A stretch of DNA of 64,000 bases from NCBI RefSeq assembly GCF_006345805.1, contig NC_043012.1, positions 26,164,001 to 26,228,000 of the forward strand. Reading direction: 5' to 3'. Position 1 is the first letter of the stretch, and every line of letters begins with the position of its first letter. This DNA comes from Octopus sinensis. Taxonomy: Eukaryota. This document shows, in pieces, positions 1-64,000 of the stretch. A model generated the notes under the pieces. The model saw only the letters and a program-made list of their open reading frames with translations, searched no databases and was not told the origin of the DNA. The position numbers were made by a program, and so were the translations under genes.

Positions 1-132
1 TTCACGTTGCTCCAGTCCATTCAGCTGGCAAAAACGAGTAACTTACATCCCGTCCAGCTGGAGAACACATACGCCATAGAAACCCGGGAAATCGGACCCA
101 TGAGCCTGGCTAGGCTTTAAAAAGCGCATTTA
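1..132 (+). mobile_element. SINE 3' part (shares body with the family C copy at 56090)
   Basis: TTCACGTTGCTCCAGTCCATTCAGCTG matches TTCATGTTGCTCCAGTTCACTCAGCTG at ~56192; ends in (TA)n. Confidence 0.55.
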
Positions 133-302
133 TTATATATATATATATCTATATATCTATATATATATTTTTATACATATATGTGAGTCTATATATATGT
201 ATATATATATATATTGTTTATAAATTTAACCTTTAAAGGTATTTTTTAATATGCTGGCCATTGATAAAAAATTTTTTCGAAAAAATTTTATCCTATACTA
301 GA

Positions 303-347
<45 letters not shown>

Positions 348-454
348 TGTGTGTGTGTGTGTGTGTGGTGTGTGTATATATATATGTATATGTATATGTA
401 TATATATATATGTATATATAAATATATATATGTATTTAATTATGTACATATATG

Positions 455-850
455 TATGTGTGTGTTTGTCCTTCTCTCCGTGTTTGTCCTCTACGACCGC
501 TTGGGAACGGGTGTAGGTTTGCTTACGCCACCGAAAATTAGCGGTTCGACAAATGAAACCAGTAGAATAAAATGCCAGAGGAGTGAGGGGTGGTAAATCG
601 CCGATGATTTTGCATTGAATTAATCCTCATCCATGACACTTACTCCGTTGCCTTGTGTTTAATTGAACTCGCCTTGTAAGTTGATAGAAAATGCCATAGG
701 AATTTAACCCTGGGCAATGGAGTAAGTGTCACGGATAAAGATTAATACAATCTGAAGTACCAGTGACATTCATTGGATAAAGAAATTTCTTCAAGACCTT
801 GCTGTAGAATGGCCGCAACGTAATGACTGAATCACGTATAAGACTATATA
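455..850 (+). mobile_element. Diverged SINE family A 3' half, split by a foldback element
   Basis: TTAGCGGTTCGACAAATGAAACCAGTAGAATAA (539-570) and ATGGCCGCAACGTAATGACTGAA (~809-831) match family A on either side of the 594-757 insert. Confidence 0.65.
594..757. mobile_element. Palindromic foldback/MITE-like element, copy 1
   Basis: Arms TGACACTTACTCCGTTGCC (634-652) and GGCAATGGAGTAAGTGTCA (713-731) are inverted repeats; a second copy lies at 993-1157. Confidence 0.7.
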
Positions 851-992
851 TCGCACTTTTCACCGTTGGTTTCTACAGTAACAAAGGGTGCAAATGAGCA
901 CCCCAATTGCTAGAAATAACAGTCAAATCCAATATTAGCCATGGGCAAAAAACTTATCGATTGATCGACAAGAAAGAGAACAATCGCCCTGT

Positions 993-1157
993 TAAATCGT
1001 CGATGACTTCGGATTATATTAAACCTTATCAGTGACACTTACTCCATTGCCCAAGGTTGAATTCCTACGGGACTTTCTACAACTGACAAGGTGAGTACAC
1101 TTAAACCCTAGGCAACAGAGTAAGTGTCATAGATAAGGATAAATTCAATGCGGGAGG
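993..1157. mobile_element. Palindromic foldback/MITE-like element, copy 2 (inverted relative to copy 1)
   Basis: Arms at 1033-1051 and 1111-1129; the reverse complement of 611-757 aligns along 1006-1151. Confidence 0.7.
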
Positions 1158-1387
1158 TACTCTCTTGCCAGTCAATAGATGTTTTACTCGTGGCTAAGAG
1201 TTGTTTTGACTCTTATTTCTATCAATGCTGATGCTCATTTGCACTCCCGGTCACTTTAGTGATTTTCTTTTTTTTTTTAAATTGTAAACAATTAACTTAA
1301 TAATAAGAACAAAAACAACAACAACAACAACACAGCAGCAGCAGCAGCAGCAGCAACAACAACAACAACACCAACACCAACAACAAC

Positions 1388-1422
<35 letters not shown>

Positions 1423-1423
1423 A

Positions 1424-1966
1424 TGCCCTGATGCAGTACCAGACAGTGGCTCTCATGGCTTCTGATCTTAACTGATTGGAAGTGTTATCATGTACATTGT
1501 TTTGTCTTGGTATAAAAGATGGGCTACAGCAAATATTCTGCTCAATACCACAGATTTGCTTGTCAATTGTTTGACCATAACCAGTTGAGCATGTCCCTTA
1601 GTGGTTGATGATATGTGCATCTCCGATCACGAGCAGAAGTAGTGGGGGATCATCATAGCTATGTGTTGAAAGGTTTGGATAATTCACCTTTGGAAACATA
1701 GGTGCTTCGTTCAACATCCTTAGACAATCCTTATTCAAGGACCTTTTGAGCTGGATGAGCTACTCAACCTGAAGAGAATTCTAACTGGGCCCCATCTGCA
1801 AGGTCATGTACTGTTTATCTTGATATGAGATCACCATGTCGCGCACATATGGTTGTGATGCATGTGCCTGGTGTACCCTTATCAGACGGGTAGTCATGAT
1901 GGGTATATTGGGTTTCGTACATTTTACCCCAGTGTCACTTTGATGACATGCACTGCTCTCTCACTC

Positions 1967-1968
<2 letters not shown>
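1424..1968 (+). mobile_element. Unclassified ~545-bp interspersed element embedded in (TAA)n, full-length copy
   Basis: Near-identical reverse-orientation copies at 26144-26617 and 31653-32100; (AAT)n on both flanks; strand assignment arbitrary. Confidence 0.8.
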
Positions 1969-2017
<49 letters not shown>

Positions 2018-2066
2018 TAATAATAATAATAATATAATAATAATAATAATGATGATGATGATGATG

Positions 2067-2100
<34 letters not shown>

Positions 2101-2127
2101 TTACATATATATAAATGAATATATATA

Positions 2128-2420
2128 TTCTTTTAATTGTTTCAGTCATTTGACTGCGACCATGCTGGGGCACCACCTTTAGTCGAACAAATGAAACCCA
2201 GAACTTGTTCTTTTTAAGCCTAGTACTTATTCTATCGGTCCTATTGCCGAACCGCTAAGTAGCGGGGCGATAAGCATATAAACATGCGATGGTGGGCGGG
2301 GCTAACACAGATACAGAAACATACACACACACACACATATACGATGGGCTTCTTTCAGTTTCCCGCTACCAAATCTACTCTACTGTAGTCTCGGGCTATG
2401 GTCGGCGAGACACTTACAAC
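2128..2420 (-). mobile_element. SINE family A, partial
   Basis: TTTCAGTCATTTGACTGCGACCATGCTGG and TACTTATTCTATCGG are the reverse complement of the family A 3' half. Confidence 0.85.
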
Positions 2421-2914
2421 TACTCCATGCAAGTCTCCCACGTTTTTAGGTGGATATTGAAGAGCTGTGCCCCTTGACCCAAAAGTTGATCCTTTATCTT
2501 AATGTTGACATTAGGATCTATCGTACTTAGCAGTTGCACCTAGGTGTACTGATTTTCTAACTTTCAATAAATGGATAGGTCTCTCTATCTAGTGTTAGAT
2601 ATTTCCACATAGAGATAATTTCATTATGTGCGTAATCAAATATAGAACTATTCGAGATGCAGCTTAATCTATACATGTAGATATTAAATGACAACACAGC
2701 TGATATTAGGCCACAGTTTTACAATCCAAAAGTGTCATTAGCTACCTATGCAATCATCGGTGGATGAAAACTTTACTTTCATTTATATATTGAAGTTTTA
2801 ATTAATTTATTAATGTATTAATATACATTAATCGCGATTTATAGTATTGTTCCTCGAAATTTCAAACATGTTGAAAACATTTAGAGAATATCTATCAAGA
2901 AGGATTATTGCTAA

Positions 2915-3399
2915 AATATCGACGAGGTACCATTATAGTCGAAGCCTGATCAGTGTGTCACGTCTTCAATGTATTAATGTATTAATTAATAAATTTATAC
3001 ATTAATTTATGCAAAGAATGTCTAAAATGTTTTGTAAAACAATCATTAATCATTTTGGCTTTGAGTAACATATTCTGGCTTTGAATAATTCTTTGAAATA
3101 TAAGTAACAGACAAAGCATTTAAGTGCTGTTCTTCGTAAGCAGAGTGCAAAGCCTGCAGCCGAAAGAAAGAGTTCTATACACACGAGAAACCTAGTTGAA
3201 GTGAATTTAATCCAAATTAAATAGACTCAACGATCGGTGTGAATAACAACTCCTGACGATCGTTATGTACATGAACGGGTTTTCTGTTTCTTCACATGAG
3301 TCAAGCCACAAAAACCTTTATGACAACTGTCACCTATAATCGACGTTGAGACGTGTCACACTGATCAGGCTTCGACTATAATGGTACCTCGTCGATATT
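2915..3399. mobile_element. MITE with ~50-bp near-perfect terminal inverted repeats
   Basis: AATATCGACGAGGTACCATTATAGTCGAAGCCTGATCAGTGTGTCACGTCT (2915-2965) versus its reverse complement at 3349-3399, one mismatch. Confidence 0.85.
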
Positions 3400-3466
3400 A
3401 ATTATTTTCAAATGTTTACTACACGGAATGTATAAAATACGCTTTCTTCTCCTCATCGACATCTTA

Positions 3467-3686
3467 CGAGAGGATGTTGAAGAGCCATGGCTTTAAGGGT
3501 GTACAGAAAGGCCTGTTTGAAGGCTCAACACTTCCATTTCTTTCACGGGGTTTAGAGAAACTGAAGGACTTCTACAATAAGTGTGTGAATCTGAGAGAAC
3601 AAGTATGTTGTATGAAATCACAATTAACTGATGCTCCTGTATATTCTTTTAGCCAAAGACAAGAACTTTTCAGCATCCGCTGGTGT
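3467..3686 (+). mobile_element. Mariner-derived MITE (~220 bp)
   Basis: TA|CGAGAGGATGTTGAAGAG..GGCTTT left end and AAAGACAAGAACTTTTCAGCATCC right end; retains a mariner C-terminal KCVNLR remnant; sister copy at 38598-38808. Confidence 0.6.
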
Positions 3687-3710
3687 ATATGTATTTATAT
3701 GCATACATAC

Positions 3711-3775
<65 letters not shown>

Positions 3776-3974
3776 CATGTATGTATGTATGTATGTATGT
3801 ATGTATGTATGTATGTATATATGTATGTATGTATATGTGTATGTATGTCGTCCGTGAACATAAATCCGAGAAAAGAAGCACTCTCTAAGTTATAGAGCAG
3901 TGTATATTGAAGTTAGATAAGGCCTGTTTATGGGATTACCTTTTGTCAACAAAAGGGATTGTATCCTTTTGGCA

Positions 3975-4240
3975 CGGTCCGAATTCTCCATTCTGGAGTT
4001 TAGGAGGTTTCCTGGGTCGAGGGAGTCATTTAAGATCATCGCCTGTTCCGCTATGCATGATTTCCAACGATTGGTCTAATTAACATAGAGCCTAGATTGT
4101 CTAGGTTTGTGTATGGAATACTTTCGACCACCAGCTGTCATACATGGTTAGCTAATGAAGCGAAGGAGGATCTGTGGTTGGAGGGGCATCGTTTGAACAA
4201 GTTCCTGTAAGAGCCGATGTGTCTCCGTGGCTGAGTGTTG
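3975..4240 (-). pseudogene. Penelope-like element GIY-YIG endonuclease C-terminal relic
   Basis: Degenerate translation FKRCPSNHRSSF..SLANHV*QL..IPY..CIAEQAMIL..LLNSRME fits the FKxRxxNHxxSF..LSxHVW.L..CxLCxxEK..LLNxRxE pattern. Confidence 0.7.
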
Positions 4241-4499
4241 GTGGTAGTGTGACTGTTGGTGTTGGCGTCACTGCCACAGCTCAGCACTAACAGCGTCAGT
4301 TCCAGCAACAGCTATGGCAGCGACACCAACACCAACAGACGCACGTCATATACATATATGTGTATATATATATATATACATAGTTCGCATTCGTATTTGA
4401 TTTGCAAGATTTATTATGTGAATTCGTGTGTTGAAGGAAATACTATCGAAACTTGCGTTTATTACTATTATATATATAATGCCTCTCCCAGGTTCTATA

Positions 4500-4537
<38 letters not shown>

Positions 4538-4600
4538 ATATATATATATATATATACATATATATACATATATATATATACATATAATACATATATATAC

Positions 4601-4633
<33 letters not shown>

Positions 4634-5454
4634 CATATTTAGGTGTATATATGTATATACACACACATACACACACACACACACATATATATATATATTG
4701 TGTATATATATATATATATATATACTTCATATAGCTATATATATAATTCATATTCATGCATATGTGTGTGAGAGAGTGAGAGAATTTGTGTGTGCATGCG
4801 TGTGTGTATTATATTATATAATTTATATATCCGACCAAAATTGTCTGTCTCTCTATACACGCACACACGCAGCCACACAGACATATGGAATTACATATGT
4901 TGATATACACCCACACGCACAAATGTAATAGTATGCGAATGGGAAACATTTCAAGTCGTATCTCTGAGATATATGATCATAAGGACGTGAGAACCATTTG
5001 CTGTCAACATTTTCATGCAAAACAGATGGAATTAAAAAGGCACTAATTATTTCATTGCCGGATATTTTGCAGATTAATATGCTTGCGCTAATCTCAAGGA
5101 TTAAATAGGAATAGAGATCTGAGGCGTTTGCTATTGATATTTGCTATTTGCTTAGCTTATATGCATTGGTAGTCAAACTAAATATTATTCTTTATGTAAG
5201 TTTAGGGTTTCTGATTAGGGATATTCATGCAATGTTTGTACGTACAATAATATTTTTCGAGGATAATACACTGATATATTGCAAATTAGCCCTTTAAAAT
5301 ATGTTCCATTTCTTACTTAGAAATTGTACAAAAGGTGTTCCATTTCTCACTTAGAAATTGTACAAAAGAGGTGTTGGTGGGTCTATTTGGCCGGAGTGCT
5401 CAATAACAAACCTTGCTACCAGAGGTAGAAGACATGGAAATTTTGTGGAGTGTT

Positions 5455-5585
5455 CTCATCGATTACATTGGCATCTGCGCTCGGTTGGGGCTTGCTGGCT
5501 GAAAGGCAAAGTCGATCCCCGCTGTATTATGAACACAGGACGTAAAGACGGACGAAATGCCCCGAAATATTTTTTTCGGAGTTTC
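5455..5585 (-). mobile_element. SINE family B fragment
   Basis: TGAAAGGCAAAGTCGA..GACGGACGAAATGCC is the reverse complement of the family B body. Confidence 0.6.
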
Positions 5586-5743
5586 ACAGCTGAAACACTC
5601 CGGTCACAACGTATACTAGTCCCTTAATATTTGATATTCAATATTTCATGTATTCAATAAGACAATCAATACTTCATTTCATTTTACTATATATACTATT
5701 TATACTATATATTCTATATTCTACATTAATATAATATTATAGT

Positions 5744-6330
5744 CACCACCTGGAAACGCTCGAGAAATTTCACCAACGCTGTCTTCGGAAGATCCTTAAC
5801 ATCAGTTGGGAAGACAGAAGAACAAACGTCAGCGTGCTACAAGAAGCAAAAATGACCAGCATCGAAGCCTATGTCATCAAAGGCCAACTAAGATGGAACG
5901 GCCACGTGGTTAGAATGACTCACGAACGACTTCCCAAACAGATCTTTTACTCCCAACTCAAAGACGGCAAGCGTACAAAAGGAGGCCAGAAGAAACGCTA
6001 CAAGGACTCCCTGAAAACGAACCTCAAAAAGTGTGACATCGACTTCACTAACTGGGAGCAAACGGCAAAAAACAGACCACTCTGGAAAACCACCATCCAT
6101 GAGGGAACGGCGACTTTCGAGTCAAAAAGGTCTGCAGAGCGAGAGGAGAAAAGACGACGACAGAAGGTGCGCCAACAACAACCACGTGCGACTCTCCCTT
6201 CCGGCACTAGATGTCCGCACTGCGACCGATCTTTTCAAGCAAGAATTGGTCTTATCGGTCACCTACGGACTCACCAGTAAATTTGCGCGAAAACCATCAT
6301 CCTAGGCCTTGAGGGATTGCCACCATCATC
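5744..6330 (+). mobile_element. 5'-truncated RTE-clade LINE (C-terminal ~178 aa of ORF plus 3' UTR) with target-site duplication
   Basis: Open frame 5744-6280: LEKFHQRCLRKILNISWEDRRTNVSVL..QLRWNGHVVRM..RLPKQIFY..GKRTKGGQKKRYKDSLK and a CPHC..HLRTH zinc finger; AATATTATA at both 5733-5741 and 6331-6339. Confidence 0.92.
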
Positions 6331-6437
6331 AATATTATACAGAATATAAATAAAACATAAAAAAACAAACAGAGCTGGACTTCCTTTAAATAATATATGT
6401 ATATATATATGTGACCATATATATACATGGATATGTA

Positions 6438-6469
<32 letters not shown>

Positions 6470-7416
6470 CCCCCCCACATATATATATATATATATATAT
6501 ATGCACATATACATATATAAAGAAATGCATGTATACGTGTATGTATGTGTGTGTGTTTCTATGTATGTACGTGAGTGAGTTGGATTTGCATTTGGTCTCG
6601 CAAACATGACGAATAAAACGAGATTTAGTTTCGTATTTCATTGTCAAAGTTAATGACTTACAGTTTTCCGTAGGAAACATTGAAAAACAGCAAGCTGTAT
6701 TCTATACAATATTCATGAAAACTCAAACAAATATTTTGGGTTTTTGTATTTCTTGTGAAAATTTACATGAGAAGATAATCCTGAGTACGATGAAAAGCGA
6801 AATATTTCCAATTTTGTTGTGCGAACATTTAAATTCATATATCAATATATTTCCGATAAATCAAAGATTAGATTTAGATTGGGAACATCAATCAATGCGC
6901 TTTTCCTTTGTTGTGTTTCCGCCCTCACTTTACATGAATATGTAAGTACAAACTATATAATCGAATATTCTGAACGGAAACTTAGTTAATAGTTCCTTAC
7001 TATATTATGAGGTCAATGCAGATGCTAGTCAGTTGATCAGGGTTGCTTTTATATGAGGCACATAACGTATTATATAGTATTAACATGAAAGGAAATAAGG
7101 GAGATTTGGTTCATCTGGTGTATATTATGACAATACTAAATGTAAATGAGTCAACGAAGTATTTTTAACTACTATGAGGCATTCCATTAACAACGCCTGG
7201 TAACAATTTTCTACTTTTACACATCACTGATAAGGGCTTTCGTTCCGTATTTTTATGTTCTAAATACATACTTCCTATTAATTTATATTATAAAGGAATT
7301 CGTATTGCTTCTTTTGACCTGCAGAAAAATATTTCTCAGACTATCCTTATTGTCAAATATGATAATATGCCTCTCTCTCTATCTCTCTCTTCATATATAT
7401 ATATATATATATATAT

Positions 7417-7457
<41 letters not shown>

Positions 7458-7595
7458 GTGTACATTTAAACACAAAAAGAAGTTACTCTTAACAGGTCGC
7501 CTTACATGCTAGAAGGAACAGTCAGAAGTCCAAACCACAGTTAAGAGCAGTTTGAAAGGAAAGAAAAATAAAAAAAACATTTACCATGTTTTACA

Positions 7596-7664
7596 ACCGG
7601 AACTAGGTTTCGAACTTTAATTAGCAAATTAAATAATTTGCTAGGCGAAGTTCTCATCAGCGAT
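7596..7664 (-). ncRNA. Type I hammerhead ribozyme motif with extended stem II
   Basis: Minus strand: atcg CTGATGA gaactt-cgcc-tagcaaatt-attt-aatttgcta-atta-aagttc GAAA cctagTTC cggt; stem II has 6-bp and 9-bp helices; near-palindromic stem III. Confidence 0.65.
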
Positions 7665-8485
7665 GAGTAAATTGTCGCCATTTTATATTCTTAATTTCGG
7701 GTATGTAATTTGTTTGTTTTTTATTTTATCGACTACGCAGTATGGTAGGGTCAGTTGAGCATCGTCTGAGAGACACAGCACTATAACACAATTACTCTGC
7801 CAGAAATGTGGAAACGACTTGCTGTCCTGCTTCGCATTCGCGCCGGAAGTTCCAGTACGAATATTTCAGAGTATTTGGATGAAGATCTAAGGACATTGCA
7901 ATCTGAGGACATGTACTGAGAATGACAAAAATCAAACATCCAGTCGACATCATGGTGTTTGGAGTGATCACACGGCCTCAGAATCAACACAGATGCCTAC
8001 ATCAAATGAATAGAGGCGGTAGTGCTGCTCTGGAACAAAAGAGTGGCTACTGGGAGACAACAGGGTTCTGTACCATGCCACACAAACAGAAGAACCCAGT
8101 CATGGCTGTCAGACAATTTTTGCAACCACATCACCCTTAACATCTGGCCACCAAACCCATCACACTGAAACCCCCTTGATTATTATGTATGGGGCGCAGT
8201 TGAGCGAGAGACCAACAAAATTCCTTCTAACACCTAAGATGAACTGAAGGCAAGGATTATGGTAGTATTCACCAGCTTAACCAAGGAAATTTCCAGAAAA
8301 GTTGCAGGAGTTTCCGAATTCGTCTGGTGGTTGTGGTTGAAACCAATGGCGATTTTAGTGAATAAATTTACTCTTTAGTATTTCAAGATATGTTAATGTA
8401 ATTTGGGTAAATATATCATGAAATGAAATGTCAGTGTTATTTTAATTCTGCGTAATTTAAACGACAATTCATTTACCGCAACCTG
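7658..8485 (+). mobile_element. Tc1/mariner DD37D (maT) relic with internal deletions
   Basis: Colinear with 13894-15181 (KHPVDIMVFGVIT, WPPNP..PLDYYVWGAVERETNK); right end ATTTACCGCAACCTG|TA; left terminal repeat partial. Confidence 0.85.
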
Positions 8486-8659
8486 TATATATATATATAT
8501 ATGTGTGTGGTGGAGCGTGTGTGTGTATGTGTGTGTGTGTGTGTGTGTGTGAGTAATACAAAGTAAACAAAATACATACACAGGATAATCAATTCATTTA
8601 TTATCATAGTACCGAAATAGTGAGGTCATTCATATAGCCTACTCCGCGCTTCAGTTTAT

Positions 8660-9830
8660 TTGGTTGATTGCTCTTATCCCTATTTACGCATTTAAAGTGC
8701 ACTATGAAGCTAAAAAACTTTTCAAAAAACTCGGCAAATTAACTGATATTTTTTTCACATCCTAATGGATGGAGATTTTGAGCGCCGATTTTTGCATATT
8801 AAAAAACGTAGCACAAATAATTGCTGCACAACATACTAAAAGATTACATGTTTTCTGCAAAAATAGGAGTAAAGAATATGAAAATGAATTATTAAATGAC
8901 CGTAATGGCGAGAAATTCAATGATAATATGAGGTACACGGCAAACGAAGGAATGTAAGTAACTTTTAGGGACTCTCCGCTAGAATCTAAACATATAAACA
9001 TACAACCTGTAAAAAGAAATAAGCATAATATTAGCAACGAAAATGATAAAGGAAATACAAACGTTGATAAAACATATATAAATACAAATACTGATAACAA
9101 CAATAACAAACATAAAAGAGAAAACAATAAAAGCAGATAATAACGAAAACAGTAAAGAAACTGACATAAATAATCTTAGATTAATGGTAGAGATTCGTAA
9201 CATAGAAAATATTTATAATAAGCATAACTCTGAAGGCACAGAATACAAACATATCTCTATTGGTAAAGAAACGGAATGCTTCTAAAAATATAACATGCGA
9301 TTGTGCCAAAGGAAAAAGTTGTCTATTGAATTATTTTTGTAACGGAAAAGCTGTAATACATGAGTGTAAGATAGTACCTGAAGGACGGAACTAATACTAT
9401 ATAGGTTCTATGGGAAATTATATAAAAAGAAAGATAGCTAATCACGAAAACCCATATAGGGGTAGGAAAAAGGAGGCTGGCACCAGTCTAAGTGAACTAA
9501 TTTGGGCGATTAAAAATAAAAATAAGGACTATACACTTACATGATAAATAGTTAGAAGAGCAAAATCTTATAGTATTGTGAACAAAAGATATGACTTTTG
9601 CATCTAAGAAATTTACCAGATTCTTACATGAAAACATAAAATAATCAGCAACAAGGGGGGAAGAAGGACCATGTTGTGTTCATAAAGTTAAATATATTTT
9701 CAATAAATTTAAATAGATATGATTAAATAAGCACTGGGTAATTAATACATAATAATAACTAAGAACAGTTCATAAAGTTAAATATACATACAATAATAAA
9801 TTTTAATTGATTTGGTTAAAATAACCACTA
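8660..9830 (+). pseudogene. Penelope-like element 3' half (RT thumb, Asn/Lys-rich linker, GIY-YIG endonuclease), Naiad/Chlamys-like
   Basis: KNVAQIIAAQHTKRL; from 9293 TCDCAKGKSCLLNYFCNGKAVIHECKI..YYIGS..IANHEN..TSLSELIWAIK..YDFCI*EIYQI; terminal ~55 bp duplicated at ~9679 and ~9768. Confidence 0.8.
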
Positions 9831-10200
9831 TATATATAAAGCTGAGAATGTGTGTCTGTCTCTCTGTCTGTCTGTCTGTTTCCCTAAAACTTGAGAACTG
9901 CACAACCAATTTCATTCAAATTTTACACATGCCTTACTTAAGTTCCGGGGAGTGTCATCGGCAAAAAAATCTTAACTTTTTCCCTAGGGAGACCCCACAG
10001 CATTATCATATCTTCTCCACTATTTCAGTATTACGTGTTAAAAGTGAAACAAAAACATCTCTCTTTCGTAATGCAGACACTTTCACTATTGAAGTGAAAG
10101 TATTATATAACAGGGATGAACCATTAACAATGGTCATCCATTTTGCTAGAAGAAGATCCGCTATGGTCTTATATGCTACACCACTGGTTTTCAATTCATA
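9827..10200 (+). mobile_element. Non-autonomous Helitron-type 5' end
   Basis: CTATATATATAAAGCTGAG..(GTCT)n..AACCAATTTCATTCAAATTTT resembles the 5' end of the complete Helitron at 45974; no 3' CTAG end found, so the right boundary is approximate. Confidence 0.5.
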
Positions 10201-10831
10201 TTAATCAAATTAATATTCAATTTTTCACCCTTATTATGTGTGTGTATTAGCAATTCGTATAAAATTGCATCAATGACTTGAACTTGAATAAGTGGTTTCA
10301 CATAAATGGGGATAAATTAAAAAGGTTTGTTGTTATTATTATTACTGTTTGACTATTGTAATCACGTTTGTTGGTTCCTCGTCAGGGAAACGTTGTTGTG
10401 TTGCATTTGCAAAATAATTGTAAACCGTAACCCTCCCCCTTTCAGAGAAGGGTCTTTGATTATTGTTTAAAAAATTGAATTGTGTCTCTGTTTGGGGAAA
10501 TTGACAATATTTTCACCGTCTTTACGGAAGCATTTTTGTTAAAATGCCTTCGATAGAAGAAAGTCCAAAAATGAATTTCGCTGCAGCCGTACACTTCTAT
10601 ATAAGAGGGAAGACAAGATCCAATTGATCGAAATTGCAAGAGACGGGCCTACAATTTCAGTCTGTTATACATTTTGAGTATTGTTATCACTAGCGATATC
10701 AAGATATAACTTTGTATTTTGTATTTTATGTGTAGATGTATATATATAGATGTACATGTAATATGTACACATATATACATGCATAATATATATACTCAAA
10801 CACACGTACGCACACACACACACATATATAG

Positions 10832-10948
10832 GGGCAGGTGTGGCTGTGTGGTAACAAACTACGTTCCAAACACATAGTCCTGGGTTCAGTCCCACATGTG
10901 TCTTCTGCTGTAGCCTCAGACCAACAAAAGCCTTCACAGTGGATTTTG
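10832..10948 (+). mobile_element. SINE family A head fragment
   Basis: A box TGGCTGTGTGG and B box GGTTCAGTCCC. Confidence 0.75.
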
Positions 10949-11035
10949 TACATATATACAGGCATACATACATATATATATACATGCATACGTACATATT
11001 CGGCATAAACACTCCAACACTACAACTAATAACTG

Positions 11036-11783
11036 TTGAAAAATTTTTTGAAAATTTTCCCCAAAAACTTTTGAAAAATTTTTTGAAAATCTTCCGCAAG
11101 AATTTTTGAGAAATTTTTCAAAAATTTTCCCCAAAAACCTTTGAAAAATTTTTGGGAAATTTCCCCCAAGAATTTGATAAATTTTTGGAAAATTTCCCCC
11201 AAGAATTTTTGAGAAATTTTTTGAAAATTTTCCCAAAAAATTTTTCAAAAATTTTGAAAAGTTTCCCAAAAAATTTTTGACAAATTTTTCGAAAATTTTC
11301 CCCAAAATTTTTAAAAAATTTCTTGAAAATTTTCCCCCAAAACTTTTCAAAAATTTTTCGAAAATTTTTCGAAAATTATCCCAAAAATTTTTGAAAAATT
11401 TTTTGAAGAATTTTTTGAAAATTTTCGTTAAAAATTTTTCAAAAACTTTTTGAAAATTTCCCCCCCAAAATTTTTGAAAAGTTTTTCGAAAATTTTCCTG
11501 AAAAATTTTTCAAAAGTTTTTCGAAAATATTATCCAAAATCTTAGAAAAATTTCTTGAAAATTATTTGAAGATTTTTTTGAAAATTTTCCCCCAAAATTT
11601 TTCAAAAATTTTTCAAAAATTTTTTCCCCAAAATTTTCAAAAAGTTTTTCGAAAATTTTGTCCAAAAATTTTTCAAAACTTTTTTGAAAATTTTTTGAAA
11701 ATTTTCCTCAAAAATTTTTGAAAATATTCCCTAAAAATTTTTGAAAAAGTTTTTGAAAATTTTCCCCAAATATTTTTGAAAAA
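11036..11783. repeat. Degenerate ~11-12-bp (~34-bp higher-order) A/T-tract tandem array
   Basis: Reiterated GAAAATTTTCCC / CAAAAATTTTT / GAAAAATTTTT units. Confidence 0.9.
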
Positions 11784-12624
11784 GTGAGCGAGAGAGAGAG
11801 AGTGACGACCTTCATAAAATATAAAATGTAAAATGTTATGTCTTGGATGTTTTTGAAAGACACTATATTTTATAATCATAATATATATACTTTCTCACAC
11901 AATTACAATATATTTATTTTACATCATTTATTTATTTTAAATCTTTCATTTTTCTCCCCCCTCTCTCTCACACACATTACTTTGGGTGCGAAGGAGTTTT
12001 GTTTTTATTTTACGCCAAGTAAAAAAGTGTTTTGTTGACAATCCATTTATTTAATAACAAAGAAACAAAGAGGTGAGTAGCAATTTGTCAGTGAATTGCA
12101 CAATATAAATGGATACAATTTCCGAGGCTTCGACCACACCCACTCCGTTTCACGGTCCACAAAAAGGGTTTTGTAGCATATTAAGATTCCAGAGTAGTTG
12201 ATTCCACGCAAAACAAAAACGATTATTTTTCTTAGTGAAAATCGTGTGAGTTTTAATCTACAAATTTAACAACATTTTTCCATTCATTTCTGTTTATGAA
12301 CATGTATGCATTGCACAAAACATGCAATAGGTGTACGTACGTACATGTGTGTTCGTGTCTGTTGCCCATATATATTTATATTATATTATATATAATATAT
12401 ATAATATATATATAATATAACCAATTTCAACGGATTTTGCCCAAATTTGACGTCGATATTACTTAGTTTGGTTTGAAATAAAGAACTTGATTAGCTTAAT
12501 AATCGTAACTTAATACCGGGCAAGTTTTTGCTCATCAATAGTATAAATAAAACTACAACGTGAAAATTGAACAAACATGTTTCAACCATCAAGTGTTCAA
12601 ATGTTCACAGAGATTTCAATGAGT

Positions 12625-13463
12625 TTCACAGATATGGATAGTATAAGTTTTGGCAGTCATTTTCGTACGTTTGTCATTCAATTTTATAATCGGGTCATTG
12701 ACAGTCGCGAAAAAAAAAATAGCGCCATGAAATTAGTCATGCAAATTCGTTTTTCGATCATTCAATTTCGCACTTCAGTCGAAGAATATAACATTTACAT
12801 CATTTAAATTAAAATGCCCGTCATTTAAATTAAAATGCTTTTCGAGCATTCAAATTTGAGCGTGGGCATTCGAGTTCAAAATTTGTTTATTCAATTTAAC
12901 ACTAAGCTTACATATTTATTTCTTCTCACATTCAAAGAAGTGAATGTCAAAAATGACAAATTTAAACGACATGTTTTGACATGCAAATTTTATTATGTTG
13001 TTATAGTTACAAGGAAGAAATAAATTACGTGATTTTTCTGTCCACGATACCGTTACACGAAACACTTTCGAGGAGTTCTTGGCGGAAACAGTTCCAGCAA
13101 GTGCCGACATTTTCTCAGCAGACTAATCTGTCTACTTGATCTATGACAACGCGCAGCCACCCGTTCATGCCGAGCTCCAGGCTCTTGCCTCCCAACTCGC
13201 CGTTTCTTAATTGTACGGAAATGGAACATTCTGCCTTTAATGCAGCTGTCAAGCGAGACCTCGCTCAAGCTGAGTTGCAGCAAAAGGTCAGCGACCTGGC
13301 AGCTGCAGAAGAATCCGGCATGACCATTGAAGAATGGTGAGTACGTGTCATACAAGTCGCAAGTAACATTGATGCTATCATTCCAGAAAATTTTGTTTTT
13401 TGGTAGAGACATACCCAGACTTACCTCCCGAGATGCCTCGACCGCCAGGAAATAGATGGCTAA
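12625..13463 (+). pseudogene. IS630/Tc1-family (TRT/DD37E-like) transposase relic
   Basis: VYLIYDNAQP..LLPPNSPFLNCTE..RHTQTYLPRCLDRQEIDG* with frameshifts; the D-E spacer is damaged so the subfamily is inferred from motifs; left boundary approximate. Confidence 0.7.
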
Positions 13464-13467
13464 ATTA

Positions 13468-13887
13468 GGCGCAGGAGTGGCTGTGTGGTAAGTAGCTTGT
13501 TTACCAACCACATGGTTCCGGGTTCAGTCCCACTGCGTGGCACCTTGGGCAAGTGTCTTCTACTATAGCCTCGGGCCGACCAAAGCCTTGTGAGTGGATT
13601 TGGTAGTCGGAAACTGAAAGAAGCCCGTCGTATATATGTATATATATGTATGTGTGTGTGTGTGTGTGTGTTTGTGTGTGTGTCTGTGTTTGTCCCCCTA
13701 GCATTGCTTGACAACCGATGCTGGTGTGTTTATGTTCCCGTTACCTAGCGGTTCGGCAAAAGAGACCGATAGAATAAGTACTGGGCTTACAAAAGAATAA
13801 GTCCCGGGTTCGAGTTGCTCGATTAAAGGCGGTGCCTCAGCATGGCCGCAGTCAAATGACTGAAACAAGTAAAAGAGTAAAAGAGTA
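13468..13887 (+). mobile_element. SINE family A, full length (tRNA-derived, CORE-like start, internal TA/TG microsatellite)
   Basis: Pol III A box TGGCTGTGTGG, B box GGTTCAGTCCC, ACCTTGGGCAAGT, and (AAAAGAGT)n tail; similar to octopus OR-type SINEs. Confidence 0.93.
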
Positions 13888-13893
13888 TACATA

Positions 13894-15181
13894 CAGGGTA
13901 CGATGGATAGATTGTAGCCATCGCATATTTTTAATTTCGCGCAGATGCGCATTGTTTGTTTTTGATTTGGTTGCATACAGTGTATATATAGTAGGGTCAG
14001 TTGGGCACCGTCTGTGAGAAATACAGCACCATAGCGCAATTCAGTCTGCCACAAATTTGGAAATGACATGCTTTAATACTTGCCATTCGCGTCGGAAGCT
14101 CCAGTACGAACATTTCTGAGTGTTTGGGTGTCAATCTAAGGACTGCGCAGAGGATTCGGAAAGATTTGGATGAATCTAATGGTAATTACGAAGGTACGGC
14201 AGCTCGTAAAATTCACTCTTATCGTTCTGATGAGAAAAGAACTCCTAAATTTGTTAGTGTTATCCAGGCCTCCAAGACAATCAGGTCAATCTCCGGGAAC
14301 ATGAGAGTGTCTGAGCCCCTTATCAGGCAGGTAGTGCATGAGACATTCGGTATTCCTCATACAAGATGAGATAGGGCCAGTTTTAATCCCAAGCCATCAA
14401 TTACAAGAGGAAAGACCGTGCTACGAAGCTTTTGAACAAATTTAAGTATCCTGTTCAACCGAACATGCTTTGTTTTTTCTCAGACGAGAAAAATTTCAGC
14501 CAGCGTCTGATAGTGAACACACAGAACAACTGTTTGCTTGCCGTATCCCCAAAACATGTCCTGGGAGTGATAATAATCAAACATCCAGTCAAGATCCTGG
14601 TGTTTGAAGGGATCACTTTTGATGTCGACGTTATGCCTCCATTCACCTTCTCACACGTCCTCAGAATCAAAACGGAAGCCTACATCAAGTGCCTGGAGGA
14701 GGTAGTGCTACTCTGGGTCAAGAGGGTGGCTGCTCGTAGACCTTATGTCTGGCAGCAGGACTCTGGTCTATACCTCACAAGCAGGAGAACCCTGTCATGG
14801 CTGTGAGACAATTTCTGCGACCACATCACCCCTGATATCTAGCCACCTAACTCCCTTGACTGGAAGCCCCTTGATTATCATGTGTGGGGCGCAGTTGAGC
14901 GAAAGACCAACAAAACTCCTTATAACACCAAAGATGAATTGAAGGCAAGGATTATGGCAGCATTCACCAACTTAAACAAGGAGACTGTCCAGAAGAGTTG
15001 CAGGAGATTCTGAAGTCATCTGGTTGCCATGGTCGAATCGAATGGTAATTTTATTAAATAAATTTACTCTTTAGTATTTCAAAATAACTTTATGTAATTT
15101 TGGTATATATATAAATTAAAATGAGTTGTTTGTGTTTTTTTCATTTTTGTGTAATTTAAAGAAATTATTCACCGTACCCTT
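13894..15181 (+). mobile_element. Near full-length Tc1/mariner DD37D (maT) transposon with decayed transposase
   Basis: TA-flanked terminal repeats CAGGGTACGATG.. / ..CACCGTACCCTT; FSDEK..WQQD-(37 aa)-D with in-frame stops. Confidence 0.92.
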
Positions 15182-15534
15182 TATATATAAGTATGTATGT
15201 GTGTGTGTGTATGTGTGTTATTGTGTCTGGGGAGAGTAATTCTCTTGTCGTGCCATATTATTTAACACACTCATCGGTTCGATTTCCTTACCTCTTCAGT
15301 TCATATAAATTATATCATATTATATATTACATATACACATGTATTATATTATTATATGCACTTTTCGTTTTTGAAAAGACAGCAATTGGTGGCTTTTTGT
15401 CAGGTAAGTACAACGATTAATGCAACCACCAAAAGAAAATCTAATATGAATATATATATACATATATATATATATAGATACACATATATATATATATATA
15501 TATTATATATATTATATATATTATATATATAGAT

Positions 15535-15573
<39 letters not shown>

Positions 15574-15580
15574 TATATAT

Positions 15581-15612
<32 letters not shown>

Positions 15613-16441
15613 ACATGCATGTATATATATATATGTATATTTATGTATGTTATATCCTTGTATGTATCTATGTATTTATATATACATAGATACACATATA
15701 TTTGCTTCCTTATATGTATATGTACGTCGACATATACGCATATTTACACACATACCTACATACATAGGTACATAACGATTGATACATTCACGTATATACA
15801 TCCATGCACGCATTTCCATCTTAGTATATCATTTACGTCACTCTCAATGCAAATATAATTTATAACTAATAACTACATTTTTATAACCAGTTTCCCAGTT
15901 TATAATATAATGTTCATTATTTTCTGATTAATTTAATGTCTATAGCAGCAGAGCGAGTAATGTTTGCTTTTGTTCGACATTTTCATATTTCTGCATCAGT
16001 ACGCCGTATTAGTTGCTTTGTTTATATTAAATTTACTAAAACTGATTAGTCGTTAATGAGAAAATAGTAGGTGTGGATGTCAAACGCAGATCATTACAAA
16101 GTACAGGGTGAATAATAATTATGCCTTCGATAATAATATTGGGTTTTCCTCTTTGTTCTTTTCAGTCTGCTTTTCTCTCTGAGTGTCTGTGTGTGTGTGC
16201 ATGTGGGTGTGTGTGTATGTGTGTGTGTGTGTGTATGTGTGTGTGTGTGTGTATGTGTGTGTACTTGCGAGTATGCGTTTCATATGGGAAGTTGCTACGT
16301 CCACGAGAGTGTTCTATGTATGCTAAATATATACGTGTATGCGTGTTTACATACATAGATACCAACGTATATATATATATATATATGTATCTATGCACAT
16401 ATATATGCATACATGTATCTATCTATGCATCTGTATTAAGG

Positions 16442-16491
<50 letters not shown>

Positions 16492-16679
16492 TGTATGTGT
16501 ATGTGTATTTGTATATATACATATATGCATATAATTCTTTGAACACATATTGCTCATTTTCGCTGAATTCGTTATTCTATTAAATGCATGCGTATACTTC
16601 TCTTTAAAACCATTTGTGACAAACATACGCCCACATTCACACCGTATATACCGCTCACGCAGGCCTACATATATGTGGA

Positions 16680-16714
16680 GATAGAGAGAGAGTTAGATAT
16701 ATAGATAGATAGAC

Positions 16715-16808
<94 letters not shown>

Positions 16809-17051
16809 GTTTCTTTATTGGCCATACAGGGCTGCACACAGATGGGACAAGTTACAAGGTAGAGCTTTTCTTTGGGGGGTTGAAAAAAACAAAAAACAAA
16901 AGAAAAAAAAGGGGTGGCGTAGGTTTTCGATCAAGAGGGATCGTAAAAGGGAAGAAAAGAACAAAAAATAAATAAATAAATAAATTAAAAAAAGGATAAG
17001 GAACAAAAGAAAAGAGAAATGAAAAAAGAAGAAAAAAGGGGGAAAAAAGGG

Positions 17052-17138
<87 letters not shown>
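16680..17138. repeat. (GATA)n tract interrupted by a LINE 3' UTR
   Basis: (GATA)n at 16680-16807 and 17053-17138. Confidence 0.9.
16808..17052 (-). mobile_element. Tx1-like LINE 3' UTR inserted in (GATA)n
   Basis: Reverse complement matches 41440-41570 (AAGCTCTAC..TGTGTGCAGCCCTG..AATAAAGAAAC). Confidence 0.75.
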
Positions 17139-17139
<1 letters not shown>

Positions 17140-17149
17140 TTCGTTCATT

Positions 17150-17382
17150 CTTTTATTCTTTTGCTCTTTTAATTGTTTCAGTCATTTGTCTGCGGCCATG
17201 CTGGATAACGTTGGATAAAGTTGATTCCAGGATCAACTTGATTCCTCGTACTTATTCTATTGGAGTATTATTGCCGAACATAAAATTTACTTGGACATAA
17301 ATACACTAACACCGGATGTCATGGAGTGAGCGGGAGACAAACACAGGCACAAAGATACACACACCCACATACACACACATGC

Positions 17383-17425
<43 letters not shown>

Positions 17426-17450
17426 ACACACACACACATATATATGTATA
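17150..17450 (-). mobile_element. SINE family A 3' half
   Basis: TTTCAGTCATTTGTCTGCGGCCATGCTGG..TACTTATTCTAT. Confidence 0.8.
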
Positions 17451-17559
17451 TACATAGTGCGTAAGACATTTGAGGAGAGACAGATTCATGTTTATGAAAA
17501 AAACATATAATACCTGATAATAACTTTATTCATCAAAAAATGCTATGAGGATAAAAATA

Positions 17560-18020
17560 AGCCTTCTTTTCTATAATGCTATTGTATAAAGCCACATTCA
17601 GCTTCAACAACTGCATATATATGAAACCTAAATCATCTACATGCTCGAATCAAGTGGTCCTGTTTCAGTTTGGATATTACTCTGACTATGGTAGCTTTCA
17701 AAGCATCTTCGATGCTATGGGCGTGTTCAGTGATCTCTCTCGAAACAACGCTCCACATGTAATAGTCCAATGGATTGAGGTCTCCGGAATTTGGAGGATA
17801 AATGTTAGGGTTTATATGATCGTGACAATTTTCAGCCATCCATTCCTGTATTATTAGAGCCATGTGTGATAGTACTGAGTCTTTCTGAAACACACGTAGC
17901 CTTCCATTGCACACACTATCTGCCCATAAAGGTTTTAGAATTGTGTCAAGCAAGTTGCTTAGTCTTTGTGTGTTTGTAGCTGGTCCTGGTACAATTTTAC
18001 TGAAATCAAATTTCACTGTA
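17560..18020 (-). pseudogene. Tc1/mariner DD37D transposase relic, second subfamily
   Basis: ORF 17633-18016: VFQKD-(37 aa)-D with PPNSGDLNPLDYYMWSVV..LKATI. Confidence 0.85.
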
Positions 18021-18222
18021 TGTGTTTGAAAATGTTAAGAACTGAAAGCGCTTGCACATCTATAAAAGAAAAATGCCACACACATTTTGTGAAATCTCTT
18101 CCCAAAGGTTAGTGTCTTTCGACTTTCTAAAAAGGTTCTCTTCTCAATCTTAACTCTTTGACAAAAAACTTCTCTCCAAATATTATAGCTGTATCAAGGG
18201 ATTTCCAAAACACTCCAAATAC

Positions 18223-18309
<87 letters not shown>

Positions 18310-18325
18310 ATAATATATATATATG

Positions 18326-18391
<66 letters not shown>

Positions 18392-18673
18392 TACACATAC
18401 ATACATACATATACATATATACATATATATATCTATACATACATATATATATAATCACATATGTATACTCTAGGGACTTACCTCCCTTAGTCAGTCATTA
18501 TACATAGTGCTTTGGTGCCTTTGGCGTTAATCTAACACATATGTTAGCATAAGTCAGTACCTTCCATCACTTTTGTAACTTCTCTTGATTTTGCCTTTAA
18601 GTTCTAATTGCTATAAGCCACCGTTTTAATTTATGTGTATGTGTGTTTGTGTGTGTGTGTGTGTGTGTTTGCG

Positions 18674-18704
<31 letters not shown>

Positions 18705-18714
18705 TGTGTGTGTG

Positions 18715-18895
18715 TTTCTGTATGTATCTGTCCTCCACCACTGCTTGACGCACTGCTGTCAGTATGTTTACGTTCCCGTAACTTAGCGGTTCGGCAAATG
18801 AAAATTACTCTTGTGCATCTTATGCATAAATAAGTACTAGGGTCGATCCATTCGCCTCCTAATGACTGAAAATTTGAGAGATAAAAGATAGAAAA
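18715..18895 (+). mobile_element. SINE family A 3' half
   Basis: TTTACGTTCCCGTAACTTAGCGGTTCGGCAAA..AAGTACTAGGGTCGAT. Confidence 0.75.
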
Positions 18896-19604
18896 AAGAT
18901 ACCCATATAAAACAAGGTTTATAAAATGTATTTCTGTCTAGTGTTTTGTATATACTAATTTTAGACACTGTCTAGTATAGACAGTTGTCCTCGAATGCCG
19001 TAGCTAAATAAATATTGCTCTGCAAAACTCGTGAGCATAGCTACAATATATTGAACATCACAAAAAAATTCATAATATGATTATAACGTACCGTACTACT
19101 GTAAATGGGTATCCGTCAGTTTCGCCAATGATAACTGAATGTTCATTCAGCTGAACTTCTTGCTTAATGAGTCATCGCAACAGTTCAAAGACACGTGAGG
19201 CTTATCGTTATTCTTGAGTAGATACCAACTCCATTGTCGTTCTCTAGCTTCAACATTGGAAATGTAGATAGTAAAGGCCATCACAACGACTGACTCTGAG
19301 ATCGGGACGTATGTGGACGGACCAAAATAATCTAAGGCATCTTTTCAGAACTCTATCGATTCTGCCAATTCACGAAGTACCATTAGACACGAAATTGTGT
19401 CGTTTCATTAAATGTTTTTCGTATCAAAATTTGGCACAAGTCCAAACATTTAAAAATGTGAAATTAATTGATTACGTCGAGACCGATTATTTAGTTGTTT
19501 TTTTTTTTTTTTTTTTGTTCACTTTTTGTTTTTGTTCTTTTGTTTTTATTTTACTAATGTTGTGTTAACGACCGCAATGTGTAGAAACACGAGCCAAATG
19601 AATT

Positions 19605-19746
19605 TGGCTGTGTGGTAAGAAGCCTAATTTCCAACCATATGCTTCTGGGTTCAGATCCGGAACTTGGACCAGTGCCTATATATATAGCCTCGGACTGACC
19701 AAAGTCCTGTGAGTGGATTTCGTAGACGAAAACTGGAAGTCCGTCG

Positions 19747-19791
<45 letters not shown>

Positions 19792-20025
19792 GCGTGTGTG
19801 TTTCTGTTTGCGTGTATGTGTGCGTGCTTGTCCCATATCAACGTTTTACAACCGGTGTTCGTGTGTGTATGTCTCTGTAACTTAGCGGTTCGGCGCAATA
19901 TACCAATCGAACAGTCTTAAAATATCAGTCCTGGGGTCGATTCATTTGACTAAAACTTCCTCAATGCAGTACACCAGCATGGTCACAGTCTAATGTCTGA
20001 CGAAAGTAAAAGCTAAATGATAAGA
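19605..20025 (+). mobile_element. SINE family A, diverged full length
   Basis: TGGCTGTGTGGTAAG head, GTGAGTGGATTT core, CCAGCATGGTCACAGTCTAATG end. Confidence 0.85.
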
Positions 20026-21187
20026 GTGTCAAAAGTACATAACTAAACGGCGCACGCCCATTTGCTTGTTGCTCTACAGATTTTGGACTTTAATAGTTCT
20101 TGATTTAATAAGTATTGATTCCTTAGGTAGGTACAAATGACCAAAATTTTCCCGATGAAATGTACGAAGAGGCAACAGATTATACCTACCATGGCACTTA
20201 GCTATCACGAATTTAATTAACGAAGGGACGAAAATGTAAACATTTATTTCAATGTAGATCGAACTCAGAAATCTTAAAATGCTAAAGACAAAAACAAAAA
20301 AGATACAACCAGGCGTTGTACTTCCTGAATTACTGATTCGGTCAAACAGTCCTCGTTTCATTTACGAATGTTTCTACTACAAAAATGGCATGCATAGTTT
20401 ATATGTAAGAATCTAAAAGTTAATTAACAATAAAAAATAAGCCAAGAAGTACGCTAAAAGTCTCCCTAATTTTTGTCGTGTGGCGAGATTTTAAACGTTC
20501 GGTAGGTGCGATAAAAATAATAAACTATGTCATTTATTGCAGATAGGAACTAAACATAGCAGCCTGGATAATTAAAGGTATGACTTCATAATATATGGCT
20601 GCCATAAAGCCATACAATAACATTTAGAAACCATTTTCTTAGTTCCTAGCGCTGTAGACAATCAACACGTCCAAACTCTTTTCTCGCTCCGTTTATTCGA
20701 CATCCTCCCACCGCACCTCCGTTTTAGTATTATTTCAAAGAACTTCGTGTAACTGTACATATAGCTTTGCTTATTTTTAATTATTGAATAGCACTGAAAG
20801 TCTTTACTTCGACAAGCAAAGCAGTCTAACGGAAATAACATTTAGTCGTTTATAGCCGAATAATTGCAACATACGTGCGAGAACGTAACTGGAAATGATA
20901 TTAGATTTTTAACATATCCTCTGTTGCATCTGTTGCGTCTTTTACAGGATGACTGTCATGTATCGAAAGCTTATATAGGCCCAGAAGCATCATCCTATAT
21001 GCGTGTGTGTTTGAAAAATCAATTAATGTTCCAAACTTAAACAAATTGATATGTGCATATTATATGTATGTCTCATAAAAGTCAAATGCTAAAGTTATGC
21101 AGGGGGAAGAAGAATTTCATGCACCAAGGTTCATTTCACACTTTGTTGACACAAGGAAGCATATGCACACATTCACTTAAATATATA

Positions 21188-21238
21188 TCACAATTGTCTG
21201 ATGAGCGATCTCGTGAAACCCTGTGTAACAGTTTGTGA
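21188..21238 (+). ncRNA. Type I hammerhead ribozyme with intact core
   Basis: tcacaattgt CTGATGA gcg-atct-cgt GAAA c-cctgt-GTA acagtttgtga; ~10-bp stem I with one bulge; predicted cleavage after 21227. Confidence 0.75.
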
Positions 21239-21383
21239 CGTCTTGGGGCTTTAAGAAAGTAGCATATATGTATGCATATATATATATATACATATATATG
21301 CATATATATGCATATATATGTATGCATACATGTATATATATGCATATATATGTATGCATACATGTATATATACATATATATGG

Positions 21384-21433
<50 letters not shown>

Positions 21434-21440
21434 CATATAT

Positions 21441-21660
21441 ACATTCAAAATATGACCGCGTGTGTACCGTTGGCGATCTTTTTCCTCAGTCTTTCCTTAT
21501 TTGGATCTTTCGTTTTCCTATGTTTCTGACGAAGAGCTCCGCTCGAAACGTTAAATCCTCCTTCTTTCTTTCCTTCCTGAGCGTCGAATAACACTATACT
21601 TGTTCCACGTGCTCGCGTTGTTGTGTTTTCTCTTTGTGTTTTCATGTTTGGATTAACTCT

Positions 21661-21662
<2 letters not shown>
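21441..21662 (+). mobile_element. ~220-bp (TA)n-embedded Penelope pLTR/retrozyme-like element with a minimal hammerhead (21522-21556)
   Basis: gttt CTGACGA a gagc-tcc-gctc GAAACGTT aaat; copies at 21710-21907 (-) and 57958-58182 (+). Confidence 0.75.
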
Positions 21663-21709
<47 letters not shown>

Positions 21710-21712
<3 letters not shown>

Positions 21713-21907
21713 AGAGTTAATCCAAACATGAAAACACAAAGAGAAAACACAACAACGCGAGGAGGCTCAGGAAAGGAAAGAAAGAAGGAGGATTTAACGT
21801 TTCGAGCGGAGCTCTTCGTCAGAAACATAGGAAAAGGAAAGATCCAAAGAAGGAAAGACTGAGGAAAAAGATCGCCAACGGTACACACGCGGTCATATTT
21901 TGAATGT
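21710..21907 (-). mobile_element. Inverted copy of the same element (hammerhead 21792-21826), ~25-bp internal deletion
   Basis: Reverse complement aligns to 21441-21662, including the flanking TA-rich sequence. Confidence 0.8.
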
Positions 21908-21922
21908 ATATATGTATATAAC

Positions 21923-21961
<39 letters not shown>

Positions 21962-21979
21962 GCATATATATATACATAT

Positions 21980-22011
<32 letters not shown>

Positions 22012-22369
22012 CATATATATGTATAGATACATGTATGCATACATATATATATATGTGTGTGTATATATATATATGTATATATACACATTCACATATGCAA
22101 TTATTTATGTATATATATATTTTGGAGCTGTACTTGCATAGCACGTGACTTGATCTAGGATCGTGTGCTGAAACAAAAGTAATGGGTGTTTGGAAGATGT
22201 TTGTAATCCATTTGTAAACATGAAGTTTTGTTCAGTGAACAGGATGCGGTTTCGAAGCGACGAAAATATTTTGACACAAATTAAGTTGAAATGATGAAAT
22301 GAATCTATTGGGATTGTTTTGTGTGAGTGTTCTTAAATCGCTTACAAACATCTTCTACGCTGCAATTGT

Positions 22370-22423
<54 letters not shown>

Positions 22424-22436
22424 TGTGTGTGTGTGT

Positions 22437-22470
<34 letters not shown>

Positions 22471-22558
22471 TGTGTGTGTGTATGTGTCTGTCTGCGTGTC
22501 TGTGTGTGCGTGCGTGCGTATGTGTAGAGAGAGAGATTGATAGATATATACACATACA

Positions 22559-22596
<38 letters not shown>

Positions 22597-22897
22597 TAGA
22601 GAGAGAGATATTTATATATATATATATATATATATACATGTGAGTATTGTGTGTGTGTACGTATATTGTCTGAATTATAGCAGTTTACACATCAATAATT
22701 CATCAGTACTCAATACATGAAATAGTTTGTAAATCTGTTTGAAATATATTTTCTTGAAAACTCGAATTTCATGCGAAAATCCTGTGTACCTCCGCTGGAT
22801 AATCAGAATAGCAGGAGACTCACTTGACCAAAACATACATACATACGTACATACCATACATACATACATACATACATACATACATACATACATACAT

Positions 22898-22944
<47 letters not shown>

Positions 22945-23499
22945 TATATACAGACAGTCTGAAACAGAGAGATTTAATTGATTAAGGATTATCCATTAGT
23001 ATTCTGGTCATATCAAAGTGCCAGTCGCCACAAATGATTGGCTAACTAAAATGACACAGATCAGACAGCTAAGTACTCAATTACAATAATACGGCATGTA
23101 GCGATGAAGGGAAAATCACTGTTCTTTGGTAATCCTCAACTCCAACATTATCCAAAGATGAATGGTACGGTTAATATGGCGTACAGACATTATAATAACA
23201 GACAAATGTGTTATCAGGTACTGCTACTATTGTTACATTAAGATTCTTTATTGTGACGTAAAGATTAAGTAGCGGGTAATATAGTATGCAAAGCATCCAC
23301 CAAAATATGTAATACCTTACTTTATAATCATCTAATCAGGTTTACTAAATACGAAGTGCGGCGAAATGATGTGACTTATTTGTTGAGCTAATAAAAACAA
23401 AATAAAGAACAAAGAATATGTTTCAATTTACAAAATGTACATATAAAGTCATTCAGTTTCATTTGGTTGTATCACTTAAATCAGTCAGGTGGGTATAGT

Positions 23500-24034
23500 T
23501 ACTGTAGAAAGCATTCACGAAATTTGTCCATGACTCGACGGGTCATTTCATGCGGGATGGCAGCAATTTCTTGACGAATGGCCTCTCTTTTAGTTGTTCA
23601 GTAAATCGGGTGCGATGACTGTATACCTCTGATTTCGTGTACCCTCACAATAAAATATCGCACGGGTTCAAATCAGGTGATCAGGTGGGTTAGCCGATGG
23701 CACCTTGCAATGAGATCAAATCACCGTGGAACATCTCCCTCCAAATCCCCATCGCAAGTCGTGAAGTGTGGGTTGGTGTCCCATCCTGTGGAAGCCAAAC
23801 ATTGTCCCCATACTGTTTTACTTGTTTCAGTCATTTGACTGTGGCCATGCTGGAGCACCGCCTTTAGTCGAGCAAATCGATCCCAGAACTTATTCTTTGG
23901 GAGCCTAGTACTTATTCTATCGGTCTCTTTTGCCGAACTGCTAGGCTACGATGACGTAAACACACCAGCGTCGGTTGTCAAGCGATGTTGGTGGGACAAC
24001 CACAGACACACAAACATACACACACACACACACT

Positions 24035-24075
<41 letters not shown>

Positions 24076-24551
24076 GTACATATATGCGACGGGCTTCTTT
24101 CAGTTTCCACTCACAAGGCTTTGGTCGGCCCGAGGCTATAGTAGAAGATACTTGACCAAGGTGCCACGCAGTGGAACTGAACCCGGAACCATTTGGTTGG
24201 TAAGCAAGCTACTTAACACAGCCACTCCTACGCATCACACAATATCGATCAGAGTTCACAGTCACTGTAACATTATCTTCTTCGAAGAATTACGAACCCC
24301 AAATGACGAATTCTACTGCCGCAGAATTTCGAGTAGGGATCATGTCTATCTAGCCTTAAGTGCACACGGAATGCTCTTCGTACCGCAGTTACGGATTCGT
24401 TGTTCTTGATAAACGTCTCCACAACGAAAGCGAAGTGAAACAAAATGTCAAAAATGGCACCTATTGAAACAAAATGGTATTATATGTACATATTACTCTA
24501 TTTCACTTTTATCAAACCTACAAATGTGTCAGATCATTTTGTTGCACCCTG
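23500..24551 (-). mobile_element. Tc1/mariner DD41D (rosa) relic interrupted by a SINE
   Basis: TA|CAGGGTGCAACAAAAATG end; KNNESVTAVRRAFR..FFEEDNVTVTVNSDRY | VWLPQD-(41 aa, with SPDLNPC)-D..AIRQEIAAIP. Confidence 0.85.
23815..24231 (-). mobile_element. SINE family A nested in the DD41D relic
   Basis: Full reverse complement of family A, ending ACAGCCACTCCTACGC. Confidence 0.92.
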
Positions 24552-24571
24552 TATAAAGCTTGAATTGACAT

Positions 24572-24913
24572 GCTGAAGAATCAACAGCTCACCAACAAGT
24601 GGAATTTCGCATGAGGATTAGCACCATTTAAGAAATGTAAATTGGTTAGACTTATAATCCGTGAATCCTAAAGAGTGGACAGCGGATTGATGTTATTACG
24701 TCACTCTGCTCCTACCTCATCAGGATTACCCAATATACAAGCGCACGACGATATGATGCTGAATCAACAGATCATCAGTAATTAAAATTTCGGATCAGAA
24801 TTTCCACCATTAAAGTGGGTGGATATATAATCCGTTAATCTAGAAGATGGATAGCAAGCGTGATGATATTAAAGCGTGCAGTAACCTAACGGTGAATCAA
24901 CAGCTCACCAATT
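24572..24913. repeat. Three diverged direct repeats headed by GAATCAACAG(C/A)TCA(C/T)CA
   Basis: Motif at ~24578, ~24761 and ~24894; the first two also share AATTTCG..CACCATT..TATAATCCGT.AATC. Confidence 0.6.
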
Positions 24914-24996
24914 GTGAATAACAGATTGATGTTGTAAATTATAGTTGAAAGTTATATTTAATATATGTCATTAAACACAGCGGCGTCCATTATAGG

Positions 24997-25403
24997 GGCT
25001 GTACCTGTAAATTGGGATAGCATCTCATCGGATCGCAAGCGCCAAGCGTGACATTTGACTTCAGTAAAACATTTTGTAAATCACTTGCCGACGTTCTTCT
25101 CCAAAAGCTATTCCCTGTGTTTATATTGATTAGCATATCAAAAAAGTAATAAGGTTAATAAATTGAAGCGCTTCTTATTTATTTACTTAATTCATATTGA
25201 TTAAAGTGCTCCGATTAATTATTGCAAAACTTATAGAATATCAGCTTAAATGAAGGGGGATCCAGCTAATTATTTATTATTCAGGGAAAATCATTTAAGG
25301 GCAAAAAAAAATGCATGAGAGTATAAAAGGCATAGAGGGTTATACCGCAAAATGTTTTTTTTTTATGTAATATCTGCCAACTAATTATTTTACGGGTACA
25401 GTC
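24997..25403. mobile_element. Possible MITE with short terminal inverted repeats
   Basis: GGCTGTACCTGTAAA versus TTTACGGGTACAGTC. Confidence 0.4.
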
Positions 25404-25428
25404 ATTTGATTTATTTCATCTCTATTAT

Positions 25429-25657
<229 letters not shown>

Positions 25658-25658
25658 A

Positions 25659-26045
25659 GGCGGCGAGCTGGCACATTCGTTAGCACGCCGGGCGAAATGC
25701 TTAGCGGTATCTCGTCTGCCGTTACGGTCTGAGTTCAAATTCCGGCGAGGTCGACTTTGCCTTTCATACTTTCGGGGTCGATTAAATAAGTACCAGTTAC
25801 GCACTGGGGTCGATGTAATCGACTTAATCTGTTTGTCTCTTTAGCCCCTTGTGGGTAGTAAAGAAATAGAAATAGGTATTTCGTCTGCCGCTACGTTCTA
25901 AGTTCAAATTTTGCCGAGGTTGACTTCGCATTTTATCCTTTCGAGGGTGGGGGCGATTAGTTAAGAACCAGTTGCCCGCTGGATCAATGTAATCAATTTA
26001 ATCCCATCCTCCAAGCAGCCCTTTTGGCAAAAAATTTGAAGTCAA
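25659..26045 (+). mobile_element. SINE family B (Deu/Nin-domain-like), dimeric
   Basis: GGCGGCGAGCTGGC head, GAGTTCAAATTCC B box, GCCTTTCATNCTTTCGGGGTCGAT..AAGTACCAG domain present twice. Confidence 0.85.
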
Positions 26046-26107
26046 CATTATTATTATTATTATTATTATTGCTATTGTTATTATTATTATCCTTATTATC
26101 ATTATTA

Positions 26108-26143
<36 letters not shown>

Positions 26144-26144
<1 letters not shown>

Positions 26145-26617
26145 GAGTGAGAGAGCAGTGCATGCCATCAAAGTGACACTGGGGTAAAATATACGAAGCC
26201 CAATATACCCATCATGACTACCCGTCTGATAAAGGTACACCAGGCACATGCATCACAACCATATGTGCGCGACATGGTGATCTCATATCAGATAAACAGC
26301 ACATGACCTTGCAGGTGGGGCCCAGTTAGAATTTTCTTCAGGTTGAGTAGCCCATCCCGCTCAAAAGGTCCCTGAATAAGGGTTGTTTAAGGATGTTGAA
26401 AGAACCACCATGTTTCCAGAGGTGAATTATTCAAACCCCAAAGAATCCTCTCAACACATGGCTATGATGCTCCCCACTACTTCTGCTCGTGATCAGAGAT
26501 GCACATATCGTCAGCCACTAAGGGACATGCTCAACTGGTTAAGGTCAAACAACTGACAAGCAAATCTGTGGTATTGAGCAGAATATTTGCTGTAGCCCAT
26601 CTTTTATACCAAGACAA
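26144..26617 (-). mobile_element. 545-bp (TAA)n-associated element, truncated copy
   Basis: Reverse complement of ~1502-1968. Confidence 0.9.
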
Positions 26618-26785
26618 AACATCTTTTATACCAAGACAACCATCTTTTATACCAAGACAACCATATTTTATACCAAGACAACCATATTTTATACCAAGAC
26701 AACCATCTTTTATACCAAGACAACCATCTTTTATACCAAGACAACCATCTTTTATACCAAGACAACCATCTTTTATACCAAGACA

Positions 26786-26786
<1 letters not shown>
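26597..26786. repeat. 9 x 21-bp minisatellite CCATCTTTTATACCAAGACAA
   Basis: Direct count; the unit is single-copy in the other element copies. Confidence 0.95.
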
Positions 26787-26821
<35 letters not shown>

Positions 26822-26848
26822 TTATTGTTATTGTTATTGTTATTGTTA

Positions 26849-26895
<47 letters not shown>

Positions 26896-26902
26896 TTAAA
26901 GT

Positions 26903-27315
26903 CTTACTTGAAAAGGAAACAGAGATTGAAGAGTGAAGTGCTGTCTTCGAGTGAGTTTATTGAAAGTTGCGAAAGTAGCAAGAGCGGATGGCACTTCTCT
27001 GTGTGTAGACCTGTGAGTCGGAGAGGAGAAACTGGAGACGGCACTTGCTGTTGTAGTTTCAGGGAAATCTCAGACAGTGGGGTCTCTCGATTATCGCTAC
27101 AGACCTTCGTGAATCAAGAAAGCCACATCTCTACCATGCTCCCCACAACTTCTTTTTCTCAACCATTGTATGCTACGCATACGTCCCTTCTTTTTCATTG
27201 TGTACCGTGTATACTTACATCTTTTTATCATTTCAGTATATGTAAACCCCAACACTTTATATCTGTCTTTATATTATCCCCGTCACCCTTCACGCTTATG
27301 GCAAATAAATAAAAT
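26903..27315 (+). mobile_element. Tx1-like LINE 3' fragment, diverged
   Basis: LKRKQRLKSEVLSSSEF resembles LKRKLRVERQVLSSECF at 41180; ends in AATAAATAAAA. Confidence 0.5.
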
Positions 27316-27445
27316 CATAATTATCGTTACTACAATTGCTGTTGTTATTGTTGCTGTTCTTGTTGTTGTTGTTCTTGTTGTTGTTAGTAGTAGTAATAGT
27401 AGTAGTAGTAGTAGCAGCAGCAGCAGCAGCAGCAGCACCACCACC

Positions 27446-27513
<68 letters not shown>

Positions 27514-28402
27514 CACCACCTCTAATACAACTAGTTTTAATACCCTTACTCTGCCTGCTCGTATTGCATGCACTTCTGGTTTACGTTTTTCTTATTCTGG
27601 TTTTTATTAGTACTATTAACAATATATTTTAAATACTATGAGACTAAACGTTACTAGTCTAATATATCCGAGGGCAGGCGATATTACGCCTAAACTATGG
27701 TTTACTTTGGCTGTAATATAATTTTCTACGACATTCTATTCTATGTATTTCATCATTTCTCATCGTAATCCTAATTTTGTCCCTGCCTGTTTCCGGTGAT
27801 GTTTAAAACGATTTTATCTTCAGACTAGTTACCTCGCAGTTGTTTCTCAGCAATTGTTAATAAATATTACGATTCCCACCGAGGAATTTATTAATGCTTC
27901 TGTCTCTGTTTCCATATTGCATAATGGCGTACGACTTTTAGTAAAGTTTGATTACTAAATAAATGCAGAAAATACATGTATATTTATATAGACTTATATA
28001 CATAAATGTACACACACAAACATACACACGCAAAAATATACGTATACGTATAAAAAAACCATCATATATTGTGTAATATGAATACTTATGTTATATATAT
28101 ATAAATATATATACATATATATATTAATATATACATGCATATATGCGCAGCGAGCGTTGTTTCAGAAGCAATCGTATTGACAGTTTAACATGTTTGGATG
28201 TAAAGATATTCAAGAGAACATACGATAAAAACAGACCCAATTACTCCAACCTTACACACCTACTCACCTATCGTATACTGGTATATACCTGTTCAATATA
28301 CAGACACATACATATGTACATCTACCTACATAGACACAAAAAACGCACACACTCACACAGACAAACACACGAACATACACATATATATATATATATACAT
28401 AA

Positions 28403-28446
<44 letters not shown>

Positions 28447-29633
28447 CATACATGGGCACGAGCTTGTATGGGTATTTGCATAAATCTATGCATATGTATA
28501 TATGAGTGTATATGTACTGTGAGCAGCCATACACATATTCATACGTATCTTAAGCATACACACAGCTCATAGGAACACACATACACATATTATTTTTTGC
28601 CGTACATTCCTGCATATACACGTATGCAAACTCATGTCCGTGCATATACAGAATAAATACATGTAGATATGTATATATATATATATATATATATAAATAT
28701 AGTATATATATATAGTATATTATATATATCATGAATATAGAGATCCCTATATGCATCCATACACGATTTGTTTCGCATAGTTTTTTAAAATAGAAAAAAG
28801 CGATGCAATATACGACAACACATATATGTATACATAGCTATATATACATATAAATATATATATACATTAATATATATACATACATATTTACGTATATATG
28901 TATATATATATATATCTATCTATATATATATGTGTATATATGTGTGTGTGTCTGCATATATAAATATACACACACACACATATATATATATGTGGGTGTG
29001 TGTGCGTGCGTATTTATAAGCATATATTTTCCCCACTTATACATATATATATATATATATATACGTGTGTACAAGCATATATTTTTCCCCTCTTAGTGTG
29101 CCCCCTTTCAAGTTTTTATTGATGTTTACACTGTTTGCTCTGCATCTAAAATTTTCCTTTCTCTTCTCCCCCCCCCCTCACTCCCAAAACTTCAATGCAA
29201 TTGACTGCTTGAGATGTGTCTCCTTTACTTATCTTCCTATTTACACTTCATTGAACTTTCGATAATATTTGAAACCTGGTGGTTTCGTAGTGATAAGAGA
29301 CTGGCATTTCATTGAAATATTATACAAGTGATGATTTGCTAGCTGCCATATTGAGAAAAGGAGGAAAAGAGAAAGATAGAGAGAGAGGAAAAAGGGGGAA
29401 GTGTTATAGAGATTGGGGTGAGAGTATGAGGAGGAAGGATAGGCTTCTGAGGGAGCAGGAAATGTTGAGAGAAATATGTACGTTAGTGTATTCATATATA
29501 TATATATATAATATATATATACAAACTCAAACACCCATGTATATATGTATGCATACATGCATATATATACATATACGTATACATATATATATATACGTAT
29601 AAATACACACACACATACACATATATATATATA

Positions 29634-29664
<31 letters not shown>

Positions 29665-29999
29665 AATCATACATATACATATACACAGATGTATAGTGAC
29701 TTATATATATAGTGTATATCTGTGTACATGTATAGTTGCGTGCATGGAGATATATGTGAATATACCTATACACATATAGTTTAGATACTATATAATCTAT
29801 ATATATATATATATCTATATATATATACATGTAAATTTATATATATAGATATGTACTTATGTCTATATGTATGTATATACGTATGTATGTATGTATGTAT
29901 GTATGTATGTATGTATGTCTGTATGTATGTAGAGCTAGATAGATAGATACATATATATATATATATACATAGATAGATGGATAGGTCTATAGATAGAAT

Positions 30000-30122
<123 letters not shown>

Positions 30123-30394
30123 GCACCATGTGATTCAAGGTGTGAGAAAATTATAAATCAAATGTTAAGGATGGAGAATAAAAGAGAAGAGATATGAAAG
30201 ATCAGGATGTGAAAGAAAGCAGTAAACGGATGGAAATTTCACGTATTAATTAATATGTATCTATTTATCTAAACATATCATTCAATGTTCCTAAGGTTAA
30301 TGGCATCGCAGATTGGCTCTGTATGTATGTATGTTTGTGCGCATTTATGCAAAGATATGAGCCGAATTATATTTTGTGTGTGCTATTAACGAAG

Positions 30395-30494
30395 NNNNNN
30401 NNNNNNNNNNNNNNNNNNNNNNNNNNNNNNNNNNNNNNNNNNNNNNNNNNNNNNNNNNNNNNNNNNNNNNNNNNNNNNNNNNNNNNNNNNNNNN
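30395..30494. other. Assembly gap (100 N)
   Basis: Run of N. Confidence 1.
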
Positions 30495-30592
30495 CTTTTA
30501 TATGTGCTGATGCGCCAATATATACTCTGGGTGTGTGTGTGTGTGTGTGTTATGGATTGTGGATATGTACATTTATACAGAGAGAGTGGGGT

Positions 30593-30643
<51 letters not shown>

Positions 30644-31309
30644 TGATAGATAGATACGTAGATAGATAGATAGACAGAAAGATGGATAGATATAAAGATA
30701 TACATATATAGACATGTTTGTGTATATATATATATATTATATATATATATTATATATAATATTTATATGTGTGCATACATATGCATATATGTGTATGTGT
30801 GTGTGTGTATGTGTGTACACACATCAGCAAGTATATATTCATATATATATATATACATAACGTACGTAATTGTATATCTATTCATATATATGCTTGTTGA
30901 TAAATATGTAAATATATATATGTGTGTGTGTGTGTATAGCTATTGACATATGCGTGTGTATGTGTGTGCTTGCGCACGTGCGCGTATGTCAGTATATCCG
31001 TGTATATGTGTGTATTTATGTTCACTCTTGCATATTTTCTAAATAAGGCCGTGATAGATGCAACATATCTGTTGGATTTGATAAATATTAAAGATAGATT
31101 TTTTCTCAACCACACGGCAACTGTAATAACTATTCACCACTTGAAACCATTCTGCATTAACAGAACTGATGATGAAGACTAAAGTTTCTGTCTGCTTCAC
31201 TCTTTTTCGCCCTCCCCCCGCCCCTGAAACGAAGTATTTCTTCCAGAAATGCCAAATTTATTGAAGTAACATGGTTACGTTTTATATAGCTCCGTTTCGA
31301 AAAATGTAG

Positions 31310-31640
31310 ATTTCAGATTCGGTTCTTATCCGTGTTACCACCTTCCAATATCTGAGAAGGGCGGGAAATCTTTCTCTGCCTAGTTGCTGTGGCAAAGGAA
31401 GCTGTGTGGTGGACCAATTTAAATGGTTTGATGGCAGGCACTTTCCTATATGGCCAATCTCTCAACAATTTCTTCAAATATAATTTGAAGAGAAAGAAAC
31501 GCATGCAGAAGTGGGTACTGTCTTCTCGTGTGTATTTCAAAAAGGGGACGAGAGTGTCATGAAATGAGTAGCAGAATGGATTTATTCTGCATATGCTTTT
31601 CTAACAAGGAGTAAAGATTCCATGCCTTTTGTGTGACAGA
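31310..31640 (+). mobile_element. Tx1-like LINE ORF2 C-terminal fragment
   Basis: IFLCLVAVAKEAVWWTNLNGLMAGTFLYGQSLNNFFKYNLKRK..VLSS aligns with the 41119 copy. Confidence 0.7.
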
Positions 31641-31652
31641 ATAATTGGGGAC

Positions 31653-32100
31653 CATCACAACCATATGTGCGCGACATGGTGATCTCATATCAAGATAAAC
31701 AGCACATGAACTTGCAGGTGGGACCCAGTTAGAATTTTGTTCTGGTCGAGTAACCCATCCCGCTCAAAAGTCCCTGAATAAGGGTTGTTTAAGGATGTTG
31801 AACGAAACACCCATATTTCCAGAGGTGAATTATTCAAACCTCAAAGAATCCCTCTCAGCACATGGCTATGATGCTCCCCCACTACTTTTGCTCGTGATAA
31901 GAGATACACATATCGTCAGCCACTAAGGGACATGCTCAACTGGTTAAGGTCAAACAACTGTCAGGTAAATCTGTGGTATTGAGCAGAATATTTGCTGTAG
32001 CCCATCTCTTATACCAAAACAAAACAATGTACATGATAACACTTCCAATCAGTTAAAATCAGAAGCCATGAGAGCCACTGCCTGGTACAGCATCAGGGCA
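31653..32100 (-). mobile_element. 545-bp (TAA)n-associated element, truncated at the opposite end
   Basis: Reverse complement of 1424-~1860. Confidence 0.9.
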
Positions 32101-32102
32101 TA

Positions 32103-32171
<69 letters not shown>

Positions 32172-32215
32172 CATTATTATTATTATTATCATTATTATCA
32201 TCATCATTATTATTA

Positions 32216-32274
<59 letters not shown>

Positions 32275-32287
32275 TATTATCATCATC

Positions 32288-32362
<75 letters not shown>

Positions 32363-32491
32363 TATTATTATTATTATTATTATCATCAATCATCATTATT
32401 ATTATTATTATTATTATATTATTATTATTATTATTATTATATATTATTATTATTATTATTATCATCATCATCATTATGTTTATTATTATTA

Positions 32492-32560
<69 letters not shown>
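32101..32560. repeat. Long (TAT)n microsatellite
   Basis: Direct reading, ~460 bp. Confidence 0.97.
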
Positions 32561-32564
<4 letters not shown>

Positions 32565-32882
32565 TAGTTCTATTTTTATTGCGTGCCTTGGGTATGTGCT
32601 GTGATTTGTTGTGATGCTCTGATGGTTACTTTATTGAAAGTGTCTTACCTAGGATGTGTGCAGTGCCCAGTAGTGCAATTTTCTGTATGTTATATATATA
32701 TACGTGAAAGTCCTGGTTTTTTTGCTATGTATTTGTCTGAATATTTTTTATCGTACCTAATGCGCTTACTATGATAGGAATTGTTTCTGTTTTTTGATTC
32801 CATATTCTAGTTACCTCTATTTCCGGGTCCTAGTATATTGAAAGTTTCTCCATTTCTTTTAGAAACACGTTGTCATCTGCTG
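32561..32882 (-). mobile_element. R4/Dong-clade non-LTR retrotransposon 3' end in (TAA)n
   Basis: ADDNVFLKEMEKLSIY*DPEIEVTRIWNQKTETIPIIVSALG..NIQKIALLGTAHILGKTL is the tail of a restriction-like endonuclease; Dong elements are known to target (TAA)n. Confidence 0.85.
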
Positions 32883-32898
32883 ATCATTATTATTTTTA

Positions 32899-32964
<66 letters not shown>

Positions 32965-32982
32965 CATTATCATCATTATTAA

Positions 32983-33200
32983 GGCAGCGAGCTGTCAGAG
33001 GCGTTAGCATGCCAGATGAAATGCTTGGTGGCATTTCGCCCGTCGCTACGCTCACAGTTCAAATTCCGTCGAGGTCGACTTTGCCTTTCATCCTTTCGGG
33101 GTCGATAAATTAAGTACCTGTTGTGTACCGGTTCGATCTAATCGACTATCCCCTTTTACCTAAATTTCAGGCCTTGTGCCTTCAGTAGAAGCGATTATTA
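32983..33200 (+). mobile_element. SINE family B monomer
   Basis: Head, GTCGACTTTGCCTTTCATCCTTTCGGGGTCGATAAA domain and (ATT)n tail. Confidence 0.88.
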
Positions 33201-34044
33201 TTGCTGCTGTTTTTTTTCTTTGTTGGGAAGAGGGGGGGGGAAGAAGAGGAAAAGAGAAGAGAAGGGGAGTAGAGAAAAAGAATTCCAGTAAGATTGAGTG
33301 GAGGGGAGGAGGAAGAGAAGGAGGTGGGGGATAGGGGTGAAGTGGATTAGTGTGCGGGAAGAGGCTGATGGCGGCCACGATGATTACGATAGTGACTGGA
33401 ACGACATATGTGAAGCTTTTAATTTGCAAAGATGCAGCAGCACAAGAAAACGGGAGAAAGACATACACAGATAAGGCTGAACTGACAATTAGAGAACCAA
33501 AGACAGAGAGAAAGAGAGACATACAGACAGACAGAGAGAACAGAATGATAGAGAGGGAGCGACAGACAGAGAGAAAGAAGTGAAAGAGAGAAAGGAGAAT
33601 GGGAGAGAATAGAACAGAGAACCTCTGACATATTTTCATGATAGATAAGATAAAAGAAAGACGCAAATAATTGAGATGGAAATTATAAGCTTCTGTATAT
33701 TAAATTGGAGGTTTTAGTAATTTCAGAATGATATTTTGAATAAGATATTTGAAGGAGAAATATGTTGTTATTGCGAGAAAATCGTAAAGAATCTGTAGAA
33801 AATTTGAAACACTCTAGGCTAAGAATGTATGATATTAATAATTTTAAATAATGTAAAGAATAATAAAGCTCATATTTACGACGTACCCTGGCATGCACAC
33901 ACATGTAAATTATATACATACATATATATATATATATATGTATGTATATAATTTACATATATATATATATGTGTGTGTGTGTATGTGTGTGTGTGTGTGT
34001 ATGTATATTATATGTACGTATGTATATGTATGTGTGTGTACATA

Positions 34045-34226
34045 GGCCTAGGCGTGGCTGTGTGGTAAGCAGCTTCCTTCCCAACCACATGGTTACGGGT
34101 TCACTCCCACTGCGTGGCACATTCGGCAAGTGTCTCCTACTATACCGTCGGGCCGACCAAAGCCTTATGAAAACGGGAGAAAGACGTGCACAAGTCAGGC
34201 TGAAATGACAATCAGAGAACTAAGGT

Positions 34227-34275
<49 letters not shown>

Positions 34276-34625
34276 GATTAACAGAGACGGAGAGGCAGAG
34301 AGAGAGAGAAGGAAATAAAAGCGAGACAGAAGAAAGAGAGAGAATAAAACAAGGTTTTGGTAGACGGAAACTGAAAGAAGCCCGTCGTATATATGTGCGT
34401 GTGTGTGCATTTTTGTTTCTGTGTTTGTCCACCCCTCCCAACATCGCTTGATAACGGATGATCGTGTTTTTTTACGTCCCCGTAACCTAGTGGTTCGGCA
34501 AAAGAGACCGATGGAATAAGTTTTAGACTTACAAAGAATAGGTCTTGGGGTCGATTTGTTTGACTAAATGCGGTGCTCCAGCATGGCGGCAGTCAAATGA
34601 GTGAAACAAGTAAAATAAAAGAATA
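34045..34625 (+). mobile_element. SINE family A interrupted by a GA-rich insert (~34168-34352)
   Basis: Head ends AAAGCCTT; the body resumes at TTTGGTAGACGGAAACTG. Confidence 0.85.
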
Positions 34626-34794
34626 ATAAATATGTGTGAGGTATGAGTGCATGTGTGCGTGTGTGTGTGTGTGTCAGTGTACATATACATGTAAGTATGT
34701 ATGTAAATACGTATGTCTGTGTGTAATTATGCATGCATGCATGTTTGTATGTATACATGTATGCATGTGTGCATGTAGATATGTATTATGTATG

Positions 34795-35059
34795 TAGGTG
34801 GGCAGGCAAGTAGTTAGGTATGTATGCATGTATGTATGTATGCATGTATGTAGGTAGGTAGGTACGTAAGTTGGTAGGTAGGTAGGTAGATAGGTAGGTA
34901 TGTAGGTAAGTAGGTAAGTAGGTAGGTAGGTAGGTAGATATGTAGGTAGGTAGGTAGGTAGGTAGGTAGGTAGATATGTAGGTAGGTAGGTAGGTAGATA
35001 TGTAGGTAGGTAGGTAGGTAGGTAGGTAGGTAGGTAGGTAGGTAGGTATGTAGGTAGGT
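34795..35059. repeat. (TAGG)n tetranucleotide array
   Basis: Direct reading. Confidence 0.95.
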
Positions 35060-35424
35060 CTGATTCCTTCTCCCCAGAATATATGGAAAAGTAGCAATAT
35101 CCATTTTATGATATATAAGTGATTTGCGGGAAGCTCCATGCTTGCTGCGATGATAGCCGAGGAGAGAGAGGGACATAATTGATTTATAAAACAAGACAAG
35201 GAGCGATAAATACGATGAAAACGGGAAAGGATATGTAGCATAATATCAGTGACTAGAGTTAGACGTTCTGTGTATGTGTGCGTGCATTTGTTGGCGATGA
35301 ATTGTACTCGAATGATTTTTGGATTGTTATTAATTTTGTGGTTGGTTGAAAATCGATGATAACATTTGGAACATCAACTTTTATATAATGCATTTATTAA
35401 CCTGTTAATAAAAATTATATAGTT

Positions 35425-35495
<71 letters not shown>

Positions 35496-35711
35496 TGTGT
35501 TTTATGTCTAAACTGAAGTTAGATATTGGTTTTTACAATTACATAGAGAAATTTTAATAATTCGAACATTAGCAAGTTTTATACTTCATATATAAATATT
35601 AAAACTTAAAGCAGCTTCTAAAGTTGTGTAATTTCTTATTATAGCTTAGTCGGAGATGTTGTGCATTGTAAAGGGAACTAATTTTTATTATTACTTAATT
35701 AGTCATAATAA

Positions 35712-36260
35712 AGCGGCGAGTATGCAGAATCGTAAAGACAAAAAAAATGTATAACAATATTTCTTCCAGCTCTCTACATTCAGTAAATTCGGAGACTAGC
35801 TGAATCGTTAGCACTCCGGGCGAAATGCTTAGCGGTAGTTCGTCTGCCGTTACGATCTTTTCAGGGTCGATAAATTAAGTACCAGTTACGCACTGGGGCC
35901 AATGTAATCGACTTAATAACTTTTTCTGTCCTTGTTTGTCCCCTTCTGTGTTTAACCCCTTGTGGGTAATAAAAAATAGGTATTTCGTCTGCCTTTACGT
36001 TCTGAGTTCAAGTTCCGTAGAGGTCGACTTTGCCTATCAATCCTTTCGGGGTCGATAAACTAAGTACCAATTGCGTACTGGGGTCGTTCTAATCAACTGG
36101 CCCCCTCCCCCAAAATTTCGTGCCTTGTGCCTAGAGTAGAAAAGAAATTCGGAGGCCAAATTTGCTTTTCTTCCTTTCGGGGTCGATAAAATAAAGTACC
36201 AGTTAAGTACTGGAGTCGGTGTAATCGACCTGTCACCTGCTCTGAAAAGTTGCTGGTCTT
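35712..36260 (+). mobile_element. SINE family B nested/multimeric cluster
   Basis: Two heads (~35712, ~35795) and three GGGTCGATAAA..AAGTACCA domains. Confidence 0.85.
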
Positions 36261-37077
36261 CGTTTCAACAACAGACTAGCGACCCGGTCATGACGAATAC
36301 TTTGATATCGGTCATTTTTACGCTATAGTATCCGAGCAAGCGACTTTATGAACGTATGACTCAAAAGAAAATTTAATTATATCATGTGACTAAAACATTT
36401 ATTTCGTTTTAAGCTCTCATTAGGTGTGAGGTATGTTTTTCTGTGATGTATGGCAAATATGTTAATTCTGAAATTCTTGTGACTTCATTCGGAAACGTTG
36501 ATGAATATCTCTGAGTAATTACTTTAAAAGGTAAGTTATATCGTCTCTGGGGAAGATTGTCAACATCAATTAAAATATTTTCAATGAATTATAGGGACAC
36601 AGTCTTTGCTGACTTAAGATAAGTTAGGCAAAACACACCCACACGTACTCCACGCTCCTCATATATACATGCGTGTGTGTATGCATACACACACATATGT
36701 TTGAATAAACACATATGTTGTTATATCCTACAAATATGTATTATAGTTTTAGATAAACATATATACATATGTTTATATATTATATTATATATATCTGTAT
36801 ATATATATATATTATATTATGCATATATATATGTACATACACACACACACACACACATATATATATACATATATATATATTTATATATATATGCACATTG
36901 TTACCACTGCAACATGGCTGCTCCGTACGGAACGACATTACTACCATGATTTGCACCAGTAGAACGCCTTCTCCAGCTGATTATGCTACAACTACTTTGC
37001 TTGTTCTATATATATATATATATATATAACATACACAACACACACACACACCACACACACACACACACACATATATG

Positions 37078-37130
<53 letters not shown>

Positions 37131-37400
37131 AATATATGCATATTTCATGTGTGTGAATAGACACATATGTGCATAAATATATATTTCGGCTCATACATAA
37201 ATACGTAAATACACACGTATACGGGTATAAATTTATAGGGTGAGAGACAGAGGGGAACAAAAAGATACATACCAGTATATATAAATGTAAATGTATAAAG
37301 TGGTAGTTAACGCGAGCAAAGATAGGAATTCTTTGCGTAAGGAATAATGGATCTGTCCGCTTCTTTGTCTGATTCTATGAGTAAGGAATAGCGGATCTCT

Positions 37401-37416
37401 CCACAAGATGGCAGCA
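37401..37416 (+). promoter_or_regulatory. CTCF-like core motif
   Basis: CCACAAGATGGCAGCA versus consensus CCASYAGRKGGCRS (one mismatch), in non-repetitive sequence. Confidence 0.35.
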
Positions 37417-37742
37417 GATATTGGAGCAAAATTGTATGTATATCATTGATTAAATAAATCGCTTTTTTCACAGCCATCCGAGCTCGATGCGCTGTTCACC
37501 TGCAGAGGTTTGTGAGATGGTTGTGATGTTTAAACTGTTTTGAGTAGGAGTCGGAGAGAGATGAATGAGCACGCATTGTAAAACGGAAGAGAAGAATAAA
37601 AACGCAATGCGCATGTCTGAGATCACTTTCGAGCAGGTTTGTTGCAATTTTCTTGTTTCATAACACTTTTGCCTTGCTTTCTTGCAAAACACAAAGGCAT
37701 TTTCGTTGACCCAGACTACACGCACGCACACGCATGCAAAAA

Positions 37743-37785
<43 letters not shown>

Positions 37786-37899
37786 TGTTGATAGTGTAAC
37801 GTTTAGCAAATCTGTCGCTCTTTGGGTTTGTGCTCGATTCCAAATAAGGCTCTACAATCCTAACATCATATGTATACATGTGTGTGATTGTGTGTGTGT

Positions 37900-38065
37900 A
37901 CACAGATTATTGCCGTCTTCCTGTACCTTTCCGCTGTCAATAGCATTTCTGACTTTCCTTCCATGACCTCCAAGATGACTTTTCAGATCTGCATGGTTTC
38001 GAACACAGGCGACTGGCGAAAGCAATAATTTTCTGTGCGCTTCCATTTGCTTACGTCTGCACACG
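37900..38065 (-). pseudogene. Possible highly decayed RTE LINE C-terminal fragment
   Basis: KVILEVMEGK resembles the RTE ILEGKxEGKR motif. Confidence 0.25.
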
Positions 38066-38597
38066 TTTCCACTCTTCCATTGCTATAGGACTTTCAGCAG
38101 ATCAAATGAAAAATTAGTTTACTATAAAGATACAGCTACGCGTCATTGGATTATAGTGGTAAACGCTTGCACAACACGAGGACCACTGTCTGAGTCTCCG
38201 AGATTAATAGCTAGTGGTTGAACGAAGGAAGATAACTATTAATCACATGAAACCTCAGATCCTCCTTCACAGTGACTCTTTCCAGAAAGGATGCTGTGAC
38301 AACTTCTAAAGGTCTCTTTCTCTTAGTGGTTTTATTGCACGCTCCGACACTAATCGATTTAATTGCTGCATTTGTGCTCAGATGTAATTTCCTCACATCT
38401 ATTAGTTAATTCGAAGCTGGGACCCCAACATGTGCCAATACTAATGGGTCAGAAAAGAACCAGGAACAATAATAGATAAAAGAGTTCTCGAATCAGGACC
38501 CCACTACCGGATGCAGTTTAACTTCATACATACATACATACATACATACATACATACATACATACATACATACATACATACATACATACGTACATAC

Positions 38598-38808
38598 AGG
38601 GAGACCTGAAGAGTTCCTCGCTTTATATGTGTTGCGAAAAGCTTTGCTGGAGGCTCAATCTTCTGACTTCTACGGGCTCAGAAAAAAAGATGGACCGGCG
38701 CAGTAAGTATGTGTACCTGAGAGAGGAATATGTGAATTAGATCATAATTAACTGATCTACTGCATTTCCTTTTACCCAAAGCTAGGAACCTTTCAGCACC
38801 CCCAGGCA
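38598..38808 (+). mobile_element. Mariner-derived MITE, sister of 3467-3686
   Basis: CTGAAGAGTTCCTCGCTTT / AAAGCTAGGAACCTTTCAG inverted ends; shared ATAATTAACTGAT body. Confidence 0.7.
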
Positions 38809-39568
38809 CATATGTGTTCAGACAAATATTTACATCCCATAGCTTTTCAGGTAAAAATGTAAAACAATCTAAGCTCACTGGAGGCCTGAGAGACATTTTA
38901 TAAATCAGTGTCAATTTAGTTTCCACAGTGGCACTTTAAGAATATTCAGTGGGAGATAGTAAAACAATATGTCTGTTGTATTAATTTACATGAACGGCAT
39001 TTAAGAAACAGATCTATATTTTTTGACAGTTGCTTATCTGCTGAGGGAGTCGAAATTAAGATTTAATGAGAACTGAGTATGTCAATATTTAGAACAGAAT
39101 ACTATTACGTAAAATGATTTTGGGGTGTTTTGGTAATAAAGGTAATCACGTTTGTGCATGCATGCGTATATGCGCATATCAGTGCATGTATGTGCACGCG
39201 TTTCTGTGTGTATATGTACGAATGTATGTATGAGTGGATGGATGTGTATAAGAGCAAGACAAAATAAGCTATCTACAGTACATACTTCATTCTGAAATTT
39301 TGTGAGTATAATGTGTTGATGTACCCGAGGCAATATAACTAGAGTACAGAAAGATAAAGGAGTAGCGGTGTTAGTAGAAGTTAAAAAGATGAAAGAGCAG
39401 GGTGAAATAAAACAAAATGACATGAAATAAATGAAATACAATAAAAACTAGTAGAGTTCAAGCAATTATGAAGAGATTAAATTTTCCGAAATAGGTTTAT
39501 GGATGCACAAGAGTTTAAAGGTTCATGGATACAAGAGACTAAGGATATAGGCGTAAGGATATAGGCTT

Positions 39569-39923
39569 AGGAGTGGCTGTGTGGTAAGTAGTTGCTTATG
39601 AACCACATGGTTCCGGGTTCAGTCCCACTACGTGGCACCTTGAGCAAGTCTCTTCTACTATAGCCTCGGGCCGACCAAAGCCTTGTGAGTGGATTTGGTA
39701 GACGGAAGCTACCATACGTATAGATACACATGTATACATACACACACATACATACGACGAGTTTCGTATGTATGTGTATGTATATGTATGTGTGTGTATG
39801 TGTTTGTGTCCCTTCCCCCCACCCCAACATCGCTTGACAACCGATGCTGGTGTGTTTACGTCTCCGTAAATTCGCGGTTCGGCCAAAGAGACCGATAGAA
39901 TAAGTACTAGGCTTACAAAGAAT
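39569..39923 (+). mobile_element. SINE family A, 3'-truncated
   Basis: Head and body near-identical to 13468. Confidence 0.92.
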
Positions 39924-40045
39924 GTATTTTTATTTTTCATGTTATTTTTACAATTTCTTTAGTGAAAGGAAAGTGAAATAAATGAAATATATAATATAAT
40001 CTTTTTGAATTTATTTCAATTATCTTTCTTTCTCTTTCGTTTCAG

Positions 40046-40213
40046 CTACACAGGCCCCCTTTTATTCGTATATTGCAGCGATTTTGGTCTAGTTGGATCT
40101 CATCAGTCTGATGTTATAAAGGAGCTTATAGGGTCCGCATCTATGAAGTATGCTACGGAATAGATTTTCTTTCAGCAAAAATGGTGCAGAGGAAAAGTAA
40201 AACATTTACCCTG
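40046..40213 (+). other. Candidate host exon (possible 5' UTR plus start MVQRKSKTFTL)
   Basis: Polypyrimidine acceptor TCTTTCTTTCTCTTTCGTTTCAG, AAAATGG at 40181, donor CTG|GTAATG. Confidence 0.3.
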
Positions 40214-40573
40214 GTAATGCATTTAATACATCTAGCTAAGATTTTATAACAAACTGGTTTAGTTTTTGTACATAAACAAATAAATAATAACTTGCCAAAC
40301 TTTTAATATATAAATATACAATACCAGACTTAACCAGCATTTGAAGTGTTAAAATTATTATACAGTTGAAAAAATTATTAAACTCATATATACTTTCACA
40401 CCGTGTAGGTATAGATTATATAAATATATATATGTGTGTGAGCGTGTGAGTGTGTGTGTGTGCATGTAATATATATATATATATTGATATATATATATAT
40501 GTGTGTATATTGATATATATACATATATATACACATGTATATTTATATATATGTATGTATATTGAGATATATA

Positions 40574-40609
<36 letters not shown>

Positions 40610-41118
40610 TGTATATATATGTATATATATGCGTCTGGAGCTATATATACATATGTGTGTGCGTGTGTGTGCTTTTAACTATTTTTGCATCTTCATGTGT
40701 TTCTTTATGTGTATATAAACTTTATTCATAAACAGAACAATGTGGTACATCGTTTGAAGTAAACTAATAAATACACATGTGTCTTTTAATATTGAGAAAG
40801 ATTGAGTGAGAGGAAACACAAGCGAATTAGATAGATAGATTAATAAAGAGGGAGGGTGGAGAGAGAAAATTAGATAAACAGATCAAGGGAGAAAAAGTGT
40901 ATTTGTGTATGTGTGTGTGTGTGTGTGCTAGAGTGATCAGACTAGTTAAGTAAAGAACAGATTTACTCAGAGATATATAAATAAGGAGAATAAAAGAAAG
41001 TGGGAGTAGGAAAGTATTGCAATGTGTTACAGTGAGCCGTCACTTACGAGCGAGTATTGTTTAAATACATATATCAGTCTTCGCTAGTTCTTTTTTGTTA
41101 TTATTATTATTATTATTA

Positions 41119-41575
41119 TCTGTGGAGACAAGCACTTTCCTCTCTGGTCAATCTCTCATCAACTTCTTCAAGTATCACTTGAAAAGGAAACTGAGAGTAG
41201 AGAGGCAAGTTTTGTCTAGCGAATGTTTCAAAAAAAGATGGGTGAATGTAGCAAGGATGGCACGTATGAAAGACGAAGCCACATTGAGCATAATCCTATG
41301 CAACATTATTGACCGAGATTACCGTGGTCTTTGCCATAGGGCTTTTCTGTCCACGGATAAACCTTATCTACTTCCCCCTTCACACTTTACATCATGACAT
41401 TTCTGTGATACACGATCCCTGTTGATCGTTTTTTTTTCTTTCCCTTTTACGATCCCTTTTGATTGAAAACCTATCCCACTTATCTTTTTTCTTTTTTCTC
41501 CCCACCCCCAAGCTCTACTTTGTAATTTGTCCCGTCTGTGTGCAGCCCTGTGTGGCTAATAAAGAAACATTATCT
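41119..41575 (+). mobile_element. Tx1-like LINE 3' end (ORF2 C-terminus plus 3' UTR)
   Basis: TFLSGQSLINFFKYHLKRKLRVERQVLSSECFKKRW, T-rich UTR, AATAAA followed by TATCT. Confidence 0.75.
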
Positions 41576-41595
41576 GATTAAATATTTGCTAGAAG

Positions 41596-41626
<31 letters not shown>

Positions 41627-41844
41627 GGCTTTCGCTTCCCTTAAACATGACCAATTAAAGCATCTAGAATGAGGCATATGACAGGTGAAGTGAACTGCAT
41701 TCTATTACAGATGAGTAGAGTGCCGTCTCATCCAACAAGGTGTCTTCCATATATAGTTATATGTGTGTGTGTGTGTGTGTGTATGTGTGTGTGTGTCCGT
41801 GTGAATACATATGTGTACGAATTATGCTATACTTGTACATATTC

Positions 41845-42066
41845 CTTTATTCTTTTATTTGTTGCAGTCATTTGAGTGCAGCCAAGCTGGAGCACCTCCT
41901 TTAGTCGAGCAAATACACCGCAGGACTTATTCTTTGTAAACCTAGTACTTATTCTATCGGTCACTTTTGCTGAACCACGAAGTTACGGGGACATAAACAC
42001 ACTAGCACTGGTTATGAAGCGTTGTTGTGGGGGACAAGCACAGACATACAAGCATATACATACGCG

Positions 42067-42097
<31 letters not shown>

Positions 42098-42250
42098 GTA
42101 TATATACGATGGGCTTCCTTCAGTTTCTGTCTACCAAATCCACTCACAAGCCTTTAGAGTAGAAGAGAGTTGCCCAAGCTGACACGCAGTGGGATTGAAC
42201 TCGGAACTATATGGTTGGTAAGCAAGCTACTTACCACGTAACTACTCCTA
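41845..42250 (-). mobile_element. SINE family A
   Basis: Reverse complement of the family A body and head. Confidence 0.9.
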
Positions 42251-42276
42251 TATAATTCATACATAAATATCTGTGT

Positions 42277-42277
42277 T

Positions 42278-42336
<59 letters not shown>

Positions 42337-42353
42337 TGATAGATAGATAGATT

Positions 42354-42392
<39 letters not shown>

Positions 42393-42422
42393 TGATAGAT
42401 ATAGATAGATAGATAGATAGTT

Positions 42423-42465
<43 letters not shown>

Positions 42466-42466
42466 T

Positions 42467-42525
<59 letters not shown>

Positions 42526-42526
42526 T

Positions 42527-42561
<35 letters not shown>

Positions 42562-42562
42562 T

Positions 42563-42593
<31 letters not shown>

Positions 42594-42606
42594 TGATAGA
42601 TAGATT

Positions 42607-42661
<55 letters not shown>

Positions 42662-42678
42662 TGATAGATAGATAGATT

Positions 42679-42737
<59 letters not shown>

Positions 42738-42738
42738 T

Positions 42739-42816
<78 letters not shown>

Positions 42817-42822
42817 TAGATA
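42277..42822. repeat. Long (GATA)n/(GACA)n array
   Basis: Direct reading, ~545 bp. Confidence 0.97.
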
Positions 42823-43171
42823 GAAGAGTGATTGATAGACCGGTAGACAGAAAGATAGATTGGTACGTCTAATCAATAGAAAGAGTGATACATAAGTGCA
42901 TACATATTTACATGCAAACATCCATACCTACAAACATACATATGTGTGTGTTGTGTGTGTGTTGTGTACCTTCAGAAATACTTATATGCGTACATAGATG
43001 CACACATACAGATATACGCACACATGCACACATACACACATATATACATACACACATATATACAGACATTCATACACACTCACACATATATACGTACACA
43101 CACATACATACATATATACATGCAAGCATACATACTTACACACACATACATATATACATATATATACATAT

Positions 43172-43420
43172 ATACATGCACGCATGCATACATACATAGA
43201 TACACACACACATACATACATACATGTATAAATACACTCATGCAAACATACACACACATATACATACATACACACAAATACATACATACATGCACGCATG
43301 CATAGATACACACACACATACATACATGTATAAATACACGCATGCATACATACACATACATATACATACATACACACAAATACATACATACCTGCACGCA
43401 TGCATAGATACACACATACA
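43172..43420. repeat. ~105-115-bp higher-order repeat of compound CA/TA microsatellite (about 2.3 units)
   Basis: TGCACGCATGCATA recurs at ~43177, ~43291 and ~43393 with the same downstream variant pattern. Confidence 0.7.
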
Positions 43421-43444
43421 TACATACATACATACATACATACA

Positions 43445-43478
<34 letters not shown>

Positions 43479-43951
43479 GCACGAATCAAAGAGTTATAGA
43501 CACTGAGAGACACAAAGTTAAACAGACTAAGATAAAAACAAATATTTGCACACTACTCGTGTGTATATATTGGTATTCTTATTATTTTTATTAGTGTTTT
43601 TTTCTTTCACTTTCTGTATATTTTGTCTTATGTTTCGGCAATGTTGATCATATTCTTTTGAAATCTTATAGTTGTGTGTAAGAAGTCAATTAGACTTCAT
43701 ATGAATTGGTCTGAGAAAAAAAAAAGACATAGCGTATCAGGTTTCTATCTATGTGATAAACTAACACCACATCACCCCAGTACCTGTAGCCGAGTATGTG
43801 CAATAAGATTTACATACGTTTACAAATAGAGCTTTATATATATATGTGTGTGTATGCGTGTGTATCTGTGTATATGTGTATTTTCATATACACTCTTAAT
43901 ATATATGCATATATATGTGTGTGAATATGTATAAATATATTATATGCATGT

Positions 43952-44002
<51 letters not shown>

Positions 44003-44617
44003 CATGTATATATATGTGTTATGTATATGCATGTATCGATGTATATCTATTTGTGTGTGGGTGTATATATATATAGTATATGTACGTATATATATTATAT
44101 ATATATATATGTGTGTGATGCGTGTGTATATGTGTGTATATGTGCGCATTGTTGTGCATGTGCGTGTGTGTATACGTTTGTGTAACTCTATTTCGGTACG
44201 TGTACGCTTATCTTACATACGTGCATATGGTAATATTTATATGTGCATCGCTAGTAACATTCACAGATATACATGCATGCATGTGTGTATATATGAATCT
44301 GAGTATGTATGTTTATATCTATACATGAATACACATGTATGAATGTATGTATGCCTGTCCGTACTATGTATGTATGTATTTATATTTATATATATGTACG
44401 TATGTATGTATGTATACATTTTATGTATTTAAGTTTACATATTTATGTGTGTACATTAGTGTGTGCCTGTGTATATATATCGTTTGATGAGATTTTAACT
44501 TCGAGTTATACACTAGTATATAAGAATTGGTTTGATATATACCAATATCACTTTGTATATATGCAAATACATATGCGTGTTTGTGTGCATGCATATATAT
44601 AATGCATAAACTCATGT

Positions 44618-44659
<42 letters not shown>

Positions 44660-45086
44660 GTATGTATGTACTTTTACATGTGTATACACACACACACATA
44701 ATATATATACACACACAGACATATTTATATATATATAGACACACATTTTGACAAGACTAGAAGATTGGAGTTTATCTTAACTTGTAGACAAGTCCCACAA
44801 ATGATATTACAATTGAAGAAGATAACAATAGGAAGTGTATAACTACATCAGGCTTGATCAATGTTTCTGAACGATATATGAAATAATAACCACTTAGTGA
44901 TATTTGATTCTTAAAAACACCTTTTGATATCATGTTTCAGTGTTATTACACCTTGTTCGATAATTATATTTAATTCAGTTGATAAGTCTTAGAAGGCTTA
45001 TTATACTTCTGTGAATGTACTTGCACGTGTGTTGTACGTGTGTGTATAAGATAAGGCCCTTCAGGTCTTACAACTATCATCTAAGT

Positions 45087-45800
45087 CAATGGATCTCAAA
45101 TGGTTTCCAGATGGTTCCTGACTGTTTATAAAAGATTTTGTGTAGTCCATGCTACAAACTAGTAAACTCGGGGTCCACAACAGTATTTTAAGGAACCCTG
45201 GAAATATTTCCCTTTCGATGTATGCATTTCTCTCTCTCATGTTTTACATTATTCAACTTTACACAAGTTAACGTCTGAAAAACAAAATAGGAATTTTAAA
45301 AGAAGTTTTAAAAGGAGTGGCTGTGTGGTAAGTAGCTTGCTTACAAACCACATGGTTCCGGGTTCAGTCCCACTGCGTGGCATCTTGGGCAAGTGTCTTC
45401 TGCTATAGCCCCGGGCCGACCAATGCCTTGTGAGTGGATTTGGTAGACTGAAACTGAAAGAAGCCTGTCGTATATATGTATATATATATATAAGTGTGTG
45501 TGTATATGTTTGTGTGTGTGTGTTTGTCCCCCTAGCATTGCTTGACAACCGATGCTGGTGTGTTTACGTCCCCGGTTCGGCAAAAGAGACCGATAGAATA
45601 AGTACTGGGCTTACAAAGAATAAGTCCCGGGGTCGATTTGCTCGACTAAAGGCGGTGCTCCAGCATGGCCGCAGTCAAATGACTGAAACAAGTAAAAGAG
45701 TATAAAAGAGAAAAAGAGTATAAAACTAGTTTTTCAGCATTGAATAATTATGGGGTCCACCAGAATAACATAGTAATCAAGTGGATCTTGAGAACCCTTG
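45087..45800. mobile_element. hAT/Charlie-like MITE carrying a nested SINE
   Basis: CAATGGATCTCAA / TTGAGAACCCTTG ends; 8-bp flanks ATCTAAGT / ATTAAAGT; internal GGGGTCCAC motifs. Confidence 0.6.
45313..45722 (+). mobile_element. SINE family A, young full length
   Basis: Nearly identical to 13468-13887. Confidence 0.93.
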
Positions 45801-45973
45801 ATTAAAGTATATGACTGCATACAAGTGCTGAATTCTGGGCTCATGATGCTTGCTGCCCCAGACCCGTACAATTTTGAAGGACGAAAAAATGGGATTAGCT
45901 CTGCACAAATCATCTTCACTATAATAATTTTCATTGTACAGGACGTTCAGTTAACCAAGATATCAGTGCTAAA

Positions 45974-46358
45974 TCTCTCTCTATATAAACGGCAGTTTGT
46001 CTGTGCGTGTTTCTGTGTGTCTGTTTGCTTGTACCCTCACTCTGACCACGGCTTTCAACCGATTCTGATGAAACTTGACACACACATAGCCCCTGTCATA
46101 ATTCAAAAACTAACGCAGCGAAAATTTTGAAAAGTTCCCCCAGTTCTGAAAAAAATCGATAAATTCGACATGGGGTCGAGAATCAAAAAATATACCACAG
46201 ACTGTCTAGGGGACGCAACTCAACCTTTTTTTACTCTCAAAAAAAAATTTACCATCATTTTTTTTCCATTTTTTTGCTATTTTTTGGTTATAACTCTCTA
46301 AAAATGCTTTATAGTTATTTCCCTTACAAACCTGAGCAACGCCGGGCGATACTGCTAG
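45974..46358 (+). mobile_element. Complete non-autonomous Helitron (385 bp)
   Basis: A|TC start, subterminal hairpin CCTGAGCAACGCCGGG, CTAG|T end, no target-site duplication. Confidence 0.85.
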
Positions 46359-47038
46359 TACTAAATACATCACAGTTTCCTCGCTACAAAACATTGAACT
46401 AGCAACAACGTGCGGCTCTGTCCTGCTTGACCTCAAAAGTCACACACACACACATGCACCGCGAACGCAAACACGAACATACATGCACGCCGAAAGGTAT
46501 ATAAGCAAAACAAATTTTCCAACTATAAAATTACTTACGGTAAAAGCCATTTGTTATGCGATATTTATGTGTGAATCAAAGTAAATATTTGCAGGCGCAT
46601 TCGTTATTATAATGTTAGTGTGCAGGTGTATGAAAGTAGTGGCTTGAACGAGGTCTCTTAGTCTCTAAGTCTATTAAATATGTATGAACATGCTTCGGCG
46701 TCATATCTACAAGTATGACTATTCGGCATGCAGCCCTTGTTCTCTAATTATCAAGGGTTCAAAACGGGAGAATTGCTTCCTTTACATGGTGATGGAAAAA
46801 AGGAGCACAATTATGTTTTGGATATTCTGGGGTCCAGAAAGATTGGAAAATATCTGATATGAAATGGTTTCGTTTCATATTCCATTAATCGAACAAAATT
46901 GACTCATTAACGCAGTTTTTACCTAACCCTCTGTAAAACAACTTTGCAATTTTAGCGTATGAAGGTATATACGCACGCACACGCACATGCACTGACGCAC
47001 GTGCAGTTGCGTAAAAGCACATTTATATTATATTATAT

Positions 47039-47082
<44 letters not shown>

Positions 47083-48324
47083 CATCTGTTTGTTGTCTAC
47101 ACCACCTGTCTTTTTTTTGTGAATTTTCCCCTATACATATATATACACGCACACGTGTGTGTTTGTGTGTGTGTATGTTTGTGTGTGGGTGTGTATGTGT
47201 GTGTGTGTGGTGTGTGTGTGTATAATGTCAGATGCACTGTAATTAGTAAGAAGGGGGACGATGGCTTACAAAAGTATTCTGAATACTTTCCGGCAAATTC
47301 GAACATGAATATATTAAGCGTTGTAGTGTTTTATCCCAAAAGAATAATTATTTCATACAAATGTGTGTTCATAAAATAGATTCCTTAGCATAACGGATTC
47401 AGGAAAAAAGGTGGTGTTTCGACAACGTTGTGACTCGTCAGTCACAGTCACAACGGACTTATAAATCTGACAAGAATCGATGCTCTTGTTCATAACTTCA
47501 GCGAACAAATTGTGTGCTGATCCGTGCAGGCATCTGCCAACGATAATAAATCGCCATGTGAGCGCTTTGATTCTCATAGCTTACATTCTCTACTTGAGAA
47601 GAAAATGATTATATCTATATATATATATAATGTAGTTATACAAGTGTGCGTGTAAATGTGTGTTTTTGAAATTGTGTTTATCAAAAGGAATGTGTATGTC
47701 CATCTGCATGTGTATGTCTACGTGTGCTTATATTTATGAAATATTACATTTATGCTATACGCATGTATGACTATATGGGTATATAATACGTGCAGAAGAG
47801 AGGTATTGACTGCATATTCATGAAATATCAACATAAATGAAAGAGTTGACAAGATGTATATATATATATATAATATATATATATACCTTTACGTATACAC
47901 ACATGCGCATATCCATATTAATGCATTTATGTATGCAAATATATATACATATAGATATATACATATATATGTATACAGAATATATAATTATATACATATA
48001 TAAGATTATATATATGTACATATATATATATCTCACCTATCTATCTATTTATATTATAATATATCTATATATAATATATATAATATAAGTATGTATGTAT
48101 GTGTATGCATGTAAGTATGAGCATATAATTATAGATAAAGTTGGAGTATGATCAAGAGAGGAAGAATTTGAATTAGAAAAACATGGATGACAAAGGATAT
48201 AAAAACAGGAGCAAGAAATATGAAATTTTCTTTTTTGCTCGCCTCTACAATTATCAGCCTAAAAACTGTGTGGATTATAAGCGCGTGGAAAAGAAAGTAG
48301 TGAAATAACGTTATATACACAGAC

Positions 48325-48362
<38 letters not shown>

Positions 48363-48477
48363 TATATATATTCACACAGAAACACTCACATACACAACCA
48401 CACACATGCACAGACACACACATATATATTATATATGATATATATATATATATAAATATATTATATATATATATATG

Positions 48478-48509
<32 letters not shown>

Positions 48510-48780
48510 CATACATATATATATGTGTATATATTATATATGTATATGTATATATATGTATATATATATATGTATAATATATATATATTTATATGTATAT
48601 ATATATATATAGATAGATATATAGATTTACATACATATATACATACAGTTAATATATGTGCATATGTAACACGAACACACATACACGTGCAGAAGCAAAC
48701 TCACGTATATATGTGTGTGTGTATCTATTAATATATATACATACCTCACTACGCCCACTTACACCGGTATATATATACAT

Positions 48781-48826
<46 letters not shown>

Positions 48827-49855
48827 AATATACTTGTATTTTTACAAATATATACTTTGCTGAAGAGTGAGCAATCTTGTTGTTCGTTCCTCTGAGTTTA
48901 TGCTGCTTTTTGCTATATATGAGTGTATCTGTCCGTGTGTTTACGTATGATTGTGTGTTTGTGCCTGTGTTTGCCAGTGTGTATGTGCGTGCGTACCTAT
49001 GTGTGTGTGCGTGCGTGTTCGTGCGTGTGTGTGATTCTAGGTACAATCGGCAATACCGCCATTTTTGTTGCGTGATCCGTACCAATTCCGATAGAAAAAT
49101 CTATTACAGAATGAAAATGTCATCTGCTATGTAAGTGGAATATTTTTCTATACCGTTTCCTATGTCACCGATATCGTTTCAAGTGGTTTAGAGAACGAGA
49201 GAAAAAAGAACGCATGAAAGAAAGGCAGAAACGAGGAACATATAGAGCGGGAGATTAGAGTAGAGAGGCATTATGGGAGAACCAGAGCGACACCATTATA
49301 AAATGAAGAAAGAAACCTGTTGTTCACTTATATTTCATTTTGATTTTGTTACACATTTGTGTTAAGTGTTGTTGTTCTTCTTGTTTCTTCTAATGTGTTC
49401 ATGGCACCGTTATTCTTGCCTTTTGCTTTTTTTTATTACACGTACACACTTTTATCCAATATATCCGTATATACATATTTATATATATGCGCATATTTTC
49501 ATATATGCATATGCGTACAGATATGTATAGTTATATATCGCTATATATGCTTATATTGATATAAATATATATATATATACATTTATATCTGTATATGTGA
49601 TCACGTGTTTTTCGGTATTTATATATATCTATATATATATATATATATATCTACACACACATAAATGTATGAATATATATGTATATATACACATATGTAT
49701 ATATAGATACGTTTCTATGTAGGCATATATGTATATATGTGTATATTTGTATTTATATATGATTGTATGTATGTATGTATGCATCTCTGTATTTGTGTAT
49801 GTGTTTATGCATGAATGATGTAAGTTTATGTGTTATCTATATATTTTATATATAT

Positions 49856-49886
<31 letters not shown>

Positions 49887-49991
49887 ATATACACCATATA
49901 TATATAACCATACATACATGTATGTATATATAATATATATATATATATATGTTTGTGTGTAAGTATATTATATATATGTATATATATATAT

Positions 49992-50036
<45 letters not shown>

Positions 50037-50580
50037 ATATATACATGCATGTATGTACATATGTACGTATGTGTGTGTATGTATGTATGTATGTATGTAT
50101 GTATGTATGTATGTTTGTATGTATGTATGTGTATATATGCATGCAAGCTTGATTCAATTTGTCTTTGCACAAATGTTAATATGTTTTTATTCAAAATATA
50201 GAACAGAACATCAAAGTCACATTCGTACACGTCCGCACACACAGACACACATACTCACACACTCAAACACACACACAGCTGTGTGTGTGTGTGTATGTGC
50301 GCGTGTTTGTGTGTAAGCATATATTAGTTCTTTTTTTTGTATCACGCATGTAAACAAACTGTTACACTTCACATGTGACTACAATGAAGAAATCGGGAAA
50401 TTTTCAACCTTTAAAACTGCCCCCAGCAAAGTAGTTATGAGTAGCAGGACCGTTAAATATCTTTTGTGTAATATATAATGCAAACATAGATAGGTATATA
50501 GTTGGTTAGTTAGACAGGTAGATATAAATATATATACGTACACACGCTCGCACACACAAACACATAACCTTATATAAATA

Positions 50581-50644
<64 letters not shown>

Positions 50645-51409
50645 CATAAATACTTGCATACATATATGTATATATATATGCACACACACACATACATACG
50701 TACCTATCCGTGTATACACGCGTAAATACATATCCACCCGAGTTAACACATGCCTGACAATGGCTGTAGTGCAAATATCTAAATAAAAGGAGCACACGTC
50801 AATGTATTATATGGATATATATATATATATATAATATATATGTGTGTGTGTGTGTGGTGTAGGTGTGTGTGTGTGTGTGTGTGGTGTGGTGTGTGTGCGT
50901 GTGTGTTTGTTGTTTGTTTGTGTATATATATATATACATACATATAATATATATATCAGTATGTATATATGTATATATGTGTATGTATGTATGCATGTAT
51001 GTATATATACATATATGATGGCACATTCATATATATAATTGTATAGTGTGTCTCATATTGAATGGCACACATGCAGAATGTAGAACGCTCCCTCCTTCCT
51101 TACATACTTAAAGACGAAAGTGCAAGATCTCGTACAAGTGTCCTTTCATCGGTTTTTATAGATAGAAAGATCACACAGTACACAGAGAAAAAAAAAACCT
51201 GAGAAGGAGTCAGTGCATGAATTATTTAATTACGTTTTTCATTTAATATAATAGGAAAATTATGTTATGTTAACCGAGTGCAGCATGTTTTCTTGGTGTT
51301 CTCTTTGCCAAAGATTCATACAGAATGTGTTATACTTGCTTCTTTTTATTTACAACTTTAAACGAGAGAGAGAGCGCACACGCACAGACACCTTCACACA
51401 CCGATATGT

Positions 51410-51650
51410 TTCATCTTATATCTCTTACTCGTAACAATTATCACACTGCAGCCATGCTGGGCGTATTGAGATGCAAGTAGTTGTAGTCGAACGGATCTAC
51501 CGTAGTACATTTTTTTTTCTCCGAGTCTTGTACTGATTTTATCAGTCTGCTTTGCCGAACCGCTATTTATGAGAACGCAAATAAACCAGTCGCGGTTGTC
51601 AGTCAGTTTGGGAAACAAGCACAAAGACGCAACACAGACACACGCGCCCA
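51410..51650 (-). mobile_element. SINE family A, old 3' half
   Basis: CTGCAGCCATGCTGG..TTTGCCGAACCGCTA. Confidence 0.65.
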
Positions 51651-52099
51651 CGCTTACAAAGACTTTTTAACTACCTTTATATTTTTTATTTTGTTATTTT
51701 CTTTCCTCATCTTTTTATATTCTAATATATTTTCCTAACCTTGTGATCCCCCTACACCTTCCATCTGCACATGAGAAAACCCAAGGATCCACGCACGCAT
51801 GCATACCTCGAGATGCTACAGGCACACAAAATGGGAAAGAAAACGCCCCTGAGCGCAAATATGCGCGTGTGTAGTTTTAACGTTAAGCCATAAACCACCA
51901 ACTTACCTAGAACTGCTACGGCCCCCTACCGACCAAAACCAACATCTTCCACCTCGGTTCCCTTCTCTCCCGATTCACCTCACAACTTCTAACTACCATT
52001 GCTATATCTTCTCTTTCTCTCCTCTTCCTCACATACGTCCACTTTATTTTTCTTTGACTCTAAATGTATTTACAGGGTGCCACAATATTTTTCATGTGC

Positions 52100-52321
52100 T
52101 TCGGTCATATGACTGCGGCCATGCTGGAGCACTGCTATTAGTCGAAGAAGTCGACCCCCAAGACTTAGTCTGTGTAAGCCTAGTACTCATTCTATCGGTC
52201 TCTTATGCCGAACCGCTAAGTTACGAAGACGTAAACGCGCTAACATCGGTTGCCAAGCGATGATGGAGGGATAAACTCACACACAGACCCAGGCACAAAC
52301 ACACGCAAATATATCTATTAT

Positions 52322-52381
<60 letters not shown>

Positions 52382-52569
52382 ATGTATGTATCTATGTATG
52401 TATGTATGTATGTATGTATACGACAGGCTTCTTTCAGTTTCCGCCTACCAAATCCACTCACAAGGCTTTGGTCGGCCTGAGGCTATAGTAGAAGACACTT
52501 GCCCAAAGTGCTATGCGGTGGAATTGAACCACGTAACTGGAAAGTAAGCTTCTTACCACACAGCCACGC
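52100..52569 (-). mobile_element. SINE family A
   Basis: Ends CTTACCACACAGCCACGC. Confidence 0.9.
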
Positions 52570-52741
52570 TTATTTATTTATTTTACAGTCGACCCATAAA
52601 TGACCCCAGCCTAAATTCACAAAGAAATGTCCCTCGCCATCTTCAATAATAGCAAATTTCTCCCCCACTCTTCCCCCTCTCTTTAGATAGAAAACTGTTT
52701 CTTGTCATAGACACTCTTGTTAGCTCCAATTTCTAGGTATA

Positions 52742-52962
52742 CAGAAATCACTCGACTATCGCGGGTGTTACGTTCCAAAAGATCCCACGTTAGGTGAAAA
52801 TCCGCGAAGTAGAATCAATACTGTACCGTATATTTTCTTATTATTTTTATAATTTACATATATTTATTTTTTTATAAATGCAAAACAACACCACGGAGGA
52901 ATCAACGTAAGCTTAAAAAATAAACCGCGATAGGTGAACCGCGATATGGCGAATGATTGCTG
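52742..52962. mobile_element. Tigger/pogo-type MITE with TA target-site duplication
   Basis: TA|CAGAAATCACTCGACTATCGCGG ... CCGCGATATGGCGAATGATTGCTG|TA. Confidence 0.8.
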
Positions 52963-53489
52963 TAATTAGAAGACTATTCACAGACATCCGCAGAGGAATC
53001 TCAAAATATCAGCTAACAGGGACAAACCCCCCAGGCACACAAGGAAGGGTTTGCTTCCAGTATGTTAGTTGATAGCCTACTCCACGACCGAATCTGACGA
53101 GAGATAAGAAGAGGAATGTAATCTAGGTCGGTCTACCATTCAACATAGAGATTTCCACTAATGTAGAAGGAGCTTTTGATATTCCTGTCGCAAATTAAAG
53201 AGCATTCCCGAGAACCCATATATATATATGTATATCATGAACTCGTTAATTCCTATATTGTCAAAGTTAATATTCCTGCTTTCAGAATATTGTTTCCAGT
53301 GTTGCACGCTATAGCATATGCAAACTAGCATCCACTCAGACCCTACCTGTAAGTGCCGAATTTTTACTGACCACGAAGAGATTCGTGCATCCCAAAGGCT
53401 ACCGTATATATACCCCCTCACATAACCCGATGACATCATCATCCACTACACAGGCATAACAACCAACAGTTTAAAGGATACATACGCAC

Positions 53490-54270
53490 AACATAGGCAC
53501 TCTTCCAGTTGTATAAACAGGGCAAACTACACATTTCCTGATTCATTTGGAGACACTAAGATCACCGAAATGTCTGTAAGAATATGATAGAGATACACCT
53601 CGTCTTTACTCAACTGGGGCTCGTTACTGCCATCTGGGATTTCGTGAGAAACCGATCAAATTCCACCAGTCCTCAGTATATACCAACAGAAAATATGACC
53701 TTATTGTGTTGCCACCAACGTTGTGCCTTGTCAGTGAACTAGACTTGGATATGCCACAATGATAGTCTTATCTGGCCGACGCATAAGGGAAAAAAGTATT
53801 TAATTCCTGCTGCTCACAGATGCTACAGCACATTAATTTGCATAAAGCAAACTCACTTGCGGAACGCACCATCAAATCGTTTATATCAACATAATTATAC
53901 AAATTGTTGCTAAGTAATTCATTCACCAGAAGACTAAATAAATTGCTGCAAAAAACTTGCTTAACAAACTCAAAATGTGGAATGCAATCTGCAGAACTGA
54001 TGTCGCTGCATATGCCAACCAGCAAAAATGCCGACACGATGACACTAACATCCTATCTAGAACGCGTAGAGTTAGTTAATCATAGAATAAACTGATATCG
54101 TTCTGATAATGTAAATAACCACTTAAGCTGAACTGACCAATGGAGGCCTAAATACAAAGGAGACATTGTAAATTTATTTTCATTCTCTCCATACTTTGCC
54201 CAGCATCTGATGAGGCACAGTGCCCCATGCATGCGTAACTTTAAGTGCTGTAGAACTGAAACAAGCTCCT
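53490..54270 (+). pseudogene. Possible very old Penelope-like 3' end with a decayed hammerhead
   Basis: Faint NVV..LAD/RIRE GIY-YIG-like remnants; CTGATGA (54207) ... GAAAC (54258) with a long imperfect stem II. Confidence 0.3.
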
Positions 54271-54761
54271 TTTAAATATGAATGTGTGTATACGTGCGTG
54301 TGCGTGCGGGTTTTTTATACACATAAACAAACACGCTCCATACAACCCCCACCCCACCACATATACATGTATTCATATATACAAATACATACACACACAT
54401 ACACATATATATATATAGGCATATAGATGTGTATGCATAAATATACTTACCCTGATAAGATAAGAAATGACATCGGTGTATGCGTATGTGTGTGTAAATA
54501 TATATATATACATACGTTAGTGAATATAAATGTATATGTGTTTGTATGTGTGTATATTTTTTCTGTATATTTTTGTGTATATGTAGACGTTAAGATATAC
54601 ATTAACACACACACACACATATATATATATATACATATATATACACATTCATACGTACATACATATATTTATCTATATATATATATACACACATACACAT
54701 ATACGTATATATATGTCTCTCCCTCTCTCTCTATATATATATTTATGTATATACATATATT

Positions 54762-54797
<36 letters not shown>

Positions 54798-54861
54798 ATA
54801 TGTATGTATGTATGTATATATGTATATGCATAAATACATGTATCTATCTATCTATCTATTT

Positions 54862-54895
<34 letters not shown>

Positions 54896-55504
54896 ATATA
54901 TATATATATTACACATATGAATATATGCTTCTATCGATATGTATGTAAGTATTGTCTGTATTTATGCATCATATATCTATGGCTGTGAAAGAATCTCAGC
55001 TTGTAATCGTATTAATATACAATTATGAAGTAATCAATATTGAATACAAGCTATTATATAAATGAGTTTATTCGTATTTCTCCAACAGCGCAAGCATTAT
55101 TTCAGTCGAACAAATAATATTCATTGAACATCATGAGATTAGAATGTATCTTTGTCTCTACGCGAGTGTGTGTGTGTATGTATCTCTGTGTCTCTCTGCG
55201 TGTCTGTCTTTGTATGTATATGTGTGTGTGTTTGTGCGTGTGTGCATAGATGTGCCAAAATATACAGAACAAATACAAGTAAATACATTAGAATACGTAT
55301 ATTTTTCTTTATTTCCAATCGACGGATTCACTAAAGGTTTTCAGAGGCCCACTTTTTTTAAATGGCATTTATTCACTCCTTTCTCTGATCAGTTTCCTGC
55401 ACGAACTCTCAGATATCGAATGACTTTTGCACGAATCTACTGCCGCTTCAGTCACATTTGTAACTTTATTTAGCGATTAATAGTTATAATATTTTCCAAG
55501 TCCT

Positions 55505-55917
55505 AACGTTTTAGGGGAGGGTCTAGTCGATTACATCAACACCCGAGCTCAACTGGTACGTATGTTATTGATACCGAAGGGATGAAAGATAAAGGCGATG
55601 TTGGTAGAATTTCTACCTAGAATGTAGGAAGCCGGAAGAAATGTCGCAAAGCATTTAGTTCGACGTGGTACCGATTCTGACAGTTTAATAATAATAATAA
55701 TAATACTCTTTTCTATTATAGGCACAAGGCCTGAAATTTTTTGAGGAGTAAGTCTATTACATCGACCCCAGTGCTCAAATGGTACTTATTTTATCGCTAT
55801 CCGAGAGGATGACGGCAAAGTCACTCTCGCCAGGATCTGAACTCAGAATATAGAGACGGACGAAATGCCGCTAAGGATTTTGTCCGGCGAAAAAACTACC
55901 CTGCTAGCTCACCGCCT
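55505..55917 (-). mobile_element. Two SINE family B copies
   Basis: GTCGATTACATC..; TAGGCACAAGGCCTGAAATTTT..GCTCACCGCC, separated by (AAT)n. Confidence 0.8.
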
Positions 55918-56089
55918 TACTGTTACTATTAATATCGAGTTTATGGAAATTGTTCTTTGGATCACCGCTTAGATCATGGCTATCAACATTTTCTCAGTAT
56001 CATCATTCAATTTTGTGAAAAGTTTCTCAACCAAATTTTAAAGAATTCAAAAAAAGCCGTGAAACATAATACTACATTTATATAAATGC

Positions 56090-56450
56090 CTAGCATGACT
56101 CAATGGTTAAAGCGTCGCGTTGATGATCGTGAGGTTGTGAGTTCGATTCCCGGACTGGGCTGCGTGTTGTGTACTTGAGCAAGACATTTTATTTCATGTT
56201 GCTCCAGTTCACTCAGCTGTAGAAATTATTTGCGATGTCACTGGTGCCGAGCTGTATCGGCCCCTTTACCTTTCCCTTGGATAACAGCGGTGGCGTGGAG
56301 AGGGGAAAGCCGGTATGCATGGATGGCTGCTGGTCTTCCATAGAAACAACCCTAGTTTGTGCGTTCACGTGTCAGGCGACTTTCCGCCTAGACTTGTACC
56401 CCGGAGGGTAACCTCTTAGGTGCACCCATGGTCATTTATGACCGACGGAG
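56090..56450 (+). mobile_element. SINE family C (tRNA head, CORE/V-like body)
   Basis: A box TGACTCAATGG, B box AGTTCGATTCC, then TGTGTACTTGAGCAAGACA. Confidence 0.8.
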
Positions 56451-56519
56451 TCGAGGTTTCAGTTTTTAGCATTCTCCCTTGTTTCAGTCGAACACGTTTC
56501 AAAATGTAGACGTAAGACG

Positions 56520-56710
56520 TGAAATTGTAGGGGCGGGGGAGTATAGTCGATTATATCGACCACAGTGCTTGACTGGTCCTTTTTTTTATCCCTCTACAAG
56601 AGATGAAAGACCTAAGCGTAATCTGAAGTCAGAACGTAAAGACAAACGAAATGCTGCTAAACAATATTTTTTGTTCCGGCGAGCTAACGATTCTACCAGC
56701 TCGCCGCGTT
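56520..56710 (-). mobile_element. SINE family B, diverged
   Basis: GCTAACGATTCTACCAGCTCGCCGC is the reverse-complemented head. Confidence 0.75.
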
Positions 56711-56994
56711 AATGATAATAACACCAACTGCAACAAGAAAATATCAGCTGCAACAGCAATGTTGTGAGCAGTATTCCATTGGTAACCGAATAGATTTCAT
56801 GCATTTCCCCATTCACGAGAGAAAACCTATTACGTTAAAAATGGTCATGCTTATGTGAGTAGGACTAGCGCAAACCCATAGACGAAAGCAGTAGGACCTG
56901 AGAGCAGTAGACACGCATTTAGAAGGTAGAGCGTTGTTTTTGAGCGGACCCAAGCTATTCCTTTGGGAAAGCAATCTTCCTCATATCTTCCATT

Positions 56995-57370
56995 TATATA
57001 TTTTCTATTTTGTTTAAATCCTTAATCTGCACCCGTGCTGGGGCGCAACCGTGAAGGTTTTTGCTGCAGAAAGCAACCCCAGGAACCATTTTTAGTAATG
57101 GTGCATATTCTGTTGATCACATTCGTGGAACCGTTAAATTGTGCAGATGTAGACATTCCAACGCTGGCTGAGAAGCGGTGGAGGGCACAAACACAGTCAG
57201 AAAAAAAACACACACTCATATACACTTACATGCAAAAGACGAGCTTCGATACAGTTTCCGACATTCGCACATAAGACATTGGTTTACATGGGGCAAGTGC
57301 AGCAGACACTCGCCCATGGTGCTGGTATGCTGTGAGATTGAATCTGAAACCGTAAATTGAACTTCTTAAC
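56995..57370 (-). mobile_element. SINE family A, highly diverged
   Basis: Colinear remnants GAACCGTTAA, CAGTTTCCG, ACTTCTTAAC. Confidence 0.5.
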
Positions 57371-57405
57371 TGCGCTAATATTTTAATATTAGAAAATATC
57401 TGTAC

Positions 57406-57780
57406 AGGCGCTTACACTGCTGTGTGGTAAGATGCTTGCTTCCAATCGGCATGGTTCTGAGTTCAGTACCAATGCATGGCACCATTTGAGGTGTCTTGTA
57501 CTATAGCCTCGGTCCGACCTGAGGTATGTGAGAGAATTTGCGATCCCTGAAAATTAAAAGATAGCTGTACAGGCGCATGCGTGGCTGTGTGGTAAGAATC
57601 TTGCTTCCCAATATCATGATTCGGAGTTCAGTCCCATTGCGTGGCACTTTTGCCGGCTGTCTTCTACTATAGCCTCGGCCCGACCAAAGCGTTGTGAGAT
57701 TATTTGGTAGACGGAAACTGAAAGATACCGTCGCATATATATGTGTGTGAGTGAGTGTCTGTTTGTGTGTGTGTGTGTGT
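57406..57780 (+). mobile_element. Two tandem SINE family A heads
   Basis: Both start CTGTACAGGCG..CTGTGTGGTAAGA (~57400 and ~57565). Confidence 0.8.
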
Positions 57781-57818
57781 GCATGTGTGTGTGTGTATGT
57801 ATATATATATATTTCTTG

Positions 57819-57889
<71 letters not shown>

Positions 57890-57957
57890 TGTGTGTGCAT
57901 TTGTGTGTGTGTATATATATATATATATTTCTTTATATATATAAATATATATGTATA

Positions 57958-58182
57958 TTCCCTTCCGGTCTTTCAAAATGTGACCTCGTGTGTACCGTTG
58001 GCGATTTTTTCCTCTGTCTTCCCTTCTCTGGATCTTTCCTTCTCCAACGTTTCCGACGAAGAGCTCCGCTCGAAACGTTAAGCCCTCCTTCTTTCCTTCT
58101 TTCCTGAGCGTCCAATAATACTTTATTTGTTCCACGTCCTCGCGTTGTGTTTTTTTTGTGTTTTCTTGTTTGGATTAACTAT
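57958..58182 (+). mobile_element. Third copy of the ~220-bp hammerhead-bearing element (motif 58049-58083, core CCGACGA)
   Basis: Aligns to 21441-21662; flanked by TA-rich microsatellite. Confidence 0.8.
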
Positions 58183-58218
58183 ATATATATATATAATATA
58201 TGGAGCAAAATAGTTTGA

Positions 58219-58277
58219 TTCAAAATCGTTGGTACTCTTAAGTTTCGAGCGCGATGCTAGTCGTCAGCCATTTTAAA
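58219..58277 (-). ncRNA. Type I hammerhead motif, partly decayed stem II
   Basis: Minus strand: tttaaaatgg CTGACGA ct-agc-atcgc-gct-c GAAA cttaagaGTA ccaacgattttgaa. Confidence 0.55.
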
Positions 58278-58494
58278 TTTAAATGACAGACGTTGATTGT
58301 TATTACTGTAAGGTGGGCTGTGAGTGGTCAAGGAAGGTCACGTGGTGTCGTGGTTTCATGTTGGTATATGGGTAACTTTTTGTTGGTAAATACTGCATGG
58401 CGAACGGGAAATCGACCTCGTGGAGGATAGGAAATATATGAGTATGTGTGTGTATGTGTGTGTGTGAATGTATGTACTATGTATGTATAAGTGT

Positions 58495-58680
58495 GTGTCT
58501 CTTTGTGTGTGCTAGGGTGCTTACGCGCCCGTAACTTAGCGGTTCAGCAAGAGAAGCCAATAGAATAAGCACCAGGATTAACAAGATATCGGTACTGAGA
58601 TCAACGCATTCGACAAAGATCTCTTGAAGGCGGTGCCCCAGAACGGCCGCAGTCTAATGACTGAAACAAATAAAAAACAT
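58495..58680 (+). mobile_element. SINE family A 3' half
   Basis: CCGTAACTTAGCGGTTC..GGCCGCAGTCTAATGACTGAAAC. Confidence 0.8.
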
Positions 58681-58939
58681 ACAAAAAACAATACTACTCG
58701 TTCTTCTGTCCTATTATCAGCATGTCTTTGATTTCCTGTGGCGAGGAAATTATATATTCCGATATAAGTTTTTCCAAAAGCTTTCTAAAAAGGGTTTATA
58801 AATTAATGAGGTCTCGGTTCTGTCCCAGTTCTATCAAATTGCCTTTTGTTTACTGGTGATGTTTGTGGTTACGTATTTAACCCGTAAAAAACAAAAACAT
58901 CTACAAATTGAAATTTTTCATTTCAACAGCAACAGAACC

Positions 58940-59888
58940 GCTTCTTATTTTTTCTTCCCTACCTTCTCTCTCATTCTCTCTCTCTCTCTCTTTCCCTCCC
59001 TCCGCTTCTCTCTCACTCTCTCCCTCCGCTTCTCTCTCGCGCTCTCTCCGCTTCTCTCTCACTCTCCTTGCACTCCAGTCTCTCTCTCTATTTTCGTTTA
59101 TCTCCCCTCCTGCTCTTCTCTCTCTCTGGGCTCCTGTCTCTCACTCCTTTCGCTTCCCCCTCTCTCTCTCTCTCTCCTATTTTTCTGTCTGCCTCTTTCC
59201 TATTACTGTCCTCTTTCTCTCCCCTTTTCTCTCTCCCTCTTTCTTTCACCATTTCTCTCTTGTCCCCGTTCCTTCTCTCTCCCTATCCCTCTTTCTCACT
59301 CCTCATTCCTCTCTATCTTCCTCCTCTTCTCCATCTCTTCCACTTTCTCTCTCTCTCTCTCTGCATTTCTCTCTCTCACATTTATATCTCACCCCGCAAC
59401 TCTTTCCCTTTCACTGTTTTCTATCTTTCTCTCTTCTTCCCCTCCTTTTTCTCTCGCTGCCCCTTTTCATTTCTATGAGTCTCCTTATCACTTTTCACTC
59501 CCATCTCCCTCTGTTCCTCTTATCCTCTATCTCCCGAGAACTCCTGCTTCTCTCTCTTCCTCACTCATTCCTTTCCTCTCTCCCTCTCGCTCTCTCTCTC
59601 TCACTCTTTCCTTTCCTCTCTCCCTCTCACACTCCCCCACGCTTTCCCTTCCTCCCCCTCACTTTCTCCCTAACTCTTGCCCTTCCTCTCTCCCCCTCTC
59701 TCTGTCCTTCACTCTTGCCCTTCCCCTCTCCCCCTCTCTCTCTCCCACACTTTTGCCCTTCCTATCTCTCCCTCTCTCTATCCCTCACTCTTTCCTTTCC
59801 TCTCTCCCCTCTCTCTCTCTCCCTCACTCTTTCCCTTCCCCTCCCTCTCTGTCCCTCCTTCTCTCTCCCTTATATCCTACTTTCTTTT
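58940..59888. repeat. ~950-bp polypyrimidine (CT-rich) low-complexity tract
   Basis: Almost exclusively C/T on the + strand. Confidence 0.95.
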
Positions 59889-60265
59889 AATTACATTTCT
59901 CATTCAAACAATCAATAAAGTAGACATTCTGATTAAACAATTTCTTTTTTATTTCTTCCATTCCGCCATTGTTCATCCTTCCTTCTTTTCTCTCTTTTCT
60001 TTCTCTTTGATTCTTTGTCTTTCTTTTCTTCCTTCTTCCTACGATTTCTATCTTTCTTTTCATCTTTCTCTATACCTTTTTCCTTCATTATCTTTCAAAA
60101 TTTCTTTTCGTGTCTTCGGTTTTCATTTGACTTAATGTTTTCATTATTCATCTTCATTGTTTTTATTTTACTTATTAATTTTATTTTATACTTTTATTTA
60201 ACATTTCTATACTATTAATATTATTATTACTAATATCATTATTGTTATCGTTATTATTATTATTA

Positions 60266-60296
<31 letters not shown>

Positions 60297-60300
60297 AATA

Positions 60301-60340
<40 letters not shown>

Positions 60341-60596
60341 TATTATTATTATGACATTCTTTTAGGTAGCCATGTTTTTTCTTTATATATTTCAATTTCT
60401 AGTTTTCTATAATTTCCAATTAATTTTTCATGACTTAAAACTAACTAAATCTGGACTTTGTCTTAAAATGTCATTAATCCTCTTAATGTTACAGAAGTAA
60501 ATTAATTTTATTTTCTCTTTTTCTCCCCTCTGTGGTTTTTTTTTCTTCCGAAAACAAAAACCACATAACGTGATATTATAGATATTCATACACACA

Positions 60597-60674
<78 letters not shown>

Positions 60675-60827
60675 ATATGTGTGTATCTATCTATCCATAC
60701 ATATATATATACATATATATATATTTATATACATACATATACATATGTATGCATGTACGTATATATATATATACATACATATATATATATATATATTATA
60801 TATATATACATGGATATATATATATAG

Positions 60828-60868
<41 letters not shown>

Positions 60869-60957
60869 TAGATATATATATATGTATGCATGTATATATT
60901 AGTATATATATATACATATATATATATATACATATATATATATGTACTATACAATAT

Positions 60958-60989
<32 letters not shown>

Positions 60990-62084
60990 ATATATATATA
61001 TGCCATATTATATATATATACTCTATCATATATATATATATATATATATATATACTATATTATATATATATAAATATATATAAACAGGCTTTAATAGAAT
61101 AGAGGACAGAAAAACTGAAAGGAGAAAGAAAAGATAACATAATAGCAGAGAAATAAGAACTCGACTTGACATGAAAGAAAACGTTGTGTGTGTATGTATG
61201 TATATATATATATATATACACATCCATACATGTATATGTAATTATGTATACATATATATGTATGTGTATATATATATATATACACATCCATACATGTATA
61301 TGTAATTATGTATAGATATATATGTATGTGTATATATATATATACATATATATGTATGTATGTATATATATATATATATATATTTATACATATAAGTATA
61401 AATATACATGTATATATACACGTGTGTGTATGTTTGTGTGTGTATAAACATGTGTCCGCAATTTCCTCAAAATTGGAGCAAAAAATACAATTGGAAAACA
61501 ATCAGACTTGAGTAAGACAAAAGGCTGGAAACTACTATACATGTCTATATATATTTTTAAACATACATATCTATGTATGTGTATAGCTTTACCTATGTTT
61601 ACGTATGATATCTATGTGCGCTTGCGCACTGATGTATTATATATACGTATACAATATGTGCCTAGATTGACGTTTTTTTTTTCTTTCCATACTAATGTTC
61701 TCTTTCGGATTACTCTCACTGTATGTGTCGGATTATGAGTTAAATAGACAATTATATATTGTTTAAAAGCATGTTCTCTTAAGTGCAGAATAAAAGCTAA
61801 TCGACTGGGGAGTTTTTGTTTTTTATGTTCATGCTTTATTTTTCTTGAGATTGTTCTTTTCGTAAAAAAGAGAGCTGTATTGTCGTACAACGAGGAAATT
61901 CTTTAGGATTAAAATGCCTTGCAACGTGTGTATAGAATTCTGTTCTGTTTCGATTTGCTTTTCAACGTTGCTGGGAAGACAAAATACAGTTTAAATGATT
62001 CGGTCGTTGAGCCTATCATAGAAATATTTATATTTTTCATTTATTTGTATTTCGAATTTTTTTTTTTTTTTTCAAATAGAAGTA

Positions 62085-62503
62085 GGATGCGTGGTGACAG
62101 AATCGTTAGCGAGTTTGAGAAAATATTCAGGGGCATTCCTTCCGCATCTTAATGGTCAGAGTTCAAATTCTGCCAAGTTCTGTGTTGCCTTTTATACTTC
62201 GAGCTCTATGAAATATTACCAGTTGAGCACTGAGTTTCGTGTAATCCAGTTTTCCTCTCACCCAATACTTCATGTTCTGTGCTTATTGTGGAAAGAACTA
62301 TTATTATCATTATAAGTAAGGCGGCGAGCTGGCTGAATCGTTAGCACGCTGGACGAAATGCTTAGTGATATTTCACCCTCCGCTACGTTCTGAGTTCAAA
62401 TTTCGGTAAGGTCGACTTTTCCTTACATCCATTTGAGGTCAATAAAATGAGTACCAGTGAAACGCTGGTGTCGATGTAATCAGCTATTCACCCCTCCCAC
62501 AAA

Positions 62504-62580
<77 letters not shown>

Positions 62581-62822
62581 AGGCAATGAGCTGGCAGAAT
62601 CGTTAGCATACCTGGCTAAATGCTTTGTAACATGTCGTCCACCGCTTTGTTCGGAGTTCAAATGCCGTCGAGGTCGACTTTGCCTTTCATTTTTCGGGGT
62701 CAATAAAATAAGCACCAGTTAAGTTCTGGGGTTGATGTAACGTACTTCTCTCCTTCCTCGAACCTGCAGACTTTGTGCAAAAATTTGAAATCGTCATTGT
62801 TATTATTATTATTATTATTATT

Positions 62823-62855
<33 letters not shown>

Positions 62856-62902
62856 ATTATTATTGTTGTTGTTGTTGTTATTATTATTATTATTATTATT
62901 AT

Positions 62903-62938
<36 letters not shown>

Positions 62939-62981
62939 GTTATTATTATTATTATCATTATTATTATTATTATTATTATTA

Positions 62982-63042
<61 letters not shown>

Positions 63043-63305
63043 GGTAACAAAGGCAGCGAGCTGGCAGATTTGTTAACACGCTAGACGAAATGCTTAACGG
63101 TATTTCGTCTGCCGCTACGTTCCGAGGTCGACTTTGCCTGTCATCCTTTCGGGGTCGATAAATTAAGTACCAGTTACGCACTGGGATCGATGTAATCGAC
63201 TTAATCCGTTTGACTGTACTTGTTTGTCCTCTCTATGTTTAACCCCTTGTGGGTAATAAAGAAATAGGTATTTCGTCCTCCGCTACCTTCTGGGTTCAAA
63301 TCTCG
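62085..63305 (+). mobile_element. Array of four co-oriented SINE family B copies separated by (TAT/TAG/TTG)n
   Basis: Heads at ~62090, 62320, 62582 and 63052, each followed by the Deu/Nin-like domain. Confidence 0.85.
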
Positions 63306-64000
63306 CTTCTTTTTGACATATGTTTTGATTATGTCTGCAATGTTGTCCCATCATAAATGATACCGAAAGATTAAGTTTGGACCCTTACAGTTAATGTTAA
63401 ATATTTTGATTGTATTCTTCATTTCCTTCCATAGTTACTTTCGTGTAAATCGTTATAACCGACTACGATTCGTGAGAAACGTAGTAACGGTGCAGATGGT
63501 TATAATTTACAAACCGTCTACCGTGCAGTTCATGAATCGGTTGATCATCGAAAAGAAATTATTTACAGCGTTTACATTGTCTCAGTGAATACTCACTCAT
63601 TGGTTAAATTATCATCTGCCTGAAAATTATCTTATATATTTCTGGGGGTCGAGAAAATAGCGACGAAGTCTCATCACGTGAATTGATATCGATGTCTGAA
63701 CTTAGAAGAAAATATATGGTCTTTGTCCTTGAATGCAAACCAAAATTATTACAGAAACGAAATTAGAATATTGGTAAGATCCAGACGAGATAAACTTTCA
63801 AAATTGGTTGAAACGTTGACGTGATTAATGTTCTTAGGTGCAGTCAGTTGTCAGACATTATTTAATGTAGAACCAGAATAAATTAGAGCATTTTGTGTTG
63901 TTGTCTTCTCTTTTCTGAGTTAAAACTCTCGTCAAACTATCGTCTGTTCTATTTTGTTTTTTGTCAGAACAGGTCAAAAGAATTTATAACAGATACGTTC

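What the first reader, a model, noticed from the sequence alone, without database searches (positions are those of the whole stretch)
21420..21925. Tail-to-tail palindrome of a hammerhead-bearing, (TA)n-embedded mini-retroelement
Seen: two near-identical ~200-220-bp copies face each other across a (TA)n centre, and even the flanking microsatellite variants are mirrored, giving a ~500-bp palindrome. Each has CUGACGA-A-GAGC/GCUC-GAAACGUU with palindromic ACGU stem III. Stem I pairing is kept by alternative bases (GUUU/AAAU here, GUUU/AAGC at 58049). Either strand's transcript carries one ribozyme and its antisense. Known: minimal dimer-acting hammerheads and inverted pLTRs are Penelope hallmarks. 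Inference: a non-coding retrozyme-like family whose fold-back dsRNA could silence its own ribozyme or be edited by ADAR. This is the best candidate here for an undescribed system.
Basis: partly seen in the sequence, partly recalled or inferred. Interest (0 to 1): 0.75.

Follow-up and report, generated by a model that had tools for sequence, protein, structure and literature searches.

The report
Penelope stump mirrored at TA repeat
The palindrome is in the assembled sequence and consists of the cut-short end of a very common Penelope-type jumping gene, with its usual small ribozyme motif, plus a mirror copy likely made afterwards when the self-pairing TA repeat beside it folded back; the element is ordinary, while the mirror-making at TA repeats, seen at other sites too, is the one part worth a look.

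Summary
Observation confirmed: two sister copies (21442-21657 +, 21716-21906 -) face each other across a 58-bp TA centre, and the mirror runs about 130-160 bp further into the flanking microsatellite. The interpretation as a non-coding retrozyme-like family is not supported. The unit is the 5'-truncated 3' end (pseudo-LTR with minimal hammerhead) of a coding Neptune-like Penelope element: the same sequence flanks RT + zinc-finger linker + GIY-YIG frames elsewhere, and 16,108 exact 3' ends exist. Tail-to-tail junctions are rare (47) but exceed chance (2.2 uniform, about 11 after allowing for shared TA targets). Part are independent insertions, part are mirror copies, whose arms share rare changes and sometimes single-copy flank. 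Such mirrors also occur at a SINE's TA tail and once in non-Penelope DNA, so they are likely a general fold-back duplication at (TA)n, not Penelope's usual head-to-head inversion. Read data could not confirm this junction; no transcription, cleavage or editing was shown. The scan earlier reported head-to-head Penelope palindromes in this and other genomes; this one has the opposite geometry.

The parts
21442..21657 (+). Left arm: 5'-truncated 3' end (pseudo-LTR part) of a Neptune-like Penelope element
   Evidence: 87-95% identical to genomic copies; same sequence lies downstream of RT/GIY-YIG frames in 8 of 10 long loci and upstream in 2 of 10
21522..21556 (+). Minimal type I hammerhead motif: 4-bp stem I, core CUGACGA, extra A, 4-bp stem II, GAAA, palindromic ACGU, predicted cut after U21552
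   Evidence: Sequence; pairing kept in 122-129 of 130-131 copies per pair; fits the min-HHR consensus in the supplement of PMC4209133; activity untested
21658..21715 (.). Self-complementary (TA)n centre, the element's target and tail, inferred fold-back point
21716..21906 (-). Right arm: mirror copy with a 26-bp deletion 46 bp from the centre
   Evidence: the deletion junction occurs once in the genome; shares 4 rare states with the left arm
21792..21826 (-). Second, identical minimal hammerhead motif, on the opposite strand
21315..21441 (+). Left flanking compound microsatellite, outside the element, mirrored on the right
21907..22047 (-). Mirror copy of the flanking microsatellite, changed in repeat lengths
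57949..58178 (+). Third, independent copy of the same family, slightly longer at the 5' side, with a U4C core (hammerhead 58049-58083)
   Evidence: 87% identical to the left arm

Best explanation
The locus is one 5'-truncated end of a Neptune-like Penelope retroelement sitting in a (TA)n tract, plus a mirror copy of that end and its flank that was likely made later, in place, by fold-back at the self-complementary TA tail. Shown: family identity, copy number, fixed 3' end, sister status of the arms, mirror reaching into flank, same mirrors at other TA tracts. Inferred step 1: target-primed reverse transcription stopped after about 216 nt; the template continues UUUAUAUA after the pseudo-LTR in both full-structure copies, which would let it pair with a nicked (TA)n. 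Inferred step 2: a nick or break in the TA tail let the strand fold back and copy about 350-390 nt of its own upstream DNA before rejoining the other end. Inferred step 3: point changes, the 26-bp deletion and microsatellite slippage then eroded the symmetry. The hammerheads are passengers; they lie on opposite strands, so one transcript would hold only one and is predicted to bury it in a long duplex.
For: Family: 16,108 exact 14-nt 3' ends (control 65); ragged 5' ends with shared upstream sequence of more than 1.3 kb; RT then CX4CxxC linker then GIY-YIG in 30 loci, all with broken frames; relatives with RT and GIY-YIG domains, 280 hits; pLTR-ORF-pLTR in L107, pLTR-ORF in L104. Sister arms: 4 shared states at 1, 2, 7 and 18% frequency among other copies; 6 differences against panel median 25, minimum 8. 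Same 5' cut point and mirrored flank. Recurrence: 47 junctions against 2.2 (uniform) or 10.6 (scaled by PLE-SINE junctions, 71 against 14.5); 9 of 44 distinct junctions have arms closer than 95% of the panel, Fisher p=3e-6 (1e-5 without this locus). In-place origin: the single-copy flank mirrored in L121 is found only in its two arms, 92% alike. Not Penelope-specific: mirrors of 389 and 682 bp at a SINE's TA tail (L157, L166) and a 50-bp mirror of non-Penelope DNA at a TA tract in randomly taken DNA (L211). Fold-back inverted duplications at breaks are documented in yeast (PMC11724301, abstract).
Against: Reads did not confirm this junction: none of the 32 listed contig pieces (of 5,462) spans it. 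Three mirrors (L139, L157, L166) differ almost only by small indels, which read errors could also give. The background rate rests on 1 event in about 1,500 unselected TA tracts, and the 13-mer screen itself gave 2 hits against a shuffled mean of 0.45, maximum 4. 14 of 44 junctions have p>0.5 and many stubs (13-25 bp) are too short to class. Penelope ends show more excess than SINE ends (22-fold against 1.8-fold over uniform), so a role for the element's own enzyme is not excluded. No empty-site or single-arm allele was seen.
Confidence: 0.68

Rival explanations
1. Made by the element: a read-through RNA ending in (UA)n folds back and self-primes the Penelope RT, or the element's endonuclease re-cuts its own TA tail during or after insertion, giving a tail-to-tail palindrome.
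For: PMC3846280 states that self-priming on a sense template would give tail-to-tail repeats (passage). Tail-to-tail excess is larger for this family than for the SINE. The family targets (TA)n (27 of 29 other top copies have a clear TA run after the end).
Against: Mirrors include flank beyond the 5' truncation (this locus, L118, L121); no donor copy for L121's flank; mirrors also at SINE tails and non-Penelope DNA; the arms share rare changes that suggest a single copy aged first.
Confidence: 0.17
2. Assembly or read artefact: a strand-switching long read or mis-join at the TA run produced the mirror.
For: Junction not confirmed by contigs of 4 runs; three other mirrors differ nearly only by indels.
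Against: The arms differ by 3 substitutions and a 26-bp deletion whose junction is unique in the genome; each side runs on into different DNA; other mirrors are 8-9% diverged by substitution (L121 28, L118 32 substitutions), so the class exists in DNA.
Confidence: 0.1
3. Two independent insertions into one TA tract, later homogenised by gene conversion.
For: Independent tail-to-tail pairs exist (e.g. L111, L136, L144) and about 11 are expected.
Against: Identical 5' cut point and mirrored flank outside the element are not expected from separate insertions.
Confidence: 0.03
4. One reading: a non-coding retrozyme-like family whose palindromic form is a functional, self-silencing or edited unit.
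For: Hammerhead region is the best-kept internal part (0.96-0.97 against 0.84-0.95 for other internal 10-nt bins); a read-through RNA is predicted to form a -374 kcal/mol hairpin.
Against: Copies are truncations of a coding element; no tandem arrays of the unit in 30 top loci; palindromes are 0.6% of ends and have no common length; no host exon found nearby.
Confidence: 0.02

Closest known systems
Neptune-clade Penelope-like elements (C-terminal GIY-YIG, CX2-5CxxC linker, CCHH; PMC8557442, passages and two supplement rows)
   Same: Domain order RT-linker-EN, CX4CxxC linker, cysteines inside GIY-YIG, pseudo-LTRs, 5' truncation, (TA)n bias; linker and EN resemble Neptune1_Nv by eye
   Different: This family has a long CA-rich 3' region (1.5-3.5 kb), and no intact frame was found in 30 loci; the supplement lists octopus Naiads, and a 17-nt piece of this hammerhead was not found in it
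Minimal type I hammerheads of metazoan PLEs (Cervera and De la Pena 2014, PMC4209133; parts 1-2 of 4 and one supplement passage read)
   Same: Core, extra base before stem II, G10.1-C11.1, palindromic 15.2-16.2, short stem I; mostly solo in truncated copies; opposite-strand pairs 100-700 bp apart are reported there
   Different: Stem II only 4 bp; one third of copies carry U4C
Inverted pLTR insertion unit of EN+ PLEs (PMC3846280 and PMC8557442, passages)
   Same: Inverted repeat of the element's 3' part
   Different: Known unit is head-to-head with 3' ends outward; here 3' ends face inward and host flank is mirrored too. This family has few head-to-head pairs (46 within 500 bp against 11.5 uniform)
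Fold-back inverted duplication at DNA breaks (PMC11724301 abstract; PMC10622511 and PMC3907307 search listings only)
   Same: Short local inverted copy primed by a self-complementary end, rejoined to the other end
   Different: Those are yeast and human rearrangements; here germline, 13-680 bp, centred on (TA)n
Non-LTR retrozymes (PMC7229834 passages; bioRxiv 10.64898/2026.07.22.740005 part 1 of 5)
   Same: Short hammerhead-bearing repeat related to PLE pseudo-LTRs
   Different: Retrozymes are direct tandem repeats with no coding parent sequence in line; this is dispersed, 5'-ragged and continuous with an ORF

Membership tests
EN+ Penelope-like element | Single ORF with PLE-type RT followed by GIY-YIG endonuclease, joined to this repeat | tested here: met
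   Pfam RVT_1 E=0.002 and GIY-YIG E=0.002-0.005, both below curated cut-offs; homologues carry PF00078 and PF01541
EN+ Penelope-like element | Pseudo-LTR on both sides of the ORF (partial tandem) | tested here: met
   L107 both sides, L104 upstream, 8 of 10 downstream
EN+ Penelope-like element | Fixed 3' end, variable 5' truncation | tested here: met
EN+ Penelope-like element | Hammerhead motif in the pseudo-LTR | tested here: met
   98 of 131 copies keep the core if U4C is allowed, 65 of 131 strictly
EN+ Penelope-like element | 30-40 bp tail beyond one pseudo-LTR end | tested here: not met
   Top copies pass from GGATTAAC straight into TA or TC runs; the downstream CCGCACG sequence of L104/L107 was not seen in the 30 loci (described as optional in PMC3846280)
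Neptune clade | CX2-5CxxC linker upstream of GIY-YIG plus CCHH motif | tested here: met
   CSRSRCNTC linker, IYCIKCNLC...YIG, later H residues; shared with Nematis, so not exclusive
Neptune clade | RT phylogeny grouping with named Neptune elements | not tested
   No labelled reference set was available as files; only a by-eye match to Neptune1_Nv
Minimal type I hammerhead | Conserved core and three-stem layout with palindromic stem III | tested here: met
   no Rfam match
Minimal type I hammerhead | Self-cleavage as a dimer | not testable with these tools
   Energy model favours other folds (active-like monomer -2.5; nested dimer -3.1 against -22.5 kcal/mol), but lacks tertiary terms
Non-LTR retrozyme | Direct tandem repeats with a hammerhead in each unit | tested here: not met
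   No tandem of the unit here or in 29 other top loci; one has a second same-strand copy 1.3 kb away
Non-LTR retrozyme | No coding capacity in the parent element | tested here: not met
Non-LTR retrozyme | Abundant linear and circular RNA | not testable with these tools
   Only contigs were offered
Canonical inverted-pLTR insertion unit | Head-to-head geometry, mirror limited to element sequence | tested here: not met
   3' ends inward by ORF polarity; flank mirrored

The most novel reading that the evidence does not exclude
(TA)n tracts in this microsatellite-rich genome are standing generators of short germline mirror duplications (13-680 bp). With about 3 million tracts (776 per 664 kb) and roughly 1 in 1,500 mirrored, some thousands of palindromes would have been made this way, possibly triggered by nicks from TA-targeting retroelement endonucleases; where transcribed they would be a fresh source of long double-stranded RNA, and at Penelope ends they would switch off the copy's hammerhead.
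Probability: 0.35. Interest if true: 0.55.

Novelty: new member of a known kind. Interest (0 to 1): 0.27.

Why it matters
The element itself is ordinary, so the claim of an undescribed ribozyme system falls. What may matter is the geometry: tail-to-tail with mirrored host flank is not the known Penelope insertion footprint, and the same mirrors at SINE tails and plain TA tracts point to a mutational process that can be counted in any TA-rich genome. If real, it would explain part of the palindromes that scans and MITE finders pick up, and it offers a testable origin for dsRNA-forming sequence in a lineage known (recalled) for heavy RNA editing. I found no paper describing it at (TA)n in four searches, which is weak evidence of absence.

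Tried and rejected
Rfam on the window (365 matches at E<=1, the 150 listed all microRNA-family hits on TA-rich DNA, below gathering scores) and on the motif (0): uninformative. Contigs of 4 DNA-type runs laid on the right arm: family is deeply covered in all 4, but no listed piece spans the deletion junction and most records were not shown; inconclusive. The flanks and centre were not tested with reads, so linkage of the arms rests on the assembly. Host gene: Pfam on 150 of 386 non-repetitive frames in the window and 50 kb each side gave transposon domains and three weak hits (zf-C2H2, TadB, bPH); short exons would be missed. Pfam on three broken frames gave nothing. Editing footprint between arms: none. 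Compensatory change in stem II: 1 copy of 131 at one pair, so structure support is by motif, not covariation. Three duplicated junction records (second hits in L136 and L141, and L154) were dropped before the 44-junction analysis; only 15 of 44 SINE-SINE junctions and none of the head-to-head ones were analysed. The paper on dimer cleavage of PLE hammerheads (Lunse et al.) is not held; known only through PMC6765202 passages. PMC13282606 passages mention no hammerhead; PMC9977147 passages were not relevant. Supplements of bioRxiv papers and one file of PMC4209133 could not be seen and may name this family.

Full report
1. The observation. The window holds two copies of a repeat at 21442-21657 (+) and 21716-21906 (-), either side of a 58-bp TA centre. 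They differ by 3 substitutions, a 1-bp indel and a 26-bp deletion. The mirror continues into the compound microsatellite outside the repeat, nearly perfectly to 21392/21956 and recognisably to about 21315/22047. Each arm has the motif GUUU-CUGACGA-A-GAGC-UCC-GCUC-GAAACGUU-AAAU. A third copy at 57972-58180 is 87% alike and has CCGACGA.

2. What the repeat is. The window is G000:C16:26164001-26228000 in a 2.72-Gb genome; the label octopus comes from my recall of the repeat landscape and from earlier AI notes, not from a test. The repeat gave 1,229 candidates (40 scored); exact counts are 6,730 for a 23-nt end and 16,108 for a 14-nt end, control 65. In 30 top loci the 3' end is fixed at GGATTAAC and 27 of the 29 other copies go on into a clear TA run; 5' ends are ragged; none of the 29 has a tail-to-tail partner. 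Copies with more 5' sequence share over 1.3 kb of CA-rich DNA, and 2 of 10 extended loci reach coding sequence. In 30 loci picked by that sequence the frames read RT, a CX4CxxC linker, then GIY-YIG; all are broken, the longest 615 aa. Pfam hits are weak, but 280 longer homologues were found, most of the 120 listed carrying the RT domain. In 10 long loci the repeat lies downstream of the ORF in 8 and upstream in 2; L107 has both. So the unit is the 5'-truncated pseudo-LTR end of an EN+ Penelope-like element of Neptune or Nematis build (PMC8557442 passages), Neptune-like by eye against a supplement row. After the upstream pseudo-LTR both L104 and L107 read TTTATATA, which would let the RNA pair with a TA target (inference).

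3. The hammerhead. Among 131 distinct copies the motif is the best-kept internal region; 65 keep the strict core, 98 if U4C is allowed. Pairs are kept in 122-129 copies each, slid controls 0-72%, but almost wholly by invariance or one-sided change. It fits the published min-HHR consensus (PMC4209133), a paper that also reports opposite-strand pairs 100-700 bp apart and low activity of such motifs in vitro. Rfam does not detect it. The palindromic transcript is predicted to fold as one hairpin (-374 and -372 kcal/mol) with the motif fully paired. The two motifs are on opposite strands and cannot form the dimer within one RNA. Nothing here shows transcription.

4. How the palindrome arose. The arms are sisters: they share four states found in 1, 2, 7 and 18% of other copies, and are closer than any panel copy. 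They share the 5' cut point and flank, so this is a duplication of integrated DNA. Genome-wide, 47 tail-to-tail junctions exist against 2.2 by uniform chance; junctions between this end and a SINE end, which cannot be mirrors, number 71 against 14.5, which scales the expectation to 10.6 (this scaling is a lower bound if some SINEs inserted second). Of 44 distinct junctions, 9 have arms closer than 95% of a panel, 14 have p>0.5, combined p=3e-6: a mixture of mirrors and independent pairs. Mirrors run from short stubs to several hundred bases; L118 and L121 extend into flank with 32 and 28 substitutions, and L121's flank exists only in its two arms, which argues for old, in-place events and against both artefact and a moved hairpin. 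Of 15 SINE-SINE junctions examined (of 44), 2 are long mirrors into flank, 1 a short mirror with shared rare letters, 10 short stubs and 2 independent pairs. In 664 kb of unselected DNA with 776 TA tracts, one tract besides this one has a mirror, 50 bp of non-Penelope DNA, followed by a second small mirror at the next TA run (L211); about 730 unselected tracts in other loci gave only one low-complexity hit. The rates (about 0.06-0.12% of Penelope ends, about 0.07% of tracts with a very wide interval) are compatible with one general process. Fold-back priming at breaks is known in yeast (PMC11724301 abstract); its application here is inference.

5. Against this reading. The junction was not confirmed in reads; L139, L157 and L166 differ almost only by indels and could be read artefacts; the background rate rests on one event; the Penelope excess (22-fold) is well above the SINE's (1.8-fold), and a published passage predicts tail-to-tail repeats from self-priming on sense RNA (PMC3846280). 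I give 0.68 to later fold-back at (TA)n, 0.17 to the element's own enzymes, 0.10 to artefact, 0.05 to the rest.

6. Comparison and novelty. It is a member of EN+ Penelope-like elements by ORF, pseudo-LTR, truncation and hammerhead; the optional tail was not seen and the clade was not tested by a tree. It is not a retrozyme (no tandem units, coding parent). It differs from the canonical inverted unit, which is head-to-head; this family has only 46 such pairs within 500 bp against 11.5 uniform. Earlier scan notes describe head-to-head Penelope palindromes in this and other genomes; none of the 16 listed entries describes tail-to-tail mirrors with host flank. Four literature searches found no account of (TA)n-centred mirror duplication in an animal germline. 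Verdict: ordinary element, new member of a known kind; the mirror process is a modest lead. Interest 0.27.

Noticed in passing
window 21193-21232 (+): A second, unrelated type I hammerhead-like motif (AUUGU CUGAUGA GCGA-UC-UCGU GAAA ... GUA ACAGU) about 210 bp left of the palindrome
   Followed up: no
window 58215-58285 (-) and 47395-47460 (-): Two more CUGANGA...GAAA motifs; the first lies just beyond the TA tail of the third copy, facing it
   Followed up: no
family-wide; window 58053-58059: U4C core in 43 of 131 copies, including most copies joined to ORFs; activity unknown
   Followed up: partly
L211 2835-3015 (G000:C5, 110.0 Mb): Double mirror A-(TA)n-A'-B'-(TA)n-B beside a SINE start, as two opened hairpin ends would leave
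   Followed up: partly
L136 and L141: The tail-to-tail junction itself is repeated in tandem about 550 bp apart
   Followed up: no
L129, L121 and this locus: One arm of a mirror carries an internal deletion (about 120, 12 and 26 bp), as erosion of palindromes would give
   Followed up: partly
L193 1-1084: Perfect palindrome with 542-bp arms and no spacer in randomly taken DNA
   Followed up: no
L098 and L010: Inverted truncated copy at the 5' side of a family member, the canonical head-to-head form
   Followed up: no
window 30395-30494: 100-N assembly gap
   Followed up: no
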